Positions 1-64,000 of a stretch of 64,000 nucleotides of DNA are shown one piece after another. The translations under genes and the position numbers were made by a program. Position 1 is the first letter of the stretch; every line of letters starts with the position of its first letter. Source of the DNA: a virus; the IMG/VR virus record IMGVR_UViG_3300028392_000030, positions 32,001 through 96,000 of that record; one strand, given 5' to 3'. The notes under the pieces are model-generated. The model ran no database searches, had not been told where the DNA came from, and was given only the letters and a program-made list of their open reading frames with translations.

Positions 1-7
1 CACTGAT

Positions 8-2089
8 ATGAACTGGTATGGTTCCGCTGGATCTAGTCAGGCTTGGTTGTTTCGAAATACCGGCAGTCAGTTTACTCGTGATACCATCGAATTGGGTGCT
101 CAGGTTTGGGGGCATGGAAGTACGATTGCTGACCTAACCCGGTCGGGTTGGACCGATGCTATTATCACAGACTATGGTCCCAACACCACATTCTTGATGA
201 ACAATCGTGTGAACGGATTTACGGTATATCAAGCTCGTGGCAACAATGATCTGTTCTGGGGTGCAAGTAGCATTGCGGCCGCTGACTTCATAAACAATGG
301 CTCAACACAACTGGTGGCCACTGACAGTAGGGCCTGTGTTGGTGCTACGGCATGGAGTGGATGCGGCAGTAGCACTACCAAAATGTATACCTGGGCTATA
401 GATCCTGCTACCAACAAACTCAGCATCAATTGGGCCCGAGACTTGCCTGCGCCAATACTGGGCAACAGCAGTCACAATTACTTGATCATAAACTATGATT
501 TCAATGCCAGTGGCAATCAAAGTTTAATTCTGTTCAGTTCACCCGGCACCAGTGGCGGAGTAAAACAATCAGCCATACAATTTTTACAAAACGACGGCGC
601 AGGCAATTTCACCGATGTAACAGCGACCATGGTAACCGGTTATAATACCAATACCTATGGTACCTATCGTCCACAATTTGTGGATCTGGGCAACGGCTTT
701 AAAAGTATGATCCTGAGTGGCACCGACTGGTCTGGTACTGCCAACAGCAGCACACAAATCTTGATCAAACAAAGTACCACAGGTCCTTATGTGGCGGCAT
801 TCCAAAATATCATCACTGACTTTGCCAGCCAAGCCAACCTGGTTGCCAACACTGCCAACAGCGGCAATCAAGTAGCTGTGGTCAAAGATCGAAGCAACAA
901 CTTGTATCTGGTCAGCACACTACAATGGCACAACGATGCCACAAGTCCTATGCGGATGTCTACCTATCTCAGTCTCATAGGATCGCAAGTCAGTCCGATC
1001 ACAGCACAAACAGCATTCAATACTGTCAAAGCAACATGGCCATGGATGAGTTCGGCACAGGTCAATCAAGTGTTGGCACAAACATCCAGCACATACCTGA
1101 CCGACGCTGGTTCTGGATTGGTATTGAATCCTGACAAATTACTAAGTCCAGCCGGAGCATTGAGCATTGCCACCCGATCCGGTGCTGTGGCATTGAACAG
1201 TATAACCGGTGGTGTTGCTGGTGTCAACATGTCGGGCTTCAATCAGATGCAGGCATTTGATTCTTTGGGGCGCAATTACAGTTTGAATTTTGCCACCACA
1301 AACTCGGTTGGACCCAACGGTTACACATTCAACACCGAACATATTGATCAATATGATCTTACCAGTCATACTGAATACATGCTGAATAGCAATACACATA
1401 CTGTGTATAATACGCAAGGCATGGCTGTGCGCCTTGGCGCAGAGAACCGTAATCAAACCAACATGATTGGTGCCCCATTACTGCCAAAAGAGTTTGGAGA
1501 ACAATCAGTCGGCATGTATCCCGGACAACCTAGACCCACTAACCAATGGAGCTTTGGTCTACCAGAAATATACCGACGTGGTAACTTTTCTACCGGTCTA
1601 CAGTTTACCAGTCTCAACACCAATCCGTGGTTGAACTTTACTGGATCCTTTGGATCAGTTAACAGTAGTAGCACCTTAGAGCAAGTGATGACATATAAGA
1701 AAGATCGATTCAGTGTTCAAGGCGCCGTGATGATGACCACTACCAATTTTAAATCTGGCATCATAACTGATGTAAGTCCAATCTTTGCTGGATGGGTCGA
1801 AACCGGTTATCGGTATAACGAATTGGGCTTTGGTGATCTTGGTGTGTATGCAGGTGTGAAACCGGTTGTATTGAGTGGCAATGTAACTGCCACTATGCCA
1901 ACTGGTGTTGACAACGCAGGCAATCCAGTGTATACTAACACTAAGATGGGTGTTGTGAGTCAAACCACTCCGTATGTTCGTGCATTATATACCGGTGTTA
2001 TTGATCGACACAATGCCTATAGATTGTCAGGTATGGCCACACAAAACGGTCAGTATCGTGCAATGGCCGAATACAGATATACATTTTAA
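8..2089 (+). CDS. Large surface protein with FG-GAP/VCBS-like repeats and a C-terminal outer-membrane beta-barrel-like region (probably 5'-truncated by the window edge)
   Basis: Repeated motifs (IADLTRSGWTDAII, AADFINNGSTQLV, YDFNASGNQSLIL, FLQNDGAGNFTDVT); amphipathic C-terminal strands ending in YRYTF. Confidence 0.55.
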   Translation: MNWYGSAGSSQAWLFRNTGSQFTRDTIELGAQVWGHGSTIADLTRSGWTDAIITDYGPNTTFLMNNRVNGFTVYQARGNNDLFWGASSIAAADFINNGSTQLVATDSRACVGATAWSGCGSSTTKMYTWAIDPATNKLSINWARDLPAPILGNSSHNYLIINYDFNASGNQSLILFSSPGTSGGVKQSAIQFLQNDGAGNFTDVTATMVTGYNTNTYGTYRPQFVDLGNGFKSMILSGTDWSGTANSSTQILIKQSTTGPYVAAFQNIITDFASQANLVANTANSGNQVAVVKDRSNNLYLVSTLQWHNDATSPMRMSTYLSLIGSQVSPITAQTAFNTVKATWPWMSSAQVNQVLAQTSSTYLTDAGSGLVLNPDKLLSPAGALSIATRSGAVALNSITGGVAGVNMSGFNQMQAFDSLGRNYSLNFATTNSVGPNGYTFNTEHIDQYDLTSHTEYMLNSNTHTVYNTQGMAVRLGAENRNQTNMIGAPLLPKEFGEQSVGMYPGQPRPTNQWSFGLPEIYRRGNFSTGLQFTSLNTNPWLNFTGSFGSVNSSSTLEQVMTYKKDRFSVQGAVMMTTTNFKSGIITDVSPIFAGWVETGYRYNELGFGDLGVYAGVKPVVLSGNVTATMPTGVDNAGNPVYTNTKMGVVSQTTPYVRALYTGVIDRHNAYRLSGMATQNGQYRAMAEYRYTF

Positions 2090-2107
2090 CTAAAAGGTAA
2101 CGGTAAA

Positions 2108-2266
2108 ATGGTAATAGTTGCAACATGGATAGTGGTTGGTTTCTTTTCAGCTGTTGGCTGGGGAGTTGCACAGAAGACTGTGGTAGAACCATATATCAAT
2201 CCGGCGTTTGATAAGGTTGAGACACAACCTGCAAACACTAACAACACAAATAAAGATAATAAATAG
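2108..2266 (+). CDS. Small membrane protein (52 aa)
   Basis: Hand-translated MVIVATWIVVGFFSAVGWGVAQK...; AAGG upstream; below the ORF-track cutoff. Confidence 0.5.
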   Translation: MVIVATWIVVGFFSAVGWGVAQKTVVEPYINPAFDKVETQPANTNNTNKDNK

Positions 2267-2290
2267 ATTCAACACAATGAAAGACACAAC

Positions 2291-2521
2291 ATGACAGGCC
2301 TCCGCACAGTAAACCTACCACAAGAACGAATTATTCAACTGCGTCTTAAAGATGATTCAGTGATCGAATTCAAGTTTTCGCCCATTGACGCCACCGGCAA
2401 TCGACTTTGGCAAATGTTTGCCACCACCGAGGCCCTTGACACAGTGGAACAATTGATTAAATCAGCTGATGTCACTGACACTAAATCGGCTAGAAAAAAA
2501 GCACCAGATAAGAAAAAGTAA
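2291..2521 (+). CDS. Hypothetical protein
   Basis: ORF track; fills the gap in the gene string. Confidence 0.55.
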   Translation: MTGLRTVNLPQERIIQLRLKDDSVIEFKFSPIDATGNRLWQMFATTEALDTVEQLIKSADVTDTKSARKKAPDKKK

Positions 2522-2525
2522 TCTC

Positions 2526-2590
2526 AGCGGCCTATCGGCATCGTCCCGCTTTACAAACTCCGCCGCCTATGCTATACTTTAACATAGGAG
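2526..2590 (+). promoter_or_regulatory. preQ1-I-like H-type pseudoknot plus SD-occluding hairpin upstream of queD (overlaps a possible TTTACA-N17-TATACT promoter)
   Basis: P1 AGCGG(2526-30)/CCGCT(2546-50); tail TTACAAACT; loop CGGC(2536-39) pairs with GCCG(2562-65); CCTATG(2566-71)/CATAGG(2583-88) covers the SD AGGAG. Confidence 0.45.
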
Positions 2591-2599
2591 AAAAACAGC

Positions 2600-3106
2600 A
2601 TGACAACATTAAATCCCGTAGTTTACAAATACACTAGTACCAAAGAGTACCACGACGCATTTCCATGTGCATATAGACAATGGAGGGCAGACAGTCATTG
2701 TAACTTGATACACGGTTATTCGTTTAGTATGAAGTTCTATTTTGGAACTAACGAACTGGATGTGCGTAACTGGGCCGCCGACTATGGTGGACTTAAAGAA
2801 CTAAAGAAAACCCTAGAAGATCAGTTTGACCACACGCTTATTGTGGCACAAGATGATCCCGAGATGGAGACATTTAAGTTACTACAAGAAAAGAATATGG
2901 CCAAGATTGTAGTGCTACCTCGATTAGGGTGTGAAGGACTCAGTGATATGCTTTACAAATACGTCAACGGTGTTTACATTCCAGAGATGTGGGGACCTGG
3001 TGAGGCTGCTCGTTTATGGTGCTATCGTGTAGAAGTGCGCGAAACACAAAGTAACATGGCATTCCGCGAAGGTCATCGTGAATGGGACGAGGATCTGTTT
3101 GCGTGA
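2600..3106 (+). CDS. queD: 6-carboxytetrahydropterin synthase / PTPS family (QueD-like)
   Basis: HCNLIHGYSF metal motif, DYGGLK, FDHT, VEVRET. Confidence 0.85.
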   Translation: MTTLNPVVYKYTSTKEYHDAFPCAYRQWRADSHCNLIHGYSFSMKFYFGTNELDVRNWAADYGGLKELKKTLEDQFDHTLIVAQDDPEMETFKLLQEKNMAKIVVLPRLGCEGLSDMLYKYVNGVYIPEMWGPGEAARLWCYRVEVRETQSNMAFREGHREWDEDLFA

Positions 3107-3831
3107 GCATAAAAAACAGTCGCTTGTTAGCTTCTGGTTGTAGTTATACCTCATACTGCTGGAGCACCTGGGCTGATATTTTAGGACGAGAATTTAATTC
3201 TTATTCTCGAGTTGGCATAGGCGGATGTGACAATGCCACTGTTGCAAGATCTATTGTAAAACATGCACGTCCACAGGATGTAGTTATTGTCCTGTGGACC
3301 AGTTTTGATCGCTGGAGTTTTTATAGCGAGGAGCCATACCTTATGCCCAACAAGGATCCAACAAACCATTGGCGACATCAAGGCAGTGCTGTTTTAAAAA
3401 GCAAAGAGTTTTTTGTTAACTATTATCATCCAGTGGAACGTTTTCAAACCACAATGGATTATATACAGTTGATTGATTTACACAGTAAATCTGTCGGATA
3501 TTCTGCTTATCATTTTGCAGCATTTCCTTTATTTCATGCCGAAACAGATATAAAAAATGATCCAAGGCTGGAGGAAATATATAAAGGATTTCAAATTGAT
3601 AACAATTGTCTATTAGACATTTCACTTGAAACATTTAGACAACAAAATCATAATATACATACCAGTCATAGATACAACAAAAACGACTCGCACCCAACAC
3701 CATTGGCCCACTGGGATTACGTTGAAACTGTTATTGCACCGAGATTAGGCGTAGAATTAGATCCGAGTAACAAGTCCAACATTGTTCAAGAACATGAAAA
3801 TCTTATACAACGTGGAATCACTATTCGATGA
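3103..3831 (+). CDS. SGNH/GDSL-like protein
   Basis: LLASGCSYT, GCDNATVAR, DSHPTPLAH; GTG start overlaps the queD stop. Confidence 0.6.
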   Translation: MSIKNSRLLASGCSYTSYCWSTWADILGREFNSYSRVGIGGCDNATVARSIVKHARPQDVVIVLWTSFDRWSFYSEEPYLMPNKDPTNHWRHQGSAVLKSKEFFVNYYHPVERFQTTMDYIQLIDLHSKSVGYSAYHFAAFPLFHAETDIKNDPRLEEIYKGFQIDNNCLLDISLETFRQQNHNIHTSHRYNKNDSHPTPLAHWDYVETVIAPRLGVELDPSNKSNIVQEHENLIQRGITIR

Positions 3832-4025
3832 GTGAATTACAAAATCTATTAAACGAAGAAGCCCGGTTCTCTAACGAGGGGTTAGGTAATAGTGAAGAGC
3901 GTATGCAACTTCACACTGTAATTCGATTAAAACGTGGCTCAGAATCACCGTGGTGCTTTGGTCAAGACGACTGTAGCACCAACACATTATCACAGTGTCC
4001 ATGGCGTATAGATTGTGGCACATGA
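3828..4025 (+). CDS. Hypothetical protein
   Basis: ORF track; start overlaps the upstream stop (ATGA). Confidence 0.4.
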   Translation: MSELQNLLNEEARFSNEGLGNSEERMQLHTVIRLKRGSESPWCFGQDDCSTNTLSQCPWRIDCGT

Positions 4026-4180
4026 AAAGGATCTGGAGACTTTGGGCCAAAGCACTAGGCGAAAAAGCCGGCAACACTGATGCAGAAGCAGATCGTGTTG
4101 CCCGCATCAGAACGGTAATTGTATTGATATACGTCGTCACAAACTTTTTTATAATCGCAGGCGTCGTACGTCATTGGTGA
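4022..4180 (+). CDS. Small membrane-anchored protein
   Basis: MKRIWRLWAKALGEKAG...hydrophobic C-terminus; ATGA overlap with the upstream ORF. Confidence 0.6.
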   Translation: MKRIWRLWAKALGEKAGNTDAEADRVARIRTVIVLIYVVTNFFIIAGVVRHW

Positions 4181-4229
4181 TGAACAACAAATTATCACTG
4201 AATAAACGGCGCATATAAATATTCGCACT

Positions 4230-5051
4230 ATGCCACATGAATACAAAATAGCAATCATATTGCCCACCCGGGGTCGCACTGCGGCATTAACACGCAGTCT
4301 CGTTGGCTTGCTTGAAAAAGCCGCAGATCTGTCTAGCATACAAGTGTTGTTGGGTCTAGACACAGACGACACAGTGGGCTTGGCCCATTTCGAAGAATCA
4401 TTGCAACCGCAACTGGACAAGATGGAGGTCGCATACACTGCTATGACTTTTGAACCACTTGGATACAGTCGTCTTAACGAATACATCAATACCCTAAGTA
4501 AAAATTCAGACGCAGACTGGATATTTTTCTGGAATGACGATGCACTGATGGAAAGTCAAGATTGGGATTTAGAAATTGTCAAACGCACTGGAGATTTCAA
4601 GTTGTTGGCTGTGCATACTCACCAAGACCATCCTTACAGTATATTTCCTATTGTGCCTAGAGCTTGGCTGGATCTTGTTGGACATTTGAGCTTGCACAGT
4701 ATGACTGATGCTTGGTTAAGCCAAATTGCTTATCTAGTAGATATCTGGGAACGTATTGAAGTGAATGTTCTACACGACCGTGCTGACCTCACCGGCAACA
4801 ACTTGGATGCTACCTACAAAGAAAGAGAACTGCTAGAAGGAAATCCCAGTAATCCTAGAGATTTTCACAATCCCAAAATGACTCAATTGCGTATGCAAGA
4901 GTGTGAAATCATTGACACATATTTAAAAAGTCAAGGATCAACTTCAACTTGGTGGGATCGTATCAAAACAGGCAAACAAGATCCCTGGGAAAAGCTAAGA
5001 GAAAACGATATCAACGATCAAATGCGTCAATTTATACTAAAGGCCAACTAA
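4230..5051 (+). CDS. GT-A fold (family 2-like) glycosyltransferase
   Basis: IILPTRGR N-terminal motif; FFWNDDA DxD motif. Confidence 0.75.
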   Translation: MPHEYKIAIILPTRGRTAALTRSLVGLLEKAADLSSIQVLLGLDTDDTVGLAHFEESLQPQLDKMEVAYTAMTFEPLGYSRLNEYINTLSKNSDADWIFFWNDDALMESQDWDLEIVKRTGDFKLLAVHTHQDHPYSIFPIVPRAWLDLVGHLSLHSMTDAWLSQIAYLVDIWERIEVNVLHDRADLTGNNLDATYKERELLEGNPSNPRDFHNPKMTQLRMQECEIIDTYLKSQGSTSTWWDRIKTGKQDPWEKLRENDINDQMRQFILKAN

Positions 5052-5059
5052 TCAACATT

Positions 5060-6100
5060 ATGAAAAAAACTATACTGGTAACCGGAGGCGCTGGATTTAT
5101 TGGTCATCATATGATTCGTCGATTGCTCAAACACGACGAATATAACATCATCAGCATGGATCGTTTAGACTTTTCAGGAAATTTAAATCGTTTACATGAA
5201 CTAAGTCAAGAGTTTGGAACCGATGCAATGAGTCGGTTACGAGTAATTTATCATGACCTACGTGCAGAGATTAATCCGCAATTGGCTGCACAAATCGGAC
5301 CGGTAGATCTTATTATCCATATGGCTGCAGGTAGCCATGTTACTCGTTCAATTGAAAATCCCATGTTGTTTGTGCAAGACAATGTGGTTGGTACTTGTAA
5401 CTTGCTGGATTATGCTCGACGTTATTTGCCCGACTTGGAAAAATTTATTAACTTTGGCACCGACGAAGTGTTTGGGTCAGCACCCGACGGTGTAGAATAT
5501 AAGGAGTGGGATCGTTACAACAGTCGCAGTCCATATAGTGCCACTAAAGCTGGCGCAGAAGAGTTATGTGTAGCATACGAAAACACGTTTGGCATGCCCA
5601 TCTACTGCACACATACAATGAATGTGTTTGGCGAACGTCAACTGCCAGAAAAGTTCATCGGCATTGCCATGCGCAAGATTCTAGCAGGTGAGCCAGTTTC
5701 TATCCACTGCGATGAAGAAACCGGCACCCGGAGTGGACTACGTCACTGGGTCCATGCCGCAGATGTTGCCGATGCCACTATGTTTATTATGGCGTTGCCG
5801 CACCAAGGCTTTCCACTAGCCGACGACTTTGGAGGTGCTACCTGTCCCAAGTTCAACATTGTAGGTCAACAAGAAGTCTCAAACTTTGATGTGGCACAAA
5901 AAATTGCTGACATACTCGGCAAGGAATTAAAATACACCATGGTCGGAGTTGATACACAACGTCCTGGGCATGACTTCCGTTATGCTCTCAGTGGTGAATA
6001 TATGAAACAGCTGGGTTGGGAGCCCAAGTATAGTTTTGATACTAGAATTGAGCAAATGGTTACCTGGACCTTAAAGAATGATCGCTGGTTAAAATTATGA
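5060..6100 (+). CDS. rmlB: dTDP-glucose 4,6-dehydratase-like
   Basis: VTGGAGFIG, HMAAGSHV, GTDEVFG, YSATK, RPGHDFRYA; start moved to MKKTIL. Confidence 0.88.
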   Translation: MKKTILVTGGAGFIGHHMIRRLLKHDEYNIISMDRLDFSGNLNRLHELSQEFGTDAMSRLRVIYHDLRAEINPQLAAQIGPVDLIIHMAAGSHVTRSIENPMLFVQDNVVGTCNLLDYARRYLPDLEKFINFGTDEVFGSAPDGVEYKEWDRYNSRSPYSATKAGAEELCVAYENTFGMPIYCTHTMNVFGERQLPEKFIGIAMRKILAGEPVSIHCDEETGTRSGLRHWVHAADVADATMFIMALPHQGFPLADDFGGATCPKFNIVGQQEVSNFDVAQKIADILGKELKYTMVGVDTQRPGHDFRYALSGEYMKQLGWEPKYSFDTRIEQMVTWTLKNDRWLKL

Positions 6101-7329
6101 ATCACGTCGTAGAAAATACACATTGTTTGGCCTGTGGGTCAGCGGATATTCATACTGCATTAGATCTTGGACAACAGCCCCTGGCTAACAGTTACAGAGA
6201 TTCAGCCAATGCAACAGAAGACCGTTATCCATTGGCTGTAAGTCTTTGCCATGATTGTTTTCACCTACAACTAAGCCACACAGTAGATCCTGCGATCATT
6301 TACAAGAATTATCTGTATGCCACTGGCACCAATCAAACCATACAGGACTATTGTAAATGGTTTGCTGATTTTTGTTTAGAGTCGTGCATCGGAGTTAGCA
6401 ATGTATTAGACATTGGATGCAACGACGGAACTCAACTTAATTATTTTAAAACAGCAAGAAGTCAACAGTTACAACCAATCAACACATACGGAATCGATCC
6501 TGCTGAAAATCTTTTTCTCCGTAGCAGTGCTAGCCATTCAGTGATTTGTGATTTCTTTGGGCCAGCCGCTGTTGAAAAATTAAAACAAGTCAACTACGAC
6601 ATTATCATAGCACAAAATGTCTGTGCCCATAATCCAGATCCTTACGAATTTATAACATCATGTGCTGAACTAATGACCGACAATACTGTGTTGTTTATAC
6701 AGACCAGTCAGGCCGACATGGTGTTGAACAATGAGTTTGATACCATCTATCACGAGCACGTTAACTTTTTTAATGTTAACTCAATGAGCCGCCTGGCCGA
6801 ACGTGCTGGTTTACATTTGGTTGACACAATTAAAACTCCTATACACGGCAACAGTTATATTTTTATTTTAAGCAAAGCCTCTGTCAATAAAAATCGTGTA
6901 AAGAATGCTATTGATCTTGAAGCTGCATATGGCTTGTTGAACAAGGATACATATACTCGTTGGGAATCTACTGTCAAGAGCAACATGAACCAGTTGATTG
7001 AGACCATCGGCGAATATCGTCGTGATGGATATACCCTAGTTGGATATGGAGCTGCGGCCAAAGGCAATACACTATTAAACTTTGGTGATATCCGGTTAGA
7101 TTTTATCATTGATGACAATCCACTCAAGCAAGGCAAGTTTACCCCCGGTACCGGTTGTGCCATTGTCGGAGTAGATCGACTTGCCGAACTTGATGCCAAT
7201 TGCCGAATCCTGTTTGTACCATTGGCCTGGAATTTCTTTAAGGAAATTAAATCAAAGATTCAAACTGCTAGAACCAATTCCAATGACCGCTTCCTTAGAT
7301 ATTTTCCAGAAGTGGAAGTTACACAGTGA
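6097..7329 (+). CDS. NDP-sugar C-methyltransferase (Zn-binding, SAM-dependent)
   Basis: CLACGS...LGQQPLAN, CHDCFHLQL, LDIGCNDG, FDTIYHEH, GYGAAAKGNTLLN. Confidence 0.88.
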   Translation: MNHVVENTHCLACGSADIHTALDLGQQPLANSYRDSANATEDRYPLAVSLCHDCFHLQLSHTVDPAIIYKNYLYATGTNQTIQDYCKWFADFCLESCIGVSNVLDIGCNDGTQLNYFKTARSQQLQPINTYGIDPAENLFLRSSASHSVICDFFGPAAVEKLKQVNYDIIIAQNVCAHNPDPYEFITSCAELMTDNTVLFIQTSQADMVLNNEFDTIYHEHVNFFNVNSMSRLAERAGLHLVDTIKTPIHGNSYIFILSKASVNKNRVKNAIDLEAAYGLLNKDTYTRWESTVKSNMNQLIETIGEYRRDGYTLVGYGAAAKGNTLLNFGDIRLDFIIDDNPLKQGKFTPGTGCAIVGVDRLAELDANCRILFVPLAWNFFKEIKSKIQTARTNSNDRFLRYFPEVEVTQ

Positions 7330-8093
7330 AAAATTATCTAATCAAAGGTCTACATCGCATTGGCAGCACCAAATGGTGGCCTGGACGTGATCGAGCCGAC
7401 GAAGGTGACTTGTATTCATACTATGAAAAAATGGCCGTGCTAAGTGAAGCCAGCTTCTTTCATAACCTACAAGGCGATTGGGAATTGATCCGACTAGAAT
7501 CAACAGCCACAGATGTCAATCATGTGTTTCGTCAACAGTTTCGTGCCATATGGGATATTTGGAGCACAGAACCTTGTAACATTTACTACTGTGGCAGTGA
7601 TGTGCAGGTATTAAAGCCAGTCGAAGTGTTTGGTCGATACCAACACTTTCTAATGTTCAACTACACCGATCCTAAAACCTTAGACGAACTGCCGCATTTT
7701 CTAAACGCCGATATACGTTATTACCCAGCCGAAATGGATCGTGCCATGTTCGAAGCGGCTCTTGGTAAATTAAGCAACTGCACTGAATGGAATGGTGATC
7801 AGAAATTGTATAACCACATGGTCTGGGGACAAGGACTAACTACAGAGCAAGTGATTGATCCCACAATGGCCTATCAAGGGCCTTGGTTGCTTGGTAACGA
7901 AGAAGCTCAACAATTTACCGACACATGGAACGGTTGTACCCTAAACGATGCCAAAATTGTTCACTGGCACGGTAGTAGACATGCTCCTTCAAAGTTACAT
8001 TTAATGAAAGCCATTAATGATCAGTTAGGTATACCCGACGTTCCGGTAAGGCCTAGACCAACAAAAACCTTAGATATCTCTCATTTGCCTTGA
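7326..8093 (+). CDS. Nucleotide-diphospho-sugar transferase-like protein
   Basis: YCGSDVQ, WNGDQKLYN, IVHWHGS; homologous to 23491..24156. Confidence 0.55.
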   Translation: MKNYLIKGLHRIGSTKWWPGRDRADEGDLYSYYEKMAVLSEASFFHNLQGDWELIRLESTATDVNHVFRQQFRAIWDIWSTEPCNIYYCGSDVQVLKPVEVFGRYQHFLMFNYTDPKTLDELPHFLNADIRYYPAEMDRAMFEAALGKLSNCTEWNGDQKLYNHMVWGQGLTTEQVIDPTMAYQGPWLLGNEEAQQFTDTWNGCTLNDAKIVHWHGSRHAPSKLHLMKAINDQLGIPDVPVRPRPTKTLDISHLP

Positions 8094-8118
8094 CACTTGT
8101 GATTATAAATGTTAAAAT
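8090..8118 (+). promoter_or_regulatory. Sigma70-type promoter giving a leaderless transcript
   Basis: TTGACA-N17-TAAAAT, then 6 nt, then ATG at 8125. Confidence 0.7.
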
Positions 8119-8124
8119 AGTAAC

Positions 8125-8325
8125 ATGAAAATACATTATAGAAAACCTGATTTGTTAGAAGAAATGAAAAAAGCCATTGCTGACAGCAAAGAGCCTATTG
8201 ATCATTTTGAACTAACCCCTGAAGAATTTAATCAACACTTTAGTAGTTTTGATAAATCATTCCTAAGAGACAATAGTGTGCAATACATGTTCAGAGGCAT
8301 TCCATTAAAGGTTAACAATGAGTAA
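8125..8325 (+). CDS. Hypothetical protein
   Basis: ORF track; directly follows the promoter. Confidence 0.65.
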   Translation: MKIHYRKPDLLEEMKKAIADSKEPIDHFELTPEEFNQHFSSFDKSFLRDNSVQYMFRGIPLKVNNE

Positions 8326-9175
8326 ATTAAAAATAGCAGAATTATTCTATTCAGTGCAAGGCGAAGGACGCTATATGGGTGTGCCGTCGGTATTCTTGCG
8401 TGTGTTTGGATGCAACTTCAAATGCGCTGGCTTTGGCATGCCACGTGGTGAGTTGAGCGCAGAAGCCGAAGAGCTTGCTGAAGTAGCACATCTATATAAT
8501 CGATATGAAGAACTACCATTAGTAAGCACGGGTTGCGACAGTTATGCCAGTTGGCACCCTAGTTTTAAAGACCTAAGTCCAATGCTTACAACTGATGCCA
8601 TTGTAGAACGTATTATGGAAATACTTCCACACGGTGAATGGCGTGATGAACACCTGGTCATTACAGGTGGTGAGCCGTTGTTAGGTTGGCAACGTGCTTA
8701 CCCAGATTTGTTAGATCATCCCAAGATGCAAGGGCTTAAAGAAATTACGTTTGAAACCAATGGCACTCAAGAGATATCCAAAGAGTTTGCTTCGTATTTG
8801 CATACCTGGGCACACCATCATGACCGAGACTTTTGGCGAGAGATTACATTTAGTGTCAGTGCCAAACTGCCATGCAGTGGAGAAAAGTGGGAAGAAGCCA
8901 TCTTGCCCAAGGTAGTTTGTGACTATGAAGAATATGGCACAGCATATTTAAAATTTGTTATTGCCACTGAACAAGACTTTGCAGATGCTGAGTGTGCTAT
9001 CGCCGCATATCGTAAGGCGGGTTTTACCGGACACGTTTATCTAATGCCAGTGGGTGGTGTTGAAACGGTATACGCTATGAACAATCGTAATGTAGCATTA
9101 TTGGCAATGAAACACGGACTTCGTTACAGTGACAGGCTACAAGTTCCACTCTTTAAGAATGAATGGGGGACCTGA
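8318..9175 (+). CDS. queE: 7-carboxy-7-deazaguanine synthase (radical SAM)
   Basis: ELFYSVQGEG..G.PSVFLR..GCN..C, CDS, ITGGEPLL, ETNG, RLQ. Confidence 0.9.
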   Translation: MSKLKIAELFYSVQGEGRYMGVPSVFLRVFGCNFKCAGFGMPRGELSAEAEELAEVAHLYNRYEELPLVSTGCDSYASWHPSFKDLSPMLTTDAIVERIMEILPHGEWRDEHLVITGGEPLLGWQRAYPDLLDHPKMQGLKEITFETNGTQEISKEFASYLHTWAHHHDRDFWREITFSVSAKLPCSGEKWEEAILPKVVCDYEEYGTAYLKFVIATEQDFADAECAIAAYRKAGFTGHVYLMPVGGVETVYAMNNRNVALLAMKHGLRYSDRLQVPLFKNEWGT

Positions 9176-9930
9176 TGCCTATAACATTACAAGATCGTAT
9201 TACTGATTGGATTCGAGACTATGCTGAACAGGCCGGCATGAAATCCTTAGTTGTAGGTATCAGTGGTGGTATTGATAGTGCTGTAGTCAGCGCACTCTGC
9301 GCTAGAACTGGATTACACACAGTGGCAGTAACTATGCCTATACGTCAACGTCCCGACTTACACGATCTCAGTCTGCAACAAGGTGTTTGGTTGACACAGA
9401 ACTTTGATAATGTGCGCCACGACATTATTGATTTAACTAGTACCTTTGATGAGTTTGAAAGTCGGTTAGCCACTTATCCAAACTTGTTAGGATTGGCCAA
9501 CAGCCGCAGTCGACTACGTATGGTTACCTTGTATCAAATTGCTCAAAGCGTAAGTGGACTTGTGGTAGGCACCGGCAACAAAGTTGAAGATTTTGGTGTA
9601 GGATTTTATACCAAGTATGGTGACGGTGGCGTGGATATTAGTCCTATTGCTGACTGTTACAAAACAGAAGTATGGCAAATGGGACGTGAGCTAGGAGTGC
9701 TAGATGATATTATCAACGCGGCGCCCACAGATGGCTTATGGGATGATGGACGCACTGACGAAGATCAACTGGGCATGAGCTATGCTGATCTTGAGGTTGC
9801 TATGCGTATGGATCTTGGAGAAATTCAATCCACAGAGCCAGAACTTGTGGCTAATCTAGAAAAATTCCGTGCTATACAAGCTCGTAGTTTACACAAAATG
9901 AATCCTATTCCTGTGTTCAAGAAATCTTAA
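9175..9930 (+). CDS. nadE: NH3-dependent NAD synthetase
   Basis: GISGGIDSAV, RSRLRM, GTGNKVE, FYTKYGDGG, PTDGL, TDEDQLG. Confidence 0.92.
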   Translation: MPITLQDRITDWIRDYAEQAGMKSLVVGISGGIDSAVVSALCARTGLHTVAVTMPIRQRPDLHDLSLQQGVWLTQNFDNVRHDIIDLTSTFDEFESRLATYPNLLGLANSRSRLRMVTLYQIAQSVSGLVVGTGNKVEDFGVGFYTKYGDGGVDISPIADCYKTEVWQMGRELGVLDDIINAAPTDGLWDDGRTDEDQLGMSYADLEVAMRMDLGEIQSTEPELVANLEKFRAIQARSLHKMNPIPVFKKS

Positions 9931-9983
9931 TCACTGTTCAAAACACGGATAAATTATTATATCATTTATCTTTAAGGACTTAC

Positions 9984-11225
9984 ATGAAAAAAATTGGATT
10001 TGTAGGAATTGGGAAATTAGGATTAGACTGTGCTGAAGTATTTGCTGAAAAACACGAAGTTCGTGGTTACGACATTCATCCACGTGTTAGCAATACAGTA
10101 AAAGTATGTGACATCAGTGAAGTAGTCAACGAAAGCGAATGGATCTTTATCGCTGTTCCTACTCCACATGCTGAGGGCTATGACGGGTCAGTTCCGTCAA
10201 GTCATATGACTCCTAAAGACTTTGGGCACGATGCAGTTATTGATGCTATTACCAAGGTAAACCAATACGCTACTAGCCCTAAAAAAGTAGTGTTAATTTC
10301 TACAGTATTACCCGGAACCACTCGCAACAAATTTGTTCCGTTATTAGATAAAAAACATCAGTTTGTTTACAATCCTTATTTGATTGCCATGGGGTCAGTC
10401 AAGTGGGACATGGTCAATCCTGAAATGATTATGTTAGGTACCGAAGATGGCAATCTGACCGGAGTTGCTGGTGAACTGCGAGACTTGTATGAAACAATCA
10501 TGCAAAATAATCCACGTTATGAAATTGGCACATGGGATGAATGCGAAGCTATTAAAATTTTCTACAATACATTTATCTCGGCCAAGGTTGGGCTTGTAAA
10601 TATGATTCAAGACTTTGCTATGAAGATTGGTCACATCAATGTTGACGTGGTTACAAATGCTCTAGCACGATCAACTATGCGAATAATGGGTCCTAAATAC
10701 ATGACAGCAGGTATGGGCGATGCTGGTGCTTGTCATCCACGTGATAACATTGCCTTACGTTGGTTAGCGGAAGAATACAACATTGGGTATGACTTGTTTG
10801 ATACAGTGATGCATGCCAGAGAGATACAGGCAAAAAACTTGGCCTTGTTCCTGGTTGATCAAGCGCAACGACTCAGTTTGCCAATTGTAATTCATGGCAA
10901 GGCCTACAAGCCCGATGTTGAATACTGTATCGGCAGTTACTCAACACTGGTAGGTTTCTATATTCGTGAAGCCGGATTACCGGTAGTTTACGTTGATCCA
11001 TTAGCCGACGATCGCACCCATTGCTTGGATACCATTGACGGTCCAGCAGTATTTTTATGGGCACACAATCGTAAGATCACATACGAATATACCGGTAATA
11101 CCCCTGATACACAACCCTATTGTGAAATTCAACCGGGCAGTGTCATAGTCGATCCGTGGCGCAAATTGCCATTTGACATGCCTGGCATTGCTGTGTTACA
11201 CTACGGCAATACCAGAACTCAATAA
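9984..11225 (+). CDS. UDP-glucose/GDP-mannose dehydrogenase family
   Basis: GIGKLG, IAVPTP, STVLPGT, KIFYNTF, GAGACHPRD. Confidence 0.85.
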   Translation: MKKIGFVGIGKLGLDCAEVFAEKHEVRGYDIHPRVSNTVKVCDISEVVNESEWIFIAVPTPHAEGYDGSVPSSHMTPKDFGHDAVIDAITKVNQYATSPKKVVLISTVLPGTTRNKFVPLLDKKHQFVYNPYLIAMGSVKWDMVNPEMIMLGTEDGNLTGVAGELRDLYETIMQNNPRYEIGTWDECEAIKIFYNTFISAKVGLVNMIQDFAMKIGHINVDVVTNALARSTMRIMGPKYMTAGMGDAGACHPRDNIALRWLAEEYNIGYDLFDTVMHAREIQAKNLALFLVDQAQRLSLPIVIHGKAYKPDVEYCIGSYSTLVGFYIREAGLPVVYVDPLADDRTHCLDTIDGPAVFLWAHNRKITYEYTGNTPDTQPYCEIQPGSVIVDPWRKLPFDMPGIAVLHYGNTRTQ

Positions 11226-11233
11226 GGAACCCA

Positions 11234-11626
11234 ATGGGACTATTTGATCGCTTTAAAAAGAAGCCAGATGCGGTTGCGCCCAAACCTGAGGCTAAGCCCA
11301 AGAAGGCAGAAAAAACTGCTAAAGAGTTGGCCACAGAAAAAGGCGAGCCTTATGTAACTATCCTCAGCATGGAAGTTGATCCTGAGAATATGCAAAATGG
11401 TGCTTTTGAACTTGATTGGAATGACAAGTTTGTGGCCAATCTTGTTCGTGCCGGTTATCGAATGAATCCCAAAGATACCGATTCGGACATTGTGGACCGT
11501 TGGTTCACTGCGGTATGTCGCAATATTGTGTTGGAGACATATGAGCAATACAAAGCCATGGACCCGGAACGTGATCGCGTAGTTAAATCACGTAACATTG
11601 GTGACGGAAGGTCAGAAGTGTCATGA
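11234..11626 (+). CDS. Hypothetical phage protein
   Basis: ORF track with AAGGAA SD. Confidence 0.7.
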   Translation: MGLFDRFKKKPDAVAPKPEAKPKKAEKTAKELATEKGEPYVTILSMEVDPENMQNGAFELDWNDKFVANLVRAGYRMNPKDTDSDIVDRWFTAVCRNIVLETYEQYKAMDPERDRVVKSRNIGDGRSEVS

Positions 11627-12273
11627 TCCTAGCTATTGGCGACAGTAATTTATATCCGGCCTGCACCGAGTCAGAGCAACCAGTGGACCTTGATAATATG
11701 ATTGTGGTGTTTAGTCGGCAGTTTGCTGAATCATTCAGTTGCTGGGCTAAAAATGGTGCCAGCAACTATTGGATTGAAAACCATATAGATTATTTCTTGG
11801 CTGACGAAAGATGGGAACCCAACACAATGTTGTTCATCGGCTGGACCAGTTTTGAACGAGAAGAATGGCCTTGGTTGTATAACAATATTAGCGTTTGTGG
11901 TGGCCCAGACTTTGGTATGCCAGAACCAATGAAGGCTCGATTCAACCAATGGAAAACAACATTAACCGGCGACTACTATCGTAAAATGACACAGTTGTGG
12001 CATGACAGAATTCATGCCATGCATTTAAAATTGCGTGAGCGTGGCGTACCACACCTGTTTTGGACTACCTATAACAACTTCGACACCATCGCTAATCATC
12101 AAGATTGGCACGGGAGTTTTTATAAACCTTACGATGCCAACGGGTGCATGGCCAAATGGTTCGAATCAAACAATATCTTAGCCAATGCCGGTGACCCATT
12201 TCACTATGGTTCTGCTGCTCAAGCAGCCTGGGGCACTGAATTAAGTCTCCATGCTCGAAAATTCGTTCTATGA
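11623..12273 (+). CDS. SGNH/GDSL-like protein
   Basis: ILAIGDS, GASNYWI, DPFHYG. Confidence 0.6.
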   Translation: MILAIGDSNLYPACTESEQPVDLDNMIVVFSRQFAESFSCWAKNGASNYWIENHIDYFLADERWEPNTMLFIGWTSFEREEWPWLYNNISVCGGPDFGMPEPMKARFNQWKTTLTGDYYRKMTQLWHDRIHAMHLKLRERGVPHLFWTTYNNFDTIANHQDWHGSFYKPYDANGCMAKWFESNNILANAGDPFHYGSAAQAAWGTELSLHARKFVL

Positions 12274-12974
12274 TTTTGTATGTCAACGGTGACAGTCATA
12301 CTGCTGGCGCCGAAGCGGTAAATGCTCATGCATTTGCTGAAGACGATCCCAAATTATATTACCTAGGGCGTCTACCGCATCCAGAAAATCTTCAAGTCAC
12401 TTGGGGTAAACTATTAAGTCTTGCGCTTAATGCTGGATTTCAATGCGAAGCAGAAAGTGCCAGTAGCAATGCTAGAATACTAAGAACTACCCGTGCTTGG
12501 CTTGCAGAACAAAAAAATAACCTACAAAATATGTTAGTTGTTATTCAATGGTCAACCTGGGAACGAGAAGAATGGTTGTATGATGGCATTTATTATCAAG
12601 TTAACGGCAGTGGTATTGATCAAGTTCCGTCCGAAGCTGCTGAACGGTATCGCAACTATGTTGTCGGGCTCGATTGGCGACAAAAAACACAAACCGCACA
12701 CGATGAAATTTGGATGTTTCATCAAGAACTTGTGTCTCAAGATATTCCTCATATTTTCTTCAACGGTAATAGTGATTTTTCATCCATCCAAGATCAAAAG
12801 GATTGGGGCGTTAATTATATTGGACCTTATGATCCAGCCAGCACATATCATGCTCAATTACAGGCTGCAGCAATCGAAACAGTCATGCCCGATTCATATC
12901 ATTATGGACGGGATGGACATGCATGGTGGTTCAAACACCTGCTCAAATACATAATGTCCAATCAGTTTGTATGA
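12270..12974 (+). CDS. SGNH/GDSL-like protein
   Basis: YVNGDSHTAG, SSNARILR, SYHYG..GH. Confidence 0.65.
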   Translation: MILYVNGDSHTAGAEAVNAHAFAEDDPKLYYLGRLPHPENLQVTWGKLLSLALNAGFQCEAESASSNARILRTTRAWLAEQKNNLQNMLVVIQWSTWEREEWLYDGIYYQVNGSGIDQVPSEAAERYRNYVVGLDWRQKTQTAHDEIWMFHQELVSQDIPHIFFNGNSDFSSIQDQKDWGVNYIGPYDPASTYHAQLQAAAIETVMPDSYHYGRDGHAWWFKHLLKYIMSNQFV

Positions 12975-13729
12975 TATTCAAAACAAGAAATATTCCAAAA
13001 CAAGTCAGCACAGTTTATAATTTTGGAATTAAAAAATTGATTGTAAGTGGTTGCAGTTACACTTACAATCAACTTGAAAATGTCGCAGACACTTGGCCGT
13101 ATTATCTAAGAGACCTTGGTGGATTTGAACAAGTTTTGGACAGCTCTTTGCCGGGCGCTGGCAACAGTCATATTTCAAATTCATTGATTTGGGGGTTAGA
13201 AATAGATCAACCAGATCCGGCCACAAGTCTGGTAATAGTAATGTGGTCTGGACACGACAGAGATGATTATATAGTGCCCAAGGACTATATCAACGAACAT
13301 TCATATCAATTTTATTATACTCAAAGCGTGATGTCGGCTATCAACAAGGCAGCTGACAATCACAGTGTTCAAGAAGAATTAAAGACGTTTGCTTTGGCAA
13401 AAAACAATGAATCTAGAGCTGTAGAGAGTTATCTTAACATGGTTAAAACCTACCAGTATCTAAAATCATTGAATTATAGGTTTTTATTTTTAAACTTTAT
13501 AGACACAAAAAATCCAGTGGGCGGTACAAATTCTTTTGAAATTAGAAAATATTTGCCAGAATCAGCACAGCAAAAATACAATTCAATGATCACTGATATC
13601 ATGGATCCTTATCATTTTTCGGTCAGATACAATCTATTGTCCGACGACAATTTTCATCCTAATGAATACGGGCAGTTACGGTGGACCAGATCGGTATTGA
13701 TGCCATATTTACAAACCGTAATTGTTTGA
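12971..13729 (+). CDS. SGNH/GDSL-like protein
   Basis: LIVSGCSYT, GAGNSHI, DNFHPN. Confidence 0.6.
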   Translation: MIFKTRNIPKQVSTVYNFGIKKLIVSGCSYTYNQLENVADTWPYYLRDLGGFEQVLDSSLPGAGNSHISNSLIWGLEIDQPDPATSLVIVMWSGHDRDDYIVPKDYINEHSYQFYYTQSVMSAINKAADNHSVQEELKTFALAKNNESRAVESYLNMVKTYQYLKSLNYRFLFLNFIDTKNPVGGTNSFEIRKYLPESAQQKYNSMITDIMDPYHFSVRYNLLSDDNFHPNEYGQLRWTRSVLMPYLQTVIV

Positions 13730-13754
13730 CAACTTAGTCAATATCTGCTATACT
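13726..13754 (+). promoter_or_regulatory. Sigma70-type promoter (leaderless)
   Basis: TTGACA-N17-TATACT, 6 nt, ATG at 13761. Confidence 0.75.
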
Positions 13755-13760
13755 AGCAGT

Positions 13761-14771
13761 ATGAAATATGTTCTTATTGATACAGCTAATATGTTCTTTC
13801 GTGCCAGGCACGGTGCTTTTCGTGCCAGTGACACGTGGGAGAAAATTGGATTTGCCCTCCATGTGACCCTGATGAGTGCCAACAAAGTAGCCCGGCGCTT
13901 TGAAGCAGATCACGTGGTTTTTGCCCTAGAAGGGCGCAGCTGGCGTAAGGACTACTACAAACCCTACAAAAATAACCGTGCAGTGGCCCGTGCTGCCTTA
14001 ACCGAAGCCCAAGCAGACGAAGACAAGATGTTTTGGGAAACTTATGATAGTTTGACTAAATACCTGGCTGAGAGGACCAATTGCTCAGTGATTAGATGTC
14101 CTACAGCAGAAGGCGACGATATTATTGCTCGCTGGATTGCACTACACCCCCAAGACGAACATATTGTTATCAGTAGCGATACAGATTTTGTTCAATTAGT
14201 AGCACCCAATGTCACGCAATACAACGGTATCACCGACGAACTAATTACCACGGAAGGAATCTTTGATGCTAAAGGTAAAGCGGTCATTGATAAAAAAACT
14301 AAAGAAGCGAAAACAATACCCAATCCGGAGTGGTTACTGTTTGAAAAGTGTATGCGAGGCGACAGCTCAGACAATGTGTTTTCAGCTTATCCGGGTGTTC
14401 GAACTAAAGGAACAAAAAATAAAGTTGGTCTCCAAGAGGCATTTGAAGATCGTAAAACTCGCGGATATAATTGGAACAACATGATGCTGCAACGCTGGAT
14501 CGATCCAGATGGTGTAGAACACAGAGTGTTGGATGATTACGAACGCAACCGAGAACTGATCGACTTGACAGCACAGCCCGAAGAGATCAAAGCCACCGTG
14601 GATGCAGCCATATGTGAACAGATCAGTCACAAAGACATCGGCCAGGTGGGTGTGCGTTTCATGCAGTTCTGTGGCAAGTATGAATTAAACAAGTGCAGTG
14701 AAAGTGCCGACAGTTTCGGCCGTTGGATGAACGAAACATACAAAGGAGTGTTAAATGACATTAATAGCTAA
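13761..14771 (+). CDS. rnh: T4-type RNase H / 5'-3' exonuclease
   Basis: LIDTAN, SWRK, EGDD, ISSDTDF.QL, GDSSDNV. Confidence 0.85.
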   Translation: MKYVLIDTANMFFRARHGAFRASDTWEKIGFALHVTLMSANKVARRFEADHVVFALEGRSWRKDYYKPYKNNRAVARAALTEAQADEDKMFWETYDSLTKYLAERTNCSVIRCPTAEGDDIIARWIALHPQDEHIVISSDTDFVQLVAPNVTQYNGITDELITTEGIFDAKGKAVIDKKTKEAKTIPNPEWLLFEKCMRGDSSDNVFSAYPGVRTKGTKNKVGLQEAFEDRKTRGYNWNNMMLQRWIDPDGVEHRVLDDYERNRELIDLTAQPEEIKATVDAAICEQISHKDIGQVGVRFMQFCGKYELNKCSESADSFGRWMNETYKGVLNDINS

Positions 14772-15213
14772 ACCTGTAGTAGACAAGCAGTTCTGGATCT
14801 TGCAAGAGAACAATCAAAAGGTCGGCAACATTGAAGCCTGTGCTGGCGGTTTCCAAGTAAAGATCAACAATCAAATCGCTCAATACAAAACTATAAAATT
14901 GGCGGCTCGCAATGCCAATATCAAATTCGAACCGGCAATAAAGATTACCCGTCCCAAGACCACCGTGGATCATGTGCATGGATATCCAGTGTCGGGCCGT
15001 GTGTGCAACCCCATGTGGGATGTCAGTCAACAGTTGCCGGTTTATACCAAGACAAACAAGAGCAAAAGTTGGTTTAGTGCCGGATGGTACAATGTTCGTA
15101 AAGGTCGCAATTGGCGCACAGTGCTGGCACCCAAGTTGATTGTGTTGCAACGCTATCCATACCAAGGTCCCTACTACTCAGAACAACAAGCTCATGACAA
15201 TTCATCTCAGTAA
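14755..15213 (+). CDS. Hypothetical phage protein
   Basis: ORF track; AGGAG SD. Confidence 0.7.
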   Translation: MTLIAKPVVDKQFWILQENNQKVGNIEACAGGFQVKINNQIAQYKTIKLAARNANIKFEPAIKITRPKTTVDHVHGYPVSGRVCNPMWDVSQQLPVYTKTNKSKSWFSAGWYNVRKGRNWRTVLAPKLIVLQRYPYQGPYYSEQQAHDNSSQ

Positions 15214-15409
15214 GTTTATTGAACGTGTGCAAGGCCAACAGGCTCGAGGCGCTCGAGACTTTATCATGAGCTTGAAAGATGCACAAGATCTACATGCCGA
15301 TATCACTAGACTATTGTTAGAACTTCAGGCTTTACGTGAACATGCAGTAGCAACCCTACAAAAAGACACAGAAACAATCACGGTAAAAATGGATGGTGGA
15401 ACATTCTAA
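15194..15409 (+). CDS. Hypothetical protein
   Basis: Start moved to MTIHLSKF. Confidence 0.65.
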   Translation: MTIHLSKFIERVQGQQARGARDFIMSLKDAQDLHADITRLLLELQALREHAVATLQKDTETITVKMDGGTF

Positions 15410-15454
15410 AACTACCTATATTTCTAGATAAATAAAATATAGGAGTTTAATGAT

Positions 15455-15742
15455 ATGAGTCGTCCAAAACCCAATGTATTGATCGAGCACACTAACAAGC
15501 TCACTTACAAGAGTGAACAGGTTTTGTCCTCGGAGGGCGTATGGGCAGTGTTCTATGATGCCAAGCCGATTAATCTCAAAACATCAAACCTATTGGTTCA
15601 ATATCCAGGTCCAAAATACAAAAAGGTTTCATTCTCAAATCCGGGCCATGCCAAGAACCTGGCAAAAAAATTAAACACACAATTTAAAACCGAAAAGTTC
15701 ACAGTGGTGTTGTTGACCGCAGGCAATCAAATTTATCCTTGA
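15455..15742 (+). CDS. Hypothetical phage protein
   Basis: ORF track; TAAATA motif and AGGAG upstream. Confidence 0.75.
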   Translation: MSRPKPNVLIEHTNKLTYKSEQVLSSEGVWAVFYDAKPINLKTSNLLVQYPGPKYKKVSFSNPGHAKNLAKKLNTQFKTEKFTVVLLTAGNQIYP

Positions 15743-15743
15743 T

Positions 15744-16115
15744 GTGCGCGACAAACGTAAACTCACAGAAGAACTAATTGCACTGCTGCCTGAGGAAGAC
15801 CGTATTGGTTTAAAATTTGCCATGAGTGCTTGGTGGTTTAATTTACGCCGTAATGGTGGCATGAGATTGACCAGTGTAGGTTATTCGGCATTGGCCGACA
15901 TGCTTGATCTAGAACACCACGCATACAGCATTGATGATCCATACACGTTTGACAAACACCTTATACTAAAATTAGATCGTAAAATGCAAATGCCTTATTA
16001 TATTCATGCAGTCAAAGGCATACCTAAACGGATCGTATTTTTTGGTGGCCGAGAAGCAGTTATGGTAAATCTATACGGAAATTTACAACAATTTCTTGAC
16101 AACTACGAGCCCTAG
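15744..16115 (+). CDS. Hypothetical protein
   Basis: ORF track. Confidence 0.65.
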   Translation: MRDKRKLTEELIALLPEEDRIGLKFAMSAWWFNLRRNGGMRLTSVGYSALADMLDLEHHAYSIDDPYTFDKHLILKLDRKMQMPYYIHAVKGIPKRIVFFGGREAVMVNLYGNLQQFLDNYEP

Positions 16116-16124
16116 TGTTATACT
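16096..16124 (+). promoter_or_regulatory. Sigma70-type promoter for tRNA-Ile2
   Basis: TTGACA-N17-TATACT just upstream of the tRNA. Confidence 0.75.
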
Positions 16125-16132
16125 GTATTACA

Positions 16133-16207
16133 GGGCCAGTAGCTTAATGGTAAAGCAACCGACTCATAATCGGTCGAGTCTTGGTTCAATTCCAAGCTGG
16201 CCCACCA
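16133..16207 (+). tRNA. tRNA with CAT anticodon, most likely Ile2 (lysidine type)
   Basis: Cloverleaf GGGCCAG/CTGGCCC; anticodon arm ACCGA-CTCATAA-TCGGT resembles the bacterial Ile2 CGACTCATAATCG arm; encoded CCA. Confidence 0.85.
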
Positions 16208-16313
16208 AACATGCTAAATAACATGATCGTACGAGGCAATCTCGAGGTTGACAGCAAGGTTGTAAAAGGTTACAATTAGCACTCATGTTTAATTTAAAAG
16301 GAAGCAGTATATT

Positions 16314-16517
16314 ATGGTAGTAGGTAAAGTAAAATGGTTTAATGACGCAAAAGGTTTCGGATTCATTACACCAGATGACGGGGGTGAGGATGTATTTGCA
16401 CATTTTTCAGCAATCAATATTAATGGATTCAAAACATTAAAAGAAAACCAAGTGGTAAAATTTGACTTGGTTCAGGGCCCAAAAGGCAAGCAGGCATCAA
16501 ATATTATGCCTGCTTAA
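16314..16517 (+). CDS. csp: Cold-shock protein
   Basis: [32 protein letters not shown]. Confidence 0.95.
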
Positions 16518-16555
16518 TAAATGATAAATAATAGACACAAAAAAGGAGTTTTGTT

Positions 16556-16840
16556 ATGGCATGTGTAGCATCAGCAACATTTCTTGCGTTTGCTCGAACC
16601 AAAGTGGTTTTTGATCGAGAGTTAACTGAAGAAGAAGAAGTTTTGATAAAAATCAAATTGAAAAATACCCTTTGGGATGGATCAACCTGTATGGTCACTG
16701 ATCGTCAAGTTGATGCCAGTCACTACACCCCAACGACCATGTGGTCTCATTTGTCTGATGCGGAAGAATACATATCAATTGTGAATGGATTTAATCCGCC
16801 GCCAACAAGTGTAAGTTTAGAAGACATGAGTTACAAATGA
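16556..16840 (+). CDS. Hypothetical protein (paralog of 16873..17139)
   Basis: Shared R.LT..E..L and W....A.E.....N.F.PPP.S. Confidence 0.6.
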   Translation: MACVASATFLAFARTKVVFDRELTEEEEVLIKIKLKNTLWDGSTCMVTDRQVDASHYTPTTMWSHLSDAEEYISIVNGFNPPPTSVSLEDMSYK

Positions 16841-16872
16841 GTTACAAGTTAAAATAATCAAAGGAGTTTTAT

Positions 16873-17139
16873 ATGTCAAAAGTCGATACTACTTTTCTCT
16901 TTCCTGCTACGGCAGAAAGCGTAATTACATGGGGCAGATCATTGACTGATACTGAATCAGCATTAGTCCAGTCCAAAAAAGGTGCAATGTTTGCGGCTGG
17001 AAATTTTGGGTCTTTTCCAGCCACAGTCAATGGCGTCAGCACATTTGCATGGGTGTCGTCGGATGCAGCGAACGAATTTGTAGCATTTTGCAATACGTTC
17101 ACTCCGCCGCCGGAATCGGCCGTAGTTAATAGTCTGTAA
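16873..17139 (+). CDS. Hypothetical protein (paralog of 16556..16840)
   Basis: AAGGAG SD; shared motifs with the upstream ORF. Confidence 0.65.
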   Translation: MSKVDTTFLFPATAESVITWGRSLTDTESALVQSKKGAMFAAGNFGSFPATVNGVSTFAWVSSDAANEFVAFCNTFTPPPESAVVNSL

Positions 17140-17140
17140 A

Positions 17141-17214
17141 GAATTGTTGTAATCCCTTCCGAGTGAAGGCATTCTGGACGGGGGTGTTAGACCCTGCGGA
17201 CCATAAATCCACCA
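17141..17214 (+). pseudogene. Disrupted relic of a permuted-tmRNA acceptor piece
   Basis: ATTGTTGTAA...TTCTGGACGGGGGT parallels ATTGCTGTAA...TTCTGGACCCGGGT at 18131-18186; the TTCGA T-loop is replaced by the end of the HNH ORF. Confidence 0.6.
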
Positions 17215-17663
17215 TTGGTTACACTACCTCTCAAACAAGCATTTCCAAAGTTGTTAGGATTATAGCCTCGGTCTACACACCACTGGCGTAATCCTTCAAC
17301 TGTTTCCACAGTCCCATCTGGGTGAGTTATTTCGTATAGTTTGCCCTGCCAAGTTTTGCCTCTATTGGCACATACTACTTTCATCTTCTTACTGGCTAAT
17401 TCTCGTTGTATCGGATCCTTCCAACGAAGGTTAGACCTTGCGGCACCTTTTCTACCACCTTCGATCATTGACTGTTTGGCAGCATCAAAGTTAGCATCAA
17501 GTTTGCTTAATCCTTGCCAGGCAACATAATCTTGCCAGTTACCGTGTTGTTCGTATAACAAACGATGTGCTTCAGCATGTTGGTCTACAGTGAGATCAAC
17601 AAGATTACTTGGATCATCTGTGCCTCCTAAATATTTTGGGACAATGTGGTGTTTGTGTAGCAT
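17187..17663 (-). CDS. Free-standing HNH homing endonuclease
   Basis: HKHHIVPKYLGGTDDPSNLVDLTVDQHAEAH; C-terminal ITHPDG..GLRQWC DNA-binding-like module; TAAATA upstream on the minus strand. Confidence 0.85.
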   Translation of the reverse strand: MLHKHHIVPKYLGGTDDPSNLVDLTVDQHAEAHRLLYEQHGNWQDYVAWQGLSKLDANFDAAKQSMIEGGRKGAARSNLRWKDPIQRELASKKMKVVCANRGKTWQGKLYEITHPDGTVETVEGLRQWCVDRGYNPNNFGNACLRGSVTNGGFMVRRV

Positions 17664-17694
17664 AATATTATTTAGTCGAAACCACAGTAAATGG

Positions 17695-17723
17695 TTGACA
17701 AGATTCGACAACTATGCTATACT
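17695..17723 (+). promoter_or_regulatory. Sigma70-type promoter
   Basis: TTGACA-N17-TATACT. Confidence 0.7.
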
Positions 17724-17798
17724 GTTAGCATATTGATATTATTTCGATATATTTTTAATCCGCCCTTACTGCTAGGGTATTAACCAAAGGAAATTATT

Positions 17799-18122
17799 AT
17801 GGCAAGAAAACACCTATATACTTGGAACAATGGCGAAGACAAAGAGCTGTTTGAGTCTTTGAAACTGATATTAGGGCCCGTGAAAAATTGGAAAGGACAA
17901 ACTTATAAAAGAACTCTTTCGTTTTTAGCGGAAACCAAATATGGAAATTCTAACACAGACATTGGAGCACTTGAAATGAGAGTTGCTTTCTTAACTAGTA
18001 AACAAAAGGCATCTTATTATAGAACTCGTGGCAGAGAAAATGTATTCAAACAAGTTGTAGTTGGTGCTGTGGCGTCGGGTGTAGCAAGTTATAAGGACCT
18101 AGCGCCAAGATTAAATGGGTAA
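17799..18122 (+). CDS. Hypothetical protein
   Basis: ORF track; AAGGA SD. Confidence 0.65.
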   Translation: MARKHLYTWNNGEDKELFESLKLILGPVKNWKGQTYKRTLSFLAETKYGNSNTDIGALEMRVAFLTSKQKASYYRTRGRENVFKQVVVGAVASGVASYKDLAPRLNG

Positions 18123-18127
18123 ATAAA

Positions 18128-18452
18128 AGTATTGCTGTAAAGCCCGTAAGGGAAGAAGCAAAGAGAAAAGTGTTCTGGACCCGGGTTCGACTCCCGGCAT
18201 CTCCACCTAAGTGTATGGGGTATATTTAGGTGGGGATGACTTGGTTTTCGACAGGGCAAAGAGTAACAGAGTGGACAGCACGGTAGGCGATGACCGTAAA
18301 TCAAGCAAATCAAGTAAATGCAAAAGCATCTACAGGCGAAGTAACTGTTTCTGGTAAGAACGTCAAGTTCTCTGCTCGCACAGTGAAAGCCGAATCTTTC
18401 GCAGTTTAATCGCCGCGATAGGGCAGGAAATGCCTCGTAACAGAAACTACCA
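18128..18452 (+). ncRNA. ssrA: Circularly permuted (two-piece) tmRNA
   Basis: T-arm CCGGG-TTCGACT-CCCGG and acceptor strand CATCTCC-A (18198-18205) precede GGGGATG (18232-38), giving G3:U70; intervening hairpin 18205-18231; GAC..GGTTTTCGACAGGG D-loop mimic; tag ORF; boundaries approximate. Confidence 0.9.
18320..18409 (+). other. tmRNA tag reading frame AKASTGEVTVSGKNVKFSARTVKAESFAV*
   Basis: Resume GCA follows TAAAT, as in typical tmRNAs; open for 29 codons to TAA. Confidence 0.75.
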
Positions 18453-18454
18453 GA

Positions 18455-18477
18455 ACCCGCTTCGGCGGGTCTCTTTT
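18455..18477 (+). terminator. Rho-independent terminator after tmRNA
   Basis: ACCCGC-TTCG-GCGGGT followed by CTCTTTT. Confidence 0.8.
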
Positions 18478-18570
18478 CGACTGTTTGAGTGGATAAAAAT
18501 TACTGTGTATCAGTAAAACCACTAAATAATATGTTGGGCACACGTCCACATTCTTATAAGGAAAAACTAA

Positions 18571-19119
18571 ATGAAGAAAATCTTCGCAATCTTGTCTTTG
18601 GCTGTATCAGGTTTGGCCGTTGCTGGCGACAGCGTGACCCTAGAAAGTCAACACATCAACAACGTTACTGGAAACGCACAACAGGTATATCTGTTAGGTG
18701 TTAAGAAAGAAATCAATCAAAACTTTGCCGGTGACGTGCTTATCAGTAATGCTGTAACCGACAACACCAATGCCTTGAGCACACGCATCGAAACAGGTGG
18801 CACTGTTACTGCACCGTTGTATGGTATTGTAAACGGCTACACTCGTGTTGCATTGGGACAAAAGTATAGCAATACTGCCAACTTTACATACTACTCAATC
18901 GAGCCTGGAGTTAGTGTTCCATTTGGTCCGGTGACAGCCAAAGTGGGTTGGCGCACTCGTACTGCTGTTGACAGCGGCAACAACGACCAAACACACACCA
19001 TGCGCTATACATTGGCTTATGCAGTGACTAAAGTTGATACTGTTGCTGTAAGATATGATCGTGTCAATGGCGATAACGATCAAAAGATCTGGACCGTTAA
19101 TTACACACGCGGTTTCTAA
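18571..19119 (+). CDS. Outer-membrane beta-barrel / porin-like protein
   Basis: Signal peptide MKKIFAILSLAVSGLAVA; alternating beta-strand pattern; C-terminal Phe (YTRGF). Confidence 0.7.
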   Translation: MKKIFAILSLAVSGLAVAGDSVTLESQHINNVTGNAQQVYLLGVKKEINQNFAGDVLISNAVTDNTNALSTRIETGGTVTAPLYGIVNGYTRVALGQKYSNTANFTYYSIEPGVSVPFGPVTAKVGWRTRTAVDSGNNDQTHTMRYTLAYAVTKVDTVAVRYDRVNGDNDQKIWTVNYTRGF

Positions 19120-19135
19120 AATTTAAAAATCTAAC

Positions 19136-19159
19136 AAAAGGCTCTTCGGAGCCTTTTTT
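19136..19159 (+). terminator. Rho-independent terminator
   Basis: AAAAGGCTC-TTCG-GAGCCTTTTTT. Confidence 0.85.
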
Positions 19160-19181
19160 AATGATCAACGGAGTTAGCAGA

Positions 19182-19904
19182 ATGGCAAAATTAATAGTAT
19201 GCGGATGTAGTTTGAGTGCTGATAGCATTGACAGGCCAGGAACAGGCTATGGCCATCAAACAGCCAAGCGGTTGGGTTGGGACGTAGAGATACTGGCACG
19301 GCAAGGATGCAGTAACGGTGGTATCCGTATACAAATAGATGAAGCACTACGCCAACAGCCTGATTTTGTCATTGTGGCACCAACATTTTGTGATCGTATA
19401 GAGATTCCTGCTGCCACTGACTGTGGCTACGATAAAACAGCCGGTATTGATAATGTTAACTATGGCACAAATCCATATCGCATGATTTGTGAAAATATAA
19501 CTACGTTGGTTGGGAATTATAACAATCCATATCGCACAGGTGAACTAGATAAAAATACACAGGAGGCGATTCGACAATACATTAACCACATATACGATGT
19601 CAATTGGAAGCGACAGCAAGATGAATGGATCATGCGCGATGGCATTATGCAGTTGTTCTATTCTGGTATACCATTTTTGATTATCGCCGGCGAACTTTGG
19701 AATACCGGAAATATACGCCAAGCTATACCTAAAGTAGTAGACGATCGATACTTGACCCTTGACTACCAAGAAACACCTAATTATGCAATAACCAATTGGC
19801 CGTTTGAAAGCACAGACCCTGGATACCACGGTAGTCCGGCTGGTCAGGAATATTTGGCAGAAATCTATGCCGACAAGATACGCAATTGGCAATATGCCAG
19901 TTGA
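19182..19904 (+). CDS. SGNH/GDSL-like protein
   Basis: LIVCGCSLS, GCSNGGI, DPGYHG. Confidence 0.6.
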   Translation: MAKLIVCGCSLSADSIDRPGTGYGHQTAKRLGWDVEILARQGCSNGGIRIQIDEALRQQPDFVIVAPTFCDRIEIPAATDCGYDKTAGIDNVNYGTNPYRMICENITTLVGNYNNPYRTGELDKNTQEAIRQYINHIYDVNWKRQQDEWIMRDGIMQLFYSGIPFLIIAGELWNTGNIRQAIPKVVDDRYLTLDYQETPNYAITNWPFESTDPGYHGSPAGQEYLAEIYADKIRNWQYAS

Positions 19905-19929
19905 CAAATCATAAATAACCATGTATAAT
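19901..19929 (+). promoter_or_regulatory. Sigma70-type promoter (leaderless)
   Basis: TTGACA-N17-TATAAT, 6 nt, ATG at 19936. Confidence 0.8.
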
Positions 19930-19935
19930 ACTACT

Positions 19936-20040
19936 ATGAAAACTAATAAATTACATCCTTCTTTAGGAAATAACCCAGTAATTGGACAAGCCGATTTATG
20001 GGTCTATGGCTGTGAAGATCGTAGAGTGGGTTTTGAATAG
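19936..20040 (+). CDS. 34-aa putative leader peptide MKTNKLHPSLGNNPVIGQADLWVYGCEDRRVGFE
   Basis: Hand translation; lies between the promoter and a terminator. Confidence 0.55.
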   Translation: MKTNKLHPSLGNNPVIGQADLWVYGCEDRRVGFE

Positions 20041-20065
20041 CAGTAAGTTTTAACTTTTATTCAAC

Positions 20066-20096
20066 AACCCCGAAACTGAACATTCCGGGGTTTTTT
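20066..20096 (+). terminator. Terminator / possible attenuator
   Basis: AACCCCG...CGGGGTT followed by a T-run. Confidence 0.75.
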
Positions 20097-20110
20097 ATTG
20101 GAAGAAAAAT

Positions 20111-20269
20111 ATGGAAAATAAAATACAAGATAAAATTTTTTTAGCACCCGAAGAGCGTGTGGCCTTAATTGAACGCAAGCTCGAACGTGCCCGTGTGCAA
20201 GTTGACGCAATGATAGCTCAAATGGAAGCAGTAAAAAAAGTAAAGAACAATGAACAAACTAATTCGTGA
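20111..20269 (+). CDS. Small coiled-coil hypothetical protein
   Basis: Hand translation MENKIQDKIFLAPEERVALIERKLERARVQ... Confidence 0.5.
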   Translation: MENKIQDKIFLAPEERVALIERKLERARVQVDAMIAQMEAVKKVKNNEQTNS

Positions 20270-20555
20270 TGGCAAGGTGGCTGTGTTGGTATCACCCGGT
20301 TATGGGGCTGGTTGGTACAGCTGGCACGGTAATGAGGAATTGCTTTACGATCCCAGTATTGCGGAATGGGTCGAACAACAAGCGTTTGATAAAGTTCTTA
20401 CCTATATGGAATTAAAGCATCCAGATGTTTATTGCGGAGGATTAGAAGACTTAGAGGTCAATTGGGTCTCAACCGGAGATCGTTTCCGTATTGATGAACA
20501 CGACGGAGCAGAAAGTTTGGTGCTGGAAAAAAACGAATATTGGCTAACTGCTTGA
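20250..20555 (+). CDS. Hypothetical phage protein
   Basis: VAVLVSPGYGAGWYSW, FRIDEHDGAE. Confidence 0.75.
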   Translation: MNKLIRDGKVAVLVSPGYGAGWYSWHGNEELLYDPSIAEWVEQQAFDKVLTYMELKHPDVYCGGLEDLEVNWVSTGDRFRIDEHDGAESLVLEKNEYWLTA

Positions 20556-20586
20556 TGGTAATACAAAAGTATTACAAACAATTTGG

Positions 20587-20615
20587 TTGACCCAAAATAG
20601 CTATTCGGCTATAAT
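20587..20615 (+). promoter_or_regulatory. Sigma70-type promoter
   Basis: TTGACC-N17-TATAAT. Confidence 0.75.
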
Positions 20616-20642
20616 AGAGTAACAGTTAGAAGAAAGGAGGGC

Positions 20643-21248
20643 ATGATGCCTAGTGTATTTTTAGTAAGCGACACGCATTTCGGACATACCGGCGTCTGCC
20701 GCTTCACCCGTAATGACGGTGTTACAAAGTTAAGGCCGTGGGATAGTCCTGAAGAAATGGACGAAGCCATGGTCAAGGCCTGGAACGAACGTGTTAAGCC
20801 CACAGACAAGGTCTACCATTTGGGTGACGTTGTGATCAATCGTAAGGCCTTGGGTATTATGCATAGATTGAACGGTGATAAGGTGTTGATCCGTGGTAAT
20901 CATGACATCTTCAAAGATGCCGACTATCGTGAACATTTTCGTGAACTTCGTGCATACCATGTGATGAATGGTATGATCTTGAGTCATATTCCTGTTCACG
21001 CAGAAAGTCTTGGTCGTTTTGGTGTTAACATTCACGGACACTTGCATGCCAACCGTGTCAAGCGGGCTCGTGGTGTTGATGCTAGAACCGGAGAAGTTTT
21101 ATACAGTGATGAGAACGACGTTCGTTATCATTGTGTCTGTGTAGAGCAAACTGATTTTGCACCCATCTTGTTTGAAGACGTGATCAAGCGAATTGAAGCA
21201 GAAGGTGGTGCAGTAGGTTTTAGGAACGGAAATGGTCCTACGATGTAG
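20643..21248 (+). CDS. Calcineurin-like metallophosphoesterase
   Basis: SDTHFGH, LGDV, GNHD, SHIP, HGHLH. Confidence 0.9.
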   Translation: MMPSVFLVSDTHFGHTGVCRFTRNDGVTKLRPWDSPEEMDEAMVKAWNERVKPTDKVYHLGDVVINRKALGIMHRLNGDKVLIRGNHDIFKDADYREHFRELRAYHVMNGMILSHIPVHAESLGRFGVNIHGHLHANRVKRARGVDARTGEVLYSDENDVRYHCVCVEQTDFAPILFEDVIKRIEAEGGAVGFRNGNGPTM

Positions 21249-21253
21249 TTTTT

Positions 21254-21327
21254 GTATCCCTGATGTAATGGCAGCATAGCGGTCTCCAAAACCGTTCGTC
21301 GGAGTTCGAGTCTCTGGGGGTATGCCA
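21254..21327 (+). tRNA. tRNA-Trp(CCA)
   Basis: Cloverleaf; GCGGT-CTCCAAA-ACCGT; CCA end. Confidence 0.85.
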
Positions 21328-21375
21328 AAAATAGTTTGACAAGATATAGGAGTTAGTGTAAAATACAAATTCAAT

Positions 21376-21449
21376 CGCGGATTAGAGAAACGGTATCTCG
21401 GGAGTCTCATAAGCTCCAGTTGGTGGTTCGATTCCATCATCCGCAACCA
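21376..21449 (+). tRNA. tRNA-Met(CAT), initiator-like
   Basis: C1:A72 mismatch, A11:U24, GGAGT-CTCATAA-GCTCC; CCA end. Confidence 0.85.
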
Positions 21450-21463
21450 ATCGAAAGGTAAAC

Positions 21464-21667
21464 ATGGACATTGATCAAGCGGCAGTATTTTTAGCAGGTA
21501 GTATTTTAACAGCACTGGGATTTATTATTATTGTAATAGCGGCAGTTGTTATTAATAATATCATTCACAAATATTGGAAAAGTTTTGGTTGGAATTTTTT
21601 TCCAGCTTATGTGCAAAAAGAAGAAAAAGAAGTGGTTTACGAAGAACCCAAGTTGGATAAGAAATAA
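21464..21667 (+). CDS. Small membrane protein
   Basis: Hydrophobic helix; AAGG SD. Confidence 0.65.
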   Translation: MDIDQAAVFLAGSILTALGFIIIVIAAVVINNIIHKYWKSFGWNFFPAYVQKEEKEVVYEEPKLDKK

Positions 21668-21669
21668 GT

Positions 21670-21746
21670 CGGAGTGTAGCACAGCCTGGTAGTGCGCCTG
21701 GTTTGGGACCAGGAGGTCCGAGGTTCGATCCCTCGTACTCCGACCA
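21670..21746 (+). tRNA. tRNA-Pro(TGG)
   Basis: CGGAGTG/TACTCCG; CCTGG-TTTGGGA-CCAGG; CCA. Confidence 0.95.
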
Positions 21747-21753
21747 AGAGTTT

Positions 21754-21828
21754 GGCTTCATAGTATAATGGTTAGTACGGTGGCTTGTCACGCCACTAAT
21801 AGGAGTTCGATTCTCCTTGAAGCCGCCA
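21754..21828 (+). tRNA. tRNA-Asp(GTC)
   Basis: GTGGC-TTGTCAC-GCCAC; CCA. Confidence 0.93.
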
Positions 21829-21830
21829 AG

Positions 21831-22234
21831 TTAGGGTGCCTGAACATAAATGCATAAGACAGTTCAGGTTAAGTGGTATCCCGTTATGGGGCCAGCCCAC
21901 CTAACGTGCCAACTGTCATTGGCTAGTCTGACCCAGACGATGAGAAGTGGTATGACAACCACGGGTGGTTCTGAAACGAAAAGTTTCACACAGAAGCCAT
22001 GATAGAACATGGATGTATGTGCGGTCCAACCTAACCGGCGCTAGCAATGCGAGAACGGTCCCTGTCGGGAAGCGGGTGGAAGGTGTAAGTGACGAACAGA
22101 CTAGTTAGGGCAACTTGACGAAATTTCTGATACACTATAATTACCGCCGGGGGACGCAGAGCATATATGAACACATTCGGTTGGCCCATAGCCAACAGAG
22201 ACATCAGAAACGTGAGTGTGTTCTTATATGTTTT
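21831..22234 (+). ncRNA. Large structured ncRNA, GOLLD-like
   Basis: Dense nested helices (GTTAGG/CCTAAC, CCTGAAC/GTTCAGG, GCCAA/TTGGC, GTGGT/ACCAC, CCATG/CATGG, GAACAC/GTGTTC, GTTGGC/GCCAAC) fill the gap between two tRNAs; size and context fit GOLLD; family assignment is from recall, not a search. Confidence 0.65.
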
Positions 22235-22320
22235 GGAGATGTAGGAAAATTGGTAACCCCAGTGGACTGTAAATCCGCCGCCTTCAGGCACTGTTGGTTC
22301 GACTCCAGCCGTCTCCACCA
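22235..22320 (+). tRNA. tRNA-Tyr(GTA)
   Basis: GTGGA-CTGTAAA-TCCGC; long variable arm; CCA. Confidence 0.93.
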
Positions 22321-22325
22321 AACAT

Positions 22326-22401
22326 GCTCGGTTCGTCTATCGGCTAGGACACTGCCCTTTCACGGCAGGAAGGAGGGGTTCGATTCCCCCACCGAGTACC
22401 A
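22326..22401 (+). tRNA. tRNA-Glu(TTC)
   Basis: CTGCC-CTTTCAC-GGCAG; CCA. Confidence 0.93.
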
Positions 22402-22408
22402 GTCAGTC

Positions 22409-22492
22409 GCGATTGTGGAGAAATGGTATACTCAGCAGACTTAAAATCTGCCGTCAAAAGACATGCTGGTTCGAGTCCAGCCAGTCGCACCA
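22409..22492 (+). tRNA. tRNA-Leu(TAA)
   Basis: GCAGA-CTTAAAA-TCTGC; variable arm; CCA. Confidence 0.93.
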
Positions 22493-22523
22493 ATACAATG
22501 GTACTTTAACGTAAATACATAAT

Positions 22524-23501
22524 ATGCCAAAAATACTTAATTTCCAATCCGAGTTAGGCCCATTTGCAATAGAATTACTAGACAATTTATTTGTTAATCA
22601 ATGGCTAGAACATTTCTTAAAGATAGTTAACAAATATCATCTAACTGGTAGATCTGTGTCGTGGCCATTTGTTACAGACAGTATCAAGTCTACTGACTGT
22701 ATTGAAAATCTAATGAAATCAATAGAGCTGGCTAACAGTTTAACTTATATAAGTCCGTTTCCTGAAACAGTATCCAAAAATGAACTTGCACTTTTAAATT
22801 TGGATACACAAAAAATACTGAACAGACTTCATCGTTACTGTGTCGCTGCAGCTGATACGCGAAATCGCTGGGTGCGGGACCAAGAACCTACATTTGACTG
22901 GGTGCCTTATGAAGTTGAACAATTCAATTATACAGTAGACCTAATTAATCAAAATATACATCGTTTGGAACTGTATGTGCATACACCGCATAAAGATAAA
23001 TTTCGTAAGCCAGGATGGCATACCACTGAACTTATTTTTAATGCCTCGAAATATGATGATGTCACTGTGTATCATGATGATGTTGATGTCATCATCGACG
23101 ATGCCATGTTTGAATATTTACGGTTATCTGGATATGATGTTTGGATCAAAAAAGATCTATTAGGAAAAGATTTTATCACAGGGTTTGCCGATCATGACGA
23201 TCCTGGGCAAATAGACATTCGTCCACCAACTATGTATTCAGGAGGTATTCAAATCGACAATAACAACGGCAAGGAAACTATATATCAAAGTTCAGAATTT
23301 ATAAATTGGCTGGGCAAATACCCCAACAACTTTCATGGAAATTATCCATTGGGCAATGTTGTTAGTAACAAACAAAACTCACTTGCTAAACAGATACAAT
23401 TTGTTGGAATAAGTAATAGCTCACAGGTGTTTACAGACACAATAATGTCTGTTGCCCCGGTGCTTGATAAATTGTCACAAGGCCAATCAAATGAAAATTA
23501 A
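22524..23501 (+). CDS. Hypothetical protein (homologous to 61257..62309)
   Basis: Shared DNLFVNQWL/DSSLSRKWL, LNRLHRY and INQNIHRLE/LNGLCHEFE patterns; TAAATA 6 nt before ATG. Confidence 0.7.
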   Translation: MPKILNFQSELGPFAIELLDNLFVNQWLEHFLKIVNKYHLTGRSVSWPFVTDSIKSTDCIENLMKSIELANSLTYISPFPETVSKNELALLNLDTQKILNRLHRYCVAAADTRNRWVRDQEPTFDWVPYEVEQFNYTVDLINQNIHRLELYVHTPHKDKFRKPGWHTTELIFNASKYDDVTVYHDDVDVIIDDAMFEYLRLSGYDVWIKKDLLGKDFITGFADHDDPGQIDIRPPTMYSGGIQIDNNNGKETIYQSSEFINWLGKYPNNFHGNYPLGNVVSNKQNSLAKQIQFVGISNSSQVFTDTIMSVAPVLDKLSQGQSNEN

Positions 23502-24156
23502 AAATTATATAGTAAGATCTCTATACAAAATCAACAATGGAGTAGAAATTTATCCCAGTGGACAACCGTCTATAACATCTACAGATTATCGTGTATATAA
23601 AAAAATGCACGACTTAACTCTTCCTACATTGCAAAAACACATAGGTGGCGAATGGGAATTGGTATTGTTTGAAGGCGAAGTGGACTATGCTCAAGAAATG
23701 CATAGGGATGTTTTTATGAGAACTTATCAATTATGGTCCGAGCAACCATGCAATATACTTTTTGTTGACTTAGATATCATGGCATTTGGATCGATTGATT
23801 TTTTTGATCAATATAAAAATTTCGCAATGTTTACCGAAATAAGAGAGCAATTTTACAATTGCGGATTGCGTTATTTTCCTCATACTATGGATCCAGCTGT
23901 TTGGGCTGTCGGGTTAGAATTATATAAAGAGTGGGGCAATGATACCGAATGGGATAGAGATCAATTGGTTTATTCTAAAATGATATGCAGCCAACCGGAT
24001 TTTGTTTTTAAACAAGTGCCTATAAATTCTCAATTTGACGGAATTCGGTATGATCCTGAGTATGCCAATCAATACAAACTGTTACATTTTCACAGTTCAA
24101 AAGGCCCCAAACCGGTCTATGCATTGATGAAAAAATATGCCGAGCAATCGGTTTGA
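23491..24156 (+). CDS. Nucleotide-diphospho-sugar transferase-like protein
   Basis: LFVDLDI DxD motif, WDRDQLVY, LLHFHSS. Confidence 0.65.
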   Translation: MKIKNYIVRSLYKINNGVEIYPSGQPSITSTDYRVYKKMHDLTLPTLQKHIGGEWELVLFEGEVDYAQEMHRDVFMRTYQLWSEQPCNILFVDLDIMAFGSIDFFDQYKNFAMFTEIREQFYNCGLRYFPHTMDPAVWAVGLELYKEWGNDTEWDRDQLVYSKMICSQPDFVFKQVPINSQFDGIRYDPEYANQYKLLHFHSSKGPKPVYALMKKYAEQSV

Positions 24157-24162
24157 CAATAT

Positions 24163-24236
24163 GCGGGGTTAGTTTAATGGTAAAACGAGATCCTTCCAAG
24201 TTCAAGTCAGGAGTTCGATTCTCCTACTCCGCTCCA
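24163..24236 (+). tRNA. tRNA-Gly(TCC)
   Basis: GCGGGGT/ACTCCGC-T-CCA; loop CTTCCAA; weak anticodon stem. Confidence 0.85.
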
Positions 24237-24250
24237 ACCCAAGGTAATTT

Positions 24251-24502
24251 ATGTTAGAATATGCGGTTACATTCTTTGCAGTATTTGCTACTGACTTGAT
24301 TTATGTGTATTTTGTCAAGTCGATCCAGGACAACCGACCCTTGATGGCCGCTTGGTGGAGTATGGCAGTGACTTTCACTGCCAGTGTAGCAGTGATCAAT
24401 TATACTGCTGATCACTGGGCCTTGATTCCGGCCTTGGCCGGTGCCTACTGTGGCACCTTGTTTGGCATGTGGATCAAGCGAAAGATCAACGTAGGACCTT
24501 AG
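24251..24502 (+). CDS. Small multi-pass membrane protein
   Basis: Three hydrophobic segments; AAGG SD. Confidence 0.7.
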   Translation: MLEYAVTFFAVFATDLIYVYFVKSIQDNRPLMAAWWSMAVTFTASVAVINYTADHWALIPALAGAYCGTLFGMWIKRKINVGP

Positions 24503-24568
24503 CTCAGTTGGTAGAGTGTCTGCCTTACAAGCAGAATGTCGTCAGTTCGAACCTGGCAGGTCCTACCA
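24493..24568 (+). tRNA. tRNA-Val(TAC)
   Basis: TCTGC-CTTACAA-GCAGA; CCA. Confidence 0.92.
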
Positions 24569-24575
24569 GTATTAT

Positions 24576-24653
24576 GCAACGGTGGCAGAGTGGCCCAATG
24601 CAACGGATTGCAAATCCGTAAAACCGCTGGTTCAAATCCAGCCCGTTGCTCCA
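24576..24653 (+). tRNA. tRNA-Cys(GCA)
   Basis: ACGGA-TTGCAAA-TCCGT; U73; CCA. Confidence 0.92.
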
Positions 24654-25657
24654 GTTTCGACAGATCGTAAGTATTCAGTAAGAGGATGCATCCAGTCAGT
24701 TGATAAAAAATGTTGTTGATTGTGTGTGAGTACCGACTGCAACTTTTGCATCACTGTCTCGGGATCCAACCGACACAAGAGTTCAACTTGCTGCCATGCC
24801 TGGGCAAAACGTTCAGTCTCATCATCAATAGTATCATAATTTTCGTCAATCACTGAGTTAAAAGTTTGAAAGCCTAAGCTGCGCAAATTACGTAAAAAAT
24901 ACTGGCCGCTGAACACTATAAAAGGTCTACCAGCTACAATGGGTTTGGCAGTTTTTTCAGTAAATTGACTGTAATAATTAGTGCATACCGTTTCAGCCAC
25001 TATACTATAAAAAGTTTGATTGTAGATATCAACCGGTAACAAGTTGCTGATTGCAACAAAATTTCCGTGCGTGTCCATGCGAACTCGATGTGTAGTTGCT
25101 TGAGCACCATTGATATTCTGTGACCATATGCCTTGACCAATTTGGTCTTTGAAATAGTTATACACAATATGATCTTGACAGCCACTGGATTTATACAGTT
25201 GTTCAATTTGATCTCTGTGTGATTTTTTTGTGCCCAGTAAACAATCAAAGCGTTTCGGCCGATTTGATTCAATATGCAGTTGTGACTGTAACTTTTTTGC
25301 CCAAGCGTCGGTCGCGTAGTAATTGTTGGATTGACCAAACCAACTGATCAATGGAACAACATTGGTAGTAGAAAAATTTGCAATCACAGGAGAAAAAATA
25401 ATAATTTTAGAGCTACTGTGTGCCTGAACAAACTGATAAAAATCTCCGGTAGGTTCATCAACTATCACTATCAGCAATCGAGTTTTATCTAACAATTGCT
25501 CAATCACCTTGGCATGTGCTGAATAGTTACTGTTGTAAAACGTAATTGAAATCAAATCACATGCATTGGAAATTTGGTCAATGTGTTGATAGTTTTTATA
25601 TACGTCTGAGGTCGATTCAACCAACGAGAAACAAAAATTGTCTAAAAAAAACTTCAT
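24632..25657 (-). CDS. Glycosyltransferase-like protein (SIVAET/TEKT.KP family)
   Basis: FYSIVAET, FTEKTAKPI, GFQTF..VIDE.YD; start moved to MKFFLD. Confidence 0.6.
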   Translation of the reverse strand: MKFFLDNFCFSLVESTSDVYKNYQHIDQISNACDLISITFYNSNYSAHAKVIEQLLDKTRLLIVIVDEPTGDFYQFVQAHSSSKIIIFSPVIANFSTTNVVPLISWFGQSNNYYATDAWAKKLQSQLHIESNRPKRFDCLLGTKKSHRDQIEQLYKSSGCQDHIVYNYFKDQIGQGIWSQNINGAQATTHRVRMDTHGNFVAISNLLPVDIYNQTFYSIVAETVCTNYYSQFTEKTAKPIVAGRPFIVFSGQYFLRNLRSLGFQTFNSVIDENYDTIDDETERFAQAWQQVELLCRLDPETVMQKLQSVLTHNQQHFLSTDWMHPLTEYLRSVETGATGWI

Positions 25658-25661
25658 TTTA

Positions 25662-26360
25662 TTATAGTTTTGAAAGAAACATATCTGCAATGTGACGATT
25701 GGTAATTTCACCATAGTGTTGTAAATCTCTGGCTCGATCTGTCATTGTGATAGCAGATGCTTCTTGTTGAATGTATTTGATGCCGCGATCACTGCACAGT
25801 TGTTTAATGGCCAGCGTATTTTTTAAATAATTCATACTGCTGTTGGTATCATTACTGAGCCAACTTCTTGCAAAAGAGTCTACCATTGGAAAACCAATTG
25901 GCCAACAGCTGAGATCATAAAGTTGGTCTTCGTCAATGTGTAGTTCAAGTCTGGTTCTCTCTGTAGATAAAAAAATTACCAAGTCCGGTTTTAATTGTTC
26001 TATCCAATGGTGTGCCAAACGAAAAGCTGTGTCATTGGATGCACCCCCTACTCCAAGATTGTAGTTTTTGAGTTTCAACGCGGTGCTGACTCGATGTGCC
26101 CAGGTAGACTCAACAGGCAATCCCATACCCAGTGTGTGACTACAGCCAATGAACATCACACCAGAGCCAGCTGAATCAAATTCATCTGCTCGAAATCCAT
26201 GACTGTTAAATTTATATGTGATTGGTCGATTGATCCAATTGTATTGATCCAATTGTGTTCGATTTCGAACTAAATTTTTTTGGTATAACTCTTCCGAATC
26301 GGTTCCGTGCCACAGTATTTCTTGATTGGCCAAGGATGAATTAGAGTGTCGAGGTGTCAT
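25662..26360 (-). CDS. SGNH/GDSL-like protein
   Basis: FIGCSHTLG, NLGVGGASND, RDLQHYG. Confidence 0.6.
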   Translation of the reverse strand: MTPRHSNSSLANQEILWHGTDSEELYQKNLVRNRTQLDQYNWINRPITYKFNSHGFRADEFDSAGSGVMFIGCSHTLGMGLPVESTWAHRVSTALKLKNYNLGVGGASNDTAFRLAHHWIEQLKPDLVIFLSTERTRLELHIDEDQLYDLSCWPIGFPMVDSFARSWLSNDTNSSMNYLKNTLAIKQLCSDRGIKYIQQEASAITMTDRARDLQHYGEITNRHIADMFLSKL

Positions 26361-26429
26361 TGAATATTTATAGGGGCTTGACCAGCAACGTTTTTTCGTA
26401 TATAATACACTTTTACAACAGGAGATATT

Positions 26430-26651
26430 ATGAAACCAGTTACTCTCAGTCGCGGCACCCAAATTGACCTTGAAAAATGTGTTGGTTTAGCTGACTCACG
26501 TTATGACATGGTCATTGCTGTGTCGCAACGCCTGCGTGAACTCAAACGCCGAGCCAGAGAAACCGGTGCGTATGTTACTGCTGTTGATGCCTTGTTGGAA
26601 ATGCAAGAAGGAAAAATTGATATGATTCGATACATGTCCAAAGTGAAATAA
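26430..26651 (+). CDS. rpoZ: RNA polymerase omega subunit-like protein
   Basis: SRYDMVIAVSQRLREL and AVDALLEMQEGKID match the omega pattern (NRFDLV..A.RARQL...ALREIEEG); own promoter and AGGAG SD. Confidence 0.65.
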   Translation: MKPVTLSRGTQIDLEKCVGLADSRYDMVIAVSQRLRELKRRARETGAYVTAVDALLEMQEGKIDMIRYMSKVK

Positions 26652-26653
26652 TG

Positions 26654-27085
26654 TCACTTGTAGATGTAGTTGATGGTGTCGCGGTTTTCTCTCAATTCTC
26701 GAGCGCCGTTTTTCAAATGAAAGCGTCGAGCCATTTCGGTCTTAGGACTCAATGTCACGTAGGTTTGAATCTCTGGAAACTCTGATTCAATTGACCGTTG
26801 AGCTGCTACAATAAGGTCTCGACCGGCCCCGGCTGTGTAACTCCAGATAGTATAAAATACCGCGGTTGTTGCACCACCAATTATCACAACCAAATCATCA
26901 ACTGCTGAAGGAATTGTTTCTAAGAATTTAACACAGGTAACGGCTAATGTTTGATCACCATCCTTTAACATGTAAATTCGACTGTTTGAGTTTACACGTT
27001 CCGACAAGGGTATCTCTGGGCGCACCGGATCGTCCTTGATAAGGCTAGCAAGATCGTCTGATATGGTGGTGATTGTGTGTAACAT
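26654..27085 (-). CDS. Hypothetical phage protein, possibly GNAT-like
   Basis: IKDDPVRPEI, FYTIWSY..GAGR, VTLSPKTEMARRFHLKNGA. Confidence 0.7.
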   Translation of the reverse strand: MLHTITTISDDLASLIKDDPVRPEIPLSERVNSNSRIYMLKDGDQTLAVTCVKFLETIPSAVDDLVVIIGGATTAVFYTIWSYTAGAGRDLIVAAQRSIESEFPEIQTYVTLSPKTEMARRFHLKNGARELRENRDTINYIYK

Positions 27086-27146
27086 TATATACGCCGTTTA
27101 TGTTTTATAAATTTATTTATCAAATTATGTGTGACAGTAAAATTAC

Positions 27147-27236
27147 GGAGAGTTGGGTGAGCGGCTGAAACCAACGGTCTACTAAACCGTCATAGTGGCA
27201 ACACTATCGTGGGTTCGAATCCCACACTCTCCGCCA
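27147..27236 (+). tRNA. tRNA-Ser(ACT), rare A34 anticodon
   Basis: GGAGAGT/ACTCTCC-G-CCA; ACGGT-CTACTAA-ACCGT; long variable arm ATAGTG-GCAA-CACTAT. Confidence 0.9.
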
Positions 27237-27239
27237 ATT

Positions 27240-27317
27240 AGGACCTTAGCTCAGTTGGATTAGAGCATGGAGCTTCTACCTCCAGGGTCGTGGGTTCGAA
27301 TCCAGCAGGTCCTACCA
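27240..27317 (+). tRNA. tRNA-Arg(TCT)
   Basis: TGGAG-CTTCTAC-CTCCA; CCA. Confidence 0.9.
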
Positions 27318-27451
27318 GATAAACCCTATCAGTAAACCTAGACCAAATGCAACTATACCAAGTAAAATCATTATTGTGGCATACCAGCCAGTATGATCGA
27401 TGTAATATTCAGGCTGTTCAAATTTGGTGTGGTATCCTGTGTTGTCATAGT
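27312..27451 (-). CDS. Small membrane protein, antisense within the tRNA cluster
   Basis: Hand translation MKIYYDNTGYHTKFEQPEYYIDHTGWYATIMILLGIVAFGLGLLIGFIW; TAAATA 5 nt upstream on the minus strand. Confidence 0.55.
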
Positions 27452-27505
27452 AAATTTTCATTATGATATTTATGGATAGGGTTTGTGACAAATAAGTAGT
27501 AATAC

Positions 27506-27579
27506 GCCCTTTTAGTTAAATGGTATAACAGTTGATTTGTAATCATCAATTGGCAGTTCGATTCTGTCAAGGGGCACCA
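27506..27579 (+). tRNA. tRNA-Thr(TGT)
   Basis: GCCCTTT/AGGGGC-A-CCA; loop TTTGTAA. Confidence 0.92.
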
Positions 27580-27608
27580 AAAATATTTTTATAAAGGAAA
27601 TTATAACA

Positions 27609-28457
27609 GTGAACTCTGTTGTTAAAAACTTAATAGCATCCTACAACGCTATTAAAGACGAGTCGTGGCCCGATTGTGTTAGTTATGCTGAGTTGGAACA
27701 GTTACCAAAACACATCATTGATGAATGCAGAGATGTTCACGGATTTGATTTTTTGATTAATAGAAGCCAATTAAAATTGTTGAATCCATATTATCCAGGT
27801 GTTCCTTTTGAAACGTATCCTGATCTTGACAATAGATTATCTCAACATTTTGATTACATATACGATTCTTATTTCCCATTTTCAATAAGTCCTAGATTTT
27901 TTTACCAAAGCGGTATAAAATTTACCTTAAGAGATACCTACTGGTATATTGATCAATTATATAAATCAAACCCGACATCGGTAATCGATCTAGGTTGCGG
28001 AGAAAATGGGTTTAAAAATTGGTTCCCACACATATTTGGTGTAGATCAAGCTACTAATCCGTGGAGTCAAGCCGATCTCATTGGCGATGTAGATGATAAG
28101 TTTTTTAAAGAACATCAAGGCCGATATGATTGCGGAATGTGTATTCATGCTGTATTTTCTGGTTGGCACCGTTTTACAGATCTTATACATTCAATGATGG
28201 GTTTGGTTAACAATAGTTTTTTCTTTGCTTGTCCAATAATTACTGAAACATTTAACGATTTGCCGCTTGAGTTAAAGTCTAACTTTGATTTAATGATAAC
28301 AACACTTATTGATAGAATTTATAATTCAGGCTATGAAGTAACCCTTTTAGATTTCCCTGACTACTTAACATTAAATTGGGATACAAGTTGGCAAGGTGTA
28401 TCATACCGACGGGCACCCCATTCTAATTTAAGATTCATGTTAAAACATAAGAAGTAA
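27609..28457 (+). CDS. SAM-dependent methyltransferase-like protein
   Basis: VIDLGCGEN motif I; N-terminal YNAIKDESWP motif. Confidence 0.6.
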   Translation: MNSVVKNLIASYNAIKDESWPDCVSYAELEQLPKHIIDECRDVHGFDFLINRSQLKLLNPYYPGVPFETYPDLDNRLSQHFDYIYDSYFPFSISPRFFYQSGIKFTLRDTYWYIDQLYKSNPTSVIDLGCGENGFKNWFPHIFGVDQATNPWSQADLIGDVDDKFFKEHQGRYDCGMCIHAVFSGWHRFTDLIHSMMGLVNNSFFFACPIITETFNDLPLELKSNFDLMITTLIDRIYNSGYEVTLLDFPDYLTLNWDTSWQGVSYRRAPHSNLRFMLKHKK

Positions 28458-28465
28458 CAAAAATT

Positions 28466-28666
28466 ATGACATTGAACGATTTACAAGAACGAGATGTAGC
28501 AGTGATTACCAGTGTTGCCAATGAACGGTTGCAACAAATGGGCATTGTTGCTGCGCAGACTGTGACTGTGTTAAGACGCATGGCCTGTTGTCTTCACATA
28601 CGTGTGGGTTCAACTGAATGGGCCATACGTGATCAAGATGCTAGAGCAGTAAAAATTGTCAGATGA
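28466..28666 (+). CDS. feoA: FeoA-like protein
   Basis: TL.DL....A.I....ERL..MGI..G/A..V.V.R and IRVG...AIR pattern. Confidence 0.75.
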   Translation: MTLNDLQERDVAVITSVANERLQQMGIVAAQTVTVLRRMACCLHIRVGSTEWAIRDQDARAVKIVR

Positions 28667-28675
28667 GCTATTAGT

Positions 28676-29296
28676 ATGCATGTCAAACTCAACTTACCGC
28701 CACCATCAAATGCCGTAATTGAACAGATCAAAGCATGGGCCAATTCTGTTCAATTTGATCCTAGTAAAAAACAATGGCTTGAACAATTTCACAATGGTGC
28801 TATAACTGCACCTTTGCATTTGCTAGGAGTCAAAGACAAAATTATATCTGAACAGATGATTTTGGAGTTTCAAAAATTCTTTCCAAAGCACACAATTACA
28901 TCAACTGTTTGTATTATGAAAAGCCATGACAATATTCCGTCCTGTTTGCCACCACACATTGATCGAGGGCGAGCACTGGGTATCAATTATTTTGTTGAGC
29001 TGGGCGGGGATCGCGTTGAAACAATATTTTATAATTTTACAAAACAAGCAAAAGATTCAGAGGCCTCTAATATTCCATTTGATCAGACCGGTGGCATTCG
29101 AACCAAAACAGTATTTACACAAGGCTGGCATGCATTTGCGGCCGACCAATGTCATGCTGTTGATAACCTTACCGCAACTAGAATATTTACAACCATCAGA
29201 ATACTGACCAGCGACGCCGAAACAGAAGTCAACTACAATCTTGACAGTTTCATAAAAGATTATCCAGAATTAGTTGAGTTTCAACTGACAAGCTAA
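28676..29296 (+). CDS. Fe(II)/2OG oxygenase-like (DSBH) protein
   Basis: PPHIDRGR..GINY (HxD) and distal CHAVDN. Confidence 0.6.
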   Translation: MHVKLNLPPPSNAVIEQIKAWANSVQFDPSKKQWLEQFHNGAITAPLHLLGVKDKIISEQMILEFQKFFPKHTITSTVCIMKSHDNIPSCLPPHIDRGRALGINYFVELGGDRVETIFYNFTKQAKDSEASNIPFDQTGGIRTKTVFTQGWHAFAADQCHAVDNLTATRIFTTIRILTSDAETEVNYNLDSFIKDYPELVEFQLTS

Positions 29297-29346
29297 ATAA
29301 ATCTAGCAACGCCGGGTTCATCCGACGTCGGGTTTCGCAACGAAAC

Positions 29347-29451
29347 AGACGCTTGACATAGTGATGTCTTTACTGTAGAATATACTACAGAACGCCAAAA
29401 AAGACGCTTGACATAGTGATGTCTTTACTGTAGAATATACTACAGAACGCC
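29347..29451 (+). repeat. Perfect 50-nt direct repeat x2 (29347-29396, 29402-29451)
   Basis: AGACGCTTGACATAGTGATGTCTTTACTGTAGAATATACTACAGAACGCC twice, separated by AAAAA. Confidence 0.97.
29353..29436 (+). promoter_or_regulatory. Two tandem sigma70-like promoters inside the repeat
   Basis: TTGACA-N17-TAGAAT in each copy. Confidence 0.6.
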
Positions 29452-29538
29452 TACCGTAAGTAGAGTTCTCTACCAGCAATTATAATTGTGTAATTAAACA
29501 GTCAGGTGTATTGACTGCTACTTTTGGTGTGGAGAAAT

Positions 29539-30210
29539 ATGATTAAGTGTCATCAAATAATGAATCATTTGCCGCCGGTGCCTGACCATTTTGTGCAACA
29601 GGCACTGAGCATTGCAAATGCTTGGCAAAACAATCTCGATAATCTAATCACCGGCGCTGGGAGTATACAGTCCAAACCTCCTGCTGTCGACAACGATGGT
29701 AAGAAATACAGCGGCAGAAATATTCCTAGAATTTTTATCGGAAAGCAATGGGAAGAATGGGTCAACAACAATATTTCTGACTGTTATATCAACACAGGTG
29801 TAGCACAAAGTTTGTTGGTGCCACAGGACGGAGTAGAAGACACACAAGCAACATCGCTGCACAATGACACAGAAAGAAAATTTTGTTTGTTCTACCTGGT
29901 CAAGAAAGACAATGACGATCAATGGACACGATGGTATTGTCTTAAAGACGGACCGTTGATTCCAGCTAAAAAACAAGTTTATGCCTTGCAAAAAAATACA
30001 ATAGATCAAATTGTCAGCACAACCGGAGAGGAATTCCAGTTGATTGATGAAATTGTTATGCCATTGTATACCTGGGTGTATGCCGATGTAAGAATTCTTC
30101 ATCAGGCCACCAACCATCAAGGCCAACGCATTGCCATACATGTGAGTTTCAATGAAGATGTGTTTGGCCTGTTTGATCGTACCGACAAAACAAACAAGGA
30201 AGTGGTATGA
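29539..30210 (+). CDS. Fe(II)/2OG oxygenase-like paralog 1
   Basis: LHNDTERKFCLFY, ILHQ; GGAG SD. Confidence 0.65.
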   Translation: MIKCHQIMNHLPPVPDHFVQQALSIANAWQNNLDNLITGAGSIQSKPPAVDNDGKKYSGRNIPRIFIGKQWEEWVNNNISDCYINTGVAQSLLVPQDGVEDTQATSLHNDTERKFCLFYLVKKDNDDQWTRWYCLKDGPLIPAKKQVYALQKNTIDQIVSTTGEEFQLIDEIVMPLYTWVYADVRILHQATNHQGQRIAIHVSFNEDVFGLFDRTDKTNKEVV

Positions 30211-30850
30211 TTAAATGCCATCATGTCATGGATCATTTACCAGCTGTTCCTAAGCATTTTGTTCAGCAGTCCATATCAATTGCTGAAAATTGGCAAGAAA
30301 ATCTTGTGGATCACCCTGTATTAAATTCTACCTTGGAACCCAGTATCAATCCCAGATTGATAGTCAACAACAACGGGGATTACGAAACATTGAGATGGAT
30401 TCCAAGATTTCAACTTGACAACGAATGGGAACAATGGGTTGGAGAAAATATTTCAGATAAATTCACCGACACCGGAGTGGCATCTAGTGTGGTAGTTCCT
30501 AGCGACGCATATAAAGATTCTGGCCTATCATCAATTCACAGTGACAAAAATAGAAAATTCGCATTGTTCTACACAATAAAGCAAGGCAATGCTGATCAAT
30601 GGACTCGATGGTATCATCAGTCAGGCCAACCATTGCGTAGACCGCTTGCTATCACATTGACCGGTCAGCAAGGCATAGAGAAAATTGACCAGGCCTACAT
30701 GCCATTGGTAGAGAAAATCGACCAAGCCTACATGCCATTGAACTCATGGGTATATTGTGAAACCGGTATACTACACCAAACTGGTAACCATCAAGGCGAA
30801 CGCATTGCCATACATGTGAGTTTCAATGAAGATGTGTTTGGCCTGTTTGA
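30112..30850 (+). repeat. 65-nt near-perfect repeat (30112-30176 and 30786-30850)
   Basis: One mismatch; encodes NHQG.RIAIHVSFNEDVFGLF in paralogs 1 and 2. Confidence 0.95.
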
Positions 30851-30869
30851 ACACAACAATCAACCCTAA
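30207..30869 (+). CDS. Fe(II)/2OG oxygenase-like paralog 2
   Basis: IHSDKNRKFALFY, ILHQ. Confidence 0.65.
   Translation: MIKCHHVMDHLPAVPKHFVQQSISIAENWQENLVDHPVLNSTLEPSINPRLIVNNNGDYETLRWIPRFQLDNEWEQWVGENISDKFTDTGVASSVVVPSDAYKDSGLSSIHSDKNRKFALFYTIKQGNADQWTRWYHQSGQPLRRPLAITLTGQQGIEKIDQAYMPLVEKIDQAYMPLNSWVYCETGILHQTGNHQGERIAIHVSFNEDVFGLFEHNNQP
30676..30741 (+). repeat. In-frame 33-nt tandem duplication
   Basis: EKIDQAYMPLV-EKIDQAYMPL. Confidence 0.9.
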
Positions 30870-30879
30870 AAGGACACAT

Positions 30880-31521
30880 ATGACTAAATGCTATCAAATC
30901 ATGGACCAACTGCCGGCAGTGCCCGAGCATTTGGTACAGCAGGCTCTGACTGCAGCTCGCAAGGCCAAACAGGATTGGTACGATCCAGACAAAAGACCAC
31001 CTGTGGTCAATACCGGCGGTTCCGGCATTGTGTTTGGTACCAAAATAGTGTATGATCAAGATGATCAACCAATTGTTACCAGAAGCAATCCGAGATTTCC
31101 TCTAGACGATGAATGGAACACCTGGGTGCGAGACAACATTGCGCCAGTAGTGGTCGAGTCTGGAGTCAGTGTGTGTCTCATGCCCAGAGCCGACGACACA
31201 GAAACCACCATGGGCGGGCCACACACAGATACCACTAGAAATTTTGCCTTGTTGTATCTAATAGAAAAAGGCAACGATGATCAATGGACTGAATTCTATC
31301 AAGAAACAGGAGAGGATGTATACCGACCTTACAACTGTAGGCCAACCCAATTGGCCAAGTTGACCTTGATCGACCGAGTATGTGCCCCACTACACAAATG
31401 GCTCATGATCGATGGTAGAATTTTACACGCACAAAAAAATATCTCCAAGGATCGTATTGCCTTGCAAGTCAGTCTTGCGTATGATCCATACAATGTGTTT
31501 GACCGTCCAGTAGTGGATTAA
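30880..31521 (+). CDS. Fe(II)/2OG oxygenase-like paralog 3
   Basis: PHTDTTRNFALLY, ILHA. Confidence 0.65.
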   Translation: MTKCYQIMDQLPAVPEHLVQQALTAARKAKQDWYDPDKRPPVVNTGGSGIVFGTKIVYDQDDQPIVTRSNPRFPLDDEWNTWVRDNIAPVVVESGVSVCLMPRADDTETTMGGPHTDTTRNFALLYLIEKGNDDQWTEFYQETGEDVYRPYNCRPTQLAKLTLIDRVCAPLHKWLMIDGRILHAQKNISKDRIALQVSLAYDPYNVFDRPVVD

Positions 31522-31540
31522 CATTTAAAAAGGAAAACGT

Positions 31541-32452
31541 ATGAACTTGAGAATTTTGTTTGCAACTGTATTGTTTTGTGTTTCTCTCAATGCTTTGGCC
31601 GCAGAATATCGTGCCATGCTGCCGTGGCCAGTTGGCTCACTGTCTGATACCGTGCTGAGAAAAATTGCCGAAACATTCAAGAACAACACTGGCGATACCA
31701 TTGTGGTAGAAAACGTACCAGGTGCCAGTGGATTGATCGGAACCGAACGCTGGAAAAGCAGCAGAGATATAGAAATATATCTAACTACAACCTCGTCACT
31801 GGTTGCAGACCCGGTGATACGACCTGAACAATTGACTTACACCGACGATGATTTTGACCTAGTGCTAAACATCTTCACTGGAACAGGAGTATGGGTAACT
31901 AGGCCCGATACCAATATCAAACGTCCAGCAGACTTGATAACTCGCATGCCAGATCTAGTCGGCGGCTACAGTCCATACTGGGATTTAAATACGCAGGCCA
32001 TGGCCCAACATACACGTCAGCCGATAGAGATAGTGAACTACAAAGGTACACCCGAAATCCTAAGAGCAATTATGGGCAAAGAAATAGACCTGGCCTTGAT
32101 AAGCAATGGTCCTAATGTAATGTCGTTAGTCAAGGCTGGAAAAATACACATTGTAGGCAGCACTTACCACACCGATCTAGTGCTGGATGGAATACCATTG
32201 CTGTCTGTGAGTAAGCACACAGGAGCCCCAGGATTCAACAGTTTTGTTGGACTAGCCCTTAAACCCACACTGGACCCAGTGAAAAGTGCTTATCTTAAAC
32301 GAGAACTATGGCGAGCTGTAAATACTGCTGAGATGAAAACCACTATAGAATCTTTTGCCGGAGTAGCCGATTCAACCAACAACAAGCAACAAATGTGGCA
32401 ACAAATTACCTCGTTGAGAGAACGTGTTAAAAAATTCAACGTTAAAAAATAA
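31541..32452 (+). CDS. Bug/TctC-type tripartite tricarboxylate transporter substrate-binding protein
   Basis: Signal peptide; VVENVPGASGLIG, VNYKGTPE..AIMGKEID. Confidence 0.85.
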   Translation: MNLRILFATVLFCVSLNALAAEYRAMLPWPVGSLSDTVLRKIAETFKNNTGDTIVVENVPGASGLIGTERWKSSRDIEIYLTTTSSLVADPVIRPEQLTYTDDDFDLVLNIFTGTGVWVTRPDTNIKRPADLITRMPDLVGGYSPYWDLNTQAMAQHTRQPIEIVNYKGTPEILRAIMGKEIDLALISNGPNVMSLVKAGKIHIVGSTYHTDLVLDGIPLLSVSKHTGAPGFNSFVGLALKPTLDPVKSAYLKRELWRAVNTAEMKTTIESFAGVADSTNNKQQMWQQITSLRERVKKFNVKK

Positions 32453-33604
32453 ATGATAATTTTAGAAAACGACAAAAATTATTATGAGCAAATAATTGCC
32501 AGTGAGTCGTCTACTGCTGATGTGGCATATACTATAAATGGTCAACGTGCAACCAATCGTCTCGAAGCAATAGAACTGGCCAACTATGATACTGGTAAGA
32601 TAACTTATAGCTGGTTAGAAAATAGATTTGATCAAGTCAACTGGACTGTGGAGCCTGAAACATGCCTGAATGATCTTGTGGACCGTCATGTAATGAGCAT
32701 ACGAGGTCTATATGATCATGTGGCTCTGCATTGGAGTGGTGGGTACGACAGCTATACTATACTAAAGGCTTTTTTAAGAAACAATGTCAAGATTGATGAA
32801 TTGATAATTTATTCAAGAGATTGGTGGAACAAAGGTCAATTGAACTTTGATAATCAAATGGCCATCGACTCGGCAAATTTTGTAAAGACACACTGGATGC
32901 CCGATTTAAAAATCACCCAGATTCGATGGGGTGATAAAAACATGTTGGTCAAGCACTTTAACAAGAACAAACTGGACTGGATCTACAACAATGGTGGCCA
33001 GTCAAAAATAAATCAAAATAGTCGTGCTATTTTAGGCACACAAAACGATGATGTGCGGAGGACCCAGGACCGGACCGGTCGCAGTATACAATTAAATGGC
33101 ATTGATAAACCTCGTGTTAATCTCAGAGATGGCCAATGGTACTCTGTGAGGAGTGATTCATGTGTGTTCCAAGAAGCTGACGACTGGAGTTTACATTTTT
33201 GGTATCTACCAGACCTATACCTAAAACAAACTTGGATGATGATACGTTGGCTAGAAACTCTCAAACAAACGTCTCATGAATTTGTGCATCAATTACAAGG
33301 ACACGGAATAGATGATTTTCTATATATGCAATGGAATTTGGCATTGGACAGAGAATTACCACTGTTTCCATATCTACGCGGGCTCACTGCAAAAAACTTA
33401 TTTGTTGGCTCTAGGGCCGAAGAAACCACAGATCTAATTAACAATATACAACTGTCTGACCCAGAAGTATATCATTGCTGGCTCACCGGTGTTGAGCAAA
33501 TTGAAACAATATTAGCCCGGGTAAAAAGTATAGGAAAGCCAAATGTGATCATGAGCAAAGAATACTTTGTAAAACCTTTTGATCTGCAAGCAACAGCACC
33601 GTAA
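32453..33604 (+). CDS. PP-loop ATPase / asparagine synthase-like protein
   Basis: LHWSGGYDS; GIDKPRV. Confidence 0.6.
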   Translation: MIILENDKNYYEQIIASESSTADVAYTINGQRATNRLEAIELANYDTGKITYSWLENRFDQVNWTVEPETCLNDLVDRHVMSIRGLYDHVALHWSGGYDSYTILKAFLRNNVKIDELIIYSRDWWNKGQLNFDNQMAIDSANFVKTHWMPDLKITQIRWGDKNMLVKHFNKNKLDWIYNNGGQSKINQNSRAILGTQNDDVRRTQDRTGRSIQLNGIDKPRVNLRDGQWYSVRSDSCVFQEADDWSLHFWYLPDLYLKQTWMMIRWLETLKQTSHEFVHQLQGHGIDDFLYMQWNLALDRELPLFPYLRGLTAKNLFVGSRAEETTDLINNIQLSDPEVYHCWLTGVEQIETILARVKSIGKPNVIMSKEYFVKPFDLQATAP

Positions 33605-33611
33605 GAACTCC

Positions 33612-33908
33612 GGTTGACCATTAATGCCCGTTCAGCTATAATATGGGTATGAACTTAAAAACAGACGATATTTTACAGTGGACTGGAGCAGTGTTTATCA
33701 TAGCAGGGCATGGTCTCAATGCCGTGGGTCCTGCGGCTTATCCTTACAATATACTTGCCTTCTTTTTAGGCACAATCCTGTTCATGGCATGGAGCATCCG
33801 TGTTGCAAATAAACCACAGTTGTTGGTCAATATTGTAGCCCTTGCAATTGGGTTTACAGGGCTGGTAAAAGCATTTGGTTGACCATTAATGCCCGATTCG
33901 CTATAATA
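33612..33908 (+). repeat. Duplicated promoter (33612-33643, 33877-33908) flanking one gene
   Basis: GGTTGACCATTAATGCCCG-N4-GCTATAATA twice. Confidence 0.85.
33649..33882 (+). CDS. Small membrane protein
   Basis: Three hydrophobic segments; leaderless start. Confidence 0.7.
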   Translation: MNLKTDDILQWTGAVFIIAGHGLNAVGPAAYPYNILAFFLGTILFMAWSIRVANKPQLLVNIVALAIGFTGLVKAFG

Positions 33909-33936
33909 CTTGTATAGAAACTAAAAAGGAGCAGAC

Positions 33937-34203
33937 GTGAACATCAGCACACTAGAAGCCTATGTGGCCCAAAAGAATACCTGGGCTAAGATTTGGAATA
34001 AACGCGAATTGAGCCTACTCAATGCCAAAGATCGCCAGACCATTGCCAACAGTATCGACAGCGACATGAGTCCTGAAAATCTTACCTGTGATGGCGAACT
34101 GCCTCCTGCAATGGTGCGTGACAAGATGCGCCGTTTGACCCGTTGTGCCGAAGAATTGCTCAGACTTGATCCTACTGTCAGTTTCTACGAAATGGGTGTA
34201 TAA
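33937..34203 (+). CDS. Hypothetical protein
   Basis: AAGGAG SD; LSPENLTCDGE-type motif. Confidence 0.7.
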   Translation: MNISTLEAYVAQKNTWAKIWNKRELSLLNAKDRQTIANSIDSDMSPENLTCDGELPPAMVRDKMRRLTRCAEELLRLDPTVSFYEMGV

Positions 34204-34204
34204 C

Positions 34205-34414
34205 ATGGCCTATACCGTTTTCAAGCACAACCAAGAATATGGTCCACGCAAGGGCCTGGAAGGTCCGTTCCACTACCCTAGTGGCGCCGTCTTGTATTAC
34301 GATCCCAAAGCTGGAGAGTATTACGACCCACGCACTGATTTTTATGTGGATCGTGATGATGTTGCTGTTTTGCAACAACAAATCATTGACAGATTGACGC
34401 AGAAGTCTGTTTAA
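34205..34414 (+). CDS. Hypothetical protein
   Basis: GLEGPFHY.SG.VLYYDPKAGEYYDP. Confidence 0.7.
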   Translation: MAYTVFKHNQEYGPRKGLEGPFHYPSGAVLYYDPKAGEYYDPRTDFYVDRDDVAVLQQQIIDRLTQKSV

Positions 34415-34466
34415 TATACAATAGCCATATAGCAATTAATTTTAACCGTAACCTAAGGACACAGCC

Positions 34467-35555
34467 ATGTCAGAAACAAGAACCGTCACTTCAGTGCAAG
34501 CTCGCAAGAGTCTGCTCAAAGCATTTAAAAAACAACGACCCTTATTCCTTTGGGGTCCTCCTGGCATCGGCAAGTCGGAATTGGTAGCCGACATCACTGC
34601 CGAGCTTGGCGGCTATATGATTGACCTGCGTTTGGGTCAGATGGAGCCTACAGACATTCGTGGTATTCCTTTTTACAACAAAGACATGGGCAAGATGGAT
34701 TGGGCTCCTCCAATTGAACTGCCCGATGAAGAACTTGCTGAACAGTATCCGCTGGTGGTGCTGTTCTTGGACGAACTTAATAGTGCCGCACCCAGTGTTC
34801 AAGCCGCGGCTTATCAGTTGATCCTGAATCGACGTATTGGCAAGTATGCACTGCCAAAAAATGTTGTAATGGTTGCCGCAGGCAATCGTGAAAGCGACAA
34901 AGGTGTTACTTATCGTATGCCAACTCCGCTGGCAAATCGTTTCATCCACCAAGAGATGAAAGTGGATTTTGCCAGTTACCAAGAGTGGGCAGTGAACAAC
35001 AATATCCACAAGGACGTGGTGGGTTACTTGAGTTTTGCCAAACAGGACCTGTACGACTTTGACGCCAAGAGTGCAAGCCGTGCATTTGCCACCCCACGCT
35101 CGTGGACCTTTGTGAGTGAATTGCTTGAAGACGAAGACAGCGACGACGACACCTTGATGAACTTGGTTGCTGGTACTATCGGTGAGGGCCTTGCTGTGAA
35201 GTTTATGGCACATCGTAAGATTGCCGGACGTATGCCCAAGCCCGAAGATATCTTGGCTGGCAAAGAAAAAGAACTCAATGTCAAAGAAGTGTCAGCCATG
35301 TATAGTTTAGTGATCTCCATGTGCTACGAGCTCAAAGGTGCTATTGAGCGCAAGACATCCGATAAACAGTTCCATGAAATGGCCGATAACTTCTTTGCTT
35401 ACATGATGAAGAACTTTGAAACTGAGTTGGTTGTTATGGGTGCTAGAATTGCACTTACCACATACAACCTACCGTTCCAGCCAACCAAGCTGAAGAACTT
35501 TGACGAGTTCCATCAGCGTTATGGCAAGTATATTTTACAGGCCAGCGACAAGTAA
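34467..35555 (+). CDS. MoxR-like AAA+ ATPase
   Basis: WGPPGIGKS, LFLDELN, AAGNR, LANRF, TPRSW. Confidence 0.9.
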   Translation: MSETRTVTSVQARKSLLKAFKKQRPLFLWGPPGIGKSELVADITAELGGYMIDLRLGQMEPTDIRGIPFYNKDMGKMDWAPPIELPDEELAEQYPLVVLFLDELNSAAPSVQAAAYQLILNRRIGKYALPKNVVMVAAGNRESDKGVTYRMPTPLANRFIHQEMKVDFASYQEWAVNNNIHKDVVGYLSFAKQDLYDFDAKSASRAFATPRSWTFVSELLEDEDSDDDTLMNLVAGTIGEGLAVKFMAHRKIAGRMPKPEDILAGKEKELNVKEVSAMYSLVISMCYELKGAIERKTSDKQFHEMADNFFAYMMKNFETELVVMGARIALTTYNLPFQPTKLKNFDEFHQRYGKYILQASDK

Positions 35556-35564
35556 AATGGTTTA

Positions 35565-35612
35565 AAGAGGGTGGTGTTTTAATAACACGGGCTGTGTTCT
35601 CACCGCCCTCTT
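35565..35612. terminator. Long hairpin after the ATPase gene
   Basis: AAGAGGGTGGTG/CACCGCCCTCTT with inner AACAC/GTGTT. Confidence 0.45.
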
Positions 35613-35629
35613 ATCTTTTAAAATTCATC

Positions 35630-36313
35630 ATGATAGATAAATTTCAATCTCAATGCATTATTGTATATTATCCCAATGGCGCCGGCGGAAAATTTATTAT
35701 CAATAGTTTAGGGTTGAGCCAATATTGTGTGCCACATCATCCACAATTGGCTGTCTGGGATATGCAACAGACAATATTTAACGATACATATTATCAAAAA
35801 AAACTCGATCAGATTTTAAAGACTATTCCACCAATACATGATTTAAATAAGTGGCAAAAATACGAATTAGGTGTTGGTAATGAATGGGGTCCGTACGGTG
35901 CACAGACCGTGAATATGTCCTCGGCATTAATTGACATAGTTAATGCTAATAGACATTTTTGTTTAATTGTTCATAGCCCTGAAGAATTAAAACAAGCCAC
36001 AATGCAACATCCCAATCTTAATGTAATTAAATTAACAAACTACAGCCAATGGTTGGCAAGATCAAGTTTTAAAATGCTAGGTTTAGCAAACGATCTTGAT
36101 AATAAAGTAAATTATTGGAGTTTTATTGATCAACAGGAATTGAAAAATCCACAAATACCATATATACTAATAGATATAGATTCGACGATTGACGACCATA
36201 ATGCTATGCGAAATCAAATTGAAAATTTATATGATAGATTAAAATTTAATGATTTTAATAGTGGCCTTTGGGATCAATATTATCAAAAATATATTTCTGT
36301 TCATCCAAAATGA
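35630..36313 (+). CDS. Hypothetical protein, sulfotransferase/P-loop-like N-terminus
   Basis: IIVYYPNGAGGKFIINSL; AT-rich. Confidence 0.6.
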   Translation: MIDKFQSQCIIVYYPNGAGGKFIINSLGLSQYCVPHHPQLAVWDMQQTIFNDTYYQKKLDQILKTIPPIHDLNKWQKYELGVGNEWGPYGAQTVNMSSALIDIVNANRHFCLIVHSPEELKQATMQHPNLNVIKLTNYSQWLARSSFKMLGLANDLDNKVNYWSFIDQQELKNPQIPYILIDIDSTIDDHNAMRNQIENLYDRLKFNDFNSGLWDQYYQKYISVHPK

Positions 36314-36564
36314 AATATACAGTTGAAGATACTGTTCCTAATGCACATTTTAAATATATAATTGACGTGGCACAAGTGTTAGAATTTCACAATGCCCGTA
36401 AATGGATGAGTGAAACGTATGGCTACAGTGAAGATCTAAAAAAGGACCGACCCGATACCAATCCAAATTGGGCATTTACTATCAATTGGCGCAATCATAA
36501 AATCTATCTTCGAGGCGATGAAGAATTATCGTGGTTTAAAATACGTTACGGTGATCCACTATAA
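36310..36564 (+). CDS. Small hypothetical protein (C-terminal F.L[KR]W-like family)
   Basis: IYLRGDEELSWFKIRY. Confidence 0.65.
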   Translation: MKYTVEDTVPNAHFKYIIDVAQVLEFHNARKWMSETYGYSEDLKKDRPDTNPNWAFTINWRNHKIYLRGDEELSWFKIRYGDPL

Positions 36565-36576
36565 GTATAATGATCT

Positions 36577-38094
36577 ATGTTTAATAAAAAAATCCTATGC
36601 ATCGGCAATGAGACCGAACTGACAGATCAGTTGACCGGCACACTTGCTGCCAAAGACGCCACAACCAACTATGGACTGATATCCGCTGACAATTTTTCTC
36701 CTATCAAAGTTGGTTACTATCACACCAGTATAGTTGATATACCCATTGGTAGCATTGTTTTAAATTTGGCGCCAAAATTTGATCAAATTGTAATGCTAGA
36801 TCAAGGTATAGATTCTTATCCGCATTGGAAAAGTTTTGTAAACACTTTCAGGCTTATGTTAGAGCTAGAAGAAAAAGGATACAATACTGTATTCAGAAAT
36901 AATGCCAATAATAAAGACATTCTTTACTGGCATAACACGCTGAGAAATAACAAGGCGCTATGTGTGTTGCCGTTTATAAATTTAATAAACGATTACGGCT
37001 CAGCAGTCATGTGCATGAAATGTCCAGATCCTATTACTCAAATTGATCAAATTGATGATTGGTCAACCGATCCAGCCTTTGCTCCTATTAGAAATAACAT
37101 GCTGGCCGGAATTCAAATGCCTAATAAATGCAATATCTGCTACGAGAGAGAACAACACCATGGAGAAAGTGCCAGACAATTTGAGTCTTTAGAATGGGCC
37201 ATGGATCTCAGACTAACTAACGAGGACGATTTAAAAAATATAAAATATCCCGTTAGTTACGAAATACGTCCCAGTAATAAGTGCAATATCATGTGTCGCA
37301 TGTGTGACGATAAACACAGTCATTTGATTGAAGAAGAAAATATACGTCTCGGTATTCCTGTAGTAACTGACACTTGGAAATTTCAAGAGTTTCCATATGA
37401 TAAGATTGATTTTGACACTGCCAAAAGAATATATTGGGCCGGTGGCGAGCCTACTATTTTTCCTGAATTTTATGCGTTTCTACGACGTTGTATCAAACAA
37501 AATCAAACCGACTTTGATTTGAACATTGGAACTAATGCACAAAAAATCAGCAACACTTTGTTGGATCTGTTGAAAGAATTTCCTCGAGTAACTTTTAGTG
37601 TTAGTTTTGATGGCTACAAAAAAGTCAATGACTACATTCGATGGGGTAGTAACTTTGATACTATGAGAGACAATTGTTTCCGCATATTAGATCAAGGACA
37701 TGTATTGGCATTTCAAACGGTAATTAGTATGTGGAATGCTACCCGTGTTCATGAGATCTATGAATTTTATGATAGAGATTTTCCAGGGTGTAATACCCTA
37801 GTTCAACCAGCCGGTGATATCACCTCGCTGTTGGGGCCTTGGCATAACCCATTGCGTGAACAGGTAGTGGAATCAATGTATCGTTGCCAAGAAACTAAAG
37901 TTTATTACAATGTTGGAAGAAATACCAATCATATTATAAATGAAATTATTGATCGATTTAAAAATTACAATTATGATCCTAACATCTTAATTGAATTTTT
38001 TCGATATAACGATCGTTTAGATCAAGCTCGTAACAGTCAATTAGTTGATTACATTCCAGAACTAGAACAAGCAAGGCTATTGGTACTCCAATGA
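36577..38094 (+). CDS. Radical SAM protein with an N-terminal extension
   Basis: NKCNIMCRMC, AGGEPT, TNAQ, SFDGY..VNDYIRWGS. Confidence 0.85.
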   Translation: MFNKKILCIGNETELTDQLTGTLAAKDATTNYGLISADNFSPIKVGYYHTSIVDIPIGSIVLNLAPKFDQIVMLDQGIDSYPHWKSFVNTFRLMLELEEKGYNTVFRNNANNKDILYWHNTLRNNKALCVLPFINLINDYGSAVMCMKCPDPITQIDQIDDWSTDPAFAPIRNNMLAGIQMPNKCNICYEREQHHGESARQFESLEWAMDLRLTNEDDLKNIKYPVSYEIRPSNKCNIMCRMCDDKHSHLIEEENIRLGIPVVTDTWKFQEFPYDKIDFDTAKRIYWAGGEPTIFPEFYAFLRRCIKQNQTDFDLNIGTNAQKISNTLLDLLKEFPRVTFSVSFDGYKKVNDYIRWGSNFDTMRDNCFRILDQGHVLAFQTVISMWNATRVHEIYEFYDRDFPGCNTLVQPAGDITSLLGPWHNPLREQVVESMYRCQETKVYYNVGRNTNHIINEIIDRFKNYNYDPNILIEFFRYNDRLDQARNSQLVDYIPELEQARLLVLQ

Positions 38095-38282
38095 AAGTGG
38101 CTAGTGTTATGGCACCCATAGTAAATTCTGATCCGATATCAGGACATAGATATCAAGGGTGGACTCCTTGTATTGAATGGTGTGATACCAACTGCGAAGG
38201 ACCGTGGTTGTTTGTCTCAGAAGGTGTGTTTGAATTCGAGTGGGACTCTGATTATATCATATTTATGTTGAGATGGGTCTAA
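38091..38282 (+). CDS. Small hypothetical protein (same C-terminal family)
   Basis: FEFEWDSDYIIFMLRW. Confidence 0.65.
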   Translation: MKVASVMAPIVNSDPISGHRYQGWTPCIEWCDTNCEGPWLFVSEGVFEFEWDSDYIIFMLRWV

Positions 38283-38285
38283 ACA

Positions 38286-39422
38286 TCAGCAGTTAAAAAG
38301 ATAATCAAGTGTGTTGCTATACTGTTTTTCAAATTCAATTTGGCTAAACAATGGTAAATTTTTAGTGCGTATTCTTGTTCCATCACGTAACAACATTATA
38401 TAATTAGAAGATTTTAAAGCTGAGTATTTGGATGCATACCAGGCCAACTGCTGACTCCCTACCTTTTGTTTGTGTATTTGGTAATTTGAATCTTTGTCAT
38501 AACTGTAAATGAAGTCTTTGAGAAACTGTTTATAGGTGTTGTAGTTCTTGGATTTGATTATTGTATCCATGCGGTAGTAGGTGTAGGTTTCAAATTCTTC
38601 TGTGTCAAAAAATCCCACTGCCAATGGTTGATTATCATTCAACACTTTGGCATGACCTGGTGGGTATTTTTGTATTTTACACATGACATAAAACCACCAG
38701 CGGGCCTGTATCACTGTGTCAATAGGCAGTTGGCTAGTAGAAAAATACTGCTCGCAATAGTTGACAAAGTTCAAATTGTTTGTTTTTTTATAAAACAAAT
38801 CTTTCCAAGAATCGTGCAATCCTTTGAAGCCTACTTCATCAAAAAAACTCTGATCTAAACTGGCAGTTATATCATCTGCAACGTCAGCACTGACAAATAG
38901 GCCATCAAATGTTTGATTCATATACACGTCACCACCAAACTCAACCATTTCAATTTGAGAAATCTGCAATAAATCTAAAAAGAATCTAGGGTGTTCTTTC
39001 ACACTGTGGGAACTGTATATTATGCGTATCTGGTCTAAATTTTTACAATATTTCAAAAATCCCACAACCATTGCAGTTGAGTCTATTCCACCGCTCCATA
39101 ACAAATTTAATTTTTTATTATAAGTTGTTAAATCTGTTACACGTAGTTGAAAACATTCATCAAGCTCTACAGACTTGGATTTAGTAGACCATGGCCGATC
39201 AATGTGGAAATTAAACGGCATAGGTACCCGGCAGGTTCGGTCAATTATGTCACCACTGGGTCTAGTGGAAAAACACGAATTCATTTCGACCAAATAGTTG
39301 TATTCGTCAAAACCAGAAATTTTGTATTGATGTTCACCCACTGTGGTAAAGTTGATACCTCGATAGGTCAACAATGGTTTAAAAAATCCAGTCTGAGTTT
39401 GATACAGTAATGATTGACTCAT
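38286..39422 (-). CDS. PP-loop ATPase / asparagine synthase-like protein
   Basis: LLWSGGIDST; YKQFLKDFIYSY. Confidence 0.65.
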   Translation of the reverse strand: MSQSLLYQTQTGFFKPLLTYRGINFTTVGEHQYKISGFDEYNYLVEMNSCFSTRPSGDIIDRTCRVPMPFNFHIDRPWSTKSKSVELDECFQLRVTDLTTYNKKLNLLWSGGIDSTAMVVGFLKYCKNLDQIRIIYSSHSVKEHPRFFLDLLQISQIEMVEFGGDVYMNQTFDGLFVSADVADDITASLDQSFFDEVGFKGLHDSWKDLFYKKTNNLNFVNYCEQYFSTSQLPIDTVIQARWWFYVMCKIQKYPPGHAKVLNDNQPLAVGFFDTEEFETYTYYRMDTIIKSKNYNTYKQFLKDFIYSYDKDSNYQIHKQKVGSQQLAWYASKYSALKSSNYIMLLRDGTRIRTKNLPLFSQIEFEKQYSNTLDYLFNC

Positions 39423-39688
39423 GCTGATGTGTTGGTTATGGCAAGAATTTCGTTTGTGATGTTGGCCAATGCATAATCAAAATCAGAAGTAGTATCGGAT
39501 TCAAAATTATCAATTTTGGCAATCAAATCCTGTTCGTATTGACTCAACTGGGTAATCATTCGAATCCTTCGTGCATATCGAACTGGGTCTGCAGTATAGG
39601 CAACTAAATCTTGTAACAGCTCTGTTCGTTTTTCACTAGCTAATGTCAGACTTTGATAAATTAATCGAGTCTTGTAAAAATTGTTCAT
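39419..39688 (-). CDS. Hypothetical protein
   Basis: ORF track; TAAATA upstream on the minus strand. Confidence 0.6.
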   Translation of the reverse strand: MNNFYKTRLIYQSLTLASEKRTELLQDLVAYTADPVRYARRIRMITQLSQYEQDLIAKIDNFESDTTSDFDYALANITNEILAITNTSA

Positions 39689-39746
39689 GCAACTATTTAT
39701 AGACCAGTGCTGTTGACTTGTTAAAAGTAGAATGCTATAATACGAT

Positions 39747-40748
39747 ATGACTTATTCAGTGTATCAACATTGGGATACTCTCAAAACTTGTGTAGTTGGG
39801 CGAAGCTATCCAGCCGAATTTTACAGTTTTATAAAAAATTCCAAAGCTCGTTCGGTAATGGAACGTATTGCCATAGAAACCGAAGAAGACTATCAACGAC
39901 TAGTCAACTTGTTGCAGGGTTTTGGTGTGGATACCTTCCGAATTTCGTTTGATGGTGATATCGAATCTTACCGCACAGGCGATAGGTATTTGCCTCCGCC
40001 TATGTGTCCTAGAGATTACATGAGTATGGTCGGTGATACATTTTATTTTGAGGAATCTCATTTCCGTCACGAGTATAGACACATACTGGATTGGATAAAA
40101 TTACAAGGCAATTCTATAGTATACAATCAAGGTATCAACGGTGCAGCAACTACCCGTATCGGACAGGACTTGTATTTTGGCACTACTCTTGGTACCACAG
40201 TAGTTAATCATGGCCAATATGCCAAACAGTTTCCAACCTATCGTACTCATGTGATTGACACACAAGGTCATAGCGATGCTACATTCTGTCCGGTTAAGCC
40301 TGGCTTGATTGTGAGCCTATATGATGTGCCCACCTATGCTGACACATTCCCAGACTGGGAGGTTGTGTATTTGCCAGGACAAAGTTGGTCGGCTATTCCT
40401 GAATTCCAAAAATTAAAACAACGGAATCAAGGACGGTGGTGGGTACCAGGTGAAGAGCTCAATGATGACTTTACTGACTATGTGGAAAGTTGGATGAATC
40501 ATTGGGTTGGCTATGTAGAAGAAACTGTGTTCGATGTAAATATGTTAGTGATTGATGAGAAAAATGTTGTGTGTAACAACTATAACCAACAGGTATTTGC
40601 GGCATTTGAACGGCACGGTATTACTCCACACGTGATAAACTTTAGACATAGATACTTTTGGGATGGTGGTTTGCATTGCATTACTTCTGACATTGACCGA
40701 GCCGGCATTTTAAAAGATTATTTTCCAAATAGAAATCTGCATGAGTAA
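39747..40748 (+). CDS. Amidinotransferase 1 (glycine/inosamine-phosphate amidinotransferase family)
   Basis: PMCPRD, GHSDATF, FDVNMLVID, RHRYFWDGGLHCIT. Confidence 0.85.
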   Translation: MTYSVYQHWDTLKTCVVGRSYPAEFYSFIKNSKARSVMERIAIETEEDYQRLVNLLQGFGVDTFRISFDGDIESYRTGDRYLPPPMCPRDYMSMVGDTFYFEESHFRHEYRHILDWIKLQGNSIVYNQGINGAATTRIGQDLYFGTTLGTTVVNHGQYAKQFPTYRTHVIDTQGHSDATFCPVKPGLIVSLYDVPTYADTFPDWEVVYLPGQSWSAIPEFQKLKQRNQGRWWVPGEELNDDFTDYVESWMNHWVGYVEETVFDVNMLVIDEKNVVCNNYNQQVFAAFERHGITPHVINFRHRYFWDGGLHCITSDIDRAGILKDYFPNRNLHE

Positions 40749-41016
40749 AGACGAATACTACCGTGACCCCGCAGCTCGATTGGACACTATTATTGGAGGC
40801 GACACTCAACACTTCCTCAGACTACAACGAGTCAAGGATGAATACGATGAACTGGCGCATGCCGTACCCATTGGTCAAGGATTCCTGACCTTCTATGATT
40901 ATGTAAAAGAATACTACGGCATCAAATTGACCATGGACGGCGATAATATCAATTTGGATTATGCTGTCGTAGATGAAAAGAAGTATACCGTGTTTGTGCT
41001 AAAATTCAGTCGGTAA
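40741..41016 (+). CDS. Small hypothetical protein (same C-terminal family)
   Basis: VVDEKKYTVFVLKF. Confidence 0.65.
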   Translation: MSKDEYYRDPAARLDTIIGGDTQHFLRLQRVKDEYDELAHAVPIGQGFLTFYDYVKEYYGIKLTMDGDNINLDYAVVDEKKYTVFVLKFSR

Positions 41017-41315
41017 TGAAAACCACAGTTAAAAAAAACTTGATCATATTCCATAGGCCCAGCGAGTGGGCTGAGTTGGCTGAACGTCTCAGGACCGAGT
41101 ATGGCCCAAGTGTGATGATTTCATTTACGTGCAAACGAAAACTGGGATTTACAGTGCGTCATCACAAAGGTTTGGTGCCACACGATGCGGTACAATGGGT
41201 ACAGCTAAAGGAAGAAGGATGGACACATCGTTACCATTATGAAGATCAAGTGCATCTGGATTTTTATAACGAAGCCCAACAGACTTGGTTTGTGCTAAAA
41301 TACTTGAATCTTTAG
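41016..41315 (+). CDS. Small hypothetical protein (same C-terminal family)
   Basis: LDFYNEAQQTWFVLKY. Confidence 0.65.
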   Translation: MKTTVKKNLIIFHRPSEWAELAERLRTEYGPSVMISFTCKRKLGFTVRHHKGLVPHDAVQWVQLKEEGWTHRYHYEDQVHLDFYNEAQQTWFVLKYLNL

Positions 41316-41316
41316 C

Positions 41317-41832
41317 GGTTGACCAGAAAATGTCTTTGTTGTATAATATAGACTTAAACACTAAGGAATCTGATGCAGTATCAAATTGAATGTCGTAGTA
41401 AAGCTCGTCAAGTTCTCATTGATTCACTGGTGCGAGTATTAATACCCGAACTCCGACTCACTCGCAGTCGTTTTAATCTATTGATCCGGACCGATCGCGG
41501 CTTGGCCCGACGTGATGGCATGCGTGGTGTTGTTGGACCAGATCCAGACAATCCAATGAGTATCATAATGCTGTTGGATTCTGCATTGGCTAGCGAGTCA
41601 TTGATTGACACGTTATGTCATGAGATGGTACATGTCAAGCAATTTGCCCTGGGCCAAGCACAGGTTAAATACCGTGGCGAAAAACCCACATTCTATTGGC
41701 TGGGGCGCAGAGTCCGAGCAGATTATTGGGACCAACCTTGGGAGCAAGAAGCATGGCGCAGAGAACGAGTGCTGGCCAGCAGAATTTACAAGATTCTTGC
41801 TGGTTGACCGGAAAAGGCCTTTGTTGTATAAT
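41317..41832 (+). repeat. Related promoters (41319-41347, 41804-41832) flanking one gene
   Basis: GGTTGACC.GAAAA.G.CTTTGTTGTATAAT twice. Confidence 0.8.
41373..41807 (+). CDS. Zincin-like metallopeptidase
   Basis: LCHEMVHVKQ; PWEQEA. Confidence 0.75.
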   Translation: MQYQIECRSKARQVLIDSLVRVLIPELRLTRSRFNLLIRTDRGLARRDGMRGVVGPDPDNPMSIIMLLDSALASESLIDTLCHEMVHVKQFALGQAQVKYRGEKPTFYWLGRRVRADYWDQPWEQEAWRRERVLASRIYKILAG

Positions 41833-41860
41833 TGTAGTATAAGTTAATAAAAGGATCACG

Positions 41861-43150
41861 ATGAGCACAGCCACTACAGCAAATAAAAAAGAATCCGACA
41901 AGTTTAAAAACCTGTTGGGTGCAACAGATCCTAAACTGGATCGCGAAGTGCGCGAAATACTGATAACTGCTCGTGTGGGCCTGTTGCTCCGTGCCAGCTT
42001 TTTTGGTAACTTGGCCACCCGTCTTAAATTAGTAAACGCCGACGAATGGTGTCCTACTGCCGCAACAGACGGTCGCAATTTCTATTACAATACCCGTTTT
42101 ATTAAAATGCTCAAGCCCAAAGAGGTTGAGTTCTTGTTTGGACACGAGGTTTTGCATTGTGTTTACGATCACTTTGGACGCAGAGGCGATAGAGACCCGC
42201 AACTGTTCAACATTGCCAATGACTATTGTGTTAACGCAGACTTGAAAAAACACCGTGTTGGCGAGTTTATTACTTCGGTTCCATGCTTGTACGATCCCAA
42301 GTATCAAGACATGAGTTCGGAAGAGATCTACGACATCTTGTATGAGAACGCAGAAAAGATCGACATTGGCAGTTTGATTGACAAAATGCTGGATGAGCAC
42401 TTGGATGGTGAAGGTGATGGTGAAGGGTCTGGCAAAGACGGTGACAAAGAAGGCAACGGCAATGGCCGTCCTAAATACAGTGCAGAAGAAAAACAAAAAA
42501 TCCGTGACGAGATCAAAGAAGCGGTATTAGCGGCCGCGGCTGCAAGTGATGGTGCAGGTAACTTGCCCGCTGGTGTCAAACGCATTATCCAGGACATGAC
42601 TGCACCTAAAATGAATTGGCGTGAGCTTATTCGTATGCAATTAGAGAGCACTATCAAAAGTGACTACACCTGGTTACGAAGCAGTCGTCGAGGCTGGCAC
42701 ATGGATGCTGTTATGCCCGGCATGAAACTGGATCCTATGATTGATATTGCCATCAGTATCGATGCGTCAGGTTCAATGGGCGAGGACATCCTGAAAGATG
42801 TGTTGGGCGAGGTAGCAGGTATTATGGAACAGTTCCCTAACTATCGTATCCATGTGGTATCGTTCGATACTGAAGTGTATAACCCACAACAATTTGACAG
42901 TGAAAACTTAGACGACATTACTGAGTATGAAGTAATGGGCGGCGGTGGCACTGACTTTGATTGTGTGTTTAACTATTTCAAAGCCAACGAAATCGAACCC
43001 AAGCGTCATATTATGTTTACAGATGGATACCCATGTGGTTCGTGGGGTGATGAGCAGTATTGCGATACAGTTTTTATCATGCACGGTACCACAACAATTG
43101 TTCCACCATTTGGTCAGTTTGCTTATTATGAAGAAGAAAAGAGCCACTAA
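41861..43150 (+). CDS. Metallopeptidase-VWA domain protein (MoxR partner type)
   Basis: TAATDG, HEVLH, IDASGSM MIDAS motif, GGGGTDF, FTDGY. Confidence 0.88.
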   Translation: MSTATTANKKESDKFKNLLGATDPKLDREVREILITARVGLLLRASFFGNLATRLKLVNADEWCPTAATDGRNFYYNTRFIKMLKPKEVEFLFGHEVLHCVYDHFGRRGDRDPQLFNIANDYCVNADLKKHRVGEFITSVPCLYDPKYQDMSSEEIYDILYENAEKIDIGSLIDKMLDEHLDGEGDGEGSGKDGDKEGNGNGRPKYSAEEKQKIRDEIKEAVLAAAAASDGAGNLPAGVKRIIQDMTAPKMNWRELIRMQLESTIKSDYTWLRSSRRGWHMDAVMPGMKLDPMIDIAISIDASGSMGEDILKDVLGEVAGIMEQFPNYRIHVVSFDTEVYNPQQFDSENLDDITEYEVMGGGGTDFDCVFNYFKANEIEPKRHIMFTDGYPCGSWGDEQYCDTVFIMHGTTTIVPPFGQFAYYEEEKSH

Positions 43151-43326
43151 TGCAACAAGAAGTAAACAGTTTCGATCGTATGCTTGTGGTACACGATTTG
43201 ATTAGACAAGGTATTGAAAACTACAGCATACAACCTGGGAACAATTGTGTTTGGGTCACGTATGGTCGTGTCAATTGCTACTATATCATCCGCGAAGGAC
43301 GTATAGTAGAAGTGCAGTTTGACTAA
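43150..43326 (+). CDS. Small hypothetical protein
   Basis: Hand translation MQQEVNSFDRML...EVQFD. Confidence 0.5.
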   Translation: MQQEVNSFDRMLVVHDLIRQGIENYSIQPGNNCVWVTYGRVNCYYIIREGRIVEVQFD

Positions 43327-43336
43327 GGAAATTAAA

Positions 43337-43978
43337 ATGACCTGTAAAACTCATCCAGACGCACCACATGGGTTTATGAGAGATGCTTCTCATTCAGCCG
43401 GAGAATATGTGTGCGAGTGTGCATTTTGGGAAGAACCTGTAGATGAAAGCAAATATATGATTACCGTAAAAGAATTTTTTGAAACATTTGGGCACCGCAT
43501 TACCGAAGGCAGCAATTACGGCTGGACCTGTTATGGCCCTGACAGTTACTCATTGAGCTACTGGAATGGCATTCACGGCGCGGGTGGTTTTGCTGGCAGC
43601 GTGGTATTTGATACTCATACACAAACTGTGTATGAGGCGGAAGTGTGCGATTACACCCGTGATCGTGCTTATCGTTTGATCAATCCTGCGTATCTTGAGG
43701 CGCATCGCAAAGAAGCCAAACAACTCAATGTCAACATGAGTCAAGCATGGGACGATGTGAACTTTGTTGATCTAGATGTCAAAGAAGATTGGTTGGAAAA
43801 GGCCCAGGCCATTGTGGCTGGCAAAGATTACGATGATCGTGTTCAGATGCCGTTGGATCTGGACAATGAGTTGCTGTTTGATTTGATGAAACGAGCACAC
43901 GAACAGGACATCACGCTGAATCAAATGATTGAACAGGTTCTTAGAGCCGCAATTGAACAGCATGAGAAAAATGGTTGA
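43337..43978 (+). CDS. Hypothetical phage protein
   Basis: ORF track; AAGGA SD. Confidence 0.75.
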   Translation: MTCKTHPDAPHGFMRDASHSAGEYVCECAFWEEPVDESKYMITVKEFFETFGHRITEGSNYGWTCYGPDSYSLSYWNGIHGAGGFAGSVVFDTHTQTVYEAEVCDYTRDRAYRLINPAYLEAHRKEAKQLNVNMSQAWDDVNFVDLDVKEDWLEKAQAIVAGKDYDDRVQMPLDLDNELLFDLMKRAHEQDITLNQMIEQVLRAAIEQHEKNG

Positions 43979-44086
43979 GTGGTTGGTGATTGTTGGTATG
44001 TTCGTGGCACTGTATATCAACTGGACTGACTTTCCTCGACAGCGACAAATCGTAAGAGGACCGCTGATTAAAATTGAGATTGAAAA

Positions 44087-44272
44087 ATGATCAAAGGCTT
44101 TGAACATGTCGGAACAGATCATCGGTGCAATGTATGTGCTTGTGACTTCACCGAAGACGAAGGTGGAGTCGTAGGTTACTTTGGTATTCTGCCTGTGGCT
44201 TTTTGTCCTACATGTTATAGCAGCATGGTGGATATGGTCTCGCAAGATTTAGACATTGGAGTTAAAGAATGA
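44087..44272 (+). CDS. Small Cys-rich (Zn-finger-like) protein
   Basis: CNVC...CPTC. Confidence 0.6.
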   Translation: MIKGFEHVGTDHRCNVCACDFTEDEGGVVGYFGILPVAFCPTCYSSMVDMVSQDLDIGVKE

Positions 44273-44619
44273 GCGGTTGGAACACAATTGAAAGAATTCG
44301 ACGCATTGAAAAGCAAATCGATGCACTTGGCTTTAAGTTTAGCAAAGGTAACACCGCTTATAGCGATCACAGTACCGTGAGTCTTGTTCCAAAGGACTTA
44401 GAGTCATTGTCCATCTACAGTCGCGATGCTGAACTGTATATTGGCAGTTTGGAACAACTTGAAACATGGTTGCACGGTGTCGAATGGGCTCGCAACTATG
44501 ATCGTATGTTAAAAGTCAGCAATGATAAAAAACGATCCCAGGCTGAACAAAAAGAACGCAATCGCCAATTGATGCAGACCATTAAAACAGGTAAGCGTGT
44601 AGAAGGAACAATACGATGA
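44269..44619 (+). CDS. Hypothetical protein
   Basis: ORF track; ATGA overlap. Confidence 0.65.
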   Translation: MSGWNTIERIRRIEKQIDALGFKFSKGNTAYSDHSTVSLVPKDLESLSIYSRDAELYIGSLEQLETWLHGVEWARNYDRMLKVSNDKKRSQAEQKERNRQLMQTIKTGKRVEGTIR

Positions 44620-44837
44620 ACGAACGAATTAGGCGACTTATGGAACAGGCTGTTACGTCAATTGACGGACAAACTTTTGGTAAGACTCATATACCAGATG
44701 CTTTTACAGAAAAATTCGCTGAGTTGATTGTGCGGGAATGTGCCGCAGAGGCTGACCGGCAAACCATCTACTGTAGAGGTATTCCTTGGGGTCGATGGAT
44801 TCGAGAACATTTTGGAGTTGACTCAAAATTTGAATAA
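44616..44837 (+). CDS. Hypothetical protein (MNERI...KFAELIVREC family)
   Basis: Shares KFA.LIVREC and EHFGV with 47234..47494. Confidence 0.65.
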   Translation: MNERIRRLMEQAVTSIDGQTFGKTHIPDAFTEKFAELIVRECAAEADRQTIYCRGIPWGRWIREHFGVDSKFE

Positions 44838-44846
44838 TGCTATAAT
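44818..44846 (+). promoter_or_regulatory. Sigma70-type promoter
   Basis: TTGACT-N17-TATAAT. Confidence 0.7.
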
Positions 44847-44875
44847 AACTTATACAAACACAAAGAAAGATTATA

Positions 44876-46816
44876 ATGTCTAAAATTTTTAAGGATTTCC
44901 GAACAAGACGCAACTCCTCTGCAGGAGATTTAATTGAGCTTCAAAGGACTCGAGTAATTGGTAATTGGCCTAATTTTAAACATTGTATCCAAAATAAATT
45001 ACCAATCTATGCGTTAGCGGATACCCAGTCTGGAAAAACTTTCTTCAAATTCTGGTTAGCAGATCAGGCATTAAAAGATGGTATTGTGGATAATGTTATC
45101 ATTAGCACTACAAATCTAACAGGGGCTATGACACAGATGTTTGATCGAGCGGTGGATTGGGGGAAAATGCACGGTCGCCAAATTAAAGGCACTACTGATA
45201 AAAATGCCTATATGGTTAAAGGCGACATCTTTATCAATATGACCAATGTAAATAGAACAAATCGAATTGATGCTATTGTTAATGATGCTGAAAAAACAGC
45301 AAAAAAACTTAATAAATCTGCTCCGAGGATTCTTGTAATAATGGACGAGGGGGAAGAATTTCATGAACTAACCGAAACAAGCCTGTGCGACACTGCACTA
45401 GGAAATTTATTAATCCACAGTCGGCATAATATCAGCAAAGTTTCTGTTAGTGCTACTTTGTTGAGCCATCTTCTTATTCACGGAAAATATAGTTCAGATC
45501 TTGGATATATCACTAAAGAACAAATCTATCAAATCCCAAATCACCCGGACTACAAAGGAATAACAAATTCAACTTTACAAAATCCGTTTATTGAACCTGT
45601 GCTTGTGTCAGAGGCAAACTTTAGCGGAGATTGCTATACTAAAAAGGCAAATCTCCGTAATACATCTAATATCAAGATTACAGTTGATCAAATTGAAACT
45701 TTAATTGCTGGACAAAAGCACATCGGAGACGATGCTCAGACTAAATCTTTGGTACAAATTGGAAATGTAGTATTTGGTCGTGTGAGAAGCGGACATTTAC
45801 AAGTTGCCGATATGTTTAGTAGGGCTTTTCAAAATAAAGGTAGGACAGTGTCATTATGGGATGGTGAAGATTTTAATCAACTTAATCATTCGTCAAATAT
45901 TGTTATTATGATTCATAACGGTCACGCCAAAGATCTTACAGTATCAGAAAAATTAACAGCAATTGCTCACGGCTGGAATCGAAATAACTTAAAGGCAATT
46001 ATTATTATTAGTAAAATGATGACTGGCAAAAGTATTACTGTAGAATGCGATAATTGGTACGAGCCGTCTAGTCCAGAATTTGGATTTTATGCTAATTTTA
46101 CAGCATACTACGGCCCACCAAAAGAAAATATTACTACCGGCATTCAAGCAATGCGGTGTACCGGCATTCGACCTTCTATTAAAAAAAATGTTATGTGGAC
46201 CACTGATGATACAAAGCAAGACATTGAAAACTACAAAGATCAAATTACAAGATTTATTGCTCATTTGAATACAGTAGGTACTATAAATCAGACACAGATT
46301 ATTGATTGGGTTATGGGAAATCGACCTGTTACTAAAGCTGCCGTACAGAAAAAACTAGGAATACTCAACGGCAGTAGTAATCGGAGTGCTAGTGAATTAA
46401 TAAATGATTCTGAAAGACATATAAGTGTAAAAGCAGATATGTTAATTAAAGTTTCCAATATAATATACAATAAAATACATACCAATGGAGCAGCAATTTG
46501 TCAGTTTGTTATTCAACAAGGGTTTAGCCCTGCAAGCACCAACTTAACTGAATGGGAAATTCGACAGGATAGACACTATCCTACTGATAACAGTGCCCGA
46601 CATGCTTTTAAAAATCACACAAGTGGCAAGATGGTTAAAGCACACTGGGTCAAAGAATCAAAAGGTTGGTTACTTTATGTTAAAAATAATATGAATGCTT
46701 TTCCCCGCGTAGAGCATGTTATCCATGCTATTAATAACATAGGTCGCCCTGTATTTAAAAATAGCCGATTCTATACAGGACATGATAAAGGTGCATACAC
46801 ATTCAAGGTGTCATAA
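44876..46816 (+). CDS. SF2-helicase-like / Z1-domain protein
   Basis: TQSGKT Walker A, IMDEGE, SVSAT, IQAMRCTGIR resembles the Z1 Q..R.FGYR motif; AT-rich. Confidence 0.6.
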   Translation: MSKIFKDFRTRRNSSAGDLIELQRTRVIGNWPNFKHCIQNKLPIYALADTQSGKTFFKFWLADQALKDGIVDNVIISTTNLTGAMTQMFDRAVDWGKMHGRQIKGTTDKNAYMVKGDIFINMTNVNRTNRIDAIVNDAEKTAKKLNKSAPRILVIMDEGEEFHELTETSLCDTALGNLLIHSRHNISKVSVSATLLSHLLIHGKYSSDLGYITKEQIYQIPNHPDYKGITNSTLQNPFIEPVLVSEANFSGDCYTKKANLRNTSNIKITVDQIETLIAGQKHIGDDAQTKSLVQIGNVVFGRVRSGHLQVADMFSRAFQNKGRTVSLWDGEDFNQLNHSSNIVIMIHNGHAKDLTVSEKLTAIAHGWNRNNLKAIIIISKMMTGKSITVECDNWYEPSSPEFGFYANFTAYYGPPKENITTGIQAMRCTGIRPSIKKNVMWTTDDTKQDIENYKDQITRFIAHLNTVGTINQTQIIDWVMGNRPVTKAAVQKKLGILNGSSNRSASELINDSERHISVKADMLIKVSNIIYNKIHTNGAAICQFVIQQGFSPASTNLTEWEIRQDRHYPTDNSARHAFKNHTSGKMVKAHWVKESKGWLLYVKNNMNAFPRVEHVIHAINNIGRPVFKNSRFYTGHDKGAYTFKVS

Positions 46817-47052
46817 TGAACCAGATTAGTCAGTATCTTGTCAGCATTGATCGGCCACCCTATGTGAATGGTAGGCGGGTAGGACAAGCGATCCCGTGTA
46901 CCAGTTATGGCGAGCCTGCTTGGTCCATCTCGTTCTATAATGGTTATACTATTACCAACAATCCTGTATTCACAGACGAAGACGGACTGAATGAAGCACC
47001 ATCAATTATAGAATTTGCAAACAACTTAGGATATAAACCATGTACCAATTAA
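46816..47052 (+). CDS. Hypothetical protein
   Basis: ORF track. Confidence 0.55.
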   Translation: MNQISQYLVSIDRPPYVNGRRVGQAIPCTSYGEPAWSISFYNGYTITNNPVFTDEDGLNEAPSIIEFANNLGYKPCTN

Positions 47053-47237
47053 TCTTTACATTTTTGGTTGTGACCAAAGCAGGGCTTCCGGGCTTTAATA
47101 TAGAACACATCAGTCAGTTTCGTGAAATAGAGGACTGTGAAAAGACCAAGACCGCCATGGTTGCATACATGGATCGGTTAGTGCGAGAGAACAAAATGTT
47201 TCCCGGCGTATTCGAATGTCAAAAGGTACAGCGATGA
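47040..47237 (+). CDS. Small hypothetical protein
   Basis: ORF track. Confidence 0.55.
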   Translation: MYQLIFTFLVVTKAGLPGFNIEHISQFREIEDCEKTKTAMVAYMDRLVRENKMFPGVFECQKVQR

Positions 47238-47494
47238 ACAAACAGATAGAACAATTTGCACTTGAATCGGGTGCTTGGAATCAAGTGTATGGCAACAGGA
47301 TGTTTATGATTGACGAACACTTTGATATTGAAAAGTTCGCCCGGTTGATTGTTCGGGAATGTATTGACAAGATTACAACCTATGATTTGGTTCCTGGACA
47401 TTCTGCCAAGTGGGAAGATATCTACGATATCCACACCAGATTGCTACAAGACTTGGGTGAAGAATTGAAAGAACATTTCGGAGTTGAACCGTGA
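47234..47494 (+). CDS. Hypothetical protein (KFA.LIVREC family)
   Basis: Paralog of 44616..44837. Confidence 0.65.
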   Translation: MNKQIEQFALESGAWNQVYGNRMFMIDEHFDIEKFARLIVRECIDKITTYDLVPGHSAKWEDIYDIHTRLLQDLGEELKEHFGVEP

Positions 47495-47692
47495 ATGAAA
47501 TACTATTGGTGGCAATACTGACTTTGCCCAATACCGGACATGTGGTATACGAAGTGGCAGGTGCTTACCCCGATCGTCGAGCCTGCGAAACGGCCCGTCG
47601 TGAACAACAACGAATTCCACACGCAGTCAGAACTGGTTACATGTGCTTGCCCAGAGATCGAGTATAAAGGTTAATACAGTATCAGTTTAGCC

Positions 47693-47718
47693 AAAACACC
47701 TCTAAATGAGGTGTTTTT
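47693..47718 (+). terminator. Rho-independent terminator
   Basis: AAAACACCTC-TAAAT-GAGGTGTTTTT. Confidence 0.8.
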
Positions 47719-47764
47719 GTTTGTGAAAATAAATCAACCTCACATATCGGTGTTAAATATCTAT

Positions 47765-47974
47765 ATGGAAAATAACACAATTACAATCTCTGATCTTGAC
47801 ACCGTCAAGAACATTATCAATTTGGCCTCCACACGTGGTGCATTCCGCGGTGAAGAACTCAGTATGGTGGGCACTGTGTATGACAAGCTCACTGCGTTTT
47901 TAGAAGCAGTAATCGAACAGGCGAAAGCCCAAGAAGCAAACAACGCTGTAGCCGGCGAAACTCAAGGAGAATAA
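47765..47974 (+). CDS. Hypothetical phage protein
   Basis: RGAFRGEELSMVG; TAAATA 5 nt before ATG. Confidence 0.75.
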   Translation: MENNTITISDLDTVKNIINLASTRGAFRGEELSMVGTVYDKLTAFLEAVIEQAKAQEANNAVAGETQGE

Positions 47975-47975
47975 A

Positions 47976-48731
47976 ATGGCATTTATGAAACACGTAGGAA
48001 AACATGGAGACCGCAAAGTCTGCATCCTGTTCCGTCAGGTACCAGGCGAAGATCACATGTGCTTATGCATTTATCCAGAAGTATTGCCAGCACACTGGCA
48101 AGACTCAATTCAACGAGCACTGGAAAGTGAAGTGGCACAGCAGAGTGAAGAATTGGCCGATGCACTGCATCGCAGTTTCTTGCCAGATGGTCGACCAGTG
48201 CTGGAAACGCTACACCAAGAGCGTATGATCAAGAAGTTGCGTACCAGCGATGTTATTGTTACTCCAACCAACGAAGCCAAAATTCGCCTGGATGAACTCA
48301 ACAAGATGTTGAACGAAATGAAGCAAGGCGAAGCTGCTATCAAGAAGATGGCCGAGAACGATGCCAGTCGTGGCATGGTTGCTCCAGAAGTCAAACGCAA
48401 AGCCGAAGCTGCATACAAAGCTGGGCAGGTGGCCAAAGCCAATCCTGCTTATGTTGCACCCCCCACACTCAAGGCCGGTCAAGATGGTGCCCTAAGTGAC
48501 CGTGACATTGCGGCCAACATGTTGGCACAGGCCAAGACTATGGAAGTGAATGCCCGTGCTATGGTTGCCGAAGCAGCCCGTATGAAGAAGGATGCTGAGC
48601 GCATGGATCCTACTGTCACAGCTCGAGCCACTGCAACTGCTCCTGCAACTGAGTCTTTTGAAGCACCAAAAAAACGCACTCGTGGTCCTAACAAACCCAA
48701 AACTGTAACGGCAGATGCAACACACGGATGA
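47976..48731 (+). CDS. Hypothetical phage protein
   Basis: MAFMKHVG...; GGAG SD. Confidence 0.8.
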   Translation: MAFMKHVGKHGDRKVCILFRQVPGEDHMCLCIYPEVLPAHWQDSIQRALESEVAQQSEELADALHRSFLPDGRPVLETLHQERMIKKLRTSDVIVTPTNEAKIRLDELNKMLNEMKQGEAAIKKMAENDASRGMVAPEVKRKAEAAYKAGQVAKANPAYVAPPTLKAGQDGALSDRDIAANMLAQAKTMEVNARAMVAEAARMKKDAERMDPTVTARATATAPATESFEAPKKRTRGPNKPKTVTADATHG

Positions 48732-49017
48732 TTTTATAAGCCAATGGGAACTGATTCTTGCCGACGTAAACAAAACTGATGTACCACTAGAGTGCATTAA
48801 AAAAGTTGTGATCAAGCTGGCCGGCGGCAAGCAGAAAACCATCAACGTGCATACACTACTTAAACAAGGTCTGGACCTAGAAGAAGTCGAAAGCATGCTG
48901 ACTCGCTACTTTGGTGAGAATGACCATAACATTCGAGATGTGGACTTTGTGATAGATGTCTCGGCTGTGGCCAATCTCGTTCAACCCGAAACTGATAAAT
49001 TACTTGGAAAACTCTAA
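48715..49017 (+). CDS. Hypothetical protein
   Basis: ORF track. Confidence 0.7.
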   Translation: MQHTDDFISQWELILADVNKTDVPLECIKKVVIKLAGGKQKTINVHTLLKQGLDLEEVESMLTRYFGENDHNIRDVDFVIDVSAVANLVQPETDKLLGKL

Positions 49018-50026
49018 CCAGTTGTCTACGGCCGAGCAGGCATTAAACACACATGTTGGCGCACATTCTAATAAAAAATGGGCCCAACTCTGTGTTAAAT
49101 CAATAGGACAAGATCGAATATTTGACAAGACCAAATGGAATTGGCCCGTTGATGTTGACTCTGTTACAGCAGAATTAAAAAAAGGCCCATTGGTCGTGTT
49201 GATGGCTCAGGATCCTTTTAACAATCACGAAGAAAATACTGCTAAACAACTGTCACAAATAACCGATGATTTTGTAATACTGTCAGGCAATGCCAAACAT
49301 TTTTTAAATCCAAAAAAACACATTTGCTATTTGCCCTATTGGTATCTGACGCAAAAATCAAGATTCAACCCGGTACCGGCCGACAGCTATCAAAAACAGT
49401 ATATCGTATCTTCGTTAAATGGCCAATCTAAATATCATCGCATCGAAAACTTTATCAAGTTGAGAGCTAAACCATACTTCAATAAAATACTGTTTACAAT
49501 GCACAACAACTTTGACCTAGAAAGATGCAAACTAGAAACACAGGAAGAATTTTGGAACAGCGACATAGTCAAACAGTTTGAATCGTTGCTAGACTCTGAA
49601 GAATTGCAACAGGGATATACCAACGATCATTCGGCCGTTCATCCGGCCTACAGCGATGCTTATGTGAATTATGTAACAGAAACATCTATTAGAACTAGTG
49701 AAATTTTTTGCAGTGAAAAAACATGGAAACCCGTTATGACTGGACAATTTGGTATCTGGTTATCAAATCCCGGTCATGTAGAGTTTTTAAGAGCCATCGG
49801 ATTGGATGTGTTTGATGATGTATTTGCGAGACATGCCTATGATAGTAAACCCAATTTGAATCAAAGAATAGATTCTATTCATACATTAATTGACAGCATT
49901 ATGTCAACGGATCTAACATCTATATACCAAGACACCCTAGGAAGAAGACAAGCCAATATAAACTTATTATACAGCGACGAGTTTGAAAATTTATTAACTA
50001 AACAATGTGAAGAGTATCAATTATGA
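48956..50026 (+). CDS. Glycosyltransferase-like protein (TEKT.KP family); true start uncertain
   Basis: NYVTET, SEKTWKP, G.DVFDD. Confidence 0.6.
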   Translation: MSRLWPISFNPKLINYLENSNQLSTAEQALNTHVGAHSNKKWAQLCVKSIGQDRIFDKTKWNWPVDVDSVTAELKKGPLVVLMAQDPFNNHEENTAKQLSQITDDFVILSGNAKHFLNPKKHICYLPYWYLTQKSRFNPVPADSYQKQYIVSSLNGQSKYHRIENFIKLRAKPYFNKILFTMHNNFDLERCKLETQEEFWNSDIVKQFESLLDSEELQQGYTNDHSAVHPAYSDAYVNYVTETSIRTSEIFCSEKTWKPVMTGQFGIWLSNPGHVEFLRAIGLDVFDDVFARHAYDSKPNLNQRIDSIHTLIDSIMSTDLTSIYQDTLGRRQANINLLYSDEFENLLTKQCEEYQL

Positions 50027-50691
50027 AAGCGACCCTAGTTTCGTCCAGCCAACCTAGCGCAGAATTAGCAGCCCAGGGCATAGTCAATGCTCAAGAATTG
50101 GTTGCTTACTGCGCTAGGGTTAGCAATCCTGCCAATCAAACCAATACTGACACCAGCGAGAAGCTGATACGTTATCTTATCAAACATGCTCATTGGAGCC
50201 CACTTGAAATGGTTTCGGCCTGCATAGAAATTGAAACCACTAGAGATATTGCTAGACAGATCCTTAGACATCGTAGTTTCAGCTTCCAAGAGTTCAGTCA
50301 ACGATATGCTGTAGCAGATCTTGGGTTTGAGTTCAAAGAAACTCGCTTACAAGATACCAAGAACAGACAAAACAGTTTGGCCACAGATGATCCAGAATTG
50401 GATCAATGGTGGCAAGCACAACAGGGATTTGTTAGCACTCATATAAATATGATATACAACAAAGCCATTGAGCTGGGCATTGCCAAAGAACAAGCTAGAG
50501 CTATCTTACCCGAGGGTATCACTACCAGCAGACTTTATATGCAAGGTACACTACGTAGCTGGTTACACTATATTGAATTGCGATCTGGGCCGGAAACCCA
50601 AAAAGAACATAGACTGGTAGCTCAAGCCTGCGCCGCTGCTTTAGAAAGAATCTTTCCAATGGTTAAAGAATTCGTTGCAAACGATCAATAA
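50023..50691 (+). CDS. thyX: Flavin-dependent thymidylate synthase
   Basis: HWSPLE, RQILRHRSFSFQEFSQRY, QARAILP, QKEHR. Confidence 0.95.
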   Translation: MKATLVSSSQPSAELAAQGIVNAQELVAYCARVSNPANQTNTDTSEKLIRYLIKHAHWSPLEMVSACIEIETTRDIARQILRHRSFSFQEFSQRYAVADLGFEFKETRLQDTKNRQNSLATDDPELDQWWQAQQGFVSTHINMIYNKAIELGIAKEQARAILPEGITTSRLYMQGTLRSWLHYIELRSGPETQKEHRLVAQACAAALERIFPMVKEFVANDQ

Positions 50692-50709
50692 ACCTGTTAT
50701 ACTACTAGT

Positions 50710-51183
50710 ATGATATTCAACCACATACGTAAACTCAAAGAAGATGGTAAGAAAATCGGTATCACCTTTTCTACCTTTGACATGCTCCACGCAGGCCACA
50801 TTGCCATGTTAGCCGAAGCTAAGAATCATTGCGATTATTTGATCTGTGGCTTGCAAACAGATCCTACAATTGATAGACCCGACACTAAGAACAAACCGGT
50901 TCAGAGTATTGTAGAACGACAAATTCAATTGGCTGCTTGTCGTTATGTAGATGAAGTAGTAGTGTATCAAACAGAACAAGACTTAGTTGACTTGTTGTTA
51001 ATACTTCCTTTAGACATACGAGTGCTAGGAGTGGAATATCAAGACAAAGAGTTCACTGGCAGAGAAGAATGTTATATGCGTAACATTGAACTGGTGTTTA
51101 ACGGCCGTGACCATAGTTTCAGTTCTAGCAGTCTACGTAAACGTGTAGTAGAAGCAGAAACTGTCAAGCTACTTAAACAATAG
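50710..51183 (+). CDS. Cytidylyltransferase (TagD-like)
   Basis: FDMLHAGH, GLQTD, YVDEV, SSSSLR; leaderless after TTGCAA-N17-TATACT. Confidence 0.88.
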   Translation: MIFNHIRKLKEDGKKIGITFSTFDMLHAGHIAMLAEAKNHCDYLICGLQTDPTIDRPDTKNKPVQSIVERQIQLAACRYVDEVVVYQTEQDLVDLLLILPLDIRVLGVEYQDKEFTGREECYMRNIELVFNGRDHSFSSSSLRKRVVEAETVKLLKQ

Positions 51184-51184
51184 C

Positions 51185-51514
51185 ATGAGTTTGACTCAAC
51201 CCGACGAGGATAATAAGTTATTTCAAGCACCTGAATGGAAGTTGATTGATGGTAAAGTAGTAAAAATATCCGATGTTAAAGTCCACGAATTTAATATGGG
51301 CGATGTTGAAGATCCAGACTTATATGCCGCCCAACCCTTGTACGAATGGCAACAAAGCGAAGCTGGTAAGTGGGTAATGGAGAATGCTGTCGTAACTCCG
51401 TTCTGGCACCGTACGACAGATCTGTATAATTATGGATACAAATACTATGTCATTGCTCGTTTAAAAGAGCAAGATCAAACTTATTGGACATTAAAATGGC
51501 AAAAAAAATCTTAG
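51185..51514 (+). CDS. Hypothetical protein (same C-terminal family)
   Basis: DVEDPDLYAAQP; EQDQTYWTLKW. Confidence 0.7.
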   Translation: MSLTQPDEDNKLFQAPEWKLIDGKVVKISDVKVHEFNMGDVEDPDLYAAQPLYEWQQSEAGKWVMENAVVTPFWHRTTDLYNYGYKYYVIARLKEQDQTYWTLKWQKKS

Positions 51515-52461
51515 TAACCGGAGGCTTAGGCCTTATTGGACACAACATTGTTCAGCGTCTTGAAGCGCAAGGACACGAAGTCTATATAACAGATATAAAG
51601 ACCAACTACGGACTGGTTCCACAAGAGGAACTGGATTATTTGTTAGTGGAACGGCGTAAAAAGATCGCAACAACCAGAATTCATGCAGTCGACATTGCAG
51701 ATCGAGACGGTATTGATTGGTTAGTCAATCACTACAAGCCAGATACTATACTACATTTGGCCAGTTTCCCAAGACAGAAAGTAGTTAATGTAAATCCGCA
51801 GATAGGCAGTAGAACAATGAGTGAAGGCCTACTTAACCTGCTGGAAGCCGCAAAGAAACACGCAGTAGGTAAATTTGTCTACATCAGTAGTTCAATGGTG
51901 TATGGTGACTTTGATAATGATGTTACGGAAGACGCGGCATGTCGGCCACAAGGTCAGTATGGTATTATGAAATTAGCTGGAGAATGGTTGGTCAAAGACT
52001 ATGCTCGTAGAACCGACATGAGCTACATGATCATACGACCCAGTGCTGTTTACGGTCCGCTTGATGTGGAGGATCGTGTTATTAGCAAATTCATTCTTGC
52101 TGCCATGCGTGATGGAGTAATACGAGTAAACGGTGCAAATGAAACCCTGGACTTTACCTATGTGGATGATGCTGCTGATGGCATTGTTGCGGCCACCGTA
52201 AGTGAACATAAGAACAAAACATATAACATTACCAAGAGCCATTCCAAGACCCTGTTAGAAGCCGCTCAATTGGCTGTTAAAATTGTGGGTCAAGGTACAA
52301 TAGAAGTGCGTGACAAAGATGCAGACTTTCCTAGTCGTGGAGCATTAAACATCAATGCGGCACGACAAGACTTAGGATTCAACCCTAAGGTTGATATCGA
52401 CGAAGGATTTCAAATATACTACAAATGGCTTAAAAATAGCGTTTACTGGAGCAATAAATGA
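51496..52461 (+). CDS. NAD-dependent epimerase/dehydratase
   Basis: VTGGLGLIG, SSSMVYG, YGIMK, DFTYVDD. Confidence 0.9.
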   Translation: MAKKILVTGGLGLIGHNIVQRLEAQGHEVYITDIKTNYGLVPQEELDYLLVERRKKIATTRIHAVDIADRDGIDWLVNHYKPDTILHLASFPRQKVVNVNPQIGSRTMSEGLLNLLEAAKKHAVGKFVYISSSMVYGDFDNDVTEDAACRPQGQYGIMKLAGEWLVKDYARRTDMSYMIIRPSAVYGPLDVEDRVISKFILAAMRDGVIRVNGANETLDFTYVDDAADGIVAATVSEHKNKTYNITKSHSKTLLEAAQLAVKIVGQGTIEVRDKDADFPSRGALNINAARQDLGFNPKVDIDEGFQIYYKWLKNSVYWSNK

Positions 52462-53477
52462 TCAATTCAAACTTTGGATTTACACCTCTTCGTGAAGTAT
52501 GGCTAGGCGACTGTTACCCTGAATCGTATTACGATCATTTACCAAATGAAATTGCCGACCCATTTAGACAAATAACTGCATGGACCAAAGAAGATACCGG
52601 CCGGTTACAGACATTCTTAGAGTCCAGAGGAATTGTAGTCAGGCGCCCTGTGTTTGACAGCATAGATAATCATGTCACCGATAATGGTACTTTGTCAAAA
52701 CCGCCAGTGACTCCGAGAGATGATTATTTGGTGTTAGATAAAACTCTATATAGTTTACATAATAAATTAAAAATTGATCCATGGAATCATTGGCTAAACT
52801 ATTATAAAGAACAAGGATTTGATATAAAAAAACCCAAGCATAAACCTATAAATTGTTTGTCTCCGCCATCGCTAGTGCGACTAGGAAAAGATATAATTGT
52901 AGATGCCGACACTCATAAACATGTTTGGGGGTATGTTTGTGAATGTTTAGTCAGTCAGTTTGGACGTAAATATAGAGTTAATATATGCAACACTAACGGA
53001 CACAGTGATGGCGTTTTTTGTCCGGTTGCACCTGGATTGATTGCATCAACGCATTATAAAACTGATTATAGTCAAAGTTTTCCTGGGTGGGAAGTGTTTA
53101 AAATTCCCGAAACTTTAGGTAATTGGGGTCATCCAAAAAATTGGTTGGCCGACGATGCTGCCATAGACGGAAATAAAGCATTTGACCAACATCTACAAAC
53201 AACGGCAAAAGATTGGGTGGGTAATTTTAAAGAAACAGTATTTGAAGTTAATATGCTAGTGCTGGATGAAAAGAATGTTGTGGCCATGAAAGACTATCCT
53301 CCATTAACTCAGTGGCTAGACGAACGTGGTATTACTGTTCATTTTTTTGACCTACGAACTAGAAGTTTCTGGGATGGCGGGTGGCATTGCTTTACATTAG
53401 ATATACACAGAGAAGATACTCAAACAGATTTATTTCCTGAACGTGGTGAAAACGGTGTATATTGGAGGTTGAGTTGA
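52458..53477 (+). CDS. Amidinotransferase 2
   Basis: PVTPRD, GHSDGVF, FEVNMLVLD, RTRSFWDGGWHCFT. Confidence 0.82.
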   Translation: MINSNFGFTPLREVWLGDCYPESYYDHLPNEIADPFRQITAWTKEDTGRLQTFLESRGIVVRRPVFDSIDNHVTDNGTLSKPPVTPRDDYLVLDKTLYSLHNKLKIDPWNHWLNYYKEQGFDIKKPKHKPINCLSPPSLVRLGKDIIVDADTHKHVWGYVCECLVSQFGRKYRVNICNTNGHSDGVFCPVAPGLIASTHYKTDYSQSFPGWEVFKIPETLGNWGHPKNWLADDAAIDGNKAFDQHLQTTAKDWVGNFKETVFEVNMLVLDEKNVVAMKDYPPLTQWLDERGITVHFFDLRTRSFWDGGWHCFTLDIHREDTQTDLFPERGENGVYWRLS

Positions 53478-54559
53478 ATGGCTTAAAGATTCCGTTCACT
53501 GGTCTCAAAAAGCAGTATAACACACTACGAACAGAAATACTGGATGTTACAGATGAAGTCCTGCGTAGTGGACAACTCATGCAGGGCAATTATACCGCTG
53601 AGTTTGAAGCGTGGTTGGCCAAACGAAATCATTCTAGTTATGCCGTAACTTGTCACTCAGGTAGTCAAGCATTAGAAATAATTGCTGAGTTTTATCGAGT
53701 CCAATCCAGTGTAAACCCACCCAGAGTAGTTGTTCCGTCAATGACCTATGTGGCCACGGCCAATGCATTTATACGTGCCGGGTGGGAAGTATACATTGCT
53801 GACACTGACTCGCACGGTATTTTAAACACGCAAAAGATACCACAGGATCTCAGTGTGCAGGCCACAGTGTTGGTTGGTCTATACGGTGCCGCAGTCAATG
53901 CCAATCAATTCTGGGCTACAGACCTTGTGATCGAAGATGGCGCCCAACATTGGCTCAGCAACAAGTGTGCTAGAATTGGTTCAGCCACAGCTATCAGTTT
54001 CGATCCAATGAAAAATCTCAATGCTTACGGCAATGGTGGTGCTGTGGTCACTGATGACCAAGCGTTAGCATGGTTTGCACGAGAGTGGATCAATAATGGC
54101 AAACCCGGACATGCCACGATAGGAACCAACAGTAGAATGAGTGAGACCGAGTGCGGCCAAATGATGGTCAAGACTCGTTACATAGATGCATGGCAACTGC
54201 GTCGTAAGACCATTGCGGCTTATTGGATAGAACGACTAAAGAAGTCCGGCATTAGAACACTAATCAATGACAGCAATTTTGAAACACATTGCTACCACAA
54301 GTTTGTTATCGATGTAGACAATCGTGACATCGTAGCACGTAACCTAGCCATCAAAGGTATCGAAACAAAGGTACATTACAAAGAGCCCTTGCACGAGTTG
54401 CCTGCTTATACTCGTTATCCCGGACCCGACCTGTTGAGTTCTGCCAGTGCCCTGGCACGTAGAGTATTGAGTTTGCCTATCTATCCCGAGCTAACGGATC
54501 TAGAAGTTGAATACGTTATTGATGCTGTGTTAGATTGCGCTTCAGCAAAGCATAGCTAG
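53462..54559 (+). CDS. DegT/DnrJ/StrS-family PLP aminotransferase
   Basis: VTCHSGSQAL, IEDGAQ, SFDPMKNL.AYGNGG, NSRMSE, LSLPIYP. Confidence 0.9.
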   Translation: MEVELNGLKIPFTGLKKQYNTLRTEILDVTDEVLRSGQLMQGNYTAEFEAWLAKRNHSSYAVTCHSGSQALEIIAEFYRVQSSVNPPRVVVPSMTYVATANAFIRAGWEVYIADTDSHGILNTQKIPQDLSVQATVLVGLYGAAVNANQFWATDLVIEDGAQHWLSNKCARIGSATAISFDPMKNLNAYGNGGAVVTDDQALAWFAREWINNGKPGHATIGTNSRMSETECGQMMVKTRYIDAWQLRRKTIAAYWIERLKKSGIRTLINDSNFETHCYHKFVIDVDNRDIVARNLAIKGIETKVHYKEPLHELPAYTRYPGPDLLSSASALARRVLSLPIYPELTDLEVEYVIDAVLDCASAKHS

Positions 54560-56318
54560 CCAACCAGGCCCAGTCGTAGCTCTTTTTAAGCTCGGCAAAA
54601 TCTCCACCAACCGCATCATAATACTCAAGAGCATCTTGGGCACCTATACTGCTCCACTGAGCATTGGCTCCTTCACCATTGGTGCACCAACGATTGAGTC
54701 TATATTGACTTTCAACGTCATCGCTACTTTTTAACTTTAACACTTCACGGAACGCCGTGCGCCACGCCATCCATGGTGTATCGGCGTATTCAGCTGTGCC
54801 GCTTAATACAGGAACTACTTCATGGGCGCTATCCAATGTAAAGTCTAGACCTACACCAGTATTGCTCAATACCAATTCTCGATTATAAGCAATCATTGCC
54901 TGGTGACCGTATGTCAGACCATTGGTAGGATTAAATGCGTGGAATATATAATGCTTGGGCTCCTGTAGTCGGTCTGGTTGCCATGCCCAATCAAACGTTG
55001 GATTTACTCGTAATTTAGCAAACACAGCAAAGAACCAAGGTGTTTGACTTAATTCTGCGGCTGCTTGGTATGCAGCAACACGACCGTTGACGCCGCTACT
55101 GCGATGCACCCTGTTTAGTAAATTGTAGGTCTCACTGTTAAGGTGTGTAAAGTTAACCTCGGCTCGTGGTTCTCCGTTGTCGATAAACACAATATCTAAA
55201 GGCTCGTCTGTTGACATATGACGCTGTGTGCGATCTATGTAGGGATAATCGTAAGCCTGCGTCTTTATATATGGAACTGCTGTCTTGGGCACAACGACTC
55301 GGCTGGCACCGGCGCTTAAAGGCACAATGGTCTTGGTCTTTTCTCGCCATAGCGGAACTGTAGGTATCTCCCCTACGCTATCGTCTGTGCTGAACACTGC
55401 CAGTGGACCTGGCCAGTCCATAGTTTTAATTGCCGCCACATGAGTATCATATGTATGTTGTATAACGGGCAAGGGTCTGCGTGGCACACCAGGACCAACA
55501 AAGTTTACATCATACCAATCCAACAGTTCAAATTGTCCTATACGACGTTTAAAGCTGGGCACATGCATATAGAATGTATCACCAAACTTTTCTCCAGAAC
55601 TGGCAAATACATGTAACATGGTATTTTGCCATAGCTCTGGATGCCAGCTAAAATCAAACGTGGTATAATCACAACAGCTACTTACAATCCAAATATACTC
55701 GTGTTCCGAAGTATTGGCAATTCTAGTTAGGATATCTTTGTAGTTGTCAAAGTAACGCACAGTGGCAACAACACCTGGCACTTGGCCAGCATTGCCATCC
55801 ATATGGTTAATTTCAACTATGGGCGTTGCGTTTGATTTAGCACTGCCCTTGACTTGATCGCAAAATTTTAAATCTGTTGCTCCAGGTAAAATATACTGTG
55901 GGCCACCGGTACGTTGATGCTGTGTGCCAAATTGGTATATGTAACCGGGTTCAGTAGGGTCCGGGTGCCACGACCAATCAAAACTGCCGGTATCAAAGTT
56001 GTCAGGAACTTTCCACGAATATAAATCCGGCAGTCGTTTTAGTATCGAGTCTTTTCTGTAGTTAGTTTCTGTATAGCCCGATTTAGGAACTAGATATGTT
56101 TCTGCATCCTTTTGCCACTGACTAGGCCATGCATGACGTTGGTGCGATTCCCAGGGCACAGGCTCATATAAAAAATCAAACTCTGTATAGTCAGTTAAAT
56201 AGTTGGTCCACCAAAAATACCTAGTACGACTCAACTCCCTAGCATGATCAATACTATCAGCCTGTTGCTCATGAGCAAATCGATTTGGTTTTGTTCCAGA
56301 ATAAAATACGTCAAACAT
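54516..56318 (-). CDS. Multidomain glycosyltransferase-like protein with repeated FD.SW[HQ]P modules
   Basis: Three FDW/FSW.P motifs; C-terminal DIVFIDNGE GT-A-like domain. Confidence 0.6.
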   Translation of the reverse strand: MFDVFYSGTKPNRFAHEQQADSIDHARELSRTRYFWWTNYLTDYTEFDFLYEPVPWESHQRHAWPSQWQKDAETYLVPKSGYTETNYRKDSILKRLPDLYSWKVPDNFDTGSFDWSWHPDPTEPGYIYQFGTQHQRTGGPQYILPGATDLKFCDQVKGSAKSNATPIVEINHMDGNAGQVPGVVATVRYFDNYKDILTRIANTSEHEYIWIVSSCCDYTTFDFSWHPELWQNTMLHVFASSGEKFGDTFYMHVPSFKRRIGQFELLDWYDVNFVGPGVPRRPLPVIQHTYDTHVAAIKTMDWPGPLAVFSTDDSVGEIPTVPLWREKTKTIVPLSAGASRVVVPKTAVPYIKTQAYDYPYIDRTQRHMSTDEPLDIVFIDNGEPRAEVNFTHLNSETYNLLNRVHRSSGVNGRVAAYQAAAELSQTPWFFAVFAKLRVNPTFDWAWQPDRLQEPKHYIFHAFNPTNGLTYGHQAMIAYNRELVLSNTGVGLDFTLDSAHEVVPVLSGTAEYADTPWMAWRTAFREVLKLKSSDDVESQYRLNRWCTNGEGANAQWSSIGAQDALEYYDAVGGDFAELKKSYDWAWLASYALLKRNLTQHQ

Positions 56319-57435
56319 GATTAGAATAGATGAAATTTACAACCATACATTTTGGCCTTGGTTTAGAGACAACCGGCCCGGAACCAGACTGTTCTTTTGT
56401 GATCCACCTGGCAATACCAGCCCAGACGCTTTATTTAACTTGGGCACAGACAGCATAGTAGAAAACGACTATGTGTTTATGCATGATCAAGAACCGATAC
56501 ATTTGGATACGTTTGAGTCATTATTCAATGAGGTAATGAGGAGAAATACCGATGTTTGGTGGCCAAATAAACCAACTCCTTTTGGGCACATTGTAGTAAG
56601 CGAACGCGGCGAGTATGTGGAAGAACTTTGTAAAAAATATGAGTGGACTCCGCATTATTATTTCTATCACGGGTGGGCATGTTTGGATTGGTTTCGCGGG
56701 TATGACCGAACATTTTTAATTGCCAGAGCACGTGATCGTCGGCCTACTAGAACTTTCATGAGTCCCAATCGTATTGTGGCAGGCAAGCGTGATCATCGTG
56801 TGTTGTTTTTATACAATGTCTTTAAACAAGGACTAGGAAACAATCATATTAGCGCACCCAGGATATGCCAATACGAACGTGTGGATATATCTAGTATAGC
56901 ACAAAAATATAAGAATGTATACCAGGACATTGCCGATGTGTTTGATCGTGCAGAACTTCCTAGACTATTTGCCGGAGAAGCTCAACAGGAAATGCACAGT
57001 TATCAATTGGGTAATTTTGTTGAGGCTCAAGATAGTTTAGTATATGTGCCAACCGAAACTGTTTACTTTGGGCGTAGGACTCATTTGACTGAAAAGACAT
57101 TCAAGGCCATAGCGTTGGAAATGCCGTTTGTGTTGGTAGCTCCGGCAGAGAGTTTGAGTTATCTTAGAGAATATGGCTTTCGAACATTTGCAGATGTATT
57201 TGATGAAAGCTATGACATCGAAACTGATGATATTCGCCGCATTGAAAAAGTTACACAGTTACTAAAAGACTTAAATAATTTGTCTCTGGCAGAAAGACAA
57301 CGAATACATCAGGCCTGTTTGCCCATAGTTGAGCATAATTATAATCATTTTTATTCAGGTGCATTTGCTAATCGATTATGGACGGAATTAAATCAAATGT
57401 TAACAAAATTTACCATACAAAAAGGACCACAATGA
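56317..57435 (+). CDS. Glycosyltransferase-like protein (TEKT.K family)
   Basis: HDQEP, PTETVY, LTEKTFKAI, GFRTF..VFDESYD. Confidence 0.65.
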   Translation: MIRIDEIYNHTFWPWFRDNRPGTRLFFCDPPGNTSPDALFNLGTDSIVENDYVFMHDQEPIHLDTFESLFNEVMRRNTDVWWPNKPTPFGHIVVSERGEYVEELCKKYEWTPHYYFYHGWACLDWFRGYDRTFLIARARDRRPTRTFMSPNRIVAGKRDHRVLFLYNVFKQGLGNNHISAPRICQYERVDISSIAQKYKNVYQDIADVFDRAELPRLFAGEAQQEMHSYQLGNFVEAQDSLVYVPTETVYFGRRTHLTEKTFKAIALEMPFVLVAPAESLSYLREYGFRTFADVFDESYDIETDDIRRIEKVTQLLKDLNNLSLAERQRIHQACLPIVEHNYNHFYSGAFANRLWTELNQMLTKFTIQKGPQ

Positions 57436-58451
57436 TCAGCAGTTATACCAGTTGGCAACCACTTGAAGAAGTCATAGTAGGACGAGCCTATACTCCAGAC
57501 TATTTTGATTTTATTGACAACGCACAAGTGCGTAATCAGTTACAACAAATATTAGCCGAGACTGATGAAGATCTTAACAACCTCCAACGCACTATAGAAC
57601 AATACGGTGCAAAGGTCCTTAGACCTACACTGATGTCCAAACAAAATTTTGAACGCCTACAGATTACCGACGACGGTGCACCGTTGCCGCCGCTGACTCC
57701 AAGAGATTGGCAAATTAGTTTAGGACAAAAATTATTGCGTGTCCTTGAAATGCAGGAACTAGACGAAATTTGCGACAAATACTCAGACCAAGTTGTTAAC
57801 CCGCACAAAAACAATTATGATTCAGACTGTATCTTAAACGGCGCCAGTGCCAGTTGTATTGTGCGTGTAGGACGTGATGTGTTCTTTGACAACAGTGATT
57901 ACTTGCGACCCGAGCAAACACGCTGGATCGTAGATAACGTATTAGGACCAGACTATCGCATACACGAAGCTGTGACAGATGGTCACGGTGATGCTGTATT
58001 TGCTATCCTTAAGCCCGGAGTTATATTAAGCAGCAAACACGACATGCATTTACACTTAGCCGAGGACTTTCCGGGTTGGGAAGTTTGTAAAGTTTGGGAT
58101 TCAAGCATCTGGGCTGCAATGGAAGTGGGCAAATTTAAATACACTGCCAATCCTGGCGCTTGGTATGTTCAGGGACAAACTCCTACAGCAGAGTTTACCA
58201 GTTTTGTAGATACCTACTTGAACAAATGGACAGGGTTTGTAGCCGAAACAGTGTTTGATGTCAACTGTTTGGTACTGGATGAAGAAAATGTTATCTTCAG
58301 TGCGTATAATAAACCCGTGTTTGATTTTTGTAAAAAGCACCGAATCAATCCTATCATAAGTGAACTACGACACAGTTACTTTTGGGATGGTGGTATCAGT
58401 TGTTGCACACAAGACCTGCGACGCAGAGGCGGATTAGAAACTTATCTATGA
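57432..58451 (+). CDS. Amidinotransferase 3
   Basis: PLTPRD, GHGDAVF, FDVNCLVLD, RHSYFWDGGISCCT. Confidence 0.85.
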   Translation: MISSYTSWQPLEEVIVGRAYTPDYFDFIDNAQVRNQLQQILAETDEDLNNLQRTIEQYGAKVLRPTLMSKQNFERLQITDDGAPLPPLTPRDWQISLGQKLLRVLEMQELDEICDKYSDQVVNPHKNNYDSDCILNGASASCIVRVGRDVFFDNSDYLRPEQTRWIVDNVLGPDYRIHEAVTDGHGDAVFAILKPGVILSSKHDMHLHLAEDFPGWEVCKVWDSSIWAAMEVGKFKYTANPGAWYVQGQTPTAEFTSFVDTYLNKWTGFVAETVFDVNCLVLDEENVIFSAYNKPVFDFCKKHRINPIISELRHSYFWDGGISCCTQDLRRRGGLETYL

Positions 58452-59695
58452 CCGTCGACAAGTTATATGCGACATATGGAGAAAAGATGTGTCTTGCTCC
58501 ATTTGTCAATAGCTTTTATTCTACCTGCGGAGTAGTCGATCCAGACCAAACTGTTGCAAACTTTGTGCGTCCTTGTAGTGTTATACAGGCTGGTCCTGAA
58601 TGGAACGTTCAAGATTCGAACATTACTGCGACAAGAAATACTCGGGTTTGGAAAGACCTACGTCAATCTTTTTTAGATGGCCGTATGCCTATGTCATGTG
58701 GCACATGTATCAACGCAGAACGAGTAGGAGCAAGTAGTCCCAGACAACTCAATAACGCATATCTGTTTGAGCATTTAGATATAGATATACTGGAAGAAGT
58801 TCAACGTATAGTTGACGCAGAGTTAACGGCCAACAGCATATATGCATTGGACTACATGCCCAGTAACTACTGTAATTATGCTTGTGTGATGTGTTATTCA
58901 GGCGCCAGTAGTCAACGATATACATTTGACCTTCAACAAGGAAGAAAAATAAAGTATGAAATCAACTCAGTTGATCATGACTTTTTTGATATAATTAAAG
59001 ACGTAAAGATCCTGGGCTTTACCGGCGGTGAAACTATCCTACAGCCCGAAGTCAATCGCTTAATTGATTATGTAATTGAACACGATTTAGCCAAGGACAT
59101 GATTATAACTATCTTAACTAATGCAAGTGACTTTCCTGACCGATTAGTTGAAAAGTTCAAACAGTTTAAACGAGTATTGTATACCGTAAGTATTGATGGT
59201 GTAGGTGCAGTGATAGAATATCAACGCCGCGGAGCACGATGGGACTCTATTGTAGAGAATGTAGCAAAGATACAAGCAAGTCCTGTCCACGAGGTAGTTA
59301 ATCATGTGGTCACTGCTGTTAATATACTCGGTGCCATGGACTTTGTTGATTGGTGCTATAGCAACAATTTAAAGTATACCAGTATCAGTCATGTGTTCCA
59401 AGAACATTTGGGCATCTGTGCCTTGCCACCTGAATTAAAAGCTGTGGCATTAGAAAGATTACATGCCGGCAGGAAACGGTACGAGCATTGGGCAATGCCG
59501 GAATATAGTAATCATGAAAAGGGCCATTATGTGCAGACTATAGATAGACTGATTAGCACTGTAGAAAGCATTGAGTTTAAACCTGCGGCATTAGCAAAGT
59601 TTATCGAGCATATTCGAACAGAAGACTCAGTCAGTAAACGACCACTTTGCAAAGTGGTTCCGGAATGGGCACCTTGGTTTAACTACAAACTTTAA
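58448..59695 (+). CDS. Radical SAM protein
   Basis: NYCNYACVMC, FTGGET, SIDG. Confidence 0.85.
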   Translation: MTVDKLYATYGEKMCLAPFVNSFYSTCGVVDPDQTVANFVRPCSVIQAGPEWNVQDSNITATRNTRVWKDLRQSFLDGRMPMSCGTCINAERVGASSPRQLNNAYLFEHLDIDILEEVQRIVDAELTANSIYALDYMPSNYCNYACVMCYSGASSQRYTFDLQQGRKIKYEINSVDHDFFDIIKDVKILGFTGGETILQPEVNRLIDYVIEHDLAKDMIITILTNASDFPDRLVEKFKQFKRVLYTVSIDGVGAVIEYQRRGARWDSIVENVAKIQASPVHEVVNHVVTAVNILGAMDFVDWCYSNNLKYTSISHVFQEHLGICALPPELKAVALERLHAGRKRYEHWAMPEYSNHEKGHYVQTIDRLISTVESIEFKPAALAKFIEHIRTEDSVSKRPLCKVVPEWAPWFNYKL

Positions 59696-61157
59696 CGCCA
59701 TATAACTGTTCAAAACGATCAGCATCTGCTCTATCATTGACCATGGGCTCACCACGTATGTTCAAACTGGTGTTGAGCAACATAGGGCACCCTGTTAACA
59801 CATACCATTTTTCTAACAATTCTCTTATGCCCGAACCGTCTTTCGCCACAGTTTGCACTCGACTGGTGCCATCAACATGACATATAGCAGGAGTAAGGTC
59901 AGGCTGGCGACACTTAGCGACTGACTGCATATAAGGACTATGATGCCAACCCACTGGCATATCAAAATAGTCATTAGCCACCTCAGCCAATATGACCGGG
60001 GCAAACGGCCTAAACTGTTGTCTACGTTTGATCGCATTCACTTTCTCCTTGATCTCGCAGCCTCTAGGGTCTGCAAGGAGGCTACGGTTTCCAAGTGCGC
60101 GGGGGCCGAACTCGGCTCTTCCTGATGCCACTCCGACAATTTTGTCACTAAGAAGCCGGTCCAACAACTCATTAACAGGATAAACACCTGGAATGCAATG
60201 GCCGAGATAACTGTTGTGCCAGTTAATTCTACGCCCAAAAGCCAAAGCGGCAGCACCGAGACTGCTACCAGCGTCACCGGGGCAAGGCATAATCCAGATT
60301 TTGTCAAAGTAATCTCCTAACATACGGTTGGCTGTGCAATTTAAAGCCACCCCACCCATATATACCAGATTATGACTAAATTCAAAGTTTCTAGCACGAA
60401 TCATCACCTGCTTTATAAGATCCTCTGCTACTAATTGTCCAGCAGCTGCAATGTTTTCATTACTAGAACCCTTTAGAAAATCTGCACTCATACCTGTGTG
60501 GAAGTTTTGCTTTAGTCTTATATCACGATCGTTGGCAATCACATGCTTGCGCATGTCGTGATACCATGTGTTGCGACCCCAAGCAGCCATGCCCATGGTA
60601 ATGTATTCTTCGTCTAAGGGATGTAGGCCAACTCGTTCTGTGACAGCACTGTAGAACAACCCTATGCTGTGCGGATAAACCTGTCTCCATAATCTTTTAT
60701 ACCGAGCCACGCCTTTTCGATCATATTCTGCACCCCATATTGATATTGTGTCCCATTCGCCTATTGCATCTATTACTACCACTGTGGCATGATCAAACGG
60801 GCTTGTTTGAAAGCCTGCGGCAGCGTGGCTCAAATGATGATTAAAACTATGCACCTTTGTGGGTTCAATCTGTCCTCCCAGTTGCTTGTGCAGTATTTGC
60901 CGGGTAGTAAGTTTTGACCATTCAATGCCTTGACCTGCGTACCATTGTCTAAATTGTTTGTTCCAAGGACGTTCATAATAGGCCACAATCTCAGGACCAT
61001 ACTCTGCAACTTCGTCTAGCAAACCCTGACAAAAGTCAGCGTCATTTTTCCGTTTACTATAACGTTCTGAATGGCCGGCGAACAATATCTCGCCGCGAGG
61101 ATCGATCACTGTGGCCGCGGCGTCATGAAAGCCGGCACTAATACCTAGGATATTCAT
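59679..61157 (-). CDS. Carbamoyltransferase (NodU/CmcH family)
   Basis: FHDAAA, HHLSHAA, GGVALNC, EFGPRALGNRS, FRPFAP, HVDGTSRVQ, LNTSLN. Confidence 0.95.
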   Translation of the reverse strand: MNILGISAGFHDAAATVIDPRGEILFAGHSERYSKRKNDADFCQGLLDEVAEYGPEIVAYYERPWNKQFRQWYAGQGIEWSKLTTRQILHKQLGGQIEPTKVHSFNHHLSHAAAGFQTSPFDHATVVVIDAIGEWDTISIWGAEYDRKGVARYKRLWRQVYPHSIGLFYSAVTERVGLHPLDEEYITMGMAAWGRNTWYHDMRKHVIANDRDIRLKQNFHTGMSADFLKGSSNENIAAAGQLVAEDLIKQVMIRARNFEFSHNLVYMGGVALNCTANRMLGDYFDKIWIMPCPGDAGSSLGAAALAFGRRINWHNSYLGHCIPGVYPVNELLDRLLSDKIVGVASGRAEFGPRALGNRSLLADPRGCEIKEKVNAIKRRQQFRPFAPVILAEVANDYFDMPVGWHHSPYMQSVAKCRQPDLTPAICHVDGTSRVQTVAKDGSGIRELLEKWYVLTGCPMLLNTSLNIRGEPMVNDRADADRFEQLYGVKVCS

Positions 61158-61255
61158 TTGTAGATAAATGGATCTCGTTTACGTAGTTCTTTTAGCTTTT
61201 TACGATAGCGTATTTCTAGACGAATTCGATTGTATAAGTTTTTGATCCAGTTCAT
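61154..61255 (-). CDS. 33-aa basic peptide
   Basis: Hand translation MNWIKNLYNRIRLEIRYRKKLKELRKRDPFIYK; stop overlaps the carbamoyltransferase start. Confidence 0.6.
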   Translation of the reverse strand: MNWIKNLYNRIRLEIRYRKKLKELRKRDPFIYK

Positions 61256-61256
61256 G

Positions 61257-62309
61257 TCAGTTTCCTTGTTGTAATACTGCTATTTGTTGCGCCATATAGT
61301 CTGAATCGTTCCAACGATATGGATATGTAACTTCTGCATCGCTGGTGCGAATTGCTGTTACATTGAGTCGTGTATTTAACTGGGTCCATATGTCATGATA
61401 ATCTTCTGTGCCAAAACTTTTGAGCAATTTAACTTGACCTACTTGTGGATGTCCAATAGTAAGAGACTTGTCCTCTGGATCAAACCCATTGTTGATTAAC
61501 CAAGTTCTAAAATTGGTCAAGTTACGAGTTTGCCACGGCGCACCAGCTGGATTTTGCGCCCATTCTATATCAAAGTCCCCAGCAGCTTCTGTTTGTGGTT
61601 TTAAGGTTGATGTAGTCAATGAGTCTGTGCGATGCTCAGGGTTGTAATGAGCTTCGTCGACAAATACTTCCCAATGATGTTTGCCCACTGCTTTGTTGAC
61701 TCCTACAAATACCCCGCCGGTTGGTCGGTTGATACTTTCTATGCCAAACAGTTCATAATCATCGTCGTCTAACACAAAGCGTGGACTGTTTAACCAGCAC
61801 ATGAGTTGACTAGGTCGCATCCATTCTGGTGCGGTGTGTTTTTTATTCCAACTCTGGGCCCAACTTTCAAACTCATGACACAGTCCATTTAGTTGCCTGA
61901 TATGCCAGCGTGTTTCACTGTTGGCCTTTGTATAAAATGGGCTCATTTTTCCGCTGACGCCTTGAAGGTCTTCGAAATAACTGTGTAGTCGATTAAAACG
62001 GTCGTGAACAATTTTGCGATTATTATCTAACACTGAGTCTAGTGTAAAGTGATCATCAATTTGATATCCTATGTTTTCAGCATTAATAGCCAAAATACTG
62101 GCATTAATTTGATCTATTAAATAATTACCGTTACGAACACTGTCAGCAAACCCAAAAAAACAGTAGTTCTTTTCCAAGTGATAGTTGTTGGCAACAAGCG
62201 TGTTTAGGCTGGCCAACCATTTGCGACTTAAACTGGAGTCGTATACATCTACGTATACCGTTAGATCTTCTAGGTCTATTTCTACTACATCAAGTAACAA
62301 TCGATTCAT
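61257..62309 (-). CDS. Hypothetical protein (homologous to 22524..23501)
   Basis: Shared motifs; start moved to MNRLLLD. Confidence 0.7.
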   Translation of the reverse strand: MNRLLLDVVEIDLEDLTVYVDVYDSSLSRKWLASLNTLVANNYHLEKNYCFFGFADSVRNGNYLIDQINASILAINAENIGYQIDDHFTLDSVLDNNRKIVHDRFNRLHSYFEDLQGVSGKMSPFYTKANSETRWHIRQLNGLCHEFESWAQSWNKKHTAPEWMRPSQLMCWLNSPRFVLDDDDYELFGIESINRPTGGVFVGVNKAVGKHHWEVFVDEAHYNPEHRTDSLTTSTLKPQTEAAGDFDIEWAQNPAGAPWQTRNLTNFRTWLINNGFDPEDKSLTIGHPQVGQVKLLKSFGTEDYHDIWTQLNTRLNVTAIRTSDAEVTYPYRWNDSDYMAQQIAVLQQGN

Positions 62310-63585
62310 ACCATTCCAATAGTTCGTTGTCTGCACTCAGTATGTCTTTGAGAGTATAAGTATCACCACGCACCTGTTCTAGTCGCAACACACGTTCTTT
62401 TCCTTTGACTAACCCCGCCGGATATTCCTCAGGCCACTGTTCTGCAAACGTCGGACGATTCTTTAACTGTAACAGTATATCTCTGAGCGCACCTGTATTT
62501 AAGTTGGCTACCAGAGCATCGACCTTTTTATCTAGCAATTGTCTAGGCAGGGCCAACGGACTCATTATAATGTCCGGAGTAAACCCAAATACAACTTTGG
62601 CCAATACGTCTACACCAAGCTCGTGAGCCAATGCTTGTATGTTGGCCACTTCAAATAGTCCAGGCAACGTAAGTGTAAAGTCTATACGCATTTGTCTACG
62701 ATTGGTGGCAACAGCTACACCTTGACGGAAATTCTCTTGCCATTGTTGGTAGTTGAGCCCAGTTCGAATATACTCGCCTACAGCGCCTGTGCCATCCAGA
62801 CTGGCACAAACTTGCCAGTCCCGCAAATGCGCCAAGATGTCACGATAAAGATTAACACCTCGATAATCAACCCTGCTGAGATTAGTATTGTATCTTGCAT
62901 AGACACGCCGACCATCACCTTGATCTACTATTTGTTTCATGTAGCGCCAATGCTGTTCAAACATTAGCGGCTCTCCACCTACCCAGTATATTTCTTCTAC
63001 GCGATGTTCTGCCACTGCTTGGGCAAATTCTGCTTCAATTTGTGTGTCTTGGAACTGACTTATTTCTTCTCGGACTGCAGGTCGCATCCAGTTGTTTTTG
63101 GGATTAGCCCAGTTGATCATGTTGTTGGCACGTTGCTCTGATTCCCAACTACTACTCAGCATATCCCCGCAGGTGCGACATTTAAAGTTACATAAATTAC
63201 TAAAGCGATAATCCCAACTAACTGGCTTGACAGTAGTTGAGCCATCTGCTGCAGTATTTGCCATTGCATCCGCATACTTGTGTGCAAATAGTCGATTAAA
63301 GTAACTACGGTAAACATCTGTGTTCAACAGCTTGTTGTTACATACGTCACATTCTGGTAATGTTTCTCCAGCCATCATTCTACGTCGAACACTTTTCATG
63401 TGTTCACTGTTCCAATGTTGGTCCAGCGAAACTGGATTATACTTACCAGTTCCGGAACTGGTATCTATATACTGTTCAAAACTTTGTGCAGGCTCACGGC
63501 TAGCACAGCACATTCTACGCTCGGTCTGTGGGGAGAGATAGGTATGCGTCCATGGCGCCATGCATAGGTTATCTGGTTTCTGCAT
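62290..63585 (-). CDS. Radical SAM protein with N-terminal SPASM/twitch-like Cys motifs
   Basis: CMAPW, MCC, NLCNFKCRTC, GGEP, SLDG. Confidence 0.88.
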   Translation of the reverse strand: MQKPDNLCMAPWTHTYLSPQTERRMCCASREPAQSFEQYIDTSSGTGKYNPVSLDQHWNSEHMKSVRRRMMAGETLPECDVCNNKLLNTDVYRSYFNRLFAHKYADAMANTAADGSTTVKPVSWDYRFSNLCNFKCRTCGDMLSSSWESEQRANNMINWANPKNNWMRPAVREEISQFQDTQIEAEFAQAVAEHRVEEIYWVGGEPLMFEQHWRYMKQIVDQGDGRRVYARYNTNLSRVDYRGVNLYRDILAHLRDWQVCASLDGTGAVGEYIRTGLNYQQWQENFRQGVAVATNRRQMRIDFTLTLPGLFEVANIQALAHELGVDVLAKVVFGFTPDIIMSPLALPRQLLDKKVDALVANLNTGALRDILLQLKNRPTFAEQWPEEYPAGLVKGKERVLRLEQVRGDTYTLKDILSADNELLEWYESIVT

Positions 63586-64000
63586 ACGCTAATAAAGGGT
63601 TGATAATTTCTTCTTGTATGCGTTGACAAACTAATGTGCTGTCAAAAAATCTAGCACGATTGTGTTCAATACGTTCCAAAGTTTCAGCTGTATACGGTTC
63701 TTGTGCAAACTCACGCAAATTCTGTTGTATCTTTAGTAAACGATCGGCACCGGCCAATAGGTCATACGATTCATCAAACATGTTATTGTAAGTTACGAAT
63801 CCCTGCGCTTGTATATACTGCAAGGTACCAGGTGCACCTTGTATCTGAAATGGGTGTTGAAAGGCCATGGGTTTAAATGACTTTTCAGTTACAAATGGTA
63901 TGCCGCTGGCCGGCAATTCTTCTGTTGTTTCGACCACTAGACTAAAATAAGTTGAGTTGTACCAGTCTGGACAAAAATATCTTTGCCAATGTATATGATT
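63569..64000 (-). CDS. Glycosyltransferase-like protein (TEKS.KP family), 5'-truncated by the window edge
   Basis: Frame open to 64000; FSLVVET, VTEKSFKP, FDESYD. Confidence 0.6.
   Translation of the reverse strand, partial: NHIHWQRYFCPDWYNSTYFSLVVETTEELPASGIPFVTEKSFKPMAFQHPFQIQGAPGTLQYIQAQGFVTYNNMFDESYDLLAGADRLLKIQQNLREFAQEPYTAETLERIEHNRARFFDSTLVCQRIQEEIINPLLAYAETR

Follow-up and report, generated by a model that had tools for sequence, protein, structure and literature searches.

Does a tmRNA gene carried on phage DNA yield a working RNA, and what would become of the proteins marked by its tag when that tag runs to 29 codons and ends in Ala-Val rather than Ala-Ala? The question is raised by an uncultured giant lake phage, of which the window (the whole stretch of 64,000 nucleotides analysed here) covers bases 32001-96000 of a 197,025-bp IMG/VR record rated 57% complete. 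The tmRNA of a phage tends to be counted as just another translation gene that was borrowed; here not the rescue part of the RNA alone but its message part too is conserved and private to phages, which indicates that the fate or the marking of truncated proteins matters to the phage. The account that we consider probable is that the locus encodes a working phage copy of the betaproteobacterial-type two-piece tmRNA, that its tag most likely still serves as a Clp-type degradation signal, and that the allele present in the window is a chimera.

In the tmRNA route as it is known from bacteria, a permuted precursor is processed, the RNA is alanylated through G3:U70 and delivered by SmpB and EF-Tu, translation resumes in the tag frame and the product is released at the stop codon, after which the tagged protein is degraded by ClpXP, ClpAP and other proteases through its non-polar C-terminus (PMC3985003). 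The commonest tag length is 10 residues (PMC11915505). With the two-piece tmRNA of Betaproteobacteria (Sharkady and Williams 2004, as cited in PMC9004378 and PMC3985003) the phage gene shares the permuted order, the tRNA-like domain, the two-part P2, the PK1-region hairpin and the UAAAUGC resume context. It differs in its tag, which has 29 residues and ends in FAV where the bacterial tags seen have 10 residues and end in ALAA, as in a Rhodocyclaceae genome with the same permuted layout and the ordinary 10-residue tag ANDERFALAA, and it differs in residing on a phage without SmpB.

Phage tmRNAs have been catalogued since 2014 (PMC4131195), and huge phages with both tmRNA and SmpB were reported in 2020 (PMC7162821). 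Two-piece phage tmRNAs are likewise published: 53 were called by ARAGORN, nearly all of them aquatic, in a survey where 402 of 18,146 phage genomes bore a tmRNA (Buchholz et al. 2022, PMC9004378), and the carriers include the Methylophilales phage Melnitz and pelagimyophages (PMC9004378). Phages of the Melnitz type resemble the present one in having a complete permuted ssrA, a large aquatic myophage-like genome and adjoining tRNA genes, and the same roles have been proposed for their tmRNA, namely that hijacked translation is kept running or that proteins are tagged for recycling (PMC9004378). However, the Melnitz ssrA has an alphaproteobacterial-type sequence and is preceded by a glutamine riboswitch, whereas beta_tmRNA is the best clan member for the gene in the window, and Rfam cmscan found no riboswitch family in the window at threshold. 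No conserved long tag with an end other than Ala-Ala is described in PMC9004378. Phage two-piece tmRNAs are already in print; in the literature consulted, no account was found of a lineage confined to phages in which long tags are conserved and one branch has tags with an Ala-Val end.

The original prediction, a phage-borne two-piece permuted tmRNA, is borne out by two independent programs, which concur on an extent of 18132-18480. ARAGORN called 14 tRNA genes in the window and a single permuted tmRNA, at 18116-18500 on the plus strand, with the tag AKASTGEVTVSGKNVKFSARTVKAESFAV followed by a stop. Rfam cmscan matched RF04321 (tmRNA_permuted) with 98.5 bits against a gathering score of 47 (E 6e-18, 18152-18409) and RF01850 (beta_tmRNA) with 89.1 bits against a gathering score of 84; the whole contig holds just this one permuted-tmRNA match in Rfam. 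Direct reading places all the parts (Table 1), among them three that had been predicted: the G3:U70 pair, which follows from the pairing of CATCTCC with GGGGATG (U70 at 18202), CCT in place of an encoded CCA, and the tag of 29 codons. An intervening hairpin had also been predicted and is present, but its length had been given as 11 bp, whereas the intervening segment prolongs the 7-bp acceptor stem by 12 pairs into a hairpin of 19 pairs. Among relatives this segment varies from about 24 to 150 nt and forms a covarying stem. Because T follows the CC, the CCA is incompletely encoded in the window; the position of its final base is occupied by A in 9, G in 6 and T in 1 of 16 relatives. The resume codon GCA at 18320 matches the Rfam consensus UAAAUGCA. 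A consensus scan detected no private promoter immediately upstream of the acceptor piece; a candidate promoter farther upstream could, from its match to consensus, serve ORF107 and the tmRNA together.

Table 1. Features of the tmRNA locus and of the DNA preceding it (positions in the window).
Feature	Position	Strand	Basis or remark
Decayed copy of the lineage's original acceptor piece	17137..17214	+	Full-length alignment
HNH endonuclease gene, 174 aa	17187..17711	-	Pfam HNH 21.2 bits, just below the 21.4 cut-off; motif HHIVPKYLGGTDDPSNLVDLTVDQHAEAH
Candidate sigma-70-type promoter, TTGACA, 17 nt, TG-TATACT	17695..17723	+	11/12 consensus matches; consensus match only
ORF107, part of the inserted cassette	17799..18122	+	No Pfam/NCBIfam family
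Live acceptor piece	18132..18207	+	ARAGORN, Rfam, direct reading, covariation
Outer P2 strand TTGCTGT	18132-18138	+	Direct reading
Small hairpin of the acceptor piece	18143-18152	+	Direct reading
Inner P2 strand TGTTCTG	18171-18177	+	Direct reading
T arm	18181-18197	+	Direct reading
Acceptor 3' strand CATCTCC	18198-18204	+	Pairs with GGGGATG, 18232-18238
Discriminator A, then CC, then T	18205, 18206-18207, 18208	+	Direct reading
Intervening segment, 24 nt	18208..18231	+	Begins with T where the A of CCA is expected
5' part of the coding piece	18232..18319	+	Direct reading, Rfam, covariation
Acceptor 5' strand GGGGATG	18232-18238	+	G3 = 18234
P2 3' strands CAGGGCA and ACAGCA	18252-18258 and 18275-18280	+	Direct reading, covariation
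PK1-region hairpin	18281-18296	+	One stem backed (helix 6, covariation)
Resume context GUAAAU	End of 18232..18319	+	Rfam alignment
Tag reading frame, 29 codons (AKASTGEVTVSGKNVKFSARTVKAESFAV), with stop TAA at 18407-18409	18320..18409	+	ARAGORN, Rfam
Conserved hairpin 3' of the tag frame	18421..18435	+	Helix 7: one pair C-G in 6 and U-A in 6 distinct sequences
Intrinsic terminator ACCCGC-TTCG-GCGGGT and T run, closing the coding piece	18455..18477	+	Helix 8 covaries

Comparison of 13 distinct relatives supports the fold far beyond chance. Across eight helices, 97% of cells pair, as against 40-47% when the partners are slid by 1-3 columns, and both sides have changed in 24 of 49 pairs, a number reached in none of 500 shuffles. 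In these 13 sequences G3:U70 is invariant, positions 4-7 of the acceptor stem occur in seven versions and the T stem covaries. The inner and outer P2 helices are both compensated; in the outer one (helix 1), a U-A pair has become C-G in the window (TTGCTG/CAGCA) and A-U in the relative L120. An alternative outer helix proposed by RNAalifold, pairing alignment columns 70-74 with 498-502, was rejected, since it is broken by a U-to-C change in the window that the Rfam-type P2 pairing compensates. Pairing of codons 9-10 with the final two codons of the tag, also predicted, lacks support, as variants in L248 and in L258/L262 break that helix while keeping the amino acids. Nor does the long frame stand in for missing pseudoknots: between the resume codon and the 3' end lie about 160-180 nt, more than the roughly 120-130 nt of short-tag relatives, so that there is no compensation of this kind. 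The two-piece RNA, moreover, forms no closed ring.

The gene belongs to the phage. The contig runs collinear with G001, a viral genome of 344,244 bp with direct terminal repeats and a completeness rating of 100%: positions 1-58 kb of the contig correspond to 275-340 kb of G001, and 66-196 kb to 4-125 kb. G001 carries a tmRNA with the tag AKASTGEVTVSGKSVKFSARTAKASLAV, and the position of the tmRNA and its flanking genes are common to at least 10 relatives. Contamination by host DNA and a prophage attachment site are both ruled out by this collinearity with a complete phage genome bounded by terminal repeats.

The tag is, moreover, private to phages. A degenerate pattern for the tag motif TGEVTVS[GA]K had 97 matches in a collection holding one genome for each of 185,579 bacterial and archaeal species, and not one of them was a tmRNA. 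The gene found no match by blastn among 50,697 GenBank phage records, 12 kb of the window found none by megablast among GenBank phages, and an exact pattern of the P2 region found no matches. Generic T-arm and generic permuted-tmRNA patterns recovered 16 and 101 viral loci, nearly all with tags ending in Ala-Ala, and among these the only close relative was the tRNA-like domain of L008 and L011. The tag does not occur in three small supplementary files of the tmRNA database paper.

To what family, then, does the tag belong? Sixteen viral contigs matched a degenerate pattern that covered residues 1-10 of the tag, and 15 of them have an ARAGORN permuted tmRNA, with tags of 28-29 residues that all end in S-[F/L]-A-V. 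A second search of viral contigs, the first having fixed those ten residues, was anchored outside the tag, on the 3' side of PK1 and GUAAAUGC. It recovered at least 93 loci with tmRNA-like tags, at least 63 of them distinct, and ARAGORN agreed exactly at 72 loci or more; at least 47 distinct tags had 20 residues or more. The endings of the distinct tags, among the matches listed, were AA in 41, AV in 19, LA in 2 and FA in 1. Long tags are therefore common in this phage lineage and the majority, among the matches listed, still end in Ala-Ala, so that related phages differ by distinct long-tag families, most of the Ala-Ala type and one of the Ala-Val type. The Ala-Val sub-family comprises at least 30 loci and at least 19 tag variants, and ARAGORN called 25 or more of these loci. 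Among the matches listed its tags have 27-31 residues, start with AKAST, ANANT, ANAST, AKANT or ATAST, and end in [F/L]-A-V at 30 of 30 loci. The tag in the window ends in S-F-A-V, which is non-polar but not of the usual ALAA type. An ALAA-type end is the usual rather than a strictly defining feature of tmRNAs, the Mycoplasma tag ending in AFA.

Comparison within the sub-family indicates that this long tag with its end other than Ala-Ala is, as had been predicted, a true and conserved reading frame. The frame is open in all 25 distinct coding sequences, and all six indels in them are multiples of three; two offsetting 6-nt changes hold the length at 29 (SARTVKAE as against RTLAAKGQ). One serine toggles between TCT/TCA and AGT, and the final two codons are GCA followed by GTT or GTC. 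The ratio pN/pS over the 25 sequences is 0.59 in the tag frame (0.53 from codon 11), a value that denotes moderate constraint only, as against 0.97 and 1.12 in the other frames. The original prediction had allowed that the resume codon might map to another frame with a short tag ending in Ala-Ala, and this option fails: in the window the other two frames read QKHLQAK and KSIYRRSNCFW, each up to a stop and neither with an Ala-Ala end, and across the 25 sequences they carry 51 and 19 stops. Part of the constraint on the tag region may act on the RNA, since this region is better conserved in nucleotides than the tRNA-like domain. Phage proteins ending in [F/L]AV showed no enrichment.

The partners that such a tmRNA needs would be divided between host and phage. 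SmpB was found neither in the contig nor in the complete genome G001 nor in four partial relatives, so that the host copy would have to be used. No CCA-adding enzyme, Tsp-type peptidase or SspB was found in the phage genomes examined, and neither the contig nor G001 contains a Lon_C domain, that is, a Lon protease. G001 does encode a set of Clp proteins. Its ClpP is of the cellular type (270 bits with Pfam; 312.6 bits with NCBIfam against a cut-off of 249), the prohead-protease model reaching only 103 bits. Its ClpX scores 510 bits against a cut-off of 359 and retains the zinc finger, the GYVG pore loop and the IGF loop that docks to ClpP; at the place of the tag-reading RKH loop in the aligned solved ClpX chain (9ndj), it reads RKQ. 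The 759-residue ClpA reaches 810 bits with the ClpA model, which is its best one, and ClpS 85 bits. The clp genes of G001 lie at 182-271 kb, within a stretch at 125-274 kb that has no counterpart on the contig, and their absence from the contig is thus uninformative; from the collinearity with this one complete relative we infer that ClpX, ClpP, ClpA and ClpS are present in the phage of the window as well.

Clp suites are known in jumbo phages, such as Agrobacterium phage Atu_ph07 with ClpX, ClpA, ClpS and ClpP (PMC6102473), and Bacillus phage G has a tmRNA (PMC4131195) along with ClpX. Giant phages thus resemble the present one in importing parts of the host's translation-rescue and proteolysis machinery; some huge phages have SmpB (PMC7162821), unlike this phage. 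The giant-phage papers (PMC6102473, PMC4131195, PMC7162821) do not tie the sequence of the tag to the phage's own Clp proteins.

From the anatomy of the locus, a single precursor transcript would probably start at the candidate promoter at 17695, together with ORF107, and stop at the terminator at 18455-18477. Host tRNA-processing enzymes would excise the 24-nt hairpin, the host CCA-adding enzyme would supply the final A of CCA, and, by established tmRNA biology, host alanyl-tRNA synthetase would charge the RNA via G3:U70. Host SmpB and EF-Tu would then bring it to ribosomes that have stalled on broken mRNAs, which probably abound during infection. Translation would resume at GCA 18320, and the alanine borne by the tmRNA and the 29 encoded residues would together append 30 residues to the stalled protein. 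A hijack of host quality control is plausible.

The [F/L]-A-V end of the appended peptide, being non-polar, most likely remains a C-terminal degradation signal for Clp-type unfoldases; by analogy with E. coli it would be a weaker signal for host ClpX, and the phage clade would supply ClpX, ClpP, ClpA and ClpS of its own. Conservation of the peptide through its final position argues for some reader of the tag, and the non-polar end for an unfoldase in that role. The closest laboratory parallel is offered by AAV and ASV, engineered variants of ssrA (Andersen et al. 1998, as cited in PMC10832536), which likewise have a C-terminal Val after a small residue. These differ in being 11-residue laboratory tags; in E. 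coli their Val end weakens degradation without abolishing it (PMC10832536, citing that work), the half-life of GFP being 40 min with LAA, 60 min with AAV, 110 min with ASV and about 225 min untagged (Andersen 1998, as cited there). Among ClpXP degrons, Val at the last position is depleted, not excluded (PMC10862746). Since Val-ending ssrA variants are degraded in E. coli, although more slowly, and selected degrons show a depletion of Val at their final residue, we favour, by analogy, a graded or re-tuned degron over a protein-sparing tag.

A more specific proposal would have the long [F/L]AV tag matched to the ClpX/ClpA(+ClpS)-ClpP of the phage itself and poorly read by host ClpXP/SspB. This pairing is attractive, though unsupported beyond co-occurrence, and we consider it unlikely. 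It accords with a tag that is confined to phages and conserved through its last residue, with the full Clp set of the complete relative and its want of SspB and Lon, and with RKQ in place of the RKH loop in the G001 ClpX. There is a precedent for co-evolution of tag and protease, the one documented case in which both changed together, in the extended AFA-ending tag of Mycoplasma and its Lon (PMC3985003). The Mycoplasma tag is, like that of the phage, long and without an ALAA end, but the two have no sequence similarity, and Mycoplasma has no ClpXP, ClpAP or Tsp and uses Lon, whereas the phage clade has ClpX, ClpA, ClpP and ClpS and no Lon. Against the pairing, the phage ClpX is unremarkable in its pore-1 and pore-2 loops, and ClpA is carried not only by a partial relative with an Ala-Val tag (G002) but also by one with an ALAA tag (G006), so the occurrence of Clp genes does not follow the Ala-Val ending. 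ClpX was recovered from three tmRNA phages only, with the loops SRKQ (AV tag), RKKH (AFA tag) and NKKH (ALAA tag), and three cases allow no correlation with tag type to be drawn.

Were the pairing true, the phage would have a means of disposing of stalled-ribosome products in parallel, with no queueing behind host substrates, or of destroying them at a set time. That a giant aquatic phage lineage runs its own disposal line in this way, its Clp proteases reading a 30-residue Ala-Val tag in preference to host tags, is a doubtful proposition; it would amount to a natural orthogonal tag-protease pair carried by a virus. The presence of ClpX, ClpA, ClpP and ClpS in the clade makes it a natural system for the co-evolution of degradation tags and their readers, and it could furnish synthetic biology with further orthogonal degrons, following the example of the Mycoplasma tag and its Lon.

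It is improbable that the tag serves rescue without prompt destruction, in which case only ribosome recycling would be needed and Ala-Val would be a deliberately weak degron whose products are spared or slowly degraded, much as the original prediction had suggested. The weakening of E. coli degrons by Val at the last position is in keeping with such a role. So is a result of Huang et al., who reportedly found in 2000 that some bacteria need charged tmRNA, and not proteolysis, to survive. However, a peptide of no importance should drift, and the sequence, the length and the last three residues of this tag do not; its end, furthermore, stays non-polar, as in every known degradation tag.

The allele present in the window has a history of its own. 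In relatives such as L126 the gene is contiguous, while in the window it is interrupted by about 1 kb of other DNA. Upstream of this lies a copy of the lineage's original acceptor piece, of which positions 17137-17185 match the 5' part of L126's live acceptor piece at 94% identity and other relatives at 84-88%. The 5' P2 strand and small hairpin of this copy are intact and TCCACCA is retained at 17208-17214, but it has a 7-nt insertion and a ruined T loop (GTTAGA for TTCGAnT), and it was called by neither ARAGORN nor Rfam. The last codons of the HNH endonuclease gene overlap it, and HNH-like ORFs (55% identity over 40 aa) adjoin the tmRNA genes of L008 and L011. ORF107 has copies, 88% identical, on two viral contigs (L117 and L118) with no adjoining tmRNA and with unrelated flanks. 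Similarity to L126 picks up again at 18231.

The live acceptor piece and the first 50 nt or so of the coding piece (to 18279) match the tRNA-like domain of L008 and L011 at 98% identity; these two are jumbo-phage contigs whose tmRNA encodes a different, ALAA-ending tag, ANAANDEVFALAA. From about 18280 onward the sequence is the lineage's own PK1 and tag allele. On these alignments, the window allele is a chimera: an HNH cassette brought in a foreign tRNA-like domain that took the place of the original, while the tag module remained that of the lineage. Since both strands of every shared helix were imported together, pairing is intact. A dead or dying gene, broken by the HNH cassette and left as a decaying chimera, is very improbable even with a decayed acceptor piece and an endonuclease gene directly upstream and no private promoter right before the acceptor piece, for the 5' part of the coding piece arrived along with its new acceptor piece, all three shared helices pairing perfectly, the tag is letter for letter that of the uninterrupted relative L126, and the Rfam score is twice the threshold. 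Throughout the family the tag module varies less than the tRNA-like domain, in keeping with repeated exchange of modules, and the chimeric allele is evidence that homing-endonuclease cassettes shuffle modules of tmRNA from phage to phage.

The live tmRNA of the window is a chimera of two phage alleles, since a cassette that brings in an acceptor piece of foreign origin, along with an HNH endonuclease gene, a candidate promoter and ORF107, lies between the decayed original acceptor piece on one side and the coding piece on the other. HNH-like ORFs also adjoin the tmRNAs of L008 and of L011, two jumbo-phage contigs. Together with the cassette, these ORFs suggest a shuffling of tmRNA modules by homing endonucleases, comparable to the targeting of the tmRNA T loop by group I introns.

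Between the two tmRNA pieces, the intervening segment ranges from 24 nt in the window to about 150 nt in the viral locus L127 and displays no sequence relatedness from one relative to the next, although its basal stem shows covariation (alignment A2, columns 153–260). The T arm also varies: three family members (L120, L121 and L133) carry GGGGGCGGAGCCC versus the usual GGGTTCGAnTCCC (alignment A2, columns 119–135), lack the conserved TTCGA in the T loop, and are nevertheless called as tmRNAs by ARAGORN.

Among the matches listed (viral contigs L163–L272), the same phage tmRNA lineage contains further long-tag families of 23–33 residues that keep the Ala-Ala end, such as ANADTFDFSAMSFTGNTVRGAANESRFALAA, ANASTFEYFTVEGFTADNGLVAA and ANANTFKFFEVPAFVASAANAERFELAA, along with a few tags ending in VLA, QLA or AFA. 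Many of the lineage's long tags look like strand-turn-strand peptides. At the other extreme, the viral loci L215 and L256, neither called as a tmRNA by ARAGORN, share this resume context, but only one Ala codon stands between it and a stop. Should they be genuine tmRNAs, they would append Ala-Ala only, comparable to the 2-residue tags reported previously (PMC11915505).

Automated counts of phage tmRNAs are underestimates because ARAGORN passes over loci with an evident tag frame. At least five loci of the AV family, whose tags end in Ala-Val, are missed in this way, as are other loci with long tags from the wider lineage; L125, L200, L221, L231 and L258 are among the loci concerned. In L125, where this was checked, the acceptor piece is contiguous.

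In the 344-kb complete relative G001 (the contig of L122), Clp genes occur at four separate places, and a radical SAM gene directly follows ClpP.

Coordinates of the chimeric region in the window and of the Clp genes in G001
Feature	Coordinates	Position in G001
Chimeric region with the HNH-endonuclease cassette	window 17137-18279	
ClpX	L139:1201-2397	~183 kb
ClpS	L373	~187 kb
ClpP	L136:1408-2052	~207 kb
ClpA	L137:88-2367	~270 kb

Follow-up and report, generated by a model that had tools for sequence, protein, structure and literature searches.

What occupies the 406 nt that separate the tRNA-Asp and tRNA-Tyr genes in the tRNA array of a giant phage? The stretch analysed here, referred to as the window, comprises 64,000 nt of a 197-kb IMG/VR virus record with an estimated completeness of 57%, its source being an uncultured giant phage, and the gap spans 21829-22234 on the + strand. 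An earlier note on this DNA had read the gap as one ornate RNA of about 400 nt, either a compact variant of the GOLLD RNAs or a new class, set free by maturation of the neighbouring tRNAs.

The gap within a tRNA operon

The + strand of the window carries 14 tRNA genes and a permuted tmRNA, as predicted by ARAGORN and confirmed with Rfam. The gap lies where the earlier note had placed it, between tRNA-Asp(GTC), which has an encoded CCA (21754-21828, +; ARAGORN, and 67.8 bits with the Rfam tRNA model), and tRNA-Tyr(GTA) (22235-22320, +; ARAGORN and Rfam tRNA model). Its G+C content is about 50%, compared with about 31-40% in the protein-coding DNA flanking the tRNA cluster, and the short ORFs within it include none that is credible. 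On the + strand the gap folds better than shuffled sequences (z -2.9), whereas on the - strand it does not (z -1.5).

Upstream, a sigma-70-type promoter (21336-21364, +; TTGACA, a 17-nt spacer, and TAAAAT, with 11/12 consensus positions) precedes a unit composed of tRNA-Met, a 67-codon ORF, tRNA-Pro, tRNA-Asp, the gap, tRNA-Tyr, tRNA-Glu, and tRNA-Leu, and no terminator-like site was found on the + strand of the run from tRNA-Met to tRNA-Leu before 22492. Given this promoter and the lack of an internal + strand terminator-like site, the RNA of the gap is likely co-transcribed with the flanking tRNAs. Two further sigma-70-type promoters are located upstream of the tRNA region, at 19901-19929 (12/12) and 20587-20615 (11/12), both on the + strand, and such near-perfect promoters suggest that the region is transcribed by the host RNA polymerase.

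A phage RNA family at the core of the gap

A 15-mer from 22057-22071 of the window, used as a search word, matched at least 119 viral contigs, and blastn with the gap as query gave about 100 true homologs among the matches listed, over query positions 75-141 and 197-349. Since these two homologous blocks adjoin in most relatives, the sequence between them represents an insertion in this phage's copy, while the first 70 and the last 60 bases of the gap are absent from most relatives. A covariance model built from family members (R1; 204 positions, 43 pairs) yielded 91 family matches in 100 sources, one per locus, and matched the window full-length (model positions 1-204) at 21901-22167 (+; 205.5 bits, E 1.5e-62), a match that is partly by construction, as the window copy was in the R1 seed alignment, and whose independent support is the blastn similarity to about 100 loci. 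This 267-nt segment, hereafter the core, is an expanded form of a phage tRNA-array RNA family with a median length of 204 nt, and ranks among its longest members. All family loci lie among tRNA genes and on the tRNA strand, the flanking tRNAs being of many identities.

The most conserved sequence of the family is an invariant 20-mer (22056-22075), identical in 52/52 sequences of the first alignment and varying only in a few divergent members found later. BLAST searches found the family neither in 50,697 GenBank phage records nor in the E. coli genomes searched. An exact scan for the 20-mer in one genome from each of 185,579 species matched four places, one of which is a real member, located on a 23-kb phage-like MAG contig (L121) with tRNAs and a permuted tmRNA alongside; the other three are isolated, one of them within a coding region, and among the genomes searched the 150 others of this MAG's order held no family member. 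By sequence comparison, the core is almost certainly a member of a phage-only RNA family that is uncatalogued in Rfam 15.

Regarding copy number, the record of the window holds a single member, as do four of five near-complete genomes (320-364 kb), the fifth, a 524-kb record, having two. The latter (G005, 524,565 bp, which holds L047) carries its copies at 119579-119794 (-) and 424193-424396 (+), which may reflect a genuine duplication or a chimeric assembly. Besides, contig L096 shows a second, weak R1 match (972-1226, -; 21.5 bits) 340 nt upstream of its true member. This weak match copies the H1 and H2 hairpins almost exactly in its first ~38 nt and has diverged in the remainder, so that it represents a duplicate that is partial or else an RNA that is related.

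Among the relatives for which both flanks are present, L071 is the closest (92% identical); its unit starts right after tRNA-Tyr and stops right before tRNA-His, and in L111 the upstream tRNA-Ser ends at the unit start, with tRNA-Cys starting at most 2 nt from the unit end. The earlier proposal of release by tRNA maturation fits these tRNA-bounded copies. At many other loci the unit starts directly after an encoded CCA, and several loci have a -10-like box just upstream of the same 5' end and no upstream tRNA.

The cores that begin immediately after an encoded CCA do so where exonuclease trimming could not stop, and they could therefore be cis-acting processing elements or ribozymes that set the ends of neighbouring tRNAs, for example by cleaving their own 5' end after the upstream CCA; a compact, pseudoknotted fold with invariant junction bases is also ribozyme-like. 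We nevertheless give this explanation little credence, as no self-cleaving ribozyme, RNase P, or intron model matches, several copies without an upstream tRNA apparently start the transcript themselves, the flanking tRNAs are too varied in identity, and in this phage the core is preceded by another RNA module, module A, rather than by a tRNA.

Nested helices of the core

Covariation was examined in two sequence-only alignments (A1 and A2) and in an R1-fitted one (A3), which leans towards the structure of the model. The covarying hairpins are already present in the sequence-only MAFFT alignment, and A1 and A2 show the same covariation as A3. In the R1 alignment, 97.5% of cells hold standard pairs, against 78.6% in shuffled controls and 39-53% when the 3' partners are slid, and compensatory change is found in 33 of the 43 nested pairs. 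Nine nested helices are preserved by compensatory change across the family, and the window copy forms all helices except for three terminal non-standard pairs, namely the innermost of H1, the outermost of H4, and the innermost of NC. The expectation of at least ten helices in the gap was borne out, more than ten being real.

On the + strand, the 5' domain of the core opens with the hairpins H1 (21908-21923, loop GUC at 21915-21917; 6/6 pairs compensatory), H2 (21926-21938, loop ACCC at 21931-21934; 3/4 pairs compensatory, with a loop that covaries with the hub strand described below), and H3 (21947-21962, loop GAC at 21954-21956; covariation in the stem). The lineage-specific insertion (21970-22020, +) adds 51 nt forming two hairpins (fold z -2.7), the first of which shows compensatory changes in L076, L075, and L034; insertions of variable content occupy this site of the core in 18 of 92 matches. 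It is followed on the same strand by H4 (22021-22038, loop AACC at 22028-22031), compensatory at 5/5 pairs across the family, and by H5 (22039-22051), a 3-bp hairpin with a 7-nt loop containing GCAA, in which C-G changes to U-A in 30 sequences.

The 3' arm (22058-22155, +) is built of stacked helices whose internal loops are invariant, and it includes a kink-turn-like bend and a distal stem capped by GCAA. At its base, helix X (22058-22063 with 22150-22155, +) and helix Y (22072-22075 with 22144-22147, +) both have their two strands changed together in L141 and L144, and in L133 and L149, moreover, G-C replaces U-R where helix X ends on its inner side. Further out, the C-stem (22082-22087 with 22131-22136, +) is compensatory at 6/6 pairs. 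The 3' strand of this arm includes TTTCTGAT, for which the earlier note had suggested a long-range pairing with ATCAGAAA; instead, TTTCTGAT pairs locally with covariation, ATCAGAAA is located in the interior of the 3' hairpin module, a region that is not conserved, and the pairing across modules is not conserved.

More divergent members, retrieved by a scan for a variant of the hub, were used to correct the long-range pairs, and several candidate structures were discarded. RNAalifold had paired the hub with ACCGCC over a long range, but compensatory changes in L141 and L144 pair ACCGCC with a second G-rich motif. The 3' Gs of the invariant 20-mer vary freely in divergent members (L141, L144, L133, and L149), which refutes a local hairpin within it. 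A 5' palindrome considered as a dimerisation site was also rejected, its outer bases pairing within H1 and the word itself varying.

Loop contacts and the kink-turn-like bend

Tertiary contacts were found by a mutual-information scan and tabulation. The H1 loop GUC (21915-21917) and the H3 loop GAC (21954-21956) are complementary in 98% of cells, compared with 0-48% in slid controls, with A-U replacing G-C at one pair in 13 sequences, and in the L066 type both loops differ and yet form a complementary pair. The hub strand GGGUGGU (21963-21969, +) can form pseudoknots with the H2 loop ACCC (21931-21934) and the H4 loop AACC (22028-22031), and in 12 distinct sequences A/U/A at family positions 31, 66, and 79 gives way jointly to G/C/G. 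The hub could pair in either of two registers, which fit equally well. Covariation in these sequences shows a 5' domain that is predicted to be knotted, with three hairpins of which loops 1 and 3 kiss, and a hub that pairs with two ACC-type loops.

Because covariation is blind to whether pairs form within or between molecules, some or all of the hub-loop and loop-loop pairings could be intermolecular, which would make the core a homo-oligomer, a ring or a cage. Such an RNA-only assembly would parallel ROOL, GOLLD, and manA RNA, likewise from phages, and the niche of the core is the one occupied by GOLLD and ROOL, in phages, near tRNA islands, and with no known protein partner (PMC12286853). 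Cages are possible for RNAs of less than 200 nt (bioRxiv 10.64898/2026.07.01.735769), and a conserved protein neighbour of the core was not found. However, all three contacts are sterically plausible in one molecule as an ordinary pseudoknot or kissing fold, and the core has no homology to any cage-forming RNA, so that we consider such assembly very unlikely.

The bend in the 3' arm resembles a kink-turn, a motif of folded RNAs that include the T-box and SAM-I leaders, in which a C-stem, a 3-nt bulge, and tandem sheared G-A pairs lead into a non-canonical stem. In its sequence pattern, the core likewise combines a C-stem, a 3-nt bulge (22088-22090 in the window), and tandem G-A pairs (G22091/A22092 facing A22130/G22129) at the bend of a long arm, which would let the GNRA-capped tip of the arm fold back on the core. 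The consensus sequence pattern of the kink-turn is present in ~66 of 82 distinct sequences; unlike in kink-turn RNAs, to which there is no homology, the G-A pairs are replaced by ordinary Watson-Crick pairs in about 10 family members. The phage's own record, which is incomplete, yielded no kink-turn protein of the L7Ae type.

The topology of the three consecutive hairpins of the core with kissing outer loops is that of the D, anticodon, and T arms of tRNA.

Modules A and B

On sequence grounds, the gap is composed of three separate folded RNA modules, module A, the core, and module B, and this division displaces the single RNA of about 400 nt, as the three parts occur independently in other phages. 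Module A is a ~72-nt RNA folded as a three-way junction (21829-21900, +), in which an 8-bp hairpin with a loop of 16 nt (21838-21869) is followed by another hairpin (21874-21894). Its only homologs are in L081 (275-345, -) and L270, both directly upstream of the core, and a gapped scan for the module A hairpin gave only chance matches. Among the three copies most positions of the 8-bp stem differ and still pair, while the 3' half is identical. Neither ARAGORN nor the Rfam tRNA model recognises a cloverleaf in module A, which is thus not a tRNA; what is tRNA-like in it is its 72-nt size, to which L081 adds a terminal CCA.

The multiway junction that the earlier note had closed by GTTAGG/CCTAAC fared less clearly. 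The two words are present at 21830-21835 and 21900-21905, and an equivalent pairing could form in L270 and, more weakly, in L081, but this closure competes with a GGGU/GCCC closure, would use the first bases of the core, and belongs to a module whose fold is no better than that of shuffled sequences (z -0.9 to -1.3, not significant).

Module B is a long hairpin (22158-22234, +; fold z -4.65), which corresponds to the long 3' stem described earlier as reaching tRNA-Tyr and is both real and conserved in other phages. Its base uses the last bases of the invariant 3' tail of the core, and it ends one base before tRNA-Tyr. About 30 of 98 loci have a homologous hairpin of ~85 nt 3' of the core, and L083 exchanges one of its U-A pairs for A-U; since this hairpin is directly followed by a tRNA in several loci, module B is not a terminator; we guess that it may be a processing stem.

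At other loci, different conserved modules take the places of A and B. A ~65-nt conserved hairpin module (fold z -3.8) occurs in two phages, L098 (11755-11819, +) and L270 (~108-180, -), where it immediately precedes the core or module A. In many loci, for example L110, L113, L006, and L020, a conserved non-coding module of more than 100 nt that starts with UAUAGUCAAGCAUCGAUA lies 3' of the core or of module B, and is probably another RNA of these tRNA arrays.

Comparison with catalogued RNAs

At gathering scores, the search of the whole window with Rfam 15 gave no match in the gap, and at E<10 over 21600-22500 no non-tRNA family touched the gap on the + strand. The only match at E<10 touching it was that of a nematode snoRNA model on the opposite strand, which with 18 bits against a gathering score of 70 is at chance level. 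RNase P, group I and II introns, tmRNA, riboswitches, and known ribozymes were set aside for the gap, there being no Rfam match within the sensitivity of those models. Two of these candidates had local resemblances: an Azoarcus-like group I intron core with a candidate P7 (21923-21930 with 22097-22104), the first strand of which pairs locally in H2 and the second of which lies in a variable tip, again with no Rfam match; and an RNase P CR-I-like word at helix X, with the wrong connectivity and no model match.

The check proposed in the earlier note, a search with the GOLLD (RF02032) and ROOL (RF03087) models, produced no match to either, at gathering score over the whole window or at E<10 over 21600-22500. 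ROOL RNAs are about 580 nt in size, and the core family (204-284 nt) differs from both ROOL and GOLLD in its helices and conserved sequences and in the lack of a covariance-model match. GOLLD and ROOL are RNAs of phages and prophages, often near tRNA islands, with elaborate pseudoknotted folds, and both their function and their protein partner are unknown (PMC12286853). The core shares with them that it is phage-encoded and lies inside or near a tRNA array, whereas many GOLLD members exceed 800 nt and have a universally conserved 3' region (PMC12286853), compared with 267 nt for the core and 406 nt for the whole gap.

That the gap encodes a single ~400-nt RNA that is a compact GOLLD variant is barely credible in the light of these data. 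Its location in a phage tRNA island is that of GOLLD (PMC12286853), and no tRNA separates the three modules here, so that they could be excised in one piece; however, size and architecture differ, no GOLLD or ROOL match appears even at E<10, the modules are found separately in other phages, and no long-range pairing across them is conserved. The other option that had been offered, a new class characterised by good covariation and no GOLLD match, describes what was found for the 267-nt core.

A closer parallel in layout is provided by the species 1 and 2 stable RNAs of phage T4 (rnaC and rnaD), which, like the core, lie head to tail with tRNA genes, the order in the T4 record being tRNA-Arg, rnaD, rnaC, the same kind of arrangement as at the family loci. 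They are discrete stable RNAs whose function is still unknown (PMC9697503). With filters off, R1 reached at best 4.8 bits on T4 69800-72200, showing no homology of the family to rnaC or rnaD. The ends of both T4 RNAs are also tRNA-like, with T-arm and acceptor sequences, whereas the core has no such end. Reading T4 70908-71171 (L154) by eye, we noted that rnaC ends in a T-arm-like hairpin with an acceptor-like strand and rnaD in ACCA, which suggests from sequence that both are tRNA-derived, unlike the core family.

Neighbouring genes and a possible role

Neighbour-gene clustering found no protein gene that is constant next to the core family, and a search with the protein encoded downstream found no related loci. 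Within 4 kb, the genes seen most often are those for a homolog of the omega subunit of RNA polymerase (in 20 loci) and a metallophosphoesterase (in 19), along with those for HNH endonucleases and a DnaJ protein. The small omega (Rpb6-family) homolog lies ~2 kb downstream of the RNA, at 4045-4335 in L076 and in 19 other loci. In the window, the metallophosphoesterase is a calcineurin-like protein of 201 aa (20643-21245, +), and in 19 loci a homolog is encoded at most 4 kb from the RNA. This fold is shared by enzymes able to heal 2',3'-cyclic phosphate ends of RNA, so that a role in tRNA repair is conceivable for it.

Restricted to phages, present as a single copy, and encoded amid the tRNAs, the family could serve as a decoy in counter-defence, its fold mimicking or sequestering the target of a host RNA- or tRNA-directed defence enzyme and so shielding the phage tRNAs or translation. 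The unpaired bases are very strongly conserved, suggesting a protein partner that is itself conserved, and the metallophosphoesterase gene is close by in 19 loci, including the window. Still, we judge a decoy distinctly unlikely, given that the core resembles no known defence target or inhibitor, that the association with the neighbouring gene, at 19 of about 75 loci, is a weak one, and that nothing ties the phosphoesterase to the RNA.

The explanation that we favour, with a probability of roughly 50% for the whole, is that the released core is a stable trans-acting RNA with a conserved partner, which may belong to the translation or tRNA machinery; what it says on family membership and structure is nearly certain. 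That the product acts in trans, and not as a cis element, is indicated by the varied neighbouring tRNAs, the copies that start their own transcript, and the absence of a constant protein neighbour, while the invariant unpaired bases of the core argue for a conserved partner. According to this explanation, the unit would be transcribed from the promoter at 21336-21364 along with the tRNAs, and RNase P acting at the 5' end of tRNA-Tyr, together with 3'-end processing of tRNA-Asp, would cut the RNA out. Modules A and B would be accessory structured spacers occupying the positions that tRNAs hold in other phages. As nothing known cuts between the three modules in this phage, the RNA set free may span all 406 nt.

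Once released, the core might act in trans as a stable RNA, its invariant unpaired surfaces binding a highly conserved partner, which we would guess to be the translation or tRNA machinery that the phage reprograms with its own tRNAs and tmRNA. This choice of partner, to which we give clearly less than even odds, is favoured on context alone, namely the tmRNA and 14 tRNAs of the window and the permuted tmRNA that likewise stands beside the family member in L121. Duplexes predicted for the core with the tmRNA of the phage did not surpass those of shuffled sequences, and neither complementarity nor a known binding motif pointing to a partner was identified in the core.

It is also possible, although we think it unlikely, that the core constitutes a functional RNA class that is new and has its own activity, for example as a self-assembling RNA-only particle or as a tRNA-elbow-like mimic or ribozyme. 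In the first case, GOLLD and ROOL would be joined by a third and much smaller kind of nanostructure from phage tRNA islands; in the second, the mimic or ribozyme would act on the ribosome or on tRNA ends.

Significance

The translation parts encoded by giant phages include extensive sets of tRNAs and a tmRNA, and the family described here, which is strongly conserved, single-copy, and intricately folded, had gone unnoticed until now within the tRNA operons of well over a hundred phages. With a well-constrained fold of ~200 nt, it is far more tractable than GOLLD or ROOL for structure determination and pull-downs. Together with GOLLD, ROOL, and the species 1 and 2 RNAs of T4, it points to phage tRNA islands as a general home of functional non-tRNA RNAs.
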